Assembly (NCBI GenBank): GCA_047495785.1
Contig: JBLDXI010000038.1
Span: forward strand, 248,001 to 312,000
Source: Lepidodermella squamata
Lineage: Eukaryota > Animalia > Gastrotricha
DNA: 64,000 nucleotides
Direction: 5' to 3'
Below, piece by piece: positions 1-64,000 of this stretch; within the stretch, counting starts at the first letter, position 1; each line of letters starts with the position of its first letter. Both the position numbers and the translations under genes were made by a program. The notes beneath the pieces are model-generated. The model ran no database searches, had not been told where the DNA came from, and saw nothing but the letters and a program-made list of their open reading frames with translations.

Positions 1-22
1 TCAATTTAAATTTTAAATTTAG

Positions 23-1582
23 CACGTGCTCTATCAACGTCGAATTCGTTAGTATAAATCAAAAGGTAAATCGCTAGAATAACATAAATTTATCCTCGTT
101 TTCCAGTTTCCTTTCGACGTTCAAAACTGCTCGCTACTTTTCTCAAGTTGGACCTATGATGGGACACAGGTGAAAAAAAACGAAAAAATGCAGAACGAGA
201 CTTATGATTTGTTCTTCAAACAGGTTGACATTCAAACTCTCGGAACTACAGGGGACTTGTCGAATTACATGGAGAACACAGAATGGAATTTGATAAATAT
301 GACCCAAGTCAGAGAAATCCGATACTTCAGCTGCTGCCCCAATGATCCGTACCCTTTCGTCACCTATTTCGTGATAATGCATCGACGGCCGTTGTATTAC
401 ATGTACAACTTGTTCATGCCGTGTTTACTGTATGAGATATTTTTTCGCGTCGTGCCTAGCTGACATGATTTTCAGGATTACACTGGTAGCTCTGCTGGGA
501 TTCTTGGTTCCTTCGAATTCAGGCGAAAAAGTTTCAATGGGAATAACAACGCTTTTGTAATTTAAAACAAAACACCATACTGGCTTGCTTTTTCACAATT
601 TGTGTCTTTCAGGTCAATGACCGTGTTTTTGATGGTTCGAGCGTTAAAGTGGTACTTTATTCCCTTGATTAGCTGTATTTATTCCACAAAGGTTGTAGCC
701 GAAAGTATGCCACCGACAAAGAACCACGTTCCGCTACTTGGTAACGTTTTCGAATGAAATTCCTCATTCGGCCACGCATTATCCATGGTTTGCCTTGACA
801 TAGGACTCTATTTCGGTTTCAATATTTTGGTGGTCATGTGCACCACCGCTCTAACAGTGTTGACCCTGAATATTCACCATCACGGACAACGAGGAATACG
901 GTAACGCGGAACTTACTCGTAGTTCAATCCATTTCCCTACTATTTTCATGCCCCTAGAATGCCCACGTTTCTACGATTCATTGTACTGTCTATTCTGTCA
1001 AAACTGGTATTCTACTCTGTGCATCTGCCAGATGGGAAATTGCTTGTGGAGAACGCGGTAATTTGCACACGAATTTGTTCCTGCAGATTGTTCAGATATA
1101 AAATTACATTTTCAGGACAAATCTGTGCCGATTATTTATAAATTGCTATGCAAAGCAACGCCTTCGTCCACTTCGGATCCTTCTGAATCGAATGGTAGCG
1201 ACTCTGCTGCAGAGCAGGATAATACAAACCAAGGCCGCGCCTTACTAAATGATGAAATAGCACAAAAAGTATCAGCTGCTGATTGCTTGCCGGATGGAAG
1301 CAGAGATGCGTTGAACATGTTGCTCATCCGAAACGTCAAACAATTAGTCGAAAGTAATAAGCAACTGAATAGTGACAAAATAACTCGTAAGGCAATCGAG
1401 GCCGAGTGGGAACAGGTTATAAAAAAGCCTTGTGGAAAATTGTATATATTATATTTCTTTTCATTCAGGCGGCCGCAATCATTGATCGGCTGATACTAAC
1501 TGTTTTCTTGGCTATTACGATTGGTGTTTCTGTTTCTATGAGCTTGTTTGATCCCAGCCTCGTTGATTCGTCACACCCATGA
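23..1582 (+). CDS. Nicotinic acetylcholine receptor alpha subunit, 5'-partial. Exons approx. 23-47, 107-169, 224-429, 476-556, 613-634, 692-740, 804-900, 958-1057, 1116-1415, 1469-1582
   Basis: The spliced product has the Cys-loop (TCSINVEF|FPFDVQNC), WTYDG, loop C vicinal cysteines (YFSCCPNDPYP), TM1-TM2 with GEKVSMGITTLLSMTVFLM, and TM4 (IIDRLILTVFL). All introns are GT-AG. Confidence 0.95.
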
Positions 1583-2101
1583 GGACTGAGACCGCATCAA
1601 TGATAGTGCATCCTCAAAGAATTAGCGATGAGTGACAAAACACAACCTTGCATTCAAATAATCGTTTTATTTACTTCAATTTCGCTTCAACTGTTGCTCA
1701 TGAATAAATCATTCAGCTAAGAATTTAAAATAAATATTTGTTAACTTCACTGATTTCACATTCTAAGGATTGCTGAATCTCGCCTCGGCATGGGTATCGT
1801 AATTAGTCAAGGTCTCGATCAGCCATCGGTTAGCTCGGCTTTCTCAGAATAGTTTTGCTCGTTAATTTTGGTAACCAGCGGAATGAATGAATGAACCCAT
1901 AAGCCATACAAGGCGCTTGTCATTGTAATCGGCGTATGGAGCGACGTTAGGCTGTTGAGGTTTCCAGGCATATCTTCCTGGTTGCAATTCAAGCATTCGA
2001 AACAAGCTTCCATGGTACAAAGCAGTTGCCCGTGTATCGATGTTATACTTACCTGTTCCACCTGAAGAAAACTGATGAGAAGAGCAAAAGAAACATTGAT
2101 T

Positions 2102-2158
2102 TTGGCTAGTCTGACGTATTAAAACGTTTCGTCTCGGCCAAGAGACTCCTCAGAGACC
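2102..2158 (-). ncRNA. Type I hammerhead ribozyme with GUC cleavage site between 2113 and 2112
   Basis: The minus strand reads GGUCU CUGAGGA GUCUC-UUGGCC-GAGAC GAA ACGU-UUUAAU-ACGU C AGACU A GCCAA. The core is intact, stems I/II/III pair, and loop II UUGGC is complementary to the 3' GCCAA. Confidence 0.9.
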
Positions 2159-2391
2159 TTTAAACTCGATAATAAATTATATCTAGGTATTAGATAAATT
2201 ATCGGTCAAGTTTGTTGTCTTCAATCAACGCGATTATTTTTGTTGAAGATTATGAGATGTAAAAATGGATGGATGGATTTGAAGCCCAGTCACCAATTAT
2301 GGCGGTATTCATGGGCTGAGGGTTGAGATGATAGAGCAGCCCGATCATCACAGGTGATGGTTTTCACGGGTGCAGTCGATATATAAGAGAA

Positions 2392-3397
2392 TTATATATG
2401 AGTAAAAAAATAACTTCGTAGAAAAATAAAAGTATAATGTATGTAAGGTTCTAATTCGATCCATTGGTCCAATTGCTCCTTGACAAACTCAACAAGATAG
2501 GCGGCTTGACGAGTGGCTTTGGAGGATCCGAGTTTGCGCGCGAAGCTGCGAGTGTCGTTCCAGGCCTTGGTGCCACGGTGGAAAAATGTGCACTGACCAG
2601 TGGTGTTGGTACGTTCAACTGGCAAACGGCAAGAGTCATTGGAGCGTGTCTTAGTGCAGTTGCCGGCTTCCTTTGAGAAGGCTTCAATTAGCAAGTCGGG
2701 CGCTTCGCCGTGCGGGATCTGCCACATAAGCTTTATGACGTGAACATTTCTTCGTCCATGGAGCGAAAGCCATTGTAGGTCCCAGAGTACTGGTTCAACG
2801 GGGAATTGATAAGGCTTCAGCAGTAGGGCCCGGATTCCAGCACGCTGAGCTTTGTCAAGCATGTCAAGGGCGGTTTTAGAGCCGGCGCCTAGTATCCAAC
2901 ATGAGAGTCGATCAGGCTTTTGAAAATCGCTTTTCTACCAGCGAGCGGAACGCCGTTTTGTCCGACAAGGCGAAGGGGGTAGGCACCGCTGCGGCATTTG
3001 TTGAAGATTTTCTCAGCGTGTAGCTCAAGTTTTACCCGATGTCTATTTCCATCCCAAGCAAGGTGATCGATGACTGAGGCTGAACCTTGATTCTGTTAAC
3101 ATTAACATTAACATCGCTGAGGTCCCAATCGATCGGATTAAGTTTTGGGGCAAGAAACATTATTTGAGTTTTTGATTCATCTAGTTTCAGGCTGTTTGAC
3201 CGCAGCCAGGACGCGATGTTGATCAGTTGATGCTCGAGTTTCCCTTGGGCCTGAGCCAAAGATTCGCCAGTGGCGTATTGCGTTGCGTCATCGGCATAAA
3301 GGTAGATGCCGCAGTCGGGGTCGGTGATGACATTTGGCAGCTCATTCACATAGATAGTGAACAGCATCGGGCCAAGGACGCTGCTTTGCGGCACCAC
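2392..3397 (-). mobile_element. 5'-truncated, frameshifted non-LTR retrotransposon (CR1/L2-like) RT remnant
   Basis: VPQSSVLGPMLFTIYVNEL and LYADD RT motifs (3032-3397); the thumb/C-terminal part continues in another frame (2392-2862). Confidence 0.9.
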
Positions 3398-4189
3398 ATA
3401 ATTAATAGGTAAAAAGGGTGAGATGGTATTGCCCAGCGCGCTAATGAATTAGCTGATAAAAGCCTTCCTTCGTGTGACTTTCAATATAGAGGAGGGCGAG
3501 AAGGGTCAAACAGCAGACGGACGACTTCGTCAGTCAAGAATGTATCAAGCCTTCAGGTCTGATGAAACCTCCATTCCAACCGCGAAATTCAAATGTTAAT
3601 GAAGATATTCTACTTTCTATTTGCCGATCAACGACAGAACTGGGCAGAAATGATAGGTATATATAAGAGAAGCTGATCTCAGTACTTAAATAACAAACTA
3701 ACTGACTAGCTAACGTAAAAACCTCATCCTGGTGAATGAATCGAAGTAAAAACGCAGCTTACTCTAATCGCCAACTTCTTCTGACAGCGAACTACTGCTG
3801 CGCGTTCAAGACGAGTCAAAATATGAGAAAAAGCCACGGCAAAAAGTAATTATTTAAGTGCCGGAAAATCAAGTGGACAGTTTATTTTTCATGTTCGTTG
3901 TCAAAATTTATATATTTTAATTGTTTCAATTAAGTAAGGGCAAATGAAAATCGCGAGGTGCAAAATCCTTTTAGCTGCTGATCGCGATCAAGCCGCTCGT
4001 GATGGCTCCTTTTTAGGATCTGCCTGTTCCTCATCGACTTTTAATAGTATTTATTCAAAGTTTGTGTATGGTTTAACTAATACTAATGCCGTACAATATT
4101 TTCACCTTTACAGCTATCCTATTTTCTATGACTGATTAGATTTTTTCTCAAATGTAACGCCGTATTTTGTTATTAGTTTTTGTTTATGA

Positions 4190-7100
4190 ATGAGTAAGAA
4201 AGGAGGAAGAATTGTCAAGGCGCCGAGTGAACTTGTCGCTCTAGGTTAGTATCAATACTTTTTCGATTTGAAATTGGTGAAATGACAGCTTTCAGGATCC
4301 GCTCCTGTCACATCCACTTTCAAGAGAGAATCGGCTCCTCCTACTGCCTCAGGTTCTGTCAGACCTTTGGCCCCTCCTGAAAAAAGAGCCAAGTTACAAC
4401 CGGTTGTACCTGTCAAACCTAATGTAGCAAAGAAATCAGCGGATCTGCCTAAAAAAGACGCTTCTATATCAGAGCCGCCTCCACCTGCTGCTTCATTTGA
4501 TGTCGAACAATTTTACGCTTTGGTTTCTGGAAATGTTATTCCATCTGCCCAATGCGACTTGATGCTAAAGCGGTGCGCTATTTATATAGCCAACAATGTA
4601 GCTAAGCTTGACAATCAATTTATCATGTCCCTTTTTCATCTGGTGAATGAACGTCCGGAGTTGTTCAGAACGAGCATGACCCTAACTGCCTTTTCAGCAC
4701 TGCTCCACTCGAAGCCATATTCTTCTCAGGAGCGCAAAACGGTTATGCTGCCGCCTGTGATTGCTGCCAATGTTCTTTTCCTGGCCTATCGCCATGAGTC
4801 ATGCTGGCCATCTGAATTTATTGCTTTCTTCATTGAAGATGCTCTTGGTGAGCGAATTTGGGTCGAAAGACCTGAGTGTTCGCTATTTGTGTATCATTTG
4901 GTGAAAGCATTTTCAACTCGCTTGCCACCTCATTTGGAAGAATCCATCAGAGGATCAGTCATGAAAAAAGGTGAGAAGCGGTATTTTCCCATGTCAAAAA
5001 GTTTTAATGTTTGTTGGGTCAAATTATAGGCTTCAAAACGATCAACGATACCGTAATTGCCTTTCAGCGATGCCTAGCGGCCATCAACACGAATCTTTCT
5101 AATATTCCGGATCAATCATCGAAATTCAGTGCTGACTGGGATTCTGTCGCTGGTTTGGTCAGCGAGTATGTTCGTGAATTCATCTCTAGGAAGCAAACAG
5201 GCGAGGTTCAACTTCAGAATCTTCTGAAAGTCATGCTCCTTACATGTTGCTTTGCCGAAATAAGGTGAATGATTATTTACTTTTTATTTGTTATCTAATA
5301 TCTAACTTATGTCTTAATCAGAAAAATAGCTTCTGAGAAGCTAGAGTTTTGGCTTCAAAATCAGAAAATAGTCAAACTCGCTCAAGATCTCTTAATGACT
5401 GTTTGCATGAATTCTTCTGGTGATACATCGATGGAAACTGATTCTGTAAACGCTATTATTAAAGTAAGAACAACTTGTGTTTTAATTATTTTTTTACGTC
5501 GACTTTTTCAGCTAAAATATGCTTCTAAGCAAAAGCATCTGTCTTCTCATTTTCTATCTTGTATTCGGCAACTTTTATCGTCGAACCCACCGCTTGCGCG
5601 TAAGCTGATCGTGCAACACGTAGCTGGTGCCGAGTTGGTGCCACCAACATCTGGTCCTCGTCCCATCGCCAATGTTTCGCTACTGGATGCCGCGTTTTCC
5701 GTCGATGGTGGTTGGGCAACAAACCACATACTTGCTGATTATTTTGGAGAAATTATTTTTACCGCGAAAGAAGATCCTCTGAAAGGCCTAAGAACTGCTT
5801 TGCGCGACATTGTAACTGGCGTCAAGAGTCCGCAATTGAGCCTCAAAGTATTCGTTGATGTATTGCTCAAACTGACTGACAAAACTGGCAGTGACAAAGC
5901 TCTTCGCGATCGAGTTATCGTCAGTGTTGCCGATATCGTCTGCCTTTGTCAGCAACTTCTAGTCACCGAATTGATAGTCAATGCGTTTGAAAGCTTCAAA
6001 ATGTCCGACCCGAATTCGTTCGGATCGCCCCTGCCAGCTGCTGTGTTGGAGACAACTTCCCAAACTGAAACGATGCTTCGAAAATTTCAAGAGCAAGTCG
6101 CATCGATTCAGTTATCAGCTGCGAAATGGTGGCTTGGTTTGAAGCCGGGCGGAGAAGCTTTGGGAACTGGCTTGAAAACATTACTGATTATGGATAATCC
6201 GATGACCTATGTACAGCGTGACAATTTTCCGGCTGAGCCTGAACGGTCGCAAATTTTCCGAATCCTCACTCAATACATTCCATCGTCTGAAAGCATGTTT
6301 CAAATGATCATTCAGTCTCCTTATGCAAGTGAGCAGCACTTCTACGCGTACCAGCTCATGGAAATCTTGTGTGGCTTGTTGGCGCGAAATGCAACTTTGG
6401 CTCGAAGATCGCTCCCAACCATTATTCCGTTCAAAAACTCCGATTTGATCAACATTTTGCTCAACCATTCAAGGTATAACGTCGATAAATCCTACGGCGA
6501 ATATCACGATTTGGCTGTCACTTCGTTGTACTGGAAAGCCTGGTTGGTTGTTCTTCTGTCGGTTGCTGTCAACCCATCTGGTCTCGGTGCGATTTTCTGG
6601 CGTAATTATCCGACGCTGCGCTACTTGATGGAAATGTGCATGACCGGCTGTTACGAATTTCCTTCTGTTGCCGTCGCTTCTCAAGCACAGGATTTGGCTG
6701 AAGAAAAACGAATTGCAGAAGAAGAGCACGCCGCTATTTCGATGCTAAGCCAGAAGTTGAACGCTTCACTCGGTAATCAAGTAATGTATTTTGACCCGAC
6801 CGGGCCTGCTCGTCGACCGCCAGAAGCATTTTTTGGTGAATTGTCGCGGCTGAATGACTTGATTGGCATTGGTGCCATGCTCTGCAAATCACGCGATCCC
6901 GATTTCCTTCAAGCCCTAACCACACAGTCTCAAACTGCTGGACGACCAATGCCCTGGTTGAGGAATCTTATCCTGAATGCCGATGACGCGCTATTCGTTC
7001 TTCCCGTCCATTGCGTTTGCCAATTCGTCCTCGATGTCGAGCAAATGCCTGATGAAGCGAAATCGCCGCAAGAGGCTGAAAAATGCTCGAAAATCTACGA

Positions 7101-10100
7101 GCAAATGACTGGTCTGGTTGCGTTGGCGACACCAGGAAAGCTGAAAGAATTCCAACTCGCTGGTCAAATAGTCGTAAATTTTGTCACGAGGCTGTCTTCT
7201 CCTTCTGCGAATCAACGTACAGCTGCCCGGCGCTGTCTCTCGAAAATCTGTTCGCTTACCGATGGCGACGGCAGCCAGTTTCAACTTGAAGCATTGTCAA
7301 GTCTACCGGTGTATTCGGCGAACGAAGGCGCCATTCTGAAATCTCTCCACGAGGCGTTAAATGTCGTGTTGGACTTGCAAGCTGCGATGAATTACTTGCA
7401 ATTCATTTTATCGAAGAACTTGGCAGCTCTACCGGTCGAATTGCGGGAACCACTGGTTGTCGACGTTTGCCGGTTTATTGTCGAGCGAAGAACTTTGTCG
7501 ATCGAAGGCCCGAAATCAATTCTCCCTGCTGCCCCGAATTCCGCCTCATGGACTGCAGCTCAAGCTGAACTACATCAGCAATTGATGGCTTTGCTTTCTG
7601 AATATTTTTCGATGACAATATCTGACCCGAAAATGCAAACTAGCCTAGAGTTCGTTGATCCAGCTCGGCACGTAAAAGTTGTTTTCAAGGTGGAAGGTGG
7701 CCATTCCCGCGTTTTCCATATCGCGGTGGTCGAAGCTGCTGTTCTAATGGTTGCTCTCAAGTCGACAGATTCAGATTCTCAAACTAGGTAAAATTAAGAT
7801 GAAACGGCCTATTTGTTTTATTAATAATGGGTTTCCCACCAGCTTGGTTCGTATGTGGTTCAGTTCAGACCCCGAAGTGCGGCCCAAGTTTTTCCATGTC
7901 ATCGATCCAGAGCAAATGCTATCTCGTGGGAATCCGTTCAAACAAGATTGGCTCCGACAAATTCTGCTCAATTCAGCCCAGCCGCTTTTGATCGACACGG
8001 CGCTGTCATACTGCTCGACTATCGATTTGTTAAATTTGGCTCGATCATTCGGCATTGAGCCAGCTGTTACCGGGCGATTTCTCGACGAACTGGACAATCA
8101 ATTCTTGCGCAGCCCAACAATGGCTAACGAGTTGATGCCGACTGGGAATTTAGATGATGCTCGATTCATGTTAAGATGCGTTCAGGTATAACAGAAATAC
8201 CCCTAGACTTACGCATTTTTAACGTTTTGTGCAATTTCAGGTCTATCAAAAGCGCTTTCTCGCTTCGCTGCCCACGCCACCTACAGCGATGCCGGGTCAA
8301 AAATTTGTCGATTGCGTAAATCAAATTTTGAGTGTGAAGCAGCAGCAGCAACAACAGCGGAAACAAAGCGTGATAAGTCGAAGTGCCCCTCAATCTCCCG
8401 GCGGTCCGGCTTCGCCATCTTCAGCCCCTGCGTCACCGATGGACATGAATGCTGGTGAAATTCCATCAACTATCGACGACGCACCTGCTTCGCCAACGTT
8501 CGGCGATGTAATTGTAGCGAAGAAGTCAGCTCTTGACTGCGATTCTTTCTTCAGCTTGCCTTCTATGTTCCGGACAATAACAACGTTGAGCCAAGACAAG
8601 AACTGCAATACAGCGAAAATCCTCAGCTCGATCGAGGACCAATTGTCTCAAGACCTGGTTTCAGTCCGAGAATTTGCGATGAGTTCACCTGGTATTTGCT
8701 CTATGCTTCTCGGCGCCCTATCGAAGTCAAAATCTACCGATTTGCAGCGCTTGATCGAAACTTGTAAACGTCTGTACGTTGAAGCCGGTAGTGATTGGCG
8801 AGAAATTATTCGGTCAAACTCGATTCTGAAACGTGAAATGGCAGAGTTTCTGAAGAAAGAAGACGAAATCGCGGTCGCTGATAAACCTGCTGTGGATGAC
8901 GAAGAAATCGCCAGCATTTCTAGCCCGGTTGAAGCTGGTGGAAATCTGCGACTTCTCGTTCCAGACGAAATAGAGTTCAGCGACGAAACTCAAATCAGTC
9001 GATTCATTTTCCTCAACGGCCAATGGACATTGGGCGAAGGTCTTCGGCTGTGTTCTATCCTTCTCGAACGGCGTGATGCTCACACAGTTTGGAAGGTTGT
9101 TTCCATCCTCCTCAATACATCGAAAGACGACCTGCCAAAAGACTGTAGTTTGATTTTCGGTTTCATCCACGCGGCCTTCGAACGCCCAATCACGTTTTTG
9201 GGTCGCGAAGTTGTCGCGGCAAAAGACAGCGATCTGACCTTGACTGTTCTACCTGAGCTAACCGATCAAGAAATTCGAAATCTACTCGAAATTATCGATC
9301 GGTCATACGTCAATAATTCGGATAGCGTTGTCGAATTATTGAATATTCTAGTGACGAAGTTCGCGTCTCGAGTTGATATTTTCGTCGATTGGGTCGCGAC
9401 AAAGCTGGCTGATGAAGAAGGCGCGCTGATTACCTCGAGAATGGAGCTGACCATGAAGTTATACGCTCGGGTTCCTGGTCTGCTGACTAAACTACTCGAG
9501 AAACCTCGCCTAAGAACTGCGACAAGTATGCAACGACTCGACGCTCTCGCAGATTCGACTGTGCAAACGTTGCTCCTAGCGATCGGAAGCAACGATATGA
9601 AGCGCGGCTGGACTGAACGAGTTCGAGAAGCCACCTCAATGTGCCGTCGACTCGCAATTCTACACCCTGGTTTGATTTTGAACAATCTAGATCTCCTCGC
9701 CACGCTGATGCAAGGTCGAAATACTGCTGTCTCATTTCCCCAATTTCGCAGCTTGAATCACATGAATATCCTCGGCAATTTGCTAAGTGTCCTTCTTTTG
9801 CTTCAACCGAGCATTTTCGCGAATCGCCATTCAGAAGCGTTGAAACTAATCATCGATTCTTGCGTCGAGATATTTCAGCTCTACATCAGCGAGACAGACT
9901 CGATGCGGCAGTTGATATCAAAATTCGCGAAACTAATCGTAGGTATGATCAATACGAATCTTCCTATGGCCGTCAAGTTGCTTAAAACGCATCACCAATT
10001 GCTGCATCGTTTGAGGCAGCTGCTCCGAAGCGACGTGCCCGAGCTCGAAACGGCTGATTCCATCCTCGATTCTGTGGTCCACGCACCGGCGAAAAGCACC

Positions 10101-10649
10101 GATTCGAATGAAGTTGACGGCGTTTTCAACTCGCAACTCGAAGATATCGGCGCGGGCGATTACAACTCGACCGAAGTTCAAGACTTGATCGACCGGCTGG
10201 AACGACGTCGAAAATCCGTCGAAGGCCTTCTTTCGATTTTGACTGAAATCGAAGTTTTCACTCGCTTCCGGCCGACTGCCTTGGTTCATTTTTCTAATCA
10301 GCTGATCAATCTGTTGTTTGATGACAGTGTGCAAATCGGTCATAAAGTTCACACCTTGATCGAACGGTTGCTCCGAAACGTTCCAGGGTCGTTATCTTCG
10401 TTTTTTGATCAATGGCTCGCTGCGTTCCGAAAAACCGCTTTGTCTCCGGATTCTCCTGGCATTGATGCGTTGAATCTTTTCCTGAAATCTGAGGCGTATG
10501 ACATGTGTTCTATGTTCCCTGAACGTAGTTTGCTAGTTGTCGAACTCTTGTTCGATTTAATGGCATCAGGGCGATTGACCAGCTCAGAGACATTGATTCG
10601 CTGCATTCGTGAACTAAATTGCGATTCTATGTTCACTAATAGCGCTTGA
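4190..10649 (+). CDS. INTS1: Integrator complex subunit 1. Exons 4190-4244, 4296-4970, 5030-5264, 5322-5463, 5512-7787, 7843-8185, 8241-10649; about 2040 aa
   Basis: Motifs SELVALG, WPSEFIAFFIEDALGERIWVE, KLEFWLQNQKIVKLAQDLLMTVCMN, LYWKAW and LCKSRDPDFL match INTS1, and exon phases are consistent. Confidence 0.93.
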
Positions 10650-10824
10650 GATCGCTTTCTTCAATCGATCATCTTTTTTTAAGGAGGAGTTTTTCAGCTC
10701 TCGCTATCTATAGTATGATCATGACTCTCGCTATTATTTTCTTTTACATTTATAAAGGTGGAATTTTATGTTTCGGTTATTTTTCTATAGGTTTTTTACT
10801 CATATTTCCTAGCACCAAAAAATA

Positions 10825-12677
10825 ATGGAGGGAGCTGGTCGTGGAGGTCGTGGTGGATTCGGCCGCGCGCGCGGCGGTCGCGGCGGTGAAGGAGGCGAGG
10901 GTGGTCGCGGTGGACGCGGTCGCCGTGGTGGTCGTGGAGACCGTGGCCGTCGCGGCGGTCGCGGAGCTGGCGACAAGGACAAGGAGTGGGTGCCCGTCAC
11001 CAAGCTCGGTCGCCTGGTCAAGGACGGCAAGATCAAGACCATCGAGGAGATCTACCTGTTCTCCCTGCCCGTCAAGGAGTTCCAAATCATCGACATGTTG
11101 GTTCCTGGTCTGAAGGACGAAGTTCTCAAGATCATGCCCGTGCAGAAGCAGACCCAAGCCGGTCAGCGCACCCGCTTCAAGGCCATCGTCGCCATTGGTG
11201 ACTACAACGGCCACATCGGTCTGGGCCTCAAGTGCTCGAAGGAAGTCGCCACCGCCATTCGTGGCGCCATCATCCTCGCTAAGCTCTCGGTCGTCCCTGT
11301 TCGCATGGGCTACTGGGGTAACCGCATCGGCAAGCCTCACACCGTCCCGTGCAAGGTCACCGGTGCCTGCGGTGGTGTCATCATGCGTCTCATCCCCGCT
11401 CCTCGTGGTACTGCCATCGTCTCTGCGCCCGTCCCCAAGAAGCTGTTGCACATGGCCGGTATGGAGGACTGCTACACCTCGTCTCGTGGCTCGACCGCCA
11501 CCCTCGGCAACTTCGGTAAGGAATCCACCAAATTATTTACCTTCAAATTTAATTAGTGATTCTACAAAACCACGATTTTCTGTGCTGTTTAAACCTTAGT
11601 GGATCTCACATTAGTTAATACGAAGCCAAAGGGACGCTAAAGGGAGTAGTTTTTTTTACCCGTCGCACCACCGCTCTTGTAATCGCGTTGTCTTATCATC
11701 CGAAATCAGCGGATTAAAATACCGTAGTTACCGAAATAGCAACCCAGGCTCATACAAAAATGATTCCTCGAAAATTGCTACTATTCAAGACTAGGCTTCT
11801 ATTTGAGAAAGGCTAATGCAACGAAGGCCTGACTCTATTTTCCGTCGTTCAATCTCAAAGCTCATCAAATTTTTCACTATTAGCTATTAGCTATTGTGTC
11901 AAATAGCTGACTATTAAATCCGAAACCCTAAGAGCATGGTGAAACGCCTATAAACTTTGCGCTTCGGTGATTCGCGAAGAACCGTGGATCTATTTGCAGT
12001 ATTTGACTGATTGCTAGCCGATAATGCCATAAATTTGGAAAAAATGTAAAAAAAAACGCATTGGCTTCATATAAGTTCTACCCGAAATATTATATGGCAG
12101 TAGTCTTATTATGCAAGCATGATATAGCCGATCATACACCGGGTATTTTTCTTCTAAATTTAGTATATCTTCATGACAGCGAGAAGATATGATACGAGCA
12201 CCATTTTGCGAAATTTTTCAATTTTTCAATGTTATGACTCAGTATTTCACGGCCCTGTGACATCGTTAAACAACGTTTATCGAAAGGTCACTTTGTTCAT
12301 ATCACACCTCGCTGGCTTTTTCTGGCTATTTCTTGCTAAAAGCATATTTTGAGCACTTAGTCAATCGTGTAATAAAAGTCTTCTTGCATTCTGAACCGTA
12401 CAGAATTACTACTGTTTTTCGGTCATTTTCATTTCGAGGGTGATTACAATGTTTTTATTTTATTTGAACAGCTATGGCCACGTACAAGGCTATGATGAGG
12501 ACGCACAGCTACTTGACCCCTGACCTGTGGAAGGAAGCCATCCTCCGTGAGCACCCCTACCAGGAACATTCGCGCCACTTGGACGACAACTCGCGTGCTC
12601 TTCCACAGTACCACAGCGCCCCGGCGCCGGCAGCCATCGCTCCGCCAGCCCCTGCTGGTTTGTCGCGGGCTTATTAA
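10825..12677 (+). CDS. RPS2: 40S ribosomal protein S2 (uS5). Exons 10825-11515, 12472-12677
   Basis: RGG-rich N-terminus, [32 protein letters not shown]|A and [10 protein letters not shown]. Confidence 0.98.
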
Positions 12678-13659
12678 GAACTTAATTCCACCTTAAATCC
12701 CCGGCGCTTTGTTGAGAGAAAAACGCGCCGGGCTATAAATAAAAAGCTGTGCATGAGCAATTGTGTACGACTTGGCGCTAATTTTACAGTGAGAGTGTGC
12801 TGCTGCTGAAAGATTGCTATTGAAGAGATACAAATAAAACGCAAAAATATTTAAAACATCATTATTAAAACACGAGTTTTCTCAATATTTTGTCTTTTTT
12901 GCGGCAGAATTTCAGTAAAACAGGTGTAATGTTTGTGTATTATACGGCATTATGTCGAGATTCGTCGCCTCGCAGTGCCAGACATGCGAAACGTACCAGT
13001 CAGTGTAGCCGCCGGAATTTATTATTGAAATGCAACAAACGCGCGTCAGTCGTTTATGCGTCAAATGTGTGCTAAATCTGCGGTGAGCAGCCATTTTGTT
13101 CTGTGTTCTGCACATTATACTTGCGATAGTGGTATTGCCTGATAATACCTGTGCCTGCCTGCCTGCCTGCCTACCAACAGCGAAGCGACCCGACGTCGAG
13201 ACTCGAAATTTTTAAGTGCCTGGCAGTAGCAACAAACGTCGCGCGGGACTCGCACGCGCGCATTCAGGTAAAACAAGTCACAGCCCACACATAAATACAA
13301 CAGATCCTACTATCCAGAGGGACCGCATTATTTTATTACGGCCCGGCATAGAATTTTGTACTAGTTACACCGTGTTTAATTCCGCTCGCGGTCGTTACTC
13401 TCGAAAACGGCGAGGTTATGTTTTGTCGCAACGTCGGACAGTCGATGTTTGTTTTACAGAAGAGCGAGCCGCTTCTCGAAATCTTTAAAGGTGTACGTGC
13501 GCTGCTGCATGCAAGTCAAGAAAGTACAATTAGAGAAACAACGAGAGATAAAGACAATTAACAATATCATCGCTTATATTCTCGTTCATTTTACATATAT
13601 AACATCTACTTCTTTTAAATCTCTTGTTTAAAAACTGCTCCGACATAGCAGCAAAGCAG

Positions 13660-15005
13660 ATGAGAGCCTCGAAAATATTAAGGAAGCTACTTTTTTTCGT
13701 AGCAATTTCAATCAACTGTATCGGACCGAGTAGCTGTGCCAAAGGTAGGAAAGTTCTGGCTGCTTTGAAAGACGTATAATTTTAGATGGATTTTAGATGA
13801 TCCGGAATACCTGGCTCATTCTTTGAGACTACAAAAGAGCTTCATTAAATGTTATATTTGCTCGCCATGTAACGTTACAAATGATGATGGCTGGGATGGA
13901 CCTCGACTGGCAGAGTGTTTGCCTGGAGAGAACTTTTGCTTCGTAAATATTGTTCAGAATCGACGCAAATGTATCAATTCAATTTCCTTTATTTTAGAAA
14001 GAAACTTTTGCGGATGGGACACGATTTTTAAGCTGTTCCGACGAATGCGAAAATGGAACTTTTACTTTGAATGGTCGTAAATCAAGGGTCGAGTGTTGTT
14101 CAACCAATGGCTGCAATAAGCTGAGCGAGGAAGATACGGATCCTGACCCACCTCCAATAACTTATCACCCATCGCGTAATTATTCATCGACGTCTTTCGC
14201 CAGCAGGTCCGCTCGCTTCGCGGTTACCAAGAAAACTAATCTACTGAAAGTCAACACGAGCTTACCTGACAATCGAACATCGACTACCAACCTGGTCAAA
14301 TCAACCGCCGCGACAGCAAAAACAACCAAATCCGTTCGGACGACTTACATAACCAAAACTGCCCCAACAAAAGCTTCAACAACAGCAGCAAATTTGACGT
14401 CGACGACTACCGCTGCCCTTACGACCACAATGAGACCAACTACTGCCTCCTCTAACTCGTCAGCTAAAACTACAGCAAAATCAGTATCCCACTCTCCGAA
14501 AACCAAGAAAGCGAGATCAACAACGATGCCCACAACCAAGGCCTTATTGACGACTAAAAAGTCCAGAACGAGACCTTCTTCAACATCAAAACCAAAAAGA
14601 TGTTTCGTTTGTGCTCATTGCAATTCATCGTTGACTGCAGAACTGGTGGCATGCGATGCAGCAGCCAAATTTTGCTACGTGAGCTAACCAAACCGGAGAA
14701 AATTGAAGATTTTACTATTATATTTTTATTTTTAGAAAGAATTGAGAGATGACGGATCAATTTTACAGAGTTGTGCCGAATCATGTCCGCATTATTCTGG
14801 CACGCCTTCGCCGCTATCCGATCCTAGGGTGATCGTAAGCGAATGTTGCAGCGATCACGATGGTTGCAACGGCCATTTTGACGATCAATACGAGTTCAAT
14901 CAACAAGCCGCCTCGATTTCATCAAAATTCAGCTCATTTAATTTACAGTCCTTACTCGCCAATTCCTGCGTTCTCCCAATCATCACCCGAGCTGTTTTAT
15001 TGTAG
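13660..15005 (+). CDS. Secreted or GPI-anchored protein with two Ly6/uPAR (three-finger) domains separated by a Thr/Ser/Lys-rich stalk. Exons 13660-13744, 13797-13942, 13998-14678, 14736-15005
   Basis: Signal-like N-terminus, KCYICSPC...ECCSTNGCN and RCFVCAHC...ECCSDHDGCN, and a hydrophobic C-terminus; splice phases are consistent. Confidence 0.8.
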
Positions 15006-17098
15006 TCGAAAATCTTGTGCTCAAAAAGTCCTATTATAATACATTCTCATTTTCATGGCGCCAAAATGCACCTCTGTTTTCTGTTGTGTGTAAATTATTT
15101 TTTACCTTCGAGCAACAAATTCGATTTGGACGTAATCTCTTGCATTCTAATTTATTTGACCTTCGAGGTTCAGTGATCATCCTTACTTGCATCAACCGTC
15201 GAATCGAAATGGAATGAATAAACACTAAAATTGTTGAAATAAAACAAATCAAGGGAAGGCCGTGATGACTGATAAAATGTGCCCGGTCCTGATGTCGATT
15301 ATAAAAACCTGAACATGAAACATGGGTAACAATGTCAATCTCTGTTGATAATAGCAAGATTTAAAATGGAGTTGTTCTGGACCCTTTCTAGCTCTTTTCC
15401 CACAAAACAATGTCGTAAACCCCTCATCTTTTGCCTTCTACCGAGAATGGCAGGCCGCACGAGTCATTTTGGCATGCATCCATTTGACTTCATCTCATAT
15501 GATTTTAGGGAAACATGGGCATGGAAGCCTGCCCTGAAAATTGCCAATTTGTCATATGCTTTTCCTGTACTGACTTTTAAAATAATAAGCAATAGATATT
15601 ATATTTCGTTTCGCCCCAACCCACGACGGTGGTTCTACTACAGCGAACGTCTGCTAGACATTCGTGTTGATTGTTGCTGACAAACTCGTGCTGCCCCCTT
15701 GCGGGGCGGACTGCATCCTCGCATCTCCGTCTCTACAGGTCCCGGTTCAGGGAGTGCGCCTGGCGTCCATCCGCAGTACGTGCTTGGTACGTGTCCTAAC
15801 CATCGCAGTCGACCAGGTGATACACCTTATAGCATTGGTGCGATATTCATATTTTCTTATACTTTCAACCTCAGTGTTGTTTCAGCCGTCTAGTTTGGTA
15901 CTGTCGGGTTCAGCGTGAAATTCTGCGTATTCTCACCTAACATGAAACCCCAATATACACTCTGCCGTTTGTTGTATATATTTTTTGAGTATGGGAAATG
16001 TTGAAAATTTGTGTGTATAAATTCAAGATTATCTTCATAAATTGACGTGGAACAATATTTTAGACTACAGGAGCTATAAAAAATAATAGCTTGGGCGCGC
16101 GCCACCGAGAAATATTTAAGGCGGCTCTGCCATCATAATATCATCAACTGCAAGAGCCGCCCATCGTTGAGCTTCATGTAGGCGATAAACTGGGGCTGGT
16201 GGTGCAGGCGAGCAAACGCCTCGCGGTAACGGTGCTGAACTGATAGGACTTCCACGTAGCGCAGGTAACATGAGACTTATTGTAGACATCATAGCGTATG
16301 AGACATCACGCCGCAGCGCGAAACTTAGCATCAGCCACCCGCAACCCGATTGCCAAGTGCCTGTTCGAACAGCCGCTCCCTTCTTGAAGGAAAGCACGGA
16401 AAGAAAGGAAAGAAGGAAACAGCTATTTTCTTGAGCTTTTGTCGGCGCTTGAGCTTTTACTCGAAGGTTCATATCGATCAAGTCGTCTCTCGTTGCCACG
16501 GAAAAATTGTTTTTTTCTCCGGAGTGCCCTACACGCCCCTGTTCTTTCTCGCCGTTATAGTTGTACCTTACGCTCTCTGTACTGCAGAATGACTGCCTTC
16601 GGGCGATCTTCCGCCGCGACGATCGCATTAGTCTTTCCGACCTGGAAAACCGCTGGCATGTTCTAGGTGGGGCGGCCTTCTTTGCGCAGTGCGGCGCTGT
16701 GCTGCAAATGCTGCTCAGTTCGTACTGCCTGTGGGCGATGACCTCAAGAGCGTCCGCCTGTCGCCTCAGGTCCCACCCTATTCACCCTTCGTACTGCTGA
16801 ATTGCTTGCTTCCTCTTGGTCCTTTTCCGACCTTTCCCGGTTAGCCCTCCTTCACTTTCTCTCCTTCTTTGCGTCTCTCACTTCCTCTGTCTCTTTGCCT
16901 CGGGTCGCGGGTCGCAACTAACTGGCAGATCTTTAGCTGGTCAAGCGGCACCACCACGTCATGGTTCCAGTGCATGCTTCCATATACCTTATCATACGCT
17001 ACTTATTCCTACCTTCCTTGCTATATATAAATTATATACTACCCTCTCTTCCAATGCCTCTCTCTCCTCTACTCACCCATCGGTTTTTTTTTATTTAG

Positions 17099-17462
17099 GC
17101 GGCCGCAATTATTGATCAGCAGATAGTAACTGTTTTCTTGGCTATTCCGATGGCGTTCCTGCTTATGACCTGTTTGATCGTAGCCTCTTTGATTCATCAC
17201 ATCCATTATACGCCGTTAGGACTTAGACCGATTGCGACAGCTCCTTTGCATCCTCAGAGAATTCATAGCGGTAGGTGTCAAAACACAACCTTACCTTCTG
17301 ATTACGGTTTCTTTGATTTCTTTATCCCTGTTGCTTCAAGAATAAATCAATCAACTTAGTGAATGCATCGCTAATAAGCACTTTAAATGTAGGCAAGTAA
17401 GAAATATAGAAATAATGTATATCCACTTCTTTTTCCTTTCTAAGGATTGCTGAATCTCGCCT
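17099..17462 (+). pseudogene. Diverged duplicate of the nAChR last exon and 3' UTR (source 1469-1785)
   Basis: It starts ag|GCGGCCGCAATTATTGATC versus ag|GCGGCCGCAATCATTGATC in the source. Both copies end in CTAAGGATTGCTGAATCTCGCCT, and small deletions shift the frame. Confidence 0.9.
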
Positions 17463-17577
17463 TTAGGTAGCCGAAGTCAGAAAATTCCTATGCTGAAATT
17501 ATCATATTTATTGCTTAACTAAAATGGCTTTCTGGTGTGTAACTGTAAATAAGCTTAAACACCGACATCGCTGACAT

Positions 17578-17751
17578 CGCGGGGTGGGCGACAGAACGAC
17601 CTGACCACTAAAATAGCGCTAAAACTATTTTTTGCATCTCCGCCAAGTCAGTCGCGTGCCGGAAAAATCGAATGCCAGTTTTTTCTATGCATCTAAATCA
17701 TTACGCCACTTGTTTCTATTTTAGTCAGGTCGTATTGTCGCCCACCCCGCG
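17578..17751. mobile_element. MITE of 174 bp with ~36-39 bp imperfect TIRs and a 4-bp TSD (ACAT)
   Basis: CGCGGGGTGGGCGACA..ACGACCTGAC..CTAAAATAG is mirrored by CTATTTTAGTCAGGTCGT..TGTCGCCCACCCCGCG; ACAT lies at 17574-77 and 17752-55. Confidence 0.85.
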
Positions 17752-18056
17752 ACATGAAAGCGCTGACATGTGTTATGGCTGTGTGAGTTCTTCGCCGACA
17801 GCATAACAGACTACCCTTTTAGCTTTAGAGAAGCTACGAAATGAATGCTACGAGGGCTAGCAGACGGTTATTCTTCGCATTTTGGTTAAGCCGATTTGGC
17901 TCATTCCTTCCAACTTCAATCCACAAGTTTCACGCCTCCGCAGACATTGCCAGGCGTCGAGCGTTACAGGAAAAGTTCAACAATAACATGCGGCAATTTT
18001 TAAGAGTATCAGCAATTAAATTGTCTTACGCGCACTTGCTTCGCAGTGCGACGTAA

Positions 18057-20760
18057 TGGGCAGGTCCCAATTTTTCTCAATCCTGGAATCTGGGATCCTG
18101 AACTGGCTATCATTTGAACCTATGATTTAGTCCGAACTAGCCCAAGCTGCCTTCAAAATCATTAAACGGGTACGTCTTGATGTTTTCTGGGCAATTTCGT
18201 CGAAGGCTTTGGGAATGCTTTATTGATAGGATATTGACGTTTAAGCGCAAAGCGCAAAGCGCAAAACATCTACAGAACTTCAAAAAGGACAGGATATGGC
18301 TAAATCTGGCCTCATTTCGCAAGTACTTGGTTAGACGCGGATACCTAAGTGTTTTATCTTGGAGATGCATTGGAGCAGTTCACACGATCCCTTTCGCTCG
18401 CATGTGTTTCCTTATACAATTAACACCTACTATTCTTATAAATACTGTGTTCCAACATGTCGATGTCCAACATTTGTTCCAACATGCCAATAAGGATCGA
18501 CATTTCGCTCTACAACATTCCAATTCTTCCGTAATCTTCTGTAGCGGAGATCATGATTGCGAATTAAATTCCTGTTCACTCAATGTCACGATCGTAGGCA
18601 GGGAAGAAATACGCTGAATGGCAGCGTGTCTTTTTCTAAAATTTAACAATGAATAGACAAACCAGGAAGAAGCCGCCTTAAAAATGTCATGTGGAGTTCA
18701 AATGGCGTATGACTTACATTTTTTAGAGTTGCTGAGTTTTTGAGAAGCTCAAGCGAATTTCAAGCAATCTGTTACTGCTCAGAATTCACCTTCAATTTTC
18801 TTCGGGAATTCTCAACAGGACTGAGGATTTATAGCGGAAACGATTTAACTTCAAGTTCCTCAATCTGCTGAGTGCTGCTGAATAGGTATAAGGTATTAAT
18901 CAATGCTCATATAACGCGTAGATTCAGGACTCTTTGTAATATTTTTTATACTTGCAAATTCGTGCCAAACGGGTTTGTATGAAGCATTGAAATCTGTTGA
19001 TGCTTCTTCTTAAACAAGGAATAGCTAAATACGAACGCGGTTAACAAGAACAAGCTTCCCTTGTAACTGTTTGCTCAACGAAGCACATTTTTCGCAAGTC
19101 AATACTGGAGAGAGAAATTTTGTTAGGCACGGAATTCCCATAATTTGCAGCTATGGATTTTGGCGTTAATCTATGGTCATGTCGACTCGGCTTTGCCTCA
19201 ATCCGATGTCATCCTCTAAGATGATTTTTTCGTAAAATCTTGATCATCTCTTTTGATACGAAAATGGAGGATATAGGTAAAAGATGAAAATGATAATACG
19301 ATAAATTGCTAAAAAGACTAGCGACGATACTGCTACGTGGAGATGGAAGAAATAGCGACGAATAAATGGTTGATCATGGATCACGGAGATGCAATAGGCC
19401 AGTTCACATGTGTTTCCTAAACTTGAATAATTACAATTACTCTCAAAAACCAACGTTCCAAAATTCTGATCTAGGTATTTTCTGCTGACTAACATTCAAA
19501 TTTCCATTTAATCAAAGGCATAGCAGCTGACACATCTTTCTAAAACGAGGAGTCAGACTTCTGGCTGCGGAATAATTCTTGTTCACCCAATGTTCAAATC
19601 ATCGGCAGCGACGAAAAAAACTAAGCGACAGCTTATCTATCTAAAATTTAACGATGATTCGATAATCCGGGAAGAGTCAGCCTTGAAAATGATATGTCGA
19701 CTTCGAATTGCGTATGATAATTTTCAACACGAAACATGAAAACCTATACAGATTGATATTAAAACCGTTTTTTGTTCAACGGCACACATCTTTCGCAACA
19801 AAAATAATAACGATCACCGAAATGACCGTTTATTCAGAATTCTAAATATAAGGAACCCTCTATTCAATTGAGGATTCATCTTTTATTTAAGGTCTCTATT
19901 ATTTTCCGTTCGTCATAAAAAAACACGAGCATTAGCTCCATTTTTATCCATCTCGACCCACGTTGATTTACGCCCTTCGAAATTTCCGACCCACTCTTCC
20001 TCCACATTTTAAGTTTAGGTGTTAAAGCAGGACAAATATGGTTTAGGCGATCGCAGGCGCACGCGCTTTCTAGTGAAGCTAATAGTTTTGACTTTCCTCA
20101 GTAAATTGCATCTTCCCGTTATTACTTAATTCCCTTAATTCTGTAAGTCTATGGTCATCTCGACTCGGCTGTGACAAGGGTACCACACTGCTTACGCAAT
20201 CGGATGGAACTATCAAGCCATCTATCCCTCACACTCTCATTTGCTACACGATCACCATTATTGCTGCGTTCGCTATAATGGTCTGTTAATTACCGCGTAA
20301 GTGCGCGCGCAACACTAATAAGACCGATATTTTGACGCACTTCCGAAATTAGGCAGATATTTGTACGCGGTGGGTGTGACCCGTAAAGCAAAATAGTATC
20401 TACTGATTAATGCAGCTGCTCATTACCGGAACACGAAATTCCGATAATAACTTTATACATGACATTCCTGAATCATCAACTGAATTCTGACAAATTTTGA
20501 CGCTTACATTCGACAGGTTGGTTTTTGCGCGCGAATGGGAAACCACGCTTAATCATGGCGACGAAACATAAATTTAAATTATTTGAATGTGAAGGCCATT
20601 GCAAAAAAATTTAATTTTTCTTAATCTGACTGTAAAAATATTTATTTCAAAAGGATAGTAAAAATAATACTGACTTGCCGCGGGCGCCACAGACAAACAG
20701 AGAAAAACGGGAAGGGGGTCTGCCGACTAACAGCAGTCCCGGTAACCCGGGACCTGCCCA
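18057..20760. mobile_element. Non-autonomous PIF/Harbinger-like DNA transposon, 2.7 kb
   Basis: Perfect 12-bp TIR TGGGCAGGTCCC (18057-68) / GGGACCTGCCCA (20749-60) with TAA directly outside both ends; no intact transposase ORF. Confidence 0.75.
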
Positions 20761-21120
20761 TAATATTTTCTAATATTTTAAACACATTTTTCTGCTATTT
20801 TTGTTAACAATTATTTCGTGTTATAAATACTTCACCTTTATTAATCGGCGCTAAAAAGTTGAGCAAAAACAGACGCGTGTTGCCGTGGTTGTGGCCTGTT
20901 GTTACGGTTGCTCGGTCTCGGATGTTCCGTAGACCGTATACCATGTACCACCTTACGTCTTTTACTTGCCTGGACGGCGCCAGGCGCCAGAGTTCTGCAG
21001 CCAAGGAAGTGCTTCTAATTTAGGGTCGATGTCTCAGCCTTTTCAGGGCGATGATTGATTATGATTACGACTTAACACTCCGAAGAGTTTTGCCGCCGCA
21101 CTCAGTATGAGGGAAGGAGG

Positions 21121-21170
21121 GTGATCGTAGATAATTGACGGTCGTGTGATCGTAGATAATTGACGGTCGT
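21121..21170. repeat. Perfect 25-bp tandem duplication
   Basis: GTGATCGTAGATAATTGACGGTCGT occurs twice in tandem. Confidence 0.95.
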
Positions 21171-21911
21171 GACCGTTGGGGATACGGCAAGCCCCGTTTG
21201 CACCCTTTAGCGCCTGATACGGGTACATCCGATGGCTCTTAATAACCTTAACCATCGCCTCTCCAATACACTTGGTTTGGCTTTAACATTAACACCTGCA
21301 AAAGGCACGAGGCACATGGCAGGCGAGAAAGGTCATGACTCCTTATTCGTTATTCCTTATACCGAATACCGTGTGCAGTAGTAAGTAGCGAGTATCGGAA
21401 AGCCGGAGATATTTTTCCGATTGGCGGCGCGCGGCTCATTCGTAGAGCGGTAAAAACGTGTGATTTCTTTGTGCGTGTCTTGGGTCTTGAGTGTCAAATA
21501 CGTGATGTGAGAACGTATCTTTAATTGGCGATACATGTGCTAGCGGGCCAATTTTTGATCCCGGCCTCTAATCCCATGTGACGTAGACGTTGACGGACGC
21601 AGTAGAACGTAGTAGTAGAACTACCCCGATTTTTTGCCTGAAAACATCGCGAAAAAGATTTCGTTCGATCTATCATTTTTTATGCAGAGATCGGGCTGAA
21701 TTTCTGAATACCACGTGTCTAATCCTAAGTCATTAAATTAAGTACCTATTACCGACCCGCATGAAATTAGGCAAGTATATCTTAAAAATGAATGGGCTAA
21801 CTTCAATTTTGTTATACATGAGCATATCTGCTATCGACGTCATCTTTAGTTTTCTAGGCAGCCGATTTTTTTTCTTTTTTTTTTCACTTGGGAAATTGGA
21901 TAGTTTCGAAG

Positions 21912-23501
21912 ATGGATGCTGTGGATACCGATGTCAAGCTTGTTATTTACGACGTTAGTTACCAAGTACATCCTTGCTGTTCCACTATTTTTTATTTGTT
22001 TGCAGATTCTTCGGCAACTAGACCCAGATGCGTTATATCTGGAATACCGCGGCCAAATCAACCAGATGTATGGCATGGATACGAGTGATTCAGATGACTC
22101 GGATGATACTGATGATATGCTGAGCGTATCGCCTAAAGAGGAAAGTAATGCTGTGATCGACTTGTCTCATGCAGAAAGCGATTTGGATGAGATCGACAGC
22201 GGCGAAAAGGAAGACTCAGACCCAGAGGAAGATGTTGATATGCTAGCGGATGGAGACTCCGTAGTGTTGCCAAAAACAAAAGGAGAGCTCACCATTGAAG
22301 TAATTGATAGTTTCATCATAAGTACACAATATTAACGATGTTTTTAGGATTTGCCTCCAATTGAAAACCTGTCTATTACCCCAGATGGCGCACTTGAGCA
22401 AATCGGGGAAATAAGTTCATTTATGAACAAAGTCGGTAAGAAAATGCACTTTGGTTAATCCTCATCCTCGCGTATTACTTTATGGATTTTTTCAGTTGTG
22501 ATACGATCGTATCGGTACACTCCGGCGTTGGACATGGAGACTTATCTGTTCTTAGCAAACGGCCAGTGTCTTGGTCCGGTAATTATGCCCCAATTTTGAA
22601 GGGTAAATCTTTTTCATGTTATTCCTTTTAGATTTTCGAAACCTTTGGTCCAGTCGTTGAACCTTTTTACCTCATCCGATTCAACAACTATGATGAGATT
22701 AAAGGATTAAGTCTCACGCAAGGCACACCGGTTTTTTACTCACCTCAAAGCAATAAGCATACGAAGTACGTTTTCGTCGATCATCTTCGTAAAGTAAAAG
22801 GATCTGACGCCAGTTGGGAAGATAACAACGAACCCCCAACAGAGTGCCTTGACTATTCAGACGACGAAGAAGAGCGTCAAGCTAAATTGGTTCTTGAAAT
22901 GAAAAAGCGACGCAATCAATATGCTCACTTTTTGCCAGCCGAAAGGCGACAGAATCAACATTCTTCCGCTGACATTTCAACCTCAAATCTACCTCCTAGT
23001 GTGAACTGTGATATCAGCATGTTCTCGAAGAAAGAAAGTGATCGGAAAGTCAACGTTAAAAATAAACTTGTTGGTGCTGCTCTGGCTCGTGCAAGGCGAA
23101 AAACCGCAAGAACAAACTTATCTGAGCTGAATACGGCCGCAAAGACCGACCAAGTGTCTAGTTCTGCTTCCGCCAATGGCAATAACCCAACCAACGTACT
23201 GTCCCTCGTTGAAGAGGCCGTGAAATCGAATCCATCCTTGCTGTCTTCCATTATTACAAGTGCTTTAAGTGCCGCAAGCAGTCAGCAACCTGGCGGCGGC
23301 CAAATGCCTATGGCGCTGCCTGTAATGTTACCTCCTAGCGCAAATGCACCATCGCAGCCGCGATTTGTATCAACAATACCGACTGCCTTGCCAGCGAATC
23401 TTCAGAATCTTGCTCAGAGTGTTGTTGTGACTCCAGCTGTTAATGCTGAACCACAAAAGCGTCGCCTTATGGATCCACGTTTTGTGAAAAAGCAGAGCTG
23501 A
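21912..23501 (+). CDS. NAF1: H/ACA RNP assembly factor NAF1. Exons approx. 21912-21953, 22006-22299, 22348-22435, 22496-22578, 22632-23501
   Basis: The spliced product contains KTKGELTIE|DLPPIE, IFETFGPVVEPFYLIRF and KGSDASWEDNNEPPTECLDYSDDEEE (Gar1/Naf1 domain). Confidence 0.93.
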
Positions 23502-23604
23502 ATTTTTTATTTACGTGTAAAACTCATCTATGTTGATCAAATAACTACATAGTTTAATGGACTTGGTTTTTATTCATGTTTTCATTCAATTTTAGAATTT
23601 TAAT

Positions 23605-25526
23605 ATGTTCTCAGACTCGCAGTTGTTATATGCTGAGTTTACTTCTGGCCGTGCAGATGGCGGGCGAAAAGATCGTTCGTCAAAATCGGCTCAGATCCAA
23701 ACGGACCCTTTTTTAGTGCGAGAAGGAGGAATTCAAACTGTTAGACGCAAAACAATCGAAGTCCAGACTGAAATATCGGCTTCTGTAAATGAGGAAGGTG
23801 GGGAGATGCAATACTACGATGGAGCGATAGATATGCCAAATGATGACCCAGCTTCAATAGCTGCATGTGTTCGAAGACTGGGACCTATAATGTTGGCCGA
23901 ATTGGAGGCAAACGCTAATTCTCCAGCGTTGAACTTGTTGTTGGGTAGCTGGGCAACTGCTCGAACTAGTCGCTCACATCGTCAAATCGAGTAAGCTTCC
24001 TGATTGAAGTCAACCCTATTTCTAACTTGGAATTAATTTCATGTTTTAGAGTTGACGCTTTCGGCTTTGCGATAGTCGAAGACAGTCAGAATCCTCAGCA
24101 GCAACAGCAGATCGTGCAACAGACCGAAGAAGGTTGTACATTACTGAGACGTGTTTTCGGGCCGGCAGATGGTGGCTCGTCGAGCGAATCAGGCTACCTA
24201 CCAGCCAGCTGCTTGACCTGGAGCCCGTCCGGCGCCACGCTCGCAGTCGGCTTCGGTCACATTCAACACGAATCGTGGTGTTCGCACGGCGCGGCTTCCG
24301 CTGTTTACATCTGGTCGCTCGAGTCATTCCGATCGAGCACAGCTAATTCTAACCAGTTGCTTCTCGGATCGAATGATAAACAGGGCATAAACTACCCGCC
24401 TATTCGAACGCTGAACCATTCTGCATGTGTGACTTCGCTGATGTTCCACCCCACCCAGGCTGGTTTGTTAGCTTCAGGCACTTTCACGGGGGACGTTGTT
24501 TGTTGGGACATCGCGCGGGATGAAGCTGCTGACCCAATGCTCGCTAGTACTTCGGGAACCTCTCTAGCTCAACCTGGATTGAATGTGCCGCATGCTGACT
24601 ACATTAGCGCACTTTCTTGGCTGCCGCTAAAAGCGCCCTCGTCCACCGTAAAATTTCTGGCCAGCGCTTGCGGGGATGGGTTAATTTGCACCTGGGCAGT
24701 CGATACCATTCGTCGTAATATCGCTCAATTGGCTGGTTACAAATTCCCAGCCGGTGTGTGTTGTCTGTCATTGAATCCGCATGACTCGACAGTTTTAGCT
24801 GCCGGACTCGCGAACGGTATCCTAGTGCTGTGGTCCGTCGTTTCATCGGCCTCTCAATCGCTTTACGCACTTGATTCAAGCCTCAGCACACCGTCCACTC
24901 CGGTCTACGCTGTCAGCGGTTCGAGGATATCGGCATCTTCCGGCCCAGTTTACAGTTGCGAGTGGTCTCCTGCCTGTCCTGGATTGCTGGCATGTGCTAC
25001 GTCTGATGGCACTGTTCTGCTGTACAGCCAGCGAGACCCGACTATGCCATGTCTGCGGTTGGAATCGTCGAACAGCGGGTCGTTGTTTTCGATTTGCTTC
25101 AGTCGCAATAGGCCACTGCTGATTTTAGCCGCTAGCCAATACGAAGGAGCAATAGCGTTCGACCTCGCTAGTAGTCGAGCCTCGTCGTCTCTCTTCCGCC
25201 TTCAATCCGGCGCGAATAGCCCTCCGTTGACGACTCTGTGCGCTGCCTTCAACCCAGGCGGTCGAACGTCAGCCCACTCGCTTATTGCTGTTGGCCGCGA
25301 GTCGGGTGCCGTCGAGCTATGGCGAGTTTCGATGAGCGACGAATTCGGTGAGGCAGACTCGGCCGCGGCTCTTCAAGCTCTAAGAGCGTTGGTCGCGGAA
25401 TCGCCGAATCAAAACGAGCAACATAAAAGTGGGAAGAAGAAGGATAAGCCGACCACCACGCTGGCCTCCTCAAACCAGGAGGCAGCTAAGAAAAAGAAGA
25501 AAAAGAAGGTGGAGCCAACTGAGTGA
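23605..25526 (+). CDS. WDR34: Dynein-2 intermediate chain WDR34. Exons 23605-23990, 24050-25526
   Basis: N-terminal QT (LC8-binding-like) motifs IQTD, IQTV and VQTE, followed by WD40 repeats with GFGHIQHESW and LASGTFTGDVVCWD. Confidence 0.8.
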
Positions 25527-25667
25527 ATCTATTATACATTCTCATGCAACACTGTGTTAACCATTGTTAGTCTATTGATCTCAGTCACATCACGATCTCA
25601 TTGTGATAAATTCAAAATGTTGTATTGATCTATGTTTTTTTATTAGAAGATTTATATTTCTATTTAA

Positions 25668-28293
25668 ATGCCGGCGAGTCGTTCGGTGTACCGAACGCCT
25701 AACACGGAATCGGCCACCGACCCCCAGCTGACGCTCGAATGGACGGATAACAGCGGGTTGGCGATAGGAAATCACGACATGGGCATGTTCGATGCTCAAT
25801 CAGAAGTCGGCCTCATCTCACCGAAATCGCGAACAATTTTCAGCGGCTGCTGCAACTCACTCAGCCGTCTCAATTCCAACTGGCGAGTTTTCGCCCTCGT
25901 CTTAGTTGTCGTCGCTCTTTTCTTTTTCGGTTTCATTAGTGGCTACATGGCCCAAAGCTATGTTCACAGTCAATCTCGGCGCGACAGGTCGTTAATACCA
26001 GTCGGCGGTAGTGATATCGAAGGCTACGACGAACAGCCGAACGAACATTATTATTACAATTACACCTCCGAGATCAGGAAAGGCCTGTTCGATGCGATTG
26101 ATGTCAAGAAAATGGCGGCTGATCTAGAAAAACTGACTAGTTTCGGCCCACACCCATCTGGGTCGGAGAATATTGGAAAAGTGCGCAAGTACATTTTCGA
26201 TGAGTTGAACAAAGCTGACCCAAGTCAACGGATGAAAGCCCGGAAACACGATTCTAAGGTGTTGATGTCGTTTCCACAGTGCGGTAACGGGCAATCGACC
26301 ACGTTATACGAGTCGGGCAAGCCAGAACCGATTTGGTCGAGCAAGGATCATGAAAACGTGTACCTGGCCTATGCGCCTAATAAAACCGCTGAGGGACCAA
26401 TTGTGTACGCGAATTACGGTCGTGGGAAAGACTTTGAAGGCCTGAAACAAGCGAATGTCAGCCTGGCCGGGTCAATAGCTCTAATTCGCTATGGCCGCAT
26501 TCCAATCCACTCTAAAGTTCGCCACTCTATCGAGGCAGGCTGCATCGGTGTAATATTATACTCGGAATCACCGAAAGACAAGCAGAGTGACCCTTGGTAT
26601 GGCAAGGCGAGTGAAAAAGCGAAATTCGGCACTGTTCTATCGCCGGACGCCCTGCCATACGCTACAGCCTCGATTTTCCCATCAGAAGCGCAGAATTACA
26701 CTGAGGCCCTTCAGAAGAAAAATATTTTGCCCAATATTCCAGTTTTGACAATCAGTGAAGTTAAAGCAGCTGAATTGATCGCATCGCTGAATAATGAGAC
26801 TAAAAGCCCGGACTTTAAACCCGACCGAGCCTACGCGTTCGAGCCAGTTGCTGGTAAGGTGAAGTATGTCGGCCCAACTTCCAAGAAGTACAAAGTCGAA
26901 TCGTGTTCTACGGTGAAGTATGAAGAAATCAGCAACATTGTTGCGATCTTGCCTGGCTTCATCGAAACTGATCGCTTCGTTATTGTCGCGTCCCACCACG
27001 ACTCATGGGGACCGGGCGGCGTTGACCCCCATTCGGGCACTGCGCTAATGTTGGGTCTCGCTAGAGCAGCGGCGGCCAATCCGAAAATGCGACCCCGGCG
27101 GTCTATCATGTTTGTCAGTTTCGATGGCGAGCAAATGGGCCTTCTGGGATCGAGTGAATTCGTTAAACGCCTTGAAACACAGTTCGGCGCAGGAACAGCT
27201 GTCGGTGCTATCTGCCTTAACGGTGTTTTACGTGGTCAGTACATACCTTACGTCCGATCTGATCCGATGATGCGTGACTTGTTCCTGGATTCGGCCGAGC
27301 CTGTGTCCACCGGAGACGAATCGTTGTATGACCTGTGGCTGAAGCGCTCTGACAAACAGGTTGACGGCCGGCCTCATGTCGGGCAGCTTGATGCCTCATC
27401 CGACCACGCCATGTTGTCGTTTTTCGGCGGAATACCCACTGCGGCCGTTCAGTTTTACTACGACTTCGCTGGTCGTTACAACATAACGGCATACCCTGCC
27501 TACCACACATCAATCGACGATTTCAACTACGTGAAAACGGCAGTCGACCCTGGGTGGAAGGCTTTGACGATGGTTGCCCAGATGACTGGAGACGCCATGA
27601 TGCGTCTGGCCGATTCGGTTATGCTTCCCTTGAACTGCAAACCAGTAATCGAATACATCGAATCTTCGATGCAGGATTTGACGAAGAAGCTCGACGGCAA
27701 AACTTGGGTTAACTCTGGCCTTGTCGATCTCAACAAATTGAAGAAACGGCAATCTGACTTCCAAGGCGCCTGCCAAAAGCTGCTCGATAAAGACTCGCAG
27801 CTGATACGCATAAATGATTCTCTTGTATCGAAATTACGCAATAGATCGTGGCACTACGCTGATGTCCGAGAACGCAACGATGCGCTGGTTGTTTTGCTTC
27901 AAGCATTCGTTCAACAGCCGATTTCGTACGCCTCCCAGATTCTTGATGGTGAAATGTTGGAACCAGTGTAAGTAGATATTTCTGGATAACTTACTGTTAT
28001 TTTGTATGATCTCTCGATTTTATAGGCAAAGAAAAGGCTCGCACTCGTCGCCTTATTTCCGCCACGTTCTCTTTCCGCCATCAATGAGCCTCGACCCGTA
28101 CAGACCCGCGTCGTTTTTCGCGCTTTCTCCGGCTGTTGAAGCTCTTGGTAAAACGAAGTCGGCTACAAAGATTCAGGCGGCGAGCGAGGCGCTGGTTGCT
28201 CAAGAATTCCAGCGTCTTGTCGACGGTGTGCAGCATGCGACTGACATTTTGATGCGTTCTGTTGAACTGCGCCAGACCAAACAAGACCTTTGA
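25668..28293 (+). CDS. Type II membrane M28B protein (glutamate carboxypeptidase II/NAALADase/transferrin-receptor-like). Exons 25668-27967, 28026-28293
   Basis: TM segment, PA domain (VYANYGRGKDF, IALIRYG), SHHDSWGPGGVDPHSGTA, YPAYHT and the dimer-domain motif PYFRHVLF. Confidence 0.9.
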
Positions 28294-31200
28294 ACAATCC
28301 CATCCGTTGCTAACAATTCAATTCTTGGAAACGTGGAACTAAGCGATATAGTTTTATATTAATCTTACTCTCAGTCAGCACAGCTGTGCGTGTTCTCTTC
28401 CTCGAGATCTTTCACTCGTAAAAAAATTGCGTCTTATTAATGAGGAAGGTTGCTTGAATTTGTGTCTGTTGTTGCCGTTTTCTTTTGCCGTTGTGATTTA
28501 TACGCCTGTGGATTACGGTTCGATTCGCGTTGTGGTGTGCCAACAAGCTTGGCCTAAATCAATCAAACAAGAGACTACTAACTCCCGTGTGACTCCTCAA
28601 TGGCTGCTAAGCACTTCTAGTTTTCCAGTCTCACCTGATTGTCCCGGTCTATTCAACTTCTGAGGCACAATTAACTGTAACCCTTTCAATCGCTGAAGTT
28701 TTCGTAAAATGCGTCCTAATCTCACGTGTTTTCATTGATCAATTTCACCTATATGGAATCTGGAGTGTATCAAAACGTGTATTTTCCTGGATCTGAATTA
28801 ATCCCATCAAATATTATAGTCGATATTTTGTATTCTTTAACGCATTGTTGCGTGTGGCTACATTCCTAGCCCTTGGCGTTGGCTGAAAAATATAACTAAT
28901 ATTAAAAAATGATGGATATAATTAATATGTTTATGTTTAATTTTGGTTTCATGTTGACAAAACAGTTTGGGGAAAGTTGAAGCAATAAAATCTCTTTTTA
29001 CTGAAGATATTCGTGTTTTAAAAATGATTGTCTGGTGTTTTTCGTCACAATTCTTGCATGGTGAAGTCAAGAAAATCAGGTTGCGCACCTTACGACCATG
29101 AGCCGGTTAAAACCTGAAAGCCTCTTCGTTTTGCCCCAGAGGATGGAGTGGTCAAATTTATCACTTGCGAGAGACATTATCATCCCTTCAAACCATGGCC
29201 AGGACAGATTAATCAGGTCACCTCAGATGGGATGTTCGGCTGAACGAAGCTTAGTAAGGCACAGAAAACGATAAAGCGAATTGCCCATGCGAGTGGCGAG
29301 AATGGGCCCAGAAATTTGCTTCTCGTTCCAGGCTCTTTTCGTTAGTAATTTGCGTACTTCGTGCGAGCAATGGCTTGATATTCTAGTGCGGTCGCGCTGA
29401 CCGATGGCGACGATGATGCGATCAATCAGTGGCCGGCGCGCGGCGAGTGTGTTTTTATTTTTCAACGGCGCGGATGAGCTCGCACGCGCGACGCAAACAA
29501 CAAAAAAGACGCAAGTGGAGTCTTTTTGTTTTTATTACATTTTCACGCAATATGTTATTGCATTTTTATATTAATAATAAGACACACCCGAAGCGGACAA
29601 CGCCGAAAGCACGGCGCTTTGTACCATCGGATAAGAAGGCCGTGTTTTTGAATTAAATGTACTCTCGGCCTCGCGGGTAATCGGCACGCCTCGTGACGCC
29701 TGATTCGGCGTATTTTTTGCTCCTCGCCAGGCGCCAACACCGTTATTACAGCTCTTCACGAACCATTACAGTCGATGATGATGATAAATAATAAATAAAA
29801 CACGGCGGCAATGACTGCGCGCCTGGCGCCTCGCGACTCGTGACACGAGAATTGAGCTAATAAAAATAAGCGCAGTAATGACGACTCACAGTGCGACGTG
29901 GCATCAGAGCGAATGGCGAAAAAGTTTTTGCGCTGCCGTCTTAAATACGTCACTTGAATCATTGTCGTGGCTGACGGGCGCGTCGCTCGAGACACGCGTT
30001 TTTGAAACACGCCTTTTCGCGGTGTATAATGATGCTGATACTCCTTTATGATTATTTTCATTACTACTTATTTGTCAATGTTCAGCCAAGTGCGCATTAC
30101 TTAATTAAAACCCGTTTCTTTCTCCAGGTGTCGAGCTTTGATGCTCAGCGATTGTGATAGCCACCTTAATAAATCTGCCCGCAGGTAAAAAAGCACTGTT
30201 CGCGAAACACAAAGCGCATCCGATGCGCTTACTTTTCCATCATCGACCCATGGTCACTACGTGTCACTGCGGTGAGCCAACAATATATGTACTCCTATTT
30301 CATCTCTGCGCGATGAAGTGCGAAAAAATATGCGCGCACGCGCGGTGATAATATTTTTGTGTAATATTATTTTAAAGATTATATCGTTTAAGCTGGCCAT
30401 TTAAATAATAATAATAATAGTAATAGTAATATTCACGCGCGCCACAGATATTACATCGATATGGCGAATGAAATACGAGATTAGAGTGCCAATTTTGCAC
30501 ATTTTCGCCGTCTGTCGCACGGGTGCGCCACGGGCCCCTTTTTTGCCGTCGACTTCAGTCACGCACGCGGTCAATTTCACGCGCAGCAATTTACAGGCCG
30601 TCGCCTTTCGATCACATCTCCCTGAGCGCATCATCATCATATCGCCGACCACAATTTCGCGCACATTGTGATCATCTGCTTTCACAACATGGCTATAGCA
30701 GAAAAGTCGCAGATGTTTTTGTTGTCTTTTACAGCTTTCACGCGCAAAATTATTGTTATTATCTGTAGCTATTAGATTTACATCTCGGCGCGTGTTTGTG
30801 TTTATCTGACGTGTTTTTCCTGTCGATGATTGATTTTGTTTGCCGATTATCGCACCAGTGCGTACGGTTTTGTCTCTTCAAGTCACACGCGCATCGCTGT
30901 CTTTTTTTCATCCCTTACTTCATCCTGCGCTTTTATTAGCCAATGATATCGGCTCAGCATTGCTACTTAAAAACAAAATATCGTTTTGACCACATAATTT
31001 AATAATATCGTTAAATTAGCGCGGGGCAAGATTTACATTCGAGGCGCCGCGCAAAATTGTTATCCCGTTAAAATAAGAGGTAAATAATATAGACTTCAAA
31101 AACATCATATTCAGTACATCGTGCTGGCGATTTTTGCAATTTTTCACGCCATGTAGGTCATACTAAAAATCGGAAATTTGAGTTGATTGCCTTTTTTCAT

Positions 31201-33249
31201 ACGACTCACCGGAAGTTTTACTTGGCGCACGAGAGCCAACTTTACATACCTCGTTGCTGATGCGATATTGATATGCATCGCCAACAAAAATTACAAGTAC
31301 CTAGCTCGATCTAGATATTATGCGTCGTGGAGCTATATTATAAGCATCATACAAGGTTTCCAATTGCTCTTATAACATCGATAATAGCGCGAGAGGAAGC
31401 TGCGTCGATGAACACAAACAACGGGTTTTTTTACCCGTATGAGCAAGTAATTGAGACGTTGCATATGCTATGGTTATTTTGCGCGATACGTTCTAGGTGC
31501 TCCACTTCGTGATCGCGAGTTCATTTCCAATCGCAGTATGGAAATTCACGGCATTTTTAATACACTACTTATACAAGACAACGCAAGTATCGAAAATTGG
31601 CTGCGAATACCTGCTGCGCGCCAGTATACCCGTATTTTAGCTCGGATCGAGCGCGATCTATTTTCTCGCCCGTGTTGTGTACCAACAAAAACATGCGCGC
31701 TATATGAAAGAAAGGCGATAACAGTAATAATATTTTGATATCTAAGTGATTTTTGCTTATTTGCATCGATAAACACGATCGAGCGCAGCAAGATGAGCAG
31801 CAAATGTGTCGTAAATAACAACACGATATCTGTATCGCGAAATTAAGGTAGTAGACAACAAGCGCGAATCGATGCGGCTAAGAGGCTAACATGCCGGGGT
31901 TCGAATGGCAGCCGAACATCCGGCGTTAAAACATATTTTTATGTTGTACAACCGGTGCGCGAAATAGCGAAAGTAAGCGCACTTATTAGCCGATCGCCAG
32001 CGATCAAATAATGTGTTTTGACGATTTTTATGATTATTGTTGCCGTATTGTTTTATGCTTGCGCGTCTGCGATCAGCGCTCATTGTATCATCATCATCAT
32101 CGCCGTCATTAAATATTATCGTTTTTGCATCGTGCCAACGCTCCTCGATCAAGCGTCGATGGGCATGTTAACAAGAGCGCCAAAATAGTATATGCCGGTA
32201 ATGAAATCAACACGTTGAGAAGTAGCCTAACTGCTATTCAACGCGAGTTAAGGCAGCTGATTGTAAATTTCCTTTCTTTAGTTGCCAATATTATTATTGT
32301 ACGCTATTAAAATAGCCATAAATTTTCTGCAGAAATCTCCTTTACGACATGCTGGCAATCAATTACGTGCATTAGGACTGACCGTTGAAATAATCATAGT
32401 TTATTTGCTCTCTGGTCCTATTTATTGTTGGCCGAAGACTGAAGACTCCCCCACTTCCCAGTTTAATTTCATGCTCATTTTTGCCTCAACTTCAGTTACA
32501 GCCGATGACTCATTAGCAATGCAATTATAGCCAATATGCGCCGTTTACCTATGGCTTGCTTTTCAATAGCTCATCTGATGTTTACTTATCCTCGAAAAAA
32601 ACGACTGGGCTGGTTTTAAAAATGTAGCGCTCTTATCATATATACATACCCATCTATAGCCTGCACTATTCACGTTCGAATTCTTCCATGCTCCTCCCCA
32701 ATATCGATTTCTTTATTCTCAACGGTTCCAAGCTAAAAGTTAGATTCCAGCGCCATAAAAGTTACTAAATAGGTATGCCTATGAGTCCTCTTATAGGCAA
32801 GGCAGAAAAGATCTTTAGCTCGTTTTTTTCCGGAAATGTAAATGTTTCGTGTGCATTTTTTCAGCGCTAATTGGCGAACTCGTTAATCCATGCACTGGCG
32901 AAGTCTAGCCAGATTTTTCAATGCTGATAATAGTGTTGACTAAAAGCGTTCCTAAGCGAACGCCTGTCCACATCAATTCGTGTAAATCTGCGCACATAGC
33001 CTTAAACATTCAGTCGCGTAGTAATCCGGATGTCATCATTTTGCTGAGCCAACTCTACGAATAATACTAAATAATAATAATATAAGCAGCAGCATAGCAA
33101 TGTCCGCATCTTATATCGAGGTAGCCTGAGACGATGAACAGCGGCTAAATCAGCGGCTACAACTGAGCGCCGAGATGGCCATAATTTGCGCGCATTGTGC
33201 ACGTCAAAATCCGCACGACGCCATGCTTCGACATTGATTATTGCCATCA

Positions 33250-33277
33250 TTACTTCTTACTTACTTACTTACTTACT
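33250..33277. repeat. (TTAC)n microsatellite
   Basis: ttacttcttacttacttacttacttact. Confidence 0.8.
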
Positions 33278-34434
33278 TTTATTAGGCAGGGCCTGTGAAG
33301 GCAGCGCAGAGGCTCGGGGGCCTCGCGTGCGATTGCTAGAAGCAGGTGTCGCTGCGGATCGCGTTTTCTCCCGCATCCCGAGCGCGCATTCGATTCGATT
33401 AGCGTCCCGAAAATTGGCTTCTCGCCGGCGAGAACAAGTGGCCAGTGGCGATTCTGAGCCGGGCCGGCAACCGACGGTGCAATGTCATGGCTCATTATTA
33501 TTTATTTTACACTTCGTTATTGCTCCACGGGGCATTGTGTGAAAATATGGCTCATATCATTATAATATTACTTGTGTATTTTTCTATTTTTCAATTTCAC
33601 CATAATTATCTCCTTATTCTTTTCCATCGGTGTCATCCCAGTTTCCTCGGCGAACTATTTCATTGTCTCGCCGCAAAAATGATGGGGCAATGTTGATGCA
33701 ATAGTGCGCGCGAGACGGCGGCAACAAAAACATATCATAGCAAAAATGATAATAACACAAATTGAGCTCTAAAAGTAGTCGTAATGAGGCGAGCGTGCGC
33801 GCAACTCCCTTGATTCGGGTGCGCCAATCGATATCGATGCGTAAAACATGGCGCTGGAGTGTCACTTGGGCGCGTGACACGGCGCGGTAGGCGCGAAAAC
33901 GGCGCAAACGGCTCTAACATTTTATGGGTAGGCACGGTCGGGCCAAATTTCATTAGTTCGATCGAGAGGCGCATGCGCGCTTGTTTAGACGCCGCGCCGC
34001 CGTTCGATTATTGTCTCACCCACTACTCTACTTTTCTGTACGCGTCGGCGCGTAATGCCGCCGCAGCTCCTCCACTTTGCCACTTTATTATCAGTTTTGT
34101 TGACCGATGCCAGGCGCGTCTTTTATCGGCGCAACGGCTCGGAAATCACAACAAGTGGCATTGTTTACCGCCAACTCAACTTTTTCTCTCAATTCTCACT
34201 GTTATTTATAGAAGCCGAAATATTTATTACTTTATCGATAATCGTCTCAATCATCGGCCACCTTCAAGCGCCGCCGCCGTCATGAAAAGTGGTGGCACTT
34301 TTCGCCTGAGTGGCTAGCTGTGCCGGAAATTAGAAAAACCACGTTACAACCGTGCCTAATTACTTCTGTCGGCCGTTGTAAACGTGGACGCTAAGGTCTG
34401 GTTCGAAGTACCTCATCATTTTAACAGAAAAAAC

Positions 34435-36705
34435 ATGCATTATTATCACCGTCTGCTGCCTTCCAAGCAACTTTTGTTCGATGGTCTTCGCTGCTTTTAC
34501 GCCATTTTACTGCTATTCAGCGATGTTGCTAATGCTCAGTTGATGAACAAGCAATACAACATCGAACTGCCGATCAGCGGCGACGAACAGCCCAAAGTCG
34601 TCGATTTGACACGCGCAATAGTCAGCGGCTACGACGGAGCCAGGGTCGATTACGACGACCTGAGCGGGTTAGTTCATTACTTGATCAACGTATCGATGCT
34701 TCGAACAGCTTTTAGCCAACGTTTAGGTGGAATTCAAAGCTCTGATTTTTTAATTATGTGAGCTTTTATTGCGGGTATACATTCCTGTGAAAAATAGGAA
34801 AATTCAAGAGATTCCTTAGCTTCCTGGAGTTAATCGAAACCCAGGTCCCGTTTCACTCCTATGTTTGGGAAGTTAGACTCCCAACTTCAATGTCTTACAA
34901 TTATGAAGGAACTACTCTTCAACGCCTTTTTTACAATTTCAGTGTAATCGATCGTCTAACTTTGAACGTCACATCAGCAACACACGCTATTATACCTCCT
35001 AAAAGGCTAACCAAAGGTCGCCATGGCGAACCTATATCGAGCCTCTGCGGGCTTCCAGCAACAGGTTTGTGTGGAATTTTTAAATAAAGAAAAAATAATG
35101 GAAATAACAACGTTCGCTATTTCAGTTTTCTTCACATCGGACACTTTGGAAATGTCTGACATCAGGGCGTACGAGAAGGCTACCGGCCATCAGATACCGT
35201 CACGTGGCGCCATTGTTGTAATTTTCCCGGCTGCCGGCAACGCCAATACTCCCTTTTCGAGTTTGAAAATGCAACCAACCCAGCGCAGTAGCGCGACAGC
35301 TACTCAGGCCTCTGGGCAGGCGGCGTCGATCGCTGCCACCGGTGTTATCCAAACCATGACAATGATGCGTTCTAGAGACGTCGTGTCCCGCGACGTAGCC
35401 AAGTACCTCACGGTTGATCGCAACATCAGCGTGCTGGCGACAAACGCGCACTACCTTGACCACGTGTCGAAGCACTCGAACACCCTCGAACGGCTCTTCC
35501 TAAGCCACCATGTTATTGTCATACGAAACGTAGCCACGCCAGGCGTTAGTGCGTCGAAATGGCTGCAAAACTCTGTCAGCTACGGCAACAACCTAAACGC
35601 CTTCGTTTTCGTTTACGAGCCGACCTTTCAGTCGCCAGTCTCGTCTGTCCGCGGGACCCAGCAAAAGGCGCTAAATTCAGGCTCGCCAGCATCTGCGACA
35701 ATTCTACCACAGGGTGGTAGATTAGCACTTGCCGGGCTTGTTTTAAGTGCACCTCGGCGCAAATTAGCCTGCCTATCGCTATCAAGTTTGAATGCCCGTG
35801 CATTGGATGCACGAACTTATCGGCCGATTCAAACTGGATTTGCGACGGAAGTTGAAGTCTCGCTTCAACTGCGTTCTCCCGGCCACACATATTTGTCGAC
35901 GCCAAGTTCCCATCAGTTTTTAACTGCTTCGATACCGGACGAGCTCAAGTTCGGAACTTGTTCGAAAATGCCGATTCTGGTCACTCGAGGCGTATCTTCT
36001 GTAGTGAGCGTTTCCAATTTAATCGCCTGGGAAAACGAGCGAAGGAAGGGCGTGACAGGCGATGGCGATGGCAGCTGGATAATAGACGACATGACAATTT
36101 TGTTCCAAGTCATCAGCGTTGGCGAAGAGCCACCCATTACGGAGAATGGCGTATCGCCAACTAAGCTTTTCATCGAGCCTGAGGTGTTCACGTGGCTTCG
36201 CCGTTCGCGGAACGTCCGTGTCTTCGGCTTCGACCACCAGCTCGATGCAGTTCTGGGGAATAAACACGAAATCGAAAGCGTTCTCGGGCAGCTCGACGAC
36301 ACTGTGACAATCTACAACGTATTTAACCTGCAGAACATCCGGACAGCTCGGACTTTCACCTACAGCGGCATTCGAAATAAGCGGTCGAATGGGACGACCT
36401 CGCAGCCAGTCGGCGGAAATTCCGGCTGTAACCAGTTCCAGTGCGCTTTCGTTAGTTTGCGCTTGTGGCCAGCCTCGCTGGCTCCTGTACAGCTTTTCGC
36501 TGTCTCCGACGTGGGCACCCAGCGCTCGCTGGCCAACGCTGAGGGTAATGCCGCGTCTATGCGCTCGGCAGCTAGTCGCGCCAACAGCCAAACGTCATCC
36601 GCCGCCGCCCTATCAGCAATGCCAACTGCGGCATGCGTAACCTTAGCGTTGTGGACGGCCTATTTCTACTCGGCTGGGCTTCACTTGCCTTCTTCTCCGT
36701 CCTAA
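34435..36705 (+). CDS. Secreted or membrane-anchored protein with two degenerate cyclase (kynurenine formamidase KynB-like) domains. Exons 34435-34726, 34798-35064, 35126-36705
   Basis: Signal peptide (YAILLLFSDVANA), phase-consistent exons and a hydrophobic tail. Cyclase-like segments occur twice (e.g. SDIRAYEKATGHQIPSRGAIVVIF / NLIAWENE, and VAKYLTVDRNISVLATN / FTWLRRSRNVRVFGFD). The gene model is firmer than the family call. Confidence 0.6.
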
Positions 36706-37251
36706 AATCTAGTTTTTATGTGTGTTTTATCTATCCGCGTTCTGTCTGACGACTTGCCGTCTCACGAAAGACAACCGAGACAATCATGTTATCAGTTCAA
36801 TAATATATTCGAGTATTTTTATAAAAGCTTTATATTATGTAATACATTTTTTGATAAATACCATAACAATAAACCGTATCATTGATTCAACCTTGATTTT
36901 TTTCTTATCGACTGACGAAATAATAAAAGAAACGAAGTCGACGTATTTCAAGGTCCCATTCACTTTATTTCTGTAAAAATGGCTCCGGCTGTTACAACCG
37001 AAAGAGGAGCTCGCTGGCTCACACACACAACAATCGCTCTTACTAACGCCTCACCAATCAGCGGGCTGAGAGATGAGTAGCGAGAACCCGTCATTGTTTG
37101 AATTTTTCATAGAAAAACAGTTCGGCTCAACATAATCCGATCGTAGAGACGTAAAACGAACAAGTTAACACTTAACACGTACAGTCTACAATTAGCGTTC
37201 TTCGAACAGAGTTATTTACAGATTGCAGGCCAACGTTGTTGTTGTTGTCGA

Positions 37252-39623
37252 TCAACGCGGTGGTGGCGGTGGCTGAAACACAAAAATAATAACATCAAAT
37301 TTAATGAATGAAACATTAATAACTTTCTAGAATATACCAAATTTTATAATAGATCCGGCCTTAAACAGTCCGTGAATGCTAAAGGACTTGGTCAAGATGA
37401 GATAAATATTCGATTCAGATTCGAAACCAAGTATGTGCAAGGTGCTTACGAAGAAATAGAACCCACACCTTTCCCGCTTCATTCCCAACCATCAACTCAA
37501 GCTATAGGTGAGTTTTCACACGAAACATTCCAAGAGAACTATTGCAAAATTCTACGTAAAAATGTAGCTGAAATGTTTACCGGTGGAGGAGGTGGCGGCG
37601 GTGGAGGTGGTGGTGGGGCCATAGGCGGAGCAGGATTTGTTGGATAGGTCGTCGCACCTCCGTAACCAGCGCCGTAGGCTGAACCCGCCCAGCTCTGAGT
37701 TACAGTTCCGTATCCCGACTGAGACTGTGCCCCATACGCTCCGCTGTAGTAGGATGAGCCGTAGTAACCGGCGCCAGCCCAAGAAGTCGGTGGGACAGAC
37801 CCTGCTGTGCCATAATACCCGGATCCACTGGTCGGCGTTAGAAGAGGCGGTGGACCAGATGCGGCTGAGGTTGGGGCAGCGCCACTCACCGCCGCGGCTA
37901 CTGTCTGCCGATTGCGAACGTTCTGCTGGATTTGACGTTGAATATCTGCTAATTGAGGGTTGGTGAACATTGCGGGCAATTTCGCAGCATTTCGGTCAGG
38001 AACACCGTAACCAGCCGAGTACAGCTCAGTAGGGGCATCGCTCGCCGAACTTTCAGTCGTCGCATCAGCGCCGGCCCCGCCAGATGCATGAAGAGCCGCC
38101 GCTTTTGCTTGTTCGGCCAACTCGCGTCTCAAATGTTCCGGAACTTCCTGTCCCAGTTCATTCATTAGCGAGGCATATTCGGTATCTAACCGCTCTTTAT
38201 CCGGGTTGTATTCGATGGCAAGAAGCGATGTCTTCGGCTGGATACAATCGCGTTCGATGTGACCGCGGCCACCGCAACGCTGACAAATTATTTGATTGGT
38301 GACGACAGTTTCGGCCTCAGCCAATTCTCTGAGTTTCTTCAAGCCTTCATTATCACGAAGCGTGCCGTTGAGCAAGGCTAATTCCCTCATCTGCTGACGA
38401 CGCAAGTCTGTATCTGCAGTCGGGTTATCAATCGCCTGAAATAAAAAGAGATCAAAGCATGGGTTCAAAACTAGTTTAAAATGCAACTCACTTCTTGCAT
38501 TATTTCTCGTATTCGGTTGGCTCCAATCAGGAGGTTTTCGGCGGTATTAGACTGAAGGTAAACATGTAAGTCTTCATCCTCACCCGGCATCGGCGTATTG
38601 AACGGTCTCAATTTACCTTCTTTCACGGAGCCTTTGCCGCGAATGATGATCTTGCAGTTGATCTGAAAATCAATTCCATGTAAATCACTGACCAGAAAAA
38701 CACTGACTACTTACTTCTTTCTCTATTTGGCGCAATGTATTTCCACGAGGACCAATTAATAGTCCTACGAAGTTGATGTGCGGATATTCGTCTTGCGGAA
38801 TGAAGATTTTGTCGGTAAACTTTTGGACGATAGGTTTGTAATCGACAGGGGGCTTGTATGCAGGATTGATAGTGAACATGCGTTGAATTAAATCATGGCG
38901 CTCTTCTTCTATTTTCTTCCTCATGCGCACTTCACGTGTGTTCAGCCGCTTGCCTTCATTGTTGTATATTGGCTCAGGAGATGGCGACCTAAAAGGAGGC
39001 ATCGTGAAGGGTAATGTTGAATCAAATCCGTTATCAAATAATTCATTTCGGATTTTTAAGCCCGCTCTAATTGAAAATCTACTAATTTACATGTCATGAA
39101 ATAAATTAGGAAAAAAATAAAACGCATCGATTATGGTAATGAAAAAACCTTTCTTCCGGATTATCAGAAATGCCGAGGTGTCCAGTCCGCAGCCGATTGG
39201 AACGCTCTTCGATCTGCAGTTGTACTGAAATGAAAAGTCACTAATTAATCGGTTGTTAAATCGCAACGCAAAAGAGCCAAACAAATTCAACTTATTTTGA
39301 GACATTCACGAATAAATCGAAATGGGGGCAAAATGGGAGATGTGGCCGTTTGGAGTAAACAACTTACGTAGGTAGATTTCCGTAGCCTTAGGATCAGCAT
39401 CAGAAGGCAAAGAAGTAGGCATGCCTGGAACTACTACTTTGGTATCAGCAGTGCCCGCCCAACGACTCTTCTTGCGCCTCTTTGTTTGGCCATCTTGGCT
39501 ACCTGCAAAAGAGAGCTAAAGTGAAATTAACCAGACATGATATTTTATCATACCGTCCTCGTTAACATCTGGTGTGGCCGAACCATTTTTGCTGCTTTTA
39601 CTGCTGCTGTCCACCCTCTTCAT
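37252..39623 (-). CDS. SF1: Splicing factor 1 / branchpoint-binding protein. Exons 39623-39554, 39502-39368, 39224-39149, 38988-38715, 38662-38492, 38435-37581, 37272-37252
   Basis: ULM motif KRRKKSRW, RSPSPEPIY, KH domain (NFVGLLIGPRGNTL), QUA2 (LRRQQMRELALLNGTLR), zinc knuckle CQRCGGRGHIERDC and a Pro-rich tail. Confidence 0.97.
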
Positions 39624-40929
39624 TATTAAACATCAATTCGTAACATAAGCTAGGATCAAAATTAATTAAAATTATATCAATGAGTCAGTGAAGTTGAGTG
39701 GAAATAACAAATCGAAGATACTCCACGGCTTTTATAAAACTAAACAGACGTAGAAGTGCTGAAATGTATGTGGTATGTATGTGCTTATTGCTTATATGCA
39801 CGTTGGATTCGCTTCGTTGGAAACCTGAGCCTGTGAGAACTAGAGCCTCGTCAGTCTCAGGTCTCAGCGTCCGTTTTCAAAATTCACAGCATGAACTTAC
39901 CCCTAAAGGATAAAGGATGCGACCAGACAACAAAAATTCATGAGAGTAGCATGCATAACTTGGAACAAAATCACACTGCGAGGACTTTTTAATGATTCTT
40001 AGCCTAGCGAATGCAAGTTGATGGCAATGCAGTTCGCAAAACAGCTGAGTTACTAAACACTAAACACCAGAGACAAGAGATCGACCAGTTTTTACCAAAC
40101 TAGTGAAGAGACTTTTCATAAACTGACAAGAGTTGGGGCTAAAATACCACGGTATACACTTAAGTTTGACTGGAGTGATATGATCTCACTGATGAAGTAT
40201 GATGAAATCTTGAGATCTTAAATCTTAACGGTTTAGAAATGAGACTAACTGCTCCGATCAATTGGGGAAAGGAGATGCAACAGGTCTCCAACGAAGTTAT
40301 AAATTCAGGATCGCAATTGAGGAAATTTACCAACCTCCATGTTGAAGACTGATAGGCTATTAGCCACTAGCCACAAGCCCCAACAGTTTACTGCTTCTCA
40401 ACAATCCGGCAACCGCTCGGACCAAAACCAGAGACCTGAATCATCATCAGTGGCCGCGAAGACCCACTGTTTATAAGTCAAGGTCGCTGAGAATACATGC
40501 GGCAATATTTAACCGTTGAAATTACAACAGACTATTTTATATGATATTGGCGTTTCTTTTCGTCAATTCCCGCCAATTATTTAGAATGACTTGAAATTAA
40601 AATTGAAAACCACAAACTTCAAAAAAACCTTGCTCATTTCGAACGTACGAACTTCGAATGTTGGTGCGGAACGAACCGGTCGAAGAGAAAAGTTTACTCT
40701 TCGCTAAAAACTCTCGTGTCACGAGTCCATAGAATTTAGTGAGACCTAATTTATCACGGCTTTTATGGTCTTAAAATTGTGAACTTCAATACCTCAGATA
40801 GAGCCAACTTTCACCTTGTACTGTGAATGTCCGATTCATATAATTCCATCACTGAGCCAACTGCTATCCTATTCATTCTAGGCCATGAGTATAAGGCAAT
40901 AAAGCTGCACAATAATCTCTAATACCAAA

Positions 40930-43724
40930 ATGAGAACTGTCCTGATGGTAGCTGAGAAGCCTTCTTTGGCTCAATCAATTGCAAACTTACTTTCGAATGG
41001 ACACTGCGCTAGTCGACACGTCTCTAAGTCGTGCTCTATGCATGAATGGAATGGTAAATTTCATGGTGAGAATGTCAGGTTCAAGATGACATCGGTCTGT
41101 GGGCATGTTATGACCCTGGATTTTCCTGGAAAATATAACAATTGGGATAAAGTTGATCCTGCTGAGTTATTTGATTGCCCCACTCAAAAGAAAGAAGCGA
41201 ATGCGGATTTGGGAATACCTAGGATGCTCACCGCAGAGGTATTTAATACGCATGGTTTTTTTCGCCGTATAACATGTGATATTTGTTTAGGGACGGGATG
41301 TCGATTTCTTGGTACTATGGCTTGATTGCGACAAAGAAGGAGAGAACATCTGCTTCGAAGTGTAAGTTGTGCGGTTTTTTTGCATTCTTCGACAATTGCA
41401 GTTTTTCATTCAGTATCGATATAGTGCGACCAGTGATGCGAAACGGCAGTCCAAGCAATATTTATCGTGCTCACTTTTCTGCTGTCACGGAATCGGAAGT
41501 GAACAGGGCGATGAATAATTTGATTAGGCCTAATGAACTAGAAGCGTTATCCGTGGATGCTCGGCAAGAGCTGGACTTGCGTATTGGTTGTGCATTTACC
41601 CGGTTTCAAACTACTTATTTTCACGGAAAGTATGGTGGCTTGGACAGTGCCACCATTTCTTACGGTACGGTCTTACGAGTTTTTCCTGGTTCGAATTGCT
41701 TTGCATAATTTATCTGAAATAGGACCTTGCCAAACACCTACTTTGGGATTTTGTGTCGACAGGCACGACCGCATTCAATCATTTAAACCAGAGCAATACT
41801 GGTCTCTTGAAGTTTCCGTTCGCATTCCGTCGGGAGGTGTATTGAAAATGAGTTGGAAACGAGAACGCGTTTTCAACAAAGATGTTGCCTCCTTGTTTTT
41901 GGCTCGTGTGAAAACCGAGACTCATGTAAGTCTATTTACTGCCTTGACCGTGATGTGATGTTGATTTTTTGAATATTTGTTAATCAGGCCAAGGTTATCA
42001 GCATGAAAGAAGAAAACAAAACCACTGGTCGCCCTCATGCTCTAAACACGGTCGATTTACTGAAAGTTGCTAGCTCAAATCTCGGGATCGGTCCGCAACA
42101 TACCATGCAGATAGCTGAGAGACTTTATACTCAAGGCTACATCTCATACCCACGCACGGAGACCACGAAATATCCCGATTCCTTTGATTTGCACGGTGCT
42201 CTGAAAGAGCAACTCGCCAGCAAAGATTTGGGTCTAGTGGTTGATCGCTTGCTCAAGAACGGTTTTCAGAGACCCAAGTCTGGCACGGATCACGGTGACC
42301 ATCCTCCGATCACCCCGATGCGTTATCCTGAACACGGCGTGCTAACGGGAGACTATTGGAGGCTATATGACTACATCTCACGACATTTTATCGCCACCCT
42401 ATGCGGTGATATGCGCTATGTTCAAAGAACAGCATTGCTTCAATGCGGCGGCGAGGAGTTCACATGTAGTGGCCGATTCACAACTGACCCCGGTTTTACT
42501 GCTGCTATGCCATGGCAGGCTCCCAGTGCAAATGAAACGCTACCTCCTCTATCGGCCGATCAGTTGCTTGAAATCGACGGCGCTCCTCAATTGAGTGAGC
42601 ACTTCACATCAGCGCCTGACTATTTGACTGAATCGGATCTTATTTCGTTGATGGAACAACACGGCATTGGAACAGATGCTTCAATTTCTGTTCACATTAA
42701 CAACATCTGCGAGCGAAATTACGTCGCACTTATCTCACCGGGCCGACGTTTGAAACCAACGCCGTTGGGAATTTCCTTGGTTCACGGGTATCAACGGATT
42801 GATTTGGAACTAGTTCTTCCAACCATGCGATCTGCTGTCGAGAAGCAGCTTTCACTTATTGCTGTTGGGAAAGCCGAATTCGCTGCTGTGCTGAACCACG
42901 CCATAACAATTTTCAAGCAAAAGTTTCGGTATTTTGTTGAATTGATCAGTGCTATGGATGAATTGTTTGAAGTAACTTTCTCACCGCTCGCTCAATCTGG
43001 TCGCAATCTTTCGCGTTGCGGCAAATGTCGTCGATATTTGCGATTGATTGCTGGGAAAGCGGCTCGCTTGTATTGCTCAAATTGCGATGACACGTACAAG
43101 CTTCCGTCTGGCGGGTCTTACCATTTGTACCGCGAGCTCAAGTGTCCACTGGACGATTTCGAACTTCTGTTATACACCTCATCTTCGCGAACTTTCTCGA
43201 TCTGTCCTTACTGCTACAACAATCCGCCTTTCCCTGATGAAATGCAACGTGGCCAAGCTTGCAATCAATGTGCTCACCCGACTTGTGCATACTCACCGGC
43301 AGTAAATGCCATTGGCGTTTGCAGTAGCTGCGAGGAGGGCAAGCTGGTGATGGATCCGCCTAACCCCCCGAAATGGCGCATTTCCTGCACGAGCTGCACT
43401 ATGCGCATTGACTTGTTCGAAGGCGCGAGCCGCGTGTTTGTATCGGGTGGTGGTGACGTTGACGCCAGGCAAAAGTGTGCTACATGCAAGTGTGTGAAGG
43501 TTAGCGTCGAGTATAAATCGGCTGATAAGAGCCCTCTGCCTGATGGTCTCGCCGAGTACACTGGTTGCGTTTTCTGCGACAAGGTAATGCAACCGCTAGC
43601 CAAAATCGTTATGCGACCTGGCGACGATGGCGAGGGCGGCCGACGGGGTCGCGGTGGCCACCGGCGCGGCGGCCGTGGTCGTGGTGGTTCGGGAAAACGT
43701 GGTGGCAGCGGCCGAGGAAGGTGA
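40930..43724 (+). CDS. TOP3B: DNA/RNA topoisomerase III beta. Exons 40930-41238, 41291-41361, 41414-41664, 41723-41925, 41988-43724
   Basis: [41 protein letters not shown], catalytic [11 protein letters not shown]-terminal Cys clusters and an RGG tail. Confidence 0.97.
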
Positions 43725-44406
43725 TCTAACCGTTTGATGGATGGAAACGTACGAGGATGGAATAGCGTAGATCAGCTCTGTGATGCTTTTTGAGGGCCAA
43801 AGTTCGTAGCTAATGATCATCTGTGCCTTTCAACTAGCCTGATACTTATTTAGAATGCTATCGAAGAGAATAATGTTAAAAGACTGTAAATATGACGGAT
43901 GACTTAGGATCTTTTCTCTTGTTTTGTTCGCACATTGAGTTGTTTTCAGATTTGAGGCAGGAAAGCTGCCCGAAAACGACTACGATTGTAATTTCCGGTT
44001 TGTTTGCACTGTGCACATATTCAAATAGCAATTATTATCGTGGCTTATTTTTTCACCCGCCAACTACTGCTCGTCGATATGAATATCTGGTCACTCTTAA
44101 CAATCAGACACATTCCTAATGCAATTATGTGTGTTCATTCCTGCCTAATTAATTTTTTCGGTGATTTTTTGTGTGTGTTTGGCAATATGAATTCAGACCT
44201 CTTAATATCCGCCTTAAAGTGGATGGATCGACTGGATGTTAGCGTGACCGCTCGATTTGACTGTTGTGGGTGCAAGCCGTTGTGTTTATATTAGCTTATT
44301 AAAAAGTGCTGATCAAATAATGACAAAAACAAAGTGATGCCATTTTTGCTAAAGAACTTTTTTCTATCGTTTAGGCGATGTTTTGATGGTTCTTTAGAAA
44401 CTAAGA

Positions 44407-47216
44407 ATGAAAATGCGGCGAAAGAGAACACGGTCGTCGCCCTCGACGCTCTCGTCCCCATCCTCTTCAGAGTCAGATTTGTCTGATGAGTCATCAGAGG
44501 CTTCCTCAGCGCCGTCTACGCCCGAAACTTCTTCGGGAGATGAACGGCCGCTTCGATCCAGTCGCTCAACGGCTGCCGCGGCAAAGGATGAGAGGCCACG
44601 GCGGAACAGCTTGGTCTCGAAACCTCCGCGTAAAAAGCTCAAGACAATGAACCTCAACGGCGTGGCGAATGGGCACGCGTCGAAAGTGCGGCGCCAGAAA
44701 TCTCTCGAACCGTCGACTATCGAGAAAGTAAAAATGCGACATCGCGAAGCAGCCGCTGCCAAGTTGAAGCGTCAACTCGAGCAACAAGCCCTTGCTGCCT
44801 CGAAATTAGAAAATCTCAATAACCCTGTCAAAGCACCGGCGAAAGTAACAAGCAGCTCCAAAGAAAATGCTAGCAGCAAGTCTGCCTCATCCTCCTCTAC
44901 GGCTAAATCCTCGTCAACAGCCACTGTTGCCAGACAAAATTCGATTGCGTCGAGTGATGTCAAAGCGAAAAGCGCCAAACCTCACATGAATGGTAAATCC
45001 GACAGCAAAACTACCAGAAAAACCGACCCTGAGGTCATCTACCGGTTGTTCGATAAACCGTCTCGCGTCTACCAGTGCCTGGCTGCCCGGCAAACGGAGC
45101 GTCCGATGATTTTGCAGCGAAATCTGGCTTACATGACGCCGAAAAACCGCATTCATAAGCATGTTCCTAAAGAACAGCGTTTCAAACTGCCGGAAAAGCT
45201 GATAGCCAATGACGTTGTGTTGAAGGACCAAGGGAATAATTTGCTCGCCTCGCCCTCGAAATCTTTGAAGAGTCCCGCGAAAGTTAGTCGTCTTTCAGCT
45301 TCATCCCCCCGACAGGCCGACCCGAAAAGCGGCAACCTGCACCTTGTTCTCTGCCAGGTCGTGGGTGCCTACCTGCCGGAAGCGGGCCAAAAACACAACT
45401 TGCGGCGCTCTATGGGTAGCCCATCGAAAAGCAGCGGCGGAGATAATGTGTTTCTTATTGATATTGGCATCACTCGGTCGTATGTTGGCAAAAACGCGGA
45501 GAAGAAAACGCTGACCGATGCGATTCATTCGAATCTGAAGATTGATTTCAGCCGATCTACTGGTCGTGCTGGCGATGACAAGTTCTTTCAATGTGCCAGC
45601 CCTCGTGTTTTCGACAACGGCCCGAATGCGCCAAAGACGATCTCTTTAGATGGTAACCAACTGTTCCCACCCAATGGCTACACACAGGGCAGGGCCATTG
45701 TGCGTATTCGCGTGACAGCCGAACAGTCTGGCTGGTCTTTCGATCACGAGCTGGAGGTGACGAAAGACCGGGATCGTAGCTTGGAAAACGGGCTTTATTC
45801 TGTATTTCTCAAACCTCTCAATGACTCGAAGGAATTCTCCTCAGATTCAAAGTGCCCTCGCCTTCTATTTGCCGCGTGCTGGTCACCCAAACACGAAGTG
45901 TTGACCTGTGACGAGGTTTTCGATCTCATTCGCCGCGATGTCGTAAAAATAGTTCCAAAAACGTCGAAACTTTTGGCTGCTAGCTCGCCTCCTAAAACAT
46001 TGCCGCCGGCTCCATCCTCGCTTCCGCTCACCCTGCCGGATGCTGCTTCTCCGCCAGGGTCCTCGCCCTCTCGATCTGCCACCTCGCGCTCTCGAATCGT
46101 CCGCGTCGTTTTCTGGCTGACTGACCCGTCTGCCGGTGGACCAGGCGTCTGCGCTTCGGTCGCCAACCCGTTTTGCTGTCCGTGGTGCCACACCGTGTGT
46201 CCTCACTTCCTGGGCCTCTTACGCCACTTGCGCTGCTGGCATCCCCGTTTCAGCTTCGTTCTACAGGCGGAGCGTGTCGCCAAGGTCGCAGATATCACGG
46301 TAACAATCAACCGGCGCTATAATTTAGCCGAGGAGTACCGCCACCCTCCAACTCTGGCTGCTGATGTGCCACTTCTTGGCATCGATCATCCAATAAAACG
46401 CGTGCCTAGTAGTCAGATCATTTGGCTTTCGGGCAAGGGAAAGCATCGCCGCAGCTTCCACAAGGCTTCCTCGACAGCTCTCGCAGAGTTCAGACGGCCA
46501 GAATCAGAATTCCATCCTGGAGCCACTGTTATGTTGGCCGGTCATTTAAGGTAATGATAATTCATTTCTCTTCGGTATTAAAATGAACGGGGTCGTAAGG
46601 ACAGAGCAACGGCAAAAATTAGATGAAAATTTGCTCAAATTTGACACGGGCTGAACCCTAATATGTGCAAGTTGTTCTGATGATGGATATTTTTTAGAAC
46701 ATACTATCACTCGCAATCCTGCCTTCCGATGACCATCCAAGAATTCCACGAAGACGGTGACTCAGACATTGAGGAACAGCCTTGGCTCGCCGAGCAATCG
46801 TGGCGTCTACTCAACGAGTTCACAGATGTCAACCCAGGCGAAAAAACGATGATGAACATGTGGAATCGTTTCATGTACAGGTACTATTCTGAACTAAAGT
46901 ATTGATTTGGCATTCATTTGGTAGTTTTCACAGGGAGAAATTCTTCGCTCAGCGCTCTATTTTCCCTGCCTGCTTAGCGTTCGTCGACGAATTCGGCCAA
47001 GAAATAGTCACATTGGGCTTATTAGGCAATTTTCGTCTTCATCTGACCACTCTGAGTCAAAATAACCTGCTAACAGCCCAGCAATTTTACGCCGTGATGG
47101 CTCGTTTGCAACGAATTGTTGACGTCACCCCATCATCGTCGTCCATCAGCGTCGAAGCAGTCAAGTCGCCAGTTGCCTCGGATCGCAGCCTGCGCAAGAC
47201 GATTTCGTCGATCTAG
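44407..47216 (+). CDS. SUZ12: Polycomb PRC2 subunit SUZ12. Exons 44407-46550, 46698-46880, 46934-47216
   Basis: FDKPSRVYQCL..R....PMILQRNLAYM, C2H2 finger CPWC...LLRHLRCWHPRFSF and VEFS box (RTYYHS...DSD.E..WL...LNEFTDVNPGEKTMMNMWN). Confidence 0.92.
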
Positions 47217-47947
47217 GCATTTCAAGATATTTGATTAGATTTCCATTTTTGTGCGCAAATTTTGTTATTATTGATTGTGACGTCATGTTGGCGCGCATGT
47301 TTTGCGACCTATTCTCTCTTTCAAAAGAAGCTCGTCGTTGTCATCATCTTATTCTAACGTTAGGTTTAAGTGTTTTATTCGGTTTTTCTTCTTTCAGCCT
47401 CGCTGCGACTCAATTATTATTGTTTGTCTTTTTTTCTGCCTAGCGATGTGAAATTGCAGCAGCTTCTCGCGATTTTCGAAGCTGCTGAAGCATAATTAAT
47501 GATGATGATTGAGATGTAAATGTACCTGACTGCTCGCTGCTCAATGATTCTTGATGAACTGTTGTTTACATCACTGTCCCACCATTTCAATTTGTTTCTT
47601 AGTTTACGTTTTGCGTTTTTACATTTTGATATAAGTTATCTGAACTCACGAAGCTTTGTATCAGCGCCCCAGTTTTCGTCTCAACAGCATTCGTGAACAA
47701 GAATTCGCCCAGCAAACACACTGCCGGCACTAATTATCTATGATTATTTCTGTGTCCATTCATTCATTCATATGAATTACAGTCGCAATTTTTTGTCGCC
47801 TGTTTATTGTAACATTGGTTAGTGTGATTTCTTTGCTTATAAAGTTGGAATAACGTACGAGAAAAGTGAAAGGAATTAAAACGCGCCATGAACTCGATTT
47901 GTTGACTCGGGATTGAATTTTGATCGGGTTTCTTAGGATTTCATAAC

Positions 47948-48943
47948 ATGACGAACCATTCTGGAGCTGAGTTCCAGCAGTTGCTCCGGAGATGCGAAGA
48001 AGCCGAATCGGACAAAACGTTGCTGATGCAATCTCTTCGACAGTATAATCTAGCGTCAATCGTAAGCGAAATGGCTACGCCGAAGTACGTCATGTCAAAA
48101 ATTGGAAATATCCGCATCCGATGCGAACTGGCAACTGAAAATGTCGAAATTGTGTGCGAATTCCAGCATTCTTTCCCGCTGGCTCTAGTTGGTCCAGCTT
48201 GGTTTGTCAGTTTGCGGTTTCGGAACATTTTCACAAATCAAAATTTTGAAACATGCCGACAATTGTCGGGTGATGCTGAGCTGCCGTCGAATCTTCAAGT
48301 TAGCGTCAAACTACCCGTACCTATCCGCCACTTGTCAATGTTGCCGTGGCAGATTGACGTATCGCTGATTTTCAATCCAATCGATCTATTCAACAAGGGC
48401 CCTCAACAAACATTCAAAATTAAAAGAGTACCATGTATTAGCAACTATTTTGTCACAATTTTCGATCTTCTACATCGACTAGAAACAAGCCGATTCGTAA
48501 CACCTCTGAAGCATCTCAAACCTCCATGTGACAACTTGACAGCTTCGAAATTACTATGGCCAGGATATCCAGAATCATGCTGGCGCCAACCTTATGAGGA
48601 AGCGCAATCTTCAGTGGTTGGCACTAAAGCCACTTATGTTGGCCCTCTTGGCACTAAACTTGAAATCCGTTCGAATCGAAGTCATAATAACACTGGTATG
48701 ATGGAATTGGAACTGATATCCAGCGATAGCTATTTATTGAAGCAAGCGATTGATTCGCTGTATGTGCAGTTAGCTGGTTTTTCTTGTGAATCATCGAAAT
48801 GGGGCGCGAAACTAGAGCAAATTTCTAATACCTACTTTCCAGGCGTGTTCGAAAAGGGCATGAACGCTTTTCGGTACGACCGTTATGATCAAAGCTACCT
48901 GCAATCTTATATTGAGGCTTTGATTAATGCATCGCATTTTTGA
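47948..48943 (+). CDS. Single-exon 331-aa protein, tentatively FAAP100 C-terminal-like
   Basis: Long ORF with an acceptor (ttcttag) just upstream of the ATG. It weakly resembles the FAAP100 C-terminal half (coil, IVCEFQHS...AWFVSL, LPWQIDVSLIF, LELISSD). Confidence 0.55.
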   Translation: MTNHSGAEFQQLLRRCEEAESDKTLLMQSLRQYNLASIVSEMATPKYVMSKIGNIRIRCELATENVEIVCEFQHSFPLALVGPAWFVSLRFRNIFTNQNFETCRQLSGDAELPSNLQVSVKLPVPIRHLSMLPWQIDVSLIFNPIDLFNKGPQQTFKIKRVPCISNYFVTIFDLLHRLETSRFVTPLKHLKPPCDNLTASKLLWPGYPESCWRQPYEEAQSSVVGTKATYVGPLGTKLEIRSNRSHNNTGMMELELISSDSYLLKQAIDSLYVQLAGFSCESSKWGAKLEQISNTYFPGVFEKGMNAFRYDRYDQSYLQSYIEALINASHF

Positions 48944-49010
48944 TATTCGAATTGCTATTTTTACGTTATTTTATCCCTTATTTTAACAAATCTTAGAGCT
49001 TTAATTGGAA

Positions 49011-50687
49011 ATGGACGATCCGAAAGTCATTGAGGCGATTGATAAATTGTCTCACTCGGGGGATGTCGACGAATTGCAAACTGCGCTGATGGATTTTTCA
49101 TTGCGCATCGATGCTAATATGTGTTCGCAGGCACTGCGTGAACGTCTTTGGGTGGCTTTGTCGTCGAATCAGCGTTTCTGGCGGTTGTTCTCTGACGAAA
49201 AAGACCCGACTTTGCCTCAAATGGCCGCTCATGCCTTGGCGTCTTTCGCTGGCGACGAATTCCTACTTGGCTGGCCGATTCTAGGCGAAATTCTGCTGAA
49301 ACTTGCCACCCGATTGAAGGACATTCCATCTGAGAAAAAAGCCACCCTTGAGTCATTTGCTCGAGACATTCTTGTACTCTGCTTAGCCTGCTCTCGTCAA
49401 CCAAATCTTCGCTTGCATATTGCTAATTCTATGATCCAAGTCTCAAAGGCTGTGACGCGGCCTAGTTTCATGGCTAATCCGCAATTCTTTCAATATTCTG
49501 TCGATGTCATGCGAAATCTGGCGATGTCTGATAAATGGTACCGCGATGGCGCTGTTCGGTCGGTTTTTACATGGCTGGTTGGATTAGGCCTTCGTCTGTT
49601 TGTCGACGATCAGGCCGCTGAAAAATTTGAATTCGCACGTCAGACTGGACTGGTCATGATCAACTCGGCGCCTCCATCTTCTGCGAAACATCGACAATGT
49701 GTCATCGATTCATTTTTGCCCGAGTCATTGCGAGTTCCTTTAGCTGATTCAATAAGAGCGGTCATGCTGTCGCGGAGTGTCATGCTTTCGAAGCGCCACC
49801 TCTCTGCTTTAGTTGTTTTCAACGCTGGTCTGCAGCGCTGGATGTGCCGAGGGGACGGCGATTTTTGGCTCTTTTCCACCAAATCCAACTTATTCCCATC
49901 GCCTGATGGTATTTTTTACACCTCTTTTTCCTTTCTCACATTTTATTATAATTTTGTAGATATTACAAAGCTGATTCCGATGTTAGCCGTTCAAACATCA
50001 ACCGAATTTGTTCAAATAATTTCCGAAAAACTGGGCGATTCTGGCAAGAAAGTCGATTCTGAAGAAGACCAAGGAATTGCCGCCAGTCTACAACTCATGG
50101 AGGATCTGTTAGCTTTTATCGTATTTCGCAGCGACGATTCGAGTGAAAAGGCTCTGTCTGCCACTGTTCTACTCGAAGCGCATCGCTGTCTGCGAGAAGC
50201 TGCTGTCGGTGCCATTCAGCAGTTGGCCGAGCATGATTTCGAGCAACCTGATAGCTCTGGGATGTACAGCGAAAAAGGCGGTATTATGCTGGCTTGCTTC
50301 AGATGGGCCTGTCGATTTGTTGCGCAAGACGCGGCAACTATGGAAGCTGATACCCTGGCCGCGCTCGTTCGTTACGGCACCGATGGGCTGAGCGCGGTAT
50401 CGCTGCCTACCGTCAACTTAATGCCGATGTTTTTCGCGGCTCTTGGCAACATTTTGTCCCTGAGAGACGATGCGAAGGGCAAAGACATTATTCGACGGTG
50501 TTTCATCGAAAATGGACTTCCGAATTCCACCGTTTTCAAAGCAGATACGTATCTCGAATACCTGTTACTTCTAGTCGACGGGCCGTGGAAGCAGAAAGCT
50601 GTTGAGGTCGAAAGCGAAGAAGGCAAAGAGTTGCTCGATTCGCTGCGGAAAGATCTTTTGGATGTCCGCGAATCGTTGAAAAGCTAA
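49011..50687 (+). CDS. NCDN: Neurochondrin-like protein, with a probable in-frame intron at 49909-49959
   Basis: DELQTALM...RERLWVAL...RLF...ALASFAGD, KLIPMLAVQTSTEF and MLACFRWACRFVAQD fit the neurochondrin pattern. Confidence 0.65.
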   Translation: MDDPKVIEAIDKLSHSGDVDELQTALMDFSLRIDANMCSQALRERLWVALSSNQRFWRLFSDEKDPTLPQMAAHALASFAGDEFLLGWPILGEILLKLATRLKDIPSEKKATLESFARDILVLCLACSRQPNLRLHIANSMIQVSKAVTRPSFMANPQFFQYSVDVMRNLAMSDKWYRDGAVRSVFTWLVGLGLRLFVDDQAAEKFEFARQTGLVMINSAPPSSAKHRQCVIDSFLPESLRVPLADSIRAVMLSRSVMLSKRHLSALVVFNAGLQRWMCRGDGDFWLFSTKSNLFPSPDGIFYTSFSFLTFYYNFVDITKLIPMLAVQTSTEFVQIISEKLGDSGKKVDSEEDQGIAASLQLMEDLLAFIVFRSDDSSEKALSATVLLEAHRCLREAAVGAIQQLAEHDFEQPDSSGMYSEKGGIMLACFRWACRFVAQDAATMEADTLAALVRYGTDGLSAVSLPTVNLMPMFFAALGNILSLRDDAKGKDIIRRCFIENGLPNSTVFKADTYLEYLLLLVDGPWKQKAVEVESEEGKELLDSLRKDLLDVRESLKS

Positions 50688-50887
50688 ATGCTCGATATTT
50701 TTTTCAAATGACAATATTTACTTATAGCGATGAAATAAAACAGTTAGTGATAAAACGGAGGTTAGACTTTTTTCTTTGCTATTATGCGGAGATAACAGCA
50801 CAAGCGATAAGAATTCTCTGTTCTCGGTCGAAATATTCTCAGTTTAGCGCTGGACATTAAATCGTGTCTTTTGGTTCTTTCGTTAAC

Positions 50888-51691
50888 ATGGAAACAGACT
50901 CAGCTGTTATTGAGGTTGAGGCGAAAATGCCTAATTTGACAATTGAAACATACGAGCCAAACGTATTCACGAAGTTAATGGATTTGGCCTCCCGGGGCAA
51001 TACTTTGGCAATCAGAGATTTGCTAGACAGTGGTGCGTGCGATGTTAATGAACTAGATCGAGAAGATCCGCATGGCTGGACGGCGTTGATCCTGGCCGTG
51101 GTTAATAGTCAAACAGAGACGAGTCGCTTTTTAATTGAGCGTGGCTCAAATATTCATCATAGAGACATCAGTGGCTGGTCGGCCTTGCTGTTTGCCGTTA
51201 GAAATCAAGATATTGAAACGACAAAAATGCTGCTTCAACTTGGCGCTGATGTGAATGGCGCCAACGGCGAGTTTGGCTTGACGGCTCTGATGATGGCTTC
51301 GCGTTATGGAATGGAAGATATCTGCAAGCTCCTTTTGGAAAACGGCGCAGACGTAGCTGTGGAAAACATGTTCGGCTGGACGGCATTGACGTTCGCCGCT
51401 GCCAACGGGCACACTGACACGGCGCTTTTGCTGATAGGCCATGGGGCCAAAGTTGATCAAAAGACAACGAAAACTTGGGGAGATTTCGTGGTAAAGGCAG
51501 ATCGAAAGGGTTGGTCACCCATGCGGATCGCCGCTCGAAATGGTCATGAAGAGACTGTTAAATTTCTCATTTCTTCGGGTGCTCGAGTAAGTAACACCTA
51601 AATTGATGTGTAACTTGTTCAACTGTTATTACAGCCTTACGGCTCATCAGCATTTGATTTCATTTTTGATTTTCCAAACTCCATGAAATAA
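50888..51691 (+). CDS. Ankyrin-repeat protein. Exons 50888-51586, 51635-51691
   Basis: Several G.TAL..A...G ankyrin repeats. The GTAAGT donor at 51587 and TTACAG acceptor at 51634 give a short final exon. Confidence 0.85.
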
Positions 51692-51834
51692 AAGTGATGA
51701 GGATACGAGCTATTCGTTGTAAACACGCGTTTTGGGGCGAATCGTGTTTTTTCTATTCTTCTCTCAAAAGAGCGGGAAATTTAACATTTCATTTTTTAAA
51801 TTGCATCGGTATCAATTGCATTGCTTGTTAAAGA

Positions 51835-52491
51835 ATGGTTCCTTGGAATGGAGTGATGGGGATTGCCCTGTCAAGCTTTTTTATATTAGTTGCCACTGCA
51901 CTATTTGTTTGTGTTTTATACGAGTGGCTAATCGAGCAGTCGGCCAATTCGTCACCTCAGACCGTTCCTCCAACGCCTCCGACACAGACGCCACCTACCC
52001 AGACACCTAGAACACAAACCCCGTCAACTACAGAGACCACTACTTCAAGTCCGGGTACAACGTCTCAGAGTACCACGTCTTCAACGACATCTTCAACCAC
52101 TACAACGGCAAACAGAAGTTGAAACTTTCCAATGCATCTGAACTGGTTAACTTAATTGCGTGGTTTTTTTAGCTACCACAACATCTAGAAGGACAACGAC
52201 GCGCTCTAGCACCACAACCACGACGACTCGCCAGACGACCACCACGTCTACTACCACAACGACAACGTCAAGTATGAACTTATTTTTTTGATCAATATAT
52301 TTAACCATTCTGCAACGTTTTCTTTTTTTAAAGAACCTCCCAATGATACAAATGACACCAATTCAACGTCCACTTCCACGACTACACGGCTAACGCCAAT
52401 ATCACAACTGCTCAATTCCGACAGTAACCGAGAGTCAGCAGGATTGAAGCAGCTAATCGAATGGCTGGGAATGTTCGTTAATGGGTTCTGA
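51835..52491 (+). CDS. Small Thr-rich mucin-like protein with an N-terminal TM anchor. Exons 51835-52117, 52173-52271, 52333-52491
   Basis: Hydrophobic segment IALSSFFILVATALFVCVLY; Thr/Ser/Pro runs stay in frame across two phase-1 introns. Confidence 0.7.
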
Positions 52492-53103
52492 TCATTTCCT
52501 CGTGCAACCAGTGTTTTTGACTGCTGTCAGAGACTTATTCCCCGAAAGTATTTTTTCCCAAATAAATAAAAGAACAATTGGTTAAGTCAGTCTCGGTCAA
52601 CTTTATTTTTAATACCAAAATTATTGAGAGTACGTTGTTTATGAAATCCGCCATGTGCGTTTTAAGCCAAAACAGAGGCATCGATGGAAATCAACTGAAT
52701 GACACGAATAATGGCTGGCTAGCGCAGCCAGTGGACCAGAGCGAGCTTCAACATAAGTATAAAGACGGACCTCAAATTTATTTACACAGCGAAACGATTT
52801 CGAATATGATTTATGGATACGCAGTTCTGTGTTTCACGTAAAACAGTTCTGGATATTAGCATAAACTAGCCTCAGTTGAATTGCGAACAATGTTGATATG
52901 ATTAATTCGAAGCTACTAGGATACTGTTGAAGCACACATTTACGAAATCAAAAACACGCATAACGAAATCAGTAAAAAGAGCCGCAGAAACAGAGCAGGA
53001 ACTTCCATAACTCACAGAAACTGTCACTGGGTATCCATGCTTAATTCAACAATATGCAAGATGGCGACGAATGAACGATTTATTATTGGTCGACGTCGCT
53101 AGT

Positions 53104-54345
53104 TTATGCTGTATCAGTCTGAAAGAAATGAATCAATTATTCCGTGCACACTTTACCGCCATTTGTAACTAACCTGCATCCTGTATTCTTCCATCTGCTT
53201 GTCGAGGTCTTCTTTGCTGAGAGCGGGTCCAGTACGGCCTCCACGTCCGCGACCACCTCGTCCGCCTCGGGCACCTCCTCGGCCACGCGCTCCGCCACCA
53301 TTCGCCGCGCCGCCAGAGCTTGCTCGACCACCACCACCACCACGCTTATTACGGTTGAAACCTCCGCGATTAGGTGCGCTACCAATCCTGGATAATCATC
53401 GAGTACAGCCATGACGGTTGAAGTCAAGTTAAGCAAGTAGAGGCTGTTGTACCGACATATACCGGAGCTGCCGCGATGTTATTGCATGGCACAACGCGCG
53501 ATCAGCTGGCGGGAGTTGGCCCAAACAAGCCAATAAAATAATTCTCAAAAATTAATGTACGACTATTACTTGCATAGTCGTACGACGACGCTTAGCTAGC
53601 TGTCGTTTGTCATGTGGCATAGCCACTTCATGTTGAGAATTTATTACCACAGATCTCTACCGAGATCATTCAATAAGCTGTGCGTTGTGCTCACCTTGAA
53701 GCCAAGCTTGCAGGTTTCGGGGCGCCACCGACGACTGCCACGTGCATGGCTCTTCCTACATTTCCCATAAATAGATGAGACTTGGTAGATAGTAGATAGC
53801 ACAAAACACCAACCGTCGAGAAGACGGCCGTTATATTCATTAACGGCAGCAAGAGCTTCCTTCTGATTGCGATACACGACATCAGCTGTTCCTTGGGATC
53901 GCCCGTTGGCATCGTAGTGAACGCAAGCCTTAACAATATGGCCGCAGCGGCTGAAGAGCTCCTGGATATGACACGCAAATTAGCCAACGTTACACATAAA
54001 CAGGAAACCACATCGACTAACATTGATATCTTGATCGTTTACACCGAAGTCAAGGTTGGAAATGGCTAAGCGAGCTGGTCCGGCAGGCGCACTGGCCGCG
54101 CCGTTTGACTTGTCATGCTGCCATTTTCCCGAGCCCAGAGTACGACTCTTCAAGGGCGACTGAGAATTCAGTCGCTTCATTCCAGGCTTAGCGCCTCCTC
54201 GGCCTCCGCGATTTCCCGATCGTCCACGAAACCCAGAACCACCTCTATTGCCGCCACGGTTACCACCACGGCCTCCAGGTCCCTTCGATTTCTTGTTCTG
54301 CTTGATGATGTCATCCAGCCCAAGTTCAAGCTTAGCTGTCGCCAT
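53104..54345 (-). CDS. ALYREF: mRNA export adaptor ALYREF/THOC4/Yra1. Exons 54345-54022, 53961-53814, 53755-53695, 53387-53174, 53118-53104
   Basis: N-terminal UBM (LELGLDDII), KWQHD, RRM (ISNLDFGVNDQDINELF...VHYD..GRS.GTADV), RGG region and C-terminal UBM (SKEDLDKQMEEY). Confidence 0.95.
53532..53645 (-). other. Structured intronic RNA element (four-way junction) in ALYREF intron 3
   Basis: An outer 9-bp stem AATTCTCAA/TTGAGAATT encloses three hairpins, including a perfect 10-bp GTACGACTAT/ATAGTCGTAC stem. Confidence 0.7.
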
Positions 54346-55468
54346 AGTTAGTATTCGGAATTCGGAATGAAATTCAAGAACTATTCAAATGAGGGGATGC
54401 AAAGTTAGCACTAATTGCAGATCAAAAAAGGTGCGGGACGAGGATGAATCACAGGTGATGGAGCGATGACGTGAAAAGACAAACCTTGCTTACGAATGGC
54501 GTTGAACGAAGCATCGGGCGCGCAACGCATTTTCAAAATGGCGTTTAAAAACAATGAATTAAAGTTTATTATTTAATTTTTAAGTACTTAATGATATTTT
54601 TTATATTAAATGTGATGCTCATTTGAGTTGGCGCGGGTAAAATATTTGAATTATTGATGGATGTTTCGGTAAAAACGAACCCTACCGCCTGGCCCTCGAG
54701 CTGTGGAACCTATCATGGTCCCAAATGAAAAGCCGGAACTCAAGTACACAGCGAGTAGATGACTGAATTCGCAGATCCTCCTTTCGTTTCTATTCAAACC
54801 CAACGATTCTTTTTGTTTGGTGATGATAAAGTATTGACTAGTTAAGTTGTGGCGTCTTTCGTCTTTTCGACTGGTGCTCTAATCTCGATTCTCGATTTTC
54901 GATCAGCTAATTTTATGTCCATCTAGAATTGTCTAGAAGTATGCGTGCTCGTTTGTTTGTATCGTAAAGTAGGAAAACAAAATACTGTCTACCGGCCTAC
55001 CTTCGCGCTAGATCCAAATATTGCAATATAGTCCATACTCTGAATCCTTTTAATTACTGTATTTTGTTGCAATGTAATGGAAACAAATAAAGATGATGAA
55101 AGATGAAGAGAATCTCAACTTGGAATATGTTGGCCACCCGCGCGGTTCGGACCTGCTTAAAAATGCAACGTAGTACCTTCTAATCTGGATTTCGCTTTGG
55201 TTAGCCTGACAATGCGTTAGATGTGCATTGATACATCATATCTTTAAAATTACTGCCGCCTTATGAGGCAATGTTGTTCACTCGTTGCTATCTCAGTTTT
55301 CTTCGAAGTATATTTTTTAAGATCTGTTTTCGGCTTTGTTTTGGTTTTTCTGTAGGGAAATGAGTGAGAGACTGTTTCGTTGCGGCTATTCACAGTGCTT
55401 CGGCGTGGGTTCTTTATTTGGTTTTTATTATCTATAGGTATTAACTAGTATTGTTGACAGCATAAATA

Positions 55469-56415
55469 ATGGCGAACGGCCCTGTTGCTTGTTCTGATGA
55501 AGTCTGTGATAAATGCCGATCTAAATGCGACGAACTAACCGCCAAATTAAAAGAACAAATGAAAATCAACAGCGATTTAAAAAATCTTCTTGTCGGTGCT
55601 GTTGGGGGCTCGGATGTTGGTGTGTTGATCGAAAACATGGCCAGGGATAAAATTACACTTGATCGCGAACTAAGTGAGGTGAAAACGCAAGTCGAAAAAG
55701 GTACCGATGATATTGACAATCTGACTGCTCAAGCCGACACCTGGCGCAGCAAATACCTTGCCTTGAAAATAGCACTCAAGGTGGGTTAATCACATCTTTT
55801 ATTTTACTTCTGTTCTCTAGTAATACTTGCCTTTGCTAATTTTTCGAAATCTATTCGGGCATATTTATTTACATATCTCGTGTAGAGATAAATGCGAATA
55901 CGTCTAATTTAAATGACCTCATTATAATGCAGGAAGCCCTTACATGGAAAGCGACTGCATCCAGGCAAATTGAAGAAATGCAATCGGCGCTTGGTGAGCT
56001 CATGGCAGACCATGATCGAATCTGGGCGTCTACTTCTTTCACCTATGCTGCTTTGGCTGTTCTTTGTAAGCAAAGTGCCGAGGGCTTGTGTTACATACCT
56101 GAGAATAAATTGCATGGAAACGTTATTCACATAAGTGATGTCAATCTTAAACTGGCTCGATGTTTGTTGACGGTATTTGGTAAGACGCCGATTTCTAACG
56201 CAGTTTTACTAGAAAGGCAGCCGACATCCGAACCTACCGCTGCTGCTCGGAAAGCTTCTGGTTTGCTTGCAGCACTTTACAAAATGCAAAATTCCGACAT
56301 ACAAACTGCTCATTCACGGGACGTGTTGGTTGAACGTTTCCATCCTTCTGTACCACGGCCGGATTCCGATGGGCCAAGGTGCAGAGGTTGCGTCGGAAAC
56401 ATCATTGTCTTGTAG
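55469..56415 (+). CDS. BLZF1: Golgin-45. Exons 55469-55780, 55933-56415
   Basis: QMKINSDLKNLLVGAVG, DTWRSKYLA and the C-terminal C..C.G.I.VL motif. Confidence 0.85.
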
Positions 56416-56635
56416 GCGTTCTGTTTTATTACTTGACGGATTTCTGAAGAATTCTAACCACTTTGTGCATGGCTGGCATGTTCTCGTTGATATTTAAATT
56501 TGAAAGATGTTCGTTGTGCATTTACCATGACAAATAATCTGTCTTTCCGCATAACAAATAAAAGTCCCAATTTTACGAGATATCTAGCCATTTTCGTTTC
56601 CCTAAATTTCGTATTTTTTAGGAGACTTATTGACA

Positions 56636-58083
56636 ATGTTACGCCGAGTCACTAGCCAAGGCATTCGAATCTCGAATGCTCTGTTTGCCAAGCACCAAAG
56701 CGGTCAGGTCACGCTTTGCCGTAATATGTCTCATTTCCCGATCAATGATGACTTTTACGGGTTGTCACCCGAGCAAAAGGAATTTCGCAATGTAAGATTT
56801 TCAATACCGTCTTCAAAATTCCACCAACCAATCCCATTTTAGACTGTTTTCAACTTTTGCCAAAAAGAATTGGCTCCTCATGCGGACAGGATAGACAAAG
56901 AAAACAAGTTCGACCAATTCAGGCCGTTCTGGCGGAAGCTTGGTGATATGGGTCTGCTGGGAGTCACCGTCCCTACGGAGTACGGTGGCACTCAACTCGG
57001 CTACCTCGACCACGTCATTGCGGGCGAAGAAATTAGCCGCGTCTCCGCTTCCATTGGTCTATCTTACGGTGCCCATTCAAATCTTTGCGTCAATCAGCTC
57101 CGAGTTCATGGAAACGAACATCAGAAGAAAAAGTACTTACCGAAGCTATGCAGCGGCGAATTCGTTGGAGCGTTGGCCATGTCTGAGCCGAACAGTGGAT
57201 CTGACGTCGTTTCTATGCGGCTTCGAGCGGAGAAAAAGGGCGACCATTACGTTCTTAACGGTTCGAAGTTCTGGATTACGAACGGGCCTGAAGCTGATGT
57301 TCTCATTGTATACGCAAAAACCGATCTTTCTGTTGAGGCTAAACATGGAATAACAGCTTTTATCATTGAAAAAGATATGCCGGGCTTCAAAGCAGCTCAG
57401 TATCTTGATAAACTAGGAATGCGTGGCTCTCCAACCTCCGAGCTCGTATTCGAAAATGTCAAAGTTCCCGGTAGGTTTTGATCTATACGCGTAATAACTC
57501 ATGGATTTATTATTCTAACTTTAGTTGAAAACGTCATGGGCCCTGTAAATAAGGGTGTCTTCGTTTTGATGAGCGGGCTTGATATTGAGCGTGCCGTGCT
57601 TTGCGCTGGACCTCTCGGAATCATGCAGGCAAGTTGCGACGTTGCTTTTGACTACGCTCATACACGCGAGGCATTCGGTCAAAAAATTGGAACCTATCAA
57701 TTGCTTCAGGTTTGTTTCCATCTAAACACTAACAATATTCAGTATCGACGGTTGAATTTCAGGGCAAAATGGCTGACATGTACGCTGCCTTGGCTTCTTG
57801 TCGGTCATATACCTACAACGTTCTGCGTCAACTCGACCGCGGAGAGCGCTCAAATCGCGACTGTGCGGCTTGTATTTTGCTGGTTTCTGAAACCGCGACG
57901 AAAGTTGCTCTCGATGCTATTCAAATTCTGGGAGGCAACGGTTACATCAATGACTACCCGACTGGTCGCTTCCTTCGCGACGCCAAGTTGTTCGAAATCG
58001 GCGCTGGAACAAGTGAGGTTCGTCGCCTCATTGTCGGACGCAGTATCAACGCCGAGTACATGAAAATGAGCAAGAGTGGTTGA
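56636..58083 (+). CDS. IVD: Isovaleryl-CoA dehydrogenase, mitochondrial. Exons 56636-56791, 56843-57470, 57525-57709, 57763-58083
   Basis: [47 protein letters not shown] (IVD-type catalytic Glu) and [11 protein letters not shown]. Confidence 0.97.
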
Positions 58084-58320
58084 AACCAGCTCGTTCTACT
58101 TGAAAAGTGACTGCACCATGATTTTCTTCCCAAAAATGAATTAAAGATCTATGACTCTGTCCGGTTGTTGTCTCTCAAAAGAATAAAATATTTTCGAATT
58201 CACGCATGGTTTCCTTAGGAAATTGACTTTCTCAGTTGAATTTAAGTTTACTCCGTATTTCAAGTTCTCGTTTTATAGCGCAATAAATTCGAGTTGTCAG
58301 TGTAATATAGTCTTGTGTGC

Positions 58321-58621
58321 TCAGCAAAGTTTGACGCCGCAAACCGGCAGCATTACTATGAGTACGATAGCTATCAACAGACAAGCAGCCAGGCAAACCA
58401 AAACGATTATGAATATCATGCCAGGTTCCTGAATCATTTCTGCATACAAAATTATTACACAATAAGAAACTTCACAATGAGAAACACTCACTATCCGCAT
58501 TGCTTCTTTCAACCCGCGAAATGATGACTTCGCCCGCATTGTTGAATGTACCACAGTTGCTAAGAACAACTGACCACAGCAGTATGAGAGCAGTCAGCAT
58601 AATACAAGCCTTTTGCCACAT
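58321..58621 (-). CDS. Unannotated 82-aa single-pass membrane microprotein. Exons 58621-58492, 58439-58321
   Basis: MWQKACIMLTALILLWSVVLSNCG signal peptide, RVERS, a 52-nt GTGAGT..TGCAG intron, then a long hydrophobic segment ending CGVKLC*. Confidence 0.7.
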
Positions 58622-58968
58622 TTCGAGAAGTACTTCACTACTACTTTTTTAATAAACTCGGATGGCCTTTTGTTTGTTACCTTTTCAAAAACACTTGCGC
58701 AATCACAACTTCCTTTATTGTTTTCAATTCATTCTATAGGACTGCGTTAGTAACGCTAGGACTTGCAACTAAGGTTTAACACATCATTCTTTCAGGATTT
58801 GATGGGGCAATCTTTTCAAATGGCGGGCGGCAGTGCGGCTGATTAAAGCGAACTCAATTATTCAACGCCCTGATTTATGGTTCGAACAGTCATCGGGGAA
58901 AGCTATGTGCTCATCATCGGTAATCAACGTCTTTTCGTCAGCTTATCGTTTATAATTTCATAGTTATT

Positions 58969-59559
58969 TTAATGGTTGACAATGCGCTTGCCGAGTTCGG
59001 CGCCGCCGCCGTTGTAGTACCACGAGTGCGGCCAGTGGGTCGGCTTCTCGGGGTTCGGCACACCGTCGGGGAAGTAGGCTTTCATCAGCTCGTGGCTCAT
59101 TTCTTCCGGCTTAGGCAGCTTGTCGAACCATTGGACAAGTTTCTTATAAAACTCAATGTCCGAATTAACTTTGGCAACGCCCAACTTGACTTTTTCAGCG
59201 ACCGCGGCCTCTTCCTTGGTCAGGCGATCAACGCTCTTATCAACATCGCTCGGATATGGGATGGATAGGGCCTTGTACTGAAACAAATATCGATGATAGC
59301 TTACGTAAATTTTATTCGAGAATTCCAATCAAACCTGTTTTTCGAATTCTCCGACCATTGATTGAGCCGACTGAATGGCTTTGCGGTAGTGCTCAAAGTT
59401 GATTGCCGGCAGTTTTTCCGGGTTGCTGTGGATCCTGAAAACCAGGTTGTCAGTGCGAGTCTTCAGTGCCTTGTAGAATTCTCGATGGTTCTCCGGCAGC
59501 TTGGCGGCAAAAGCTGCCCAGTCAACGGCGGTCTGAGCCACACGGCGCGAAGCAGCCAT
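58969..59559 (-). CDS. ATP5PD: ATP synthase peripheral stalk subunit d. Exons 59559-59335, 59277-58969
   Basis: MAASRRVAQTAVDWAAFA, PEKLPAINFEHY, FEKQ|YKALSIPYP and KPTHWPH. Confidence 0.96.
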
Positions 59560-59768
59560 TGATAATAAAACTCTATAAAATGAAAATGAAACAGATGAAA
59601 ACTTACTACACCAAATTTATTATTTTCGGCTATAATTCTGCCGATCGCACATACTATGATAGGTATAACAAATCACAGCTATAAGCAAAGCTTAAAGCTA
59701 TTGTTCACATTTATAGCCCACAAAATAAGCAAAACAACAATATGCTTTCAAAGTGATTATCACATCAC

Positions 59769-60924
59769 TTATAGTTTCACCGAAGAAGTAATTCTGGCAG
59801 ATACCCGGCCCAAAACTAGCATTTTAGATGCGATGTTAGGAATATTTGTGGGTCTGATAGGAATCGACGTAGAGGATGCACCGTTGACGGAGCTAACCGG
59901 CTCAGTTTTCAGGCTGGGCGCAGACGATTGTGTCGAAAACATACATACAATTTGATTGAGCGGGCATGCGGGCTGGTTCGTCGACGAAAAAGATAATGAA
60001 AGCGAATGAGAGTTGGGACGCGTGGGCAGCATGACTGAGCTTGTAGGGGTCGCAGCAGGTGAGTCAGTTATTGGCACTTCTTGTTCAGCAGACTTAACCA
60101 CTGGAATGACTAAGCGAGATTTGCCAGACTTTAGCCGCTGAATGCGGCCAATTTTAATTGGTCCAGCAGATGGCGCTGCTTCAATGATTGACCCAAGCGG
60201 CAATTGAAATAAGTGAGGACCTGTTGACAACTTTCCAAAGATGAAGTTGGAGCTATTTGATTGTAAATCAGCCACAGGCTTTATATTTGCATCATGGAAA
60301 GGTGTGATTGGATCAAACGGGCCACGAACGTCCGATATAACGGTAACACCCATATCTGAGTTATCGTACCCTTCACTGAAATCGCCGATTTCAAAGTTCT
60401 ACATAATAAGAATGAACAAACTTGTGACAATCATTCAAAATTAAACCTCTTGTGCACCAGAACCCCCTTGACGTCCACGGCCACCGTGCCCACCACTGCC
60501 GCCGCCGCCACCGCCACCGCTCTCTAAGGAAATGCGAGACGAATTCGATCGAGGCGCGTTTTGACCAACACCAGTTTCAAAAATTGAAGCCACCCGATCA
60601 AAGCCTCTTGGAGGACGGCTGAATCGCGGTTTCTTATCGGCATTGTTCTCCAGAGATGGTTCTCGCTTCGTTTCCACGAGTGGATCTCCTACAGTTAAGC
60701 TGACATTGTCTTTGATATTAGCATCAGATGATGCGACATTAACATTAGGTCGAAATGTTTTACGACCTCGATTAGCTGCCATTCCTCTGAAAAATGCAAT
60801 CAAATGTATTCAATCAAATGTTGTCAAATGTATTTCGAGAGCTGATAGGATATATTGAATTAGCTAACCTATCGAGCTGAGGAACCGCCCTGGATGCTGA
60901 TAGTTTCGTTAATCTTTTTTCCAT
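59769..60924 (-). CDS. POLR3D: RNA polymerase III subunit RPC4. Exons 60924-60869, 60786-60447, 60398-59769
   Basis: RKTFRPNV, SIFETG, LFQLP, KIGRIQRLKSGKSRLVI and LVLGRVSARI match the RPC4 pattern. Confidence 0.75.
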
Positions 60925-61199
60925 GAACACTGTATTTAATATCAGCACTATCTTAAAAATTGAAAATTAAACAGCAACCGAAAATTAAAAAGGAAAAAGA
61001 GACGAGGAAAATATAGACATTTCGCATTTTGATAACCAATGAAGGGGTTCAAGAAAACTGGCGATCAAATGTGCTTCTGTGCAAAAGATCAGCTTTCGCG
61101 TATGCGTCCTTTGCGGTGAATCAACTCGGTTCCGGGAATTACCAGACCACCATGTGTAACATCGTGAAGGTCGAGATCGTTAAGACTTGCCTCAAACAG

Positions 61200-61750
61200 G
61201 AAATCCTCGAAAAGGAACTGATTGATCAAGATGACGTAACGGATGGCTTGCTACAGTCTCCGCGTCGGATATCACAGAGTTAATAATGAAACAATATGGG
61301 ATAAAGTTGACACACTAGCGCCACTCTTGATTTGTATACGAAAATATTGATACGAAAATAGGGCCAAACTTAAAGTATCCGAAGTCCTGAGTAAGGCAAT
61401 GGTATCGCCCATATTCAAACAAGGCGAAGCAACCGATGTTGATAATTAATAATCATCTACCTATCTCGCTGCAATCATGTTACGCGTTACGCGAAGTAGT
61501 AAAAGACTATGCACTTGGCATCTGGCCTCGGGTAAGTATTCGCCTCTCTGAAAACTGGCCGCAATGGGTTCCAAGAAAGATAGTCAACCATGGATGCAAA
61601 ACGCAACTATGGCCATCTACACTTTATTGGCAAGCTGACTTCAAGGAAATCTTCACGCTTACGCAACTTTGGTTGACTTCTCTTATGAATTTGATAAAAT
61701 CGATCGATAGTTTATATTTCGTAAGCTGGAAGGGCGACTATCTCTGTCCT
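61200..61750 (+). mobile_element. Highly decayed LINE RT fragment (N-terminal RT motifs)
   Basis: AMVSPIFKQGEATDVDN and PISLQ resemble the A.V.PI.K.G...NYRPISLL motif; many stops and frameshifts. Confidence 0.6.
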
Positions 61751-62299
61751 GTGAGATAGTAATCACTTTGCTGAGCTGCATTATACAGTGAAACGAAGGC
61801 GATCATCTCTATTAATGACCGCTGAATTTAAGACCGAGGACCGAGGGTGGGAAGCAGGAAGGTCCCCGCTTGCATCTACTGTTCTGTCTATACATAGATG
61901 ATCTAGAAGACACGTTCGGCGTGACGGAAGCAAAAAGCCAAAATAGTTCATTTTTAGTTTCGCGATCTTCAACTCAAGTCTGAGATCAGAACGAAATTGG
62001 CACTACCCCACAGTGGATTCCAAGCGCGCCTGCTTTGTTAAGAATTATCCAAGCAACTGAGTTTGCAGTCGCTCTCCGCCCTCTGCCCAGAAAGGAACGC
62101 ATCATCCAACGAAATCGCGTTTCGACCCCAGAGACCGCGGAAACCCCAGAGAAGAAGCCGCCTAAAATAGTACGGTCAAGGTGAGAAAAATAAGTGATTT
62201 CAAAATGTTTTTACAATAAAACTTCAACATTTAGTTAGTTTTAAAATATTTTAAAATATGAGATAAATTAATGTTTGCAGCAGGCGTCGATGGCTTTTT

Positions 62300-62342
62300 G
62301 CTGAGAGCTGAGAGCTGAGAGCTGAGAGCTGAGAGCTGAGAG
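62300..62342. repeat. Heptamer tandem repeat (GCTGAGA)6
   Basis: Six perfect copies. Confidence 0.95.
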
Positions 62343-62549
62343 TTTCCAAACTTCAATCAGAATCCCGAGTGTTTTTCGCTGCCCATTTGCTGACGTTAGA
62401 CCAGAAGCTGTCGTCTTCAATCAATTTAGTATAAATGTACCCACCCTTAGAATCTGTCCATTAAAGCTGACTTGCCTCAAGTCTTAAGTTACGTCCATGC
62501 GTTCGCCTAACCGATTGCACGGAGCTGCGCAGCGGGACCTGGAACAAAT

Positions 62550-63240
62550 CATTTATTATTTATTTATTTAACGATTAAATCCAGTAAGGGAGTCCGAGGA
62601 ATGATAATAAGAGGAAAAGGGCATTTCACAAGTGTCAGGTCAGGGTCTCGAAGATCTGTATTCTGTATCAGTTCCGTTTCATATTCCGTTTTACATATTT
62701 TTAACGTTGGAAAAAATAAATGGCAGGCTGAGCAGGTGGTTGCACATTAGCTGGAGACAGGCGTGATCAGTTGGTGCATTCTGCGCATCAGGCGGCAGAT
62801 AGTTGAATAGCACCGCTCCTCTGTATATGCAAGCGTCTTTTGAGCTTGCTGCTTGCTGCGATTATAAGGCGGGAACGGATAGCCAGTCATTGAAGAAAGT
62901 GCGAGTCAGGCGCTGGTTTGCCTCGAGCGATTCAAGGCATTGCCGCTGGCGCTTCCCCATTGATTGAGCGCTAGGCCAGCGTTGCAAGATGCAATTTTCG
63001 TTTGTTGCAAAGCGAAAGCCATTGGAGCTTTTTCCGAAGGGGTTCGGCAACAATATGTCTGGGCGCCTTCATGATGAAGGCGGAATGCACTATCTTGTAA
63101 CGATTGAAGCATGATTAAAGTGGTCGCAGATTAGTGTCGGCTGATTGGCGAGAACACTGTCGGCGTATCCGAGATGGCTGTACACGATTCCATTTGCCAT
63201 CATTTTAAGCGTATTTTTGTCTAGGTGCTTGTCGGTCAGT
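62550..63240 (-). mobile_element. Decayed CR1/L2-like LINE 3' end
   Basis: KHLDKNTLKMMANGIVYSHLGYADSV and LQSLQDSAFRL are thumb-like segments; (TAAA)n-like tail near 62551-62570. Confidence 0.65.
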
Positions 63241-63257
63241 TTCAAGCCGGAAATTTC

Positions 63258-63405
63258 TCTAATTTAACAGACTTGTCCTTAATCAACTTAGCTAGCTTCT
63301 TCTCATTTTCAAGGGGTTCATCATTATGTTAATCTCTGGATTTAACCGCTTGGAAAATGAGAAGAAGCTAGCTCAGTTGATTAAGGACAAGTCTGATAAA
63401 TTAGA
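63258..63405. repeat. Long inverted repeat with ~60-bp arms and a ~25-nt spacer
   Basis: CAGACTTGTCCTTAATCAACTTAGCTAGCTTCTTCTCATTTTC pairs with GAAAATGAGAAGAAGCTAGCTCAGTTGATTAAGGACAAGTCTG with 1 mismatch. Confidence 0.95.
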
Positions 63406-63515
63406 AAAATAGCCACTCTTAATTGTCTTGATACCGAGTTGTGCTGAATCGTGATGATGACTTCATGTTGTGTGCTTTTCATTTTGACACTAAATGTTTT
63501 ATCTTTTGTTGTTTA

Positions 63516-63548
63516 GCCCTGATGCTGCTTTTGCATCGAAACGTCGGC
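63516..63548 (+). ncRNA. Degenerate minimal (Penelope-type) hammerhead motif
   Basis: GCC CTGATGc TGC-TTTT-GCA TC GAAACGTC GGC, followed by AATAAA near 63564; core A9 is changed to C. Confidence 0.55.
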
Positions 63549-63765
63549 GTTTAACTTTTGGAAAATAAAGATTCATCGTGGTGATCCCGAACAGACTTTT
63601 ATTGCTTAGATACATATTAGAATAATGTTTTTCGATTTATCTCGAAAATTTACGTGGACATGGCATTTTTCGGCGCGAAGTATTATTTCTGTCTAGCGTT
63701 GGTAAAATTTGAATGCGGAAATCTAAAAAGTTTATTAGGAAGACAAAGCGGTTATGAAACAGTTA

Positions 63766-64000
63766 TTAATCATGCATTGGAGCTTCACATTCGATTCCCA
63801 TGTGAGAAGGGGCAAGTTTATAAATGTCCAAAACCTTCAATCCGCAACGCTCAAGGCGCTCTCGCCAATTTTCAGGTGAGCGGATCTTACCACCAAGAAG
63901 CGTCAGCATCAAAATATCAAGACCGCGTTTGAACAAGGATGGCTCATGCAGTGGCAGATCAGCAATGTCCGGCTCGACAATCAACAACCGAGCTGGTTCT
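63766..64000 (-). CDS. C-terminus of a class II SAM-dependent O-methyltransferase (Methyltransf_2-like), partial
   Basis: ARLLIVE...DILMLTLLGGKIRSPENWRERLERCGLKVLDI matches the RLLIVE..D..ML...GG.ER...W..LL...G pattern. Confidence 0.8.
   Translation of the reverse strand, partial: EPARLLIVEPDIADLPLHEPSLFKRGLDILMLTLLGGKIRSPENWRERLERCGLKVLDIYKLAPSHMGIECEAPMHD

Follow-up and report, generated by a model that had tools for sequence, protein, structure and literature searches.

A type I hammerhead ribozyme with a predicted pseudoknot in the gastrotrich Lepidodermella squamata, probably a solo remnant of a Penelope-type element

We describe a genuine hammerhead ribozyme motif on the minus strand of positions 2102–2158 in a genomic stretch of the gastrotrich Lepidodermella squamata, and propose that the locus is a solo, 5'-truncated remnant of a Penelope-type pLTR, a reading to which we assign a probability of about 0.68. 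The stretch analysed, called the window below, comprises 64,000 nucleotides (contig JBLDXI010000038.1 of assembly GCA_047495785.1, positions 248,001 to 312,000), and all coordinates refer to it. The nucleotides of the consensus core (C3UGANGA9, G12AAA and U16.1-H17) are all present, and the three helices are arranged as type I requires, with helix I open-ended and helices II and III closed. The parts of the ribozyme are as follows.

2102–2158, minus strand: whole type I hammerhead together with its pseudoknot tail, identified by descriptor and covariance model
2158–2154 and 2112–2108, minus strand: stem I, GGUCU/AGACU, 5 bp, terminal pair G-U
2147–2153, minus strand: catalytic core CUGAGGA
2146–2142 and 2135–2131, minus strand: stem II, GUCUC/GAGAC, 5 bp, G10.1-C11.1
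2141–2136, minus strand: loop II, UUGGCC
2130–2128, minus strand: GAA
2127–2124 and 2117–2114, minus strand: stem III, ACGU/ACGU, 4 bp
2123–2118, minus strand: loop III, UUUAAU, 6 nt
2113, minus strand: C17 of the GUC site, on whose 3' side, at the 2113/2112 junction, cleavage is predicted
2107, minus strand: single A between stem I and the tail
2102–2106, minus strand: 3' tail GCCAA, predicted pseudoknot partner of UUGGC in loop II

How readily would such a motif arise by chance? When the window was dinucleotide-shuffled 300 times, a type I descriptor with stems of 5/5/4 found 0 sites; relaxing the stems to 4/4/4 gave 0.01 sites per shuffled window. In the window itself, strict and minimal descriptors alike recover one hammerhead only. 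A covariance model gave the ribozyme 42.3 bits (E 5e-10) and the runner-up in the window 11.7 bits; since the 19 unrelated metagenomic type I hammerheads used for training were fetched with a pattern drawn from the core of this ribozyme, the score leans upward and is supporting rather than independent evidence. A second match to the model, at 40182–40252, has an E value of about 1 and neither stem II nor GAAA, and was set aside as chance. Rfam returned no match reaching the gathering score; below threshold, Hammerhead_3 matches in part, with 21.8 bits and E 0.069. The predicted pseudoknot consists of 5 Watson-Crick pairs between loop II and the extension of stem I, where at least 4 are needed for the pseudoknotted class, and a 5-bp complement of loop II within 9 nt occurs in 0.7% of local draws by chance. 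The initial annotation had thus correctly recognized a complete type I hammerhead on this strand and the complementarity of its loop II to the GCCAA 3' of stem I: every part is in place, and descriptor and covariance model agree. Its placement of the ribozyme between the 3' end of a nicotinic acetylcholine receptor (nAChR) gene and a LINE relic holds as well, both neighbours being recognized by domain search.

Predicted folding gives a more varied picture. The folding energy of the ribozyme is no better than that of shuffled sequences (z -0.7 to +0.55). The minimum-energy fold computed by ViennaRNA is a register-shifted misfold, in which CUGA pairs with UCAG and the GCC of the tail pairs upstream, and it lies 2.3 kcal/mol below the active fold; the comparison concerns nested folds only, as the program cannot represent pseudoknots. 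The pseudoknot helix alone contributes about -5.2 kcal/mol, loop costs not counted. The nested model likewise prefers a misfold in two of four natural metagenomic hammerheads with this register shift. The probability of the stem II helix ranges from 0.2 to 0.95 depending on context. About 40% of the hammerheads in one study have a pseudoknot in the stem I–stem II region (Perreault et al. 2011, PMC3088659), and pseudoknots of such a kind were required for fast cleavage at 0.5 mM Mg2+ in the cases tested (PMC3088659). The human C10orf118 ribozyme, whose pseudoknot is also of 5 bp and is required at 0.5 mM Mg2+, is intronic and conserved across mammals (PMC3088659), whereas the ribozyme described here is intergenic and repeated. 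In one study, 8 of 9 predicted retrozyme constructs (frog) did not cleave (10.64898/2026.07.22.740005).

The surroundings of the ribozyme comprise a palindrome and the two neighbours mentioned above.

2162–2212, no strand assigned: imperfect AT-rich palindrome, 51 bp, adjoining the 5' side of the ribozyme; a candidate for the fold-back junction of the proposed insertion
2265–3448, minus strand: 5'-truncated CR1/L2-like LINE relic, a neighbour outside the ribozyme element
1–1875, plus strand: 3' part of an nAChR alpha-type gene (Neur_chan_LBD; stop at 1580–1582)

The palindrome stands out by its z score (-3.3, and -4.0 in a tile ranking, where it is number 7 of 1066) and is unremarkable by plain self-alignment score; it may be a chance AT-rich hairpin, as about 1% of tiles score as high. 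No inverted hammerhead follows on from its right arm. A comparison of 1786–2101 with 2190–2266 gave no direct repeat of at least 7 bp that could represent a target-site duplication (TSD), and positions 1–8000 hold no tandem unit. At the locus there is no Penelope RT/EN ORF, second pLTR or tail, and the only nearby RT is of LINE type. This LINE relic retains the C-terminal half of the RT at 3035–3448 (RVT_1, E 2e-13), has undergone at least two frame changes and ends its 3' tail in (CCAT)n near 2265; beyond it lies INTS1 on the plus strand. The receptor gene carries AATAAA at 1703 and 1729, and putative RNA contigs extend to 1875.

Several further features were noted around the locus. A decayed, frameshifted duplicate of the receptor's last exon and 3' UTR occupies 17084–17479 and is about 72% alike to 1454–1785; within it, a 25-bp stretch (17438–17462) is identical to 1761–1785 and may be a conserved 3' UTR element. 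The duplicate was considered as an empty site and rejected, because the homology stops near 1785–1809, about 300 nt before the ribozyme. A second LINE tail at 1860–2010 was discarded, its score being equalled by 65 of 500 shuffles. On the minus strand 3' of the ribozyme there are splice-like signals: a pyrimidine tract-CAG at 2084–2072, another near 2062, a donor reading CAG|GTAAGT near 2053 and, near 1978, one more CAG. Open frames of 95 and 99 aa (1865–2149 and 1822–2118) also lie 3' of the ribozyme; neither has a meaningful Pfam match or an Atlas match, and a 70-aa piece of the former matched only repetitive proteins among 1.8 billion representatives. A resemblance of minus-strand 1865–2074 to a fragment of a P-element-like transposase was likewise dropped, as the search returned only repetitive, unrelated matches.

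The ribozyme clearly belongs to a repeated sequence set with several related copies. We surveyed contigs from a sequencing run that holds 0.99 of the words of the locus, and that may be the source of the assembly, aligning them at a likeness of at least 80%. Summed contig depth, which is not the same as copy number, is about 100 in single-copy stretches, 990 in the ribozyme bin (2070–2176) and 400–1200 in the LINE tail and 3' ORF; in the bins towards the receptor gene (1856–2069) it is 100, with no pile-up of relatives. Three contigs depart from the locus sequence at 2160, and the relatives of the LINE depart at 2265, at the (CCAT)n tail, where they have loose ends; the ribozyme and the LINE are therefore separate repeats. 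Only about 60–90 nt of the ribozyme region are common to the relatives. Four contigs, which account for 612.6 of the 781.6 of depth at 2120, are devoid of four letters there, either 2120–2123 or 2121–2124, as the alignment convention is compatible with both. In the former case helix III of the relatives is the perfect palindrome ACGUAUACGU, in the latter it is ACG-AAUA-CGU, and under both readings the relatives have a 3-bp stem III closed by a tetraloop. The predicted formation of stem III is 0.09 in these short-loop relatives versus 0.75 in the present copy. As most relatives have a loop III shorter by four letters, the 6-nt loop is probably private to this copy, and from the same majority we infer that the longer form is the derived one. 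Loop III tolerates insertions, and so its gain can be neutral. On the plus strand, which is that of the receptor, the four private letters create ATTAAA, a variant of the poly(A) signal, at 2118–2123; an AATAAA is also present at 2171–2176, and the ATTAAA is probably a matter of chance. A family-specific pattern had no match in JGI metagenomes, IMG/VR or GTDB. A general hammerhead pattern retrieved 53 metagenome loci, about 20 of them plausible hammerheads, and BLASTN of these loci against the flanks of the present one revealed no homology.

How could a solitary ribozyme have come to lie between these genes? In the parent element the ribozyme would have resided within the terminal repeat (pLTR), cutting precursor RNA to unit length. 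A strongly 5'-truncated insertion, or later erosion, would have left the ribozyme and a short tail, with the fold-back palindrome marking the 5' junction of the insertion, and 4 nt would later have been gained in loop III of this copy. If the minus strand is transcribed, the RNA would plausibly self-cleave after 2113 in monomeric form, with assistance from the pseudoknot of loop II with the 3' tail. What is known of Penelope-like elements (PLEs) is consistent with this scheme. PLE insertions mostly lack their 5' part and carry a single terminal repeat (10.64898/2026.07.22.740005), a palindromic short helix III is typical of PLE hammerheads, and most motifs are dispersed singles from truncated copies (PMC4209133). 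In rotifer Penelope pLTRs, 5' palindromes are read as self-priming scars, and solo pLTRs devoid of a TSD exist (PMC3846280). Animal retrozymes, too, seem to descend from pLTRs, and solo monomers of them are left behind in intergenic DNA (10.64898/2026.07.22.740005). The present locus resembles the ribozyme end of an element of this sort. For a locus read as a solo remnant, the missing PLE RT ORF is expected. The initial annotation had proposed, as one of two options, a recent member of a retrozyme or Penelope family: membership in a repeated set stands and fits that option, and 'recent' is not supported, there being no TSD, tandem unit or body shared with the relatives. It had also taken the ribozyme to be intact amid decayed mobile DNA. 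This argument is not supported: the LINE inserted separately and may be older or younger, a motif of 57 nt offers mutation little to hit, and loop III of this copy itself departs by 4 nt from that of most relatives.

The locus shares with the PLE pLTR hammerheads (Cervera and de la Pena 2014, PMC4209133) the type I topology, a helix I of 5 bp, G10.1-C11.1, occurrence as dispersed single copies and as families in one genome, and an animal host; its relatives add the short helix III, palindromic in one of the two readings. It differs from them in its helix III, which in this copy is 4 bp long with a 6-nt loop rather than short and palindromic, and further in a predicted 5-bp pseudoknot, a 5-bp helix II devoid of the extra 9/10 nucleotide, and no PLE ORF or second pLTR. 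PLE hammerheads with a small palindromic helix III are thought to act as dimers that process precursor RNA (PMC4209133; PMC6765202). The solo pLTRs of Adineta vaga (Arkhipova et al. 2013, PMC3846280) likewise combine a 5' palindrome with the absence of TSD and ORF, but measure about 200 bp, against the 60–90 bp common to relatives here.

Overlapping with the Penelope-type reading, and set apart from it by the immediate parent, is the idea that the ribozyme represents one monomer from a tandem non-LTR retrozyme family whose other members give rise to circular RNA. A stable helix III and a tertiary contact between helices I and II are typical of type I retrozyme hammerheads rather than of minimal PLE ones (PMC7229834; Li et al. 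2026, 10.64898/2026.07.22.740005), solo monomers are common and also occur between genes (Cervera and de la Pena 2020, PMC7229834; 10.64898/2026.07.22.740005), and a metagenome locus of similar design, L002, is a 284-bp tandem. Retrozymes, however, have tandem units of 150–400 bp, so that 150–400 nt should be common to the relatives, against the roughly 60–90 nt seen, and the window holds a single ribozyme with no tandem around it; its contact is a predicted Watson-Crick pseudoknot instead of the canonical loop 1/loop 2 set of retrozymes. We consider this origin improbable. Another carrier, such as a CACTA/EnSpm transposase intron or some other spliced minus-strand unit, is unlikely too, if less so. 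Here the ribozyme would cut intron RNA about 30–40 nt upstream of the 3' splice site, for which the pyrimidine tract-CAG at minus 2084–2072 and a CAG|GTAAG donor at minus 2055–2048 could be cited; yet the two downstream frames have no recognizable relatives, and the stretch that holds them is single-copy in the reads. If the ribozyme instead belonged to the 3' terminus of the neighbouring LINE, this would fit the strand common to both and the distance of about 105 nt from the LINE tail. Against this, the relatives of the LINE end at the (CCAT)n tail, the link between LINE tail and hammerhead occurs only at this locus among the listed contig pieces and joints, and the reviews consulted describe LINE ribozymes as twister or HDV-like motifs situated 5' in the element (PMC6765202; PMC7761336). 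This is the least credible reading.

Has the host put the ribozyme to use? The initial annotation had raised co-option against antisense transcripts into the receptor gene. In such a scenario the loop III insertion would have rendered a mobile-element hammerhead active as a monomer, which was then retained for severing minus-strand RNA, started in the LINE relic or at a divergent INTS1 promoter, ahead of any overlap with the receptor 3' UTR. The orientation fits, as the ribozyme is antisense to the receptor gene and lies about 230 nt past the last putative RNA contig; the extra letters raise the predicted formation of stem III as given above, and vertebrates have domesticated intronic hammerheads (PMC3088659). 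The domesticated type, known from RECK and C10orf118, is single-copy and conserved between species at the orthologous site, however, and this ribozyme has related copies elsewhere in the reads. In the presumed RNA run, whose nature is a guess and whose contigs carry neither strand nor transcript ends, low-depth contigs cover the last exons and 3' UTR of the receptor to 1875 and the relatives of the LINE tail; depth in the ribozyme bin is 1.8, which speaks neither for a minus-strand transcript nor for silence. Moreover, the duplicate of the receptor 3' end has no hammerhead, and the change in loop III can be neutral. Co-option therefore has little probability in our estimation, and its most specific form, a hammerhead that the host keeps as a one-way cutter, monomeric by virtue of four letters in loop III, to shield the 3' end of the nicotinic receptor gene from antisense RNA, has less still. 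At this site the ribozyme is most likely a passenger.

What does the Penelope-type remnant add? Type I hammerheads with a pseudoknot are already known, as are solo PLE hammerheads in dispersed positions, and a literature search gave no ribozyme report for Gastrotricha; the locus contributes a hammerhead family from this phylum, and its significance is modest. The family is the more interesting object, the single locus being probably a passenger. Its members seem to combine a short helix III of PLE-like form with Watson-Crick pairing in a pseudoknot. Reviews, in contrast, portray metazoan PLE hammerheads as minimal and devoid of tertiary contacts (PMC7761336), a comparison outside which the Terminon and PLE-dimer literature lies. 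This copy and its shorter-loop relatives constitute a natural pair for the effect of loop III length on dimer versus monomer cleavage.

Some minor observations concern the metagenome loci and the rest of the window. L002 and L044 resemble the present ribozyme in design, with a 5-bp stem I, AG and the palindromic ACGUUAACGU helix III. In L002 (1–534) a retrozyme-like 284-bp tandem unit is present in 1.9 copies, each with a type I hammerhead and palindromic helix III; L044 has a single type I hammerhead at 123–179, closely similar to L002 in stems I and III and the tail, upstream of a minus-strand RING/IBR-like cysteine-rich ORF. Type I hammerheads with a long helix III followed by A-rich tails were found in L006, L008, L012, L014, L018, L023, L024, L033, L038, L041 and L052; in L014 and L018 a small ORF follows immediately, and the L018 locus has a phage-like appearance. 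In the window, 63253–63410 is a MITE-like palindrome of 158 bp (85% identity), 17577–17752 contains MITE-like inverted repeats of 40 bp (87%) around about 100 bp, and a dispersed direct repeat of about 145 bp (74% identity) is found at 18567–18712 and 19574–19717.

Follow-up and report, generated by a model that had tools for sequence, protein, structure and literature searches.

A selectively retained ALYREF intron with a conserved 3′ half adjoining a four-way RNA fold

Here we describe the only long intron of an ALYREF/THOC4 orthologue, intron 3, which is partly and selectively retained in polyadenylated RNA and places a stop codon in frame immediately after the exon. Judged by alignment with a syntenic orthologue, the conserved element of this intron is the part adjoining a stable four-way fold, not the fold itself. 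Intron 3 is probably a regulated, unproductively retained intron, by analogy with those of yeast YRA1 and human CHTOP, and the four-way junction within it is most likely neutral or, at best, accessory. The earlier note on this DNA had proposed the junction as a cis-element controlling intron retention; its idea of a special intron is supported, whereas its choice of element is not.

Gene structure

The gene lies in the 64-kb window (the whole stretch of DNA that was analysed), and its model was re-derived from the sequence:

53104–54345, minus strand: coding region of the ALYREF/THOC4 orthologue, five exons
54345–54022, minus strand: exon 1
60 nt, minus strand: intron 1, splice joint in cDNA contigs
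53961–53814, minus strand: exon 2, RRM_1 match
58 nt, minus strand: intron 2, splice joint in cDNA contigs
53755–53695, minus strand: exon 3
53694–53388, minus strand: intron 3, 307 nt, the sole long intron, partly retained in polyadenylated RNA
53387–53174, minus strand: exon 4
55 nt, minus strand: intron 4, splice joint in cDNA contigs
stop at 53104, minus strand: short last exon

From the N to the C terminus, the translation comprises an LGLDDIIK motif, RGG tracts, WQHD, a central RRM, a second RGG tract and a C-terminal EDLDKQMEEY. We take LGLDDIIK and EDLDKQMEEY to be the N- and C-terminal UAP56-binding motifs, respectively. Exon 2 matches RRM_1 (E 7e-9), and a search of the RRM profile against solved structures placed ALY and THO complex subunit 4 at the top (E 1.8e-16). 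The translated motifs, the RRM_1 match and the structure matches bear out the earlier identification of the host gene as ALYREF, and the lengths given for intron 3 (307 nt) and for the other introns (55–60 nt) were likewise correct. The splice sites of intron 3 (AAG/GTGAGC ... ATCCAG/G) are equal in quality to those of the neighbouring introns.

The surroundings of the gene were also mapped. A SMART adapter joined at 54388 marks an approximate transcription start for ALYREF, about 43 nt 5′ of the ATG, and in the cDNA contigs a plus-strand poly(A) tail that follows 52672 marks the 3′ end of a convergent neighbour that lies tail to tail with ALYREF. Upstream, an acyl-CoA dehydrogenase gene (56870–58060, plus strand) is divergently oriented, an arrangement kept in a metagenomic relative and hence a case of conserved microsynteny. 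An open reading frame of 560 amino acids (49005–50684, plus strand) contains no Pfam domain, and none of the 8000 best word-sharing candidates from a 5.8-billion-protein collection is related to it at E <= 1e-10.

Retention of intron 3 in polyadenylated RNA

Retention was read from the assembled contigs of a cDNA run, X2, which comes from the same species (at least 99% identical, with the SMART adapter at 54388 and with poly(A) tails). These contigs show the splice joints of introns 1, 2 and 4. Intron 3, by contrast with these introns of the same gene, relative to which its retention is selective, is covered from exon to exon by two contigs (53361–53490 and 53461–53722) at a word depth of about 139 that is flat across the intron. 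The contig joining exons 1, 2 and 3 has a depth of 638 and ends exactly at 53695, the point at which the coexistence of spliced and unspliced forms would force a de Bruijn graph to branch. Upstream of 54450 the depth is zero, and by bin arithmetic introns 1 and 4 have next to none; contamination with genomic DNA is thereby excluded. Intron 3 is thus present in roughly one-fifth to one-tenth of the transcripts, as a rough ratio of assembled-contig depths. No splice joints internal to intron 3 were seen in the cDNA contigs, so this is plain intron retention and not the inclusion of a cassette poison exon.

The retained intron is closed to translation almost at once:

53691–53693, minus strand: an in-frame stop, UGA, reached one codon into intron 3 (AGG UGA), read from the sequence

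When intron 3 is retained, this UGA truncates the protein directly after the RRM, and so immediate a stop makes the retained transcript unproductive. Under the established rule for nonsense-mediated decay (NMD), a stop upstream of a later splice junction makes a transcript a target. Since intron 4 is spliced downstream of the UGA, the retained transcript would have the layout of an NMD target.

The conserved part of the intron

Only one more distant relative was found, the metagenomic contig L001 (to which L002, L003 and L007 are identical), so that conservation and covariation rest here on two or three sequences: the window, L001 and one relative of 97% identity. The ALYREF protein of L001 is 61% identical to that of the window in exon 1 and 80% identical in the RRM exon, and the locus is syntenic, with the acyl-CoA dehydrogenase gene divergently upstream as in the window. 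Its ALYREF gene has introns of 63 and 54 nt and a single long intron of 218 nt, which interrupts the same codon as intron 3. Like its counterpart in the window, this long intron starts GTGAGCAC and carries AGG-UGA (4556–4561).

Searches by shared words for further close orthologues, based on exon 1 and on the RRM profile, returned the L001 species alone, and cluster members of the neighbouring genes pointed to contigs whose ALYREF locus is identical. An exhaustive profile search yielded distant ALYREFs only, of which one is an intronless gene and another a short Logan contig whose reading frame is uninterrupted; scans of metagenomes by peptide patterns and by a DNA pattern of the conserved intron gave no match. 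A distant ALYREF from a Logan assembly, L004, was rejected as a comparator because its long intron lies at a different codon: this intron of about 490 nt (2665–3158 of L004) interrupts the LLDG codon, the position of intron 2 of the window and not of intron 3. It contains GTGATGA ... CTGA, which resembles a C/D-box pair, and an intronic snoRNA is possible there.

The noncoding parts of the window were compared with L001 by local alignment with shuffling, with these results:

53388–53531, minus strand: 3′ half of intron 3 against the L001 intron, z 7.9, 0/300 shuffles
53532–53667, minus strand: the element of the earlier note, z 0.1
5′ half of intron 3, whole, minus strand: z −0.2
intron 1, minus strand: z 1.0
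last intron, minus strand: z −0.5
3′ downstream region: z 0.4
upstream region: z 1.6

The sole noncoding stretch of the locus that aligns with L001 is therefore the following:

53388–53531, minus strand: conserved 3′ half of intron 3

As for a cis-element controlling ALYREF intron retention, the earlier note is upheld in so far as the intron is special, being long in the syntenic orthologue, selectively retained in cDNA and closed by an immediate in-frame stop. It is not upheld in placing the element at the junction, since the conserved part is the adjacent 3′ half. Conservation with compensatory changes at 53532–53667, which would have backed that placement, is absent from the comparison with the L001 intron. 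The difference between the window and L001 at the junction is either a gain in the lineage of the window or a loss in L001.

The blocks shared by the two 3′ halves are UUGGCUUnUUUGG, AACAUyGC, CAGCU, UGUCGG, AACAGCC, CCGUC and UACUCGAUrAUU, and the spacing from AACAGCC to TACTCGAT (UACUCGAU in the RNA listing) is 36 nt in both species. Two candidate structures, each modelled from two species, lie within them:

53466–53507, minus strand: candidate hairpin C, in independent minimum-free-energy (MFE) folds of both species
53398–53457, minus strand: candidate helix P, in MFE folds of both species and in an RNAalifold consensus (U-G versus U-A)

In hairpin C, an outer AGCU/AGCU stem is kept, whereas the inner 5-bp stem is UCGCG/CGCGG here and AUGCA/UGCAU in L001, so that both arms have changed while pairing is preserved; this pair-by-pair comparison is a manual reading, as MAFFT/RNAalifold left the 5′ strand unaligned. 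Helix P pairs UGUCGG (53457–53452) with UCGAUG (53403–53398), and ACAGCC (53447–53442) with GGCUGU (53410–53405). The independent MFE folds of the two species pair like blocks, namely UGUCGG with UCGAUr and the AACAGCC region with a GU-rich segment just before UACUCGAU. Helix P covers roughly positions −11 to −23 from the 3′ splice site. The stability of the conserved half is not significant against shuffles (z about −0.6 to −1.0), and the RNAalifold support for its helices is marginal.

The L001 intron also contains a 12-nt direct repeat, GUUGGCUUUUUG, at 4642–4653 and at 4697–4708, of which the window has one clear copy (53533–53520). It may be a repeated protein-binding motif.

The four-way fold

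Read as minus-strand RNA, 53532–53667 forms two neighbouring units, first a 6-bp hairpin and then a 9-bp outer stem within which lie three hairpins of 5, 8 and 10 bp:

53652–53667, minus strand: hairpin 1, 6-bp arms and a 4-nt loop, pairing probability 0.99–1.0
53540–53641, minus strand: four-way junction, 9-bp outer stem 53641–53633 / 53548–53540
53626–53614, 53606–53585 and 53583–53557, minus strand: inner hairpins of the junction, from the MFE fold

The MFE is −45.7 kcal/mol, the centroid structure is the MFE structure, and none of 200 shuffles is as stable (z −5.31). In the partition function of the whole 1.3-kb pre-mRNA, every helix of the fold retains a probability of 0.66–1.0. A GC-corrected sliding scan of both strands of the window ranks 53532–53667 as the second most stable 136-nt locus. 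The architecture described in the earlier note was thus recovered, but the AAUAA/UUAUU extension of the outer stem amounts to just 3 bp after a bulged A and the CAUG...AUG extension of the second hairpin is absent from the MFE structure. All 38 base pairs are Watson–Crick, with no G-U pair, and the plus strand folds equally well (z −5.66). Because both strands fold alike, the signal is that of a cluster of palindromes at the DNA level and not a strand-specific RNA signature.

Just one 136-nt fold of the window exceeds it in stability, and by a wide margin: at 63258–63410 (GC 0.36), the MFE is about −74 kcal/mol and z about −9.6 on either strand. This long inverted repeat is nearly perfect, has arms of about 60 nt and may represent a hairpin RNA gene, a MITE or a foldback element. 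Within intron 3, an AAUAAA hexamer (53640–53645) overlaps the 5′ arm of the outer stem; no poly(A) end at this hexamer was found in the cDNA contigs. Sequestration of the 5′ splice site by a 9-bp long-range repeat (53690–53682/53497–53489) was considered and rejected: the repeat is paired in the fold of the isolated intron but has a probability of 0 in the full pre-mRNA, and it is also broken by a substitution at 53689 in the close relative described next.

This relative is represented by run X6, from a different organism, in which a contig about 97% identical to the window spans 53400–53745 and differs from it by eight substitutions and one insertion. Five of the substitutions fall within 53532–53667 (53661, 53650, 53649, 53595 and 53535), and all five are in loops or linkers. 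Given 76 paired and 60 unpaired positions, the hypergeometric p is about 0.015, rising to about 0.04 when the two adjacent changes count as a single event. That the substitutions avoid the 76 paired positions is a hint of selection on the stems, and it speaks against a neutral reading. However, divergence is 5/136 in the element versus 3/159 in the rest of the covered intron and is thus not lower in the element, and stems that are unchanged leave no covariation to be seen in this relative. In the conserved half, the X6 substitution at 53458 would add a U-A pair to helix P, as in L001.

Alternative explanations

The junction itself could be the functional cis-element, a platform in the pre-mRNA to which ALYREF or another export or splicing factor binds, setting retention or export. 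Its exceptional stability, independent of context, its seat in an intron that is truly retained and the confinement of the X6 substitutions to loops and linkers (p about 0.015–0.04) speak for this, and small perfect hairpins abound in the 5′ half of the L001 intron too (z −2 to −3 in chosen sub-windows). But the sequence is not conserved in the syntenic orthologue, the helices lack G-U pairs while the antisense strand folds equally, X6 divergence in the element does not fall below that of the rest of the intron, and Rfam holds no match; we consider a functional junction unlikely. Its origin might instead lie in a MITE or another mobile insertion, of which it would be a relic without any role at the RNA level, and whose terminal inverted repeats would be the 9-bp outer stem. 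The perfect 9-bp repeat AATTCTCAA/TTGAGAATT, with its copies about 100 nt apart (53540–53548 / 53633–53641), would suit such an origin, as would the AT-richness of the element (GC 0.38) relative to the conserved half, the strand symmetry of its palindromes and its location where intron 3 shows no alignment with L001. Yet the flanks, ...GGTAATA and ATTTTAT..., show no target-site duplication, no second or partial copy occurs in the 64-kb window or in the fetched loci, and assembly unitigs from two independent data sets cross the element with no break and no rise in depth, so that its 31-mers are unique in those data sets. Three nested internal hairpins are, moreover, not typical of MITEs. Identity with a MITE family, which the earlier note had named as an outcome that would count against a regulatory element, was not shown within the 64-kb window, the fetched loci and these unitigs, and we consider a mobile origin distinctly unlikely.

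Two further readings were weighed. Without any regulation, an intron of 307 nt might simply be spliced slowly in a genome of 55–60-nt introns, with its hairpins arising by chance or as by-products of mutation. Splice sites as good as those of the neighbouring introns, and a depth known at the level of contigs, are compatible with this. Simple slowness, however, leaves unexplained why L001 has a long intron at the same codon, why the immediate stop is shared, and why 145 nt are conserved when no other noncoding part of the locus is, and it appears improbable to us. Alternatively, in line with the intron-hosted noncoding RNA that the earlier note had offered as a second option, a small RNA with a gene of its own, such as a miRNA, a snoRNA or a tRNA-like RNA, might lie in the intron. 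The length of the intron fits this, the conserved block ends in ACAGCC 54–55 nt from the 3′ splice site in both species, which is reminiscent of the 3′ end of an H/ACA RNA, and L001 has motifs like a C box and a D box. Against it, neither the window intron nor L001 has an Rfam match at E <= 10, ARAGORN finds no tRNA, and contig depth is flat across the intron. A C/D snoRNA was rejected because the AUGAUGA ... CUGA of L001 lacks a terminal stem and the window lacks both boxes. For an H/ACA snoRNA, the ACAGCC spacing is suggestive, but the hairpin before ACA is too short for a canonical arm, so that an adequate 3′ hairpin is missing, as is an H box, leaving this class unsupported. The arms of the 10-bp perfect hairpin are too short for a miRNA precursor. 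With no Rfam family and no tRNA-like or snoRNA signature, the hosted-RNA alternative is scarcely credible.

A working model

We place somewhat more belief than doubt in the account as a whole, in which a conserved and selectively retained intron has its regulatory core in the 3′ half and a junction that is neutral or accessory. On retention of intron 3, the reading frame stops after one codon, and either the protein would be truncated after the RRM or the transcript would become an NMD target. The 3′ ~145 nt (53388–53531) are the conserved and probably regulatory core, able to form the hairpin at 53507–53466 and a helix in which the nucleotides shortly before the 3′ splice site would be buried. 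The four-way junction lies in the variable 5′ half and is restricted to close relatives. It resembles a young palindrome cluster at the DNA level, for which an inverted duplication, a template switch or an insertion may have been the source. By folding on itself, the junction would bring the splice sites effectively closer by about 109 nt, and such shortening might keep a long intron spliceable in a genome of 55–60-nt introns; or the junction might modestly slow splicing.

A more specific version is tentative and, to us, rather doubtful: ALYREF may autoregulate through the retained intron, with the 3′ ~145 nt providing protein-responsive helices over the region of the branch site and 3′ splice site, in convergence with YRA1, and with the junction as a lineage-specific addition that tunes the rate of splicing. 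Control by the ALYREF protein itself, the function of the 3′ helices, and both where the junction came from and what it does are inferred; the fold, the retention, the early stop and the pattern of conservation were observed directly. Excess Yra1 is toxic in yeast and is restrained by its intron, and ALYREF dosage matters. We found no retained-intron feedback circuit described for an animal ALYREF in the literature searched. The locus is a compact, testable case, in which an intron of 307 nt brings together a stop right at its start, a conserved block of 145 nt and a structured module that can be separated from it. Were the circuit confirmed, export adaptors in distant lineages would have reached retained-intron feedback independently. 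The locus also illustrates that the most eye-catching RNA fold of an intron need not be its conserved element.

Comparison with known systems

Template switching during replication makes hairpins with perfect Watson–Crick arms, no G-U pairs and equal folding of both strands. The junction has these same features, although no parental or donor sequence was identified for it. Yeast 'zipper' stems shorten long introns through base pairing between the 5′ splice-site region and the branch-site region. As in such stems and in the intronic structure of SUS1 (PMC4691836), a self-folding module in a long intron of a short-intron genome would alter the effective distance between, or the accessibility of, splice sites. 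The ALYREF junction differs from zipper stems in being a closed local module.

Genes for RNA-binding proteins use unproductive splicing through conserved noncoding elements, including the poison exons of SR proteins (PMC4379411). Intron 3 shares with these a conserved intronic sequence in the gene of an RNA-binding protein and a premature stop in the alternative isoform, but its conservation is moderate and not 'ultra'. Closer in function is human CHTOP, a TREX component and GAR-motif protein that, as one report states (PMC8765754), keeps its own level in check by means of an NMD-coupled retained intron. Both cases combine an mRNA-export adaptor bearing RGG/GAR tracts with a retained intron; the gene, however, is a different one, and the CHTOP mechanism is competition with hnRNP H.

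The nearest parallel by family is YRA1, whose intron is unusually long for its genome, is inefficiently spliced, gives unproductive intron-containing RNA and carries multiple modular elements that govern what becomes of this RNA (PMC2864733). Both introns belong to the same protein family, and in each gene a single intron far beyond the genome norm is inefficiently spliced and yields intron-containing RNA. The YRA1-type traits are seen here as 307 nt versus 60, 58 and 55 nt in the window, as 218 nt versus 63 and 54 nt in L001, and as a retained depth of about 139 versus 638, a rough measure. The two systems differ in that YRA1 pre-mRNA avoids NMD and is broken down by an Edc3p-specific pathway, and in that dependence on protein level is shown for YRA1, whereas intron 3 is known from sequence and cDNA contigs. 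The YRA1 intron interrupts its gene before the RRM. Since intron 3 lies after the RRM, the two introns would be analogous and not homologous.
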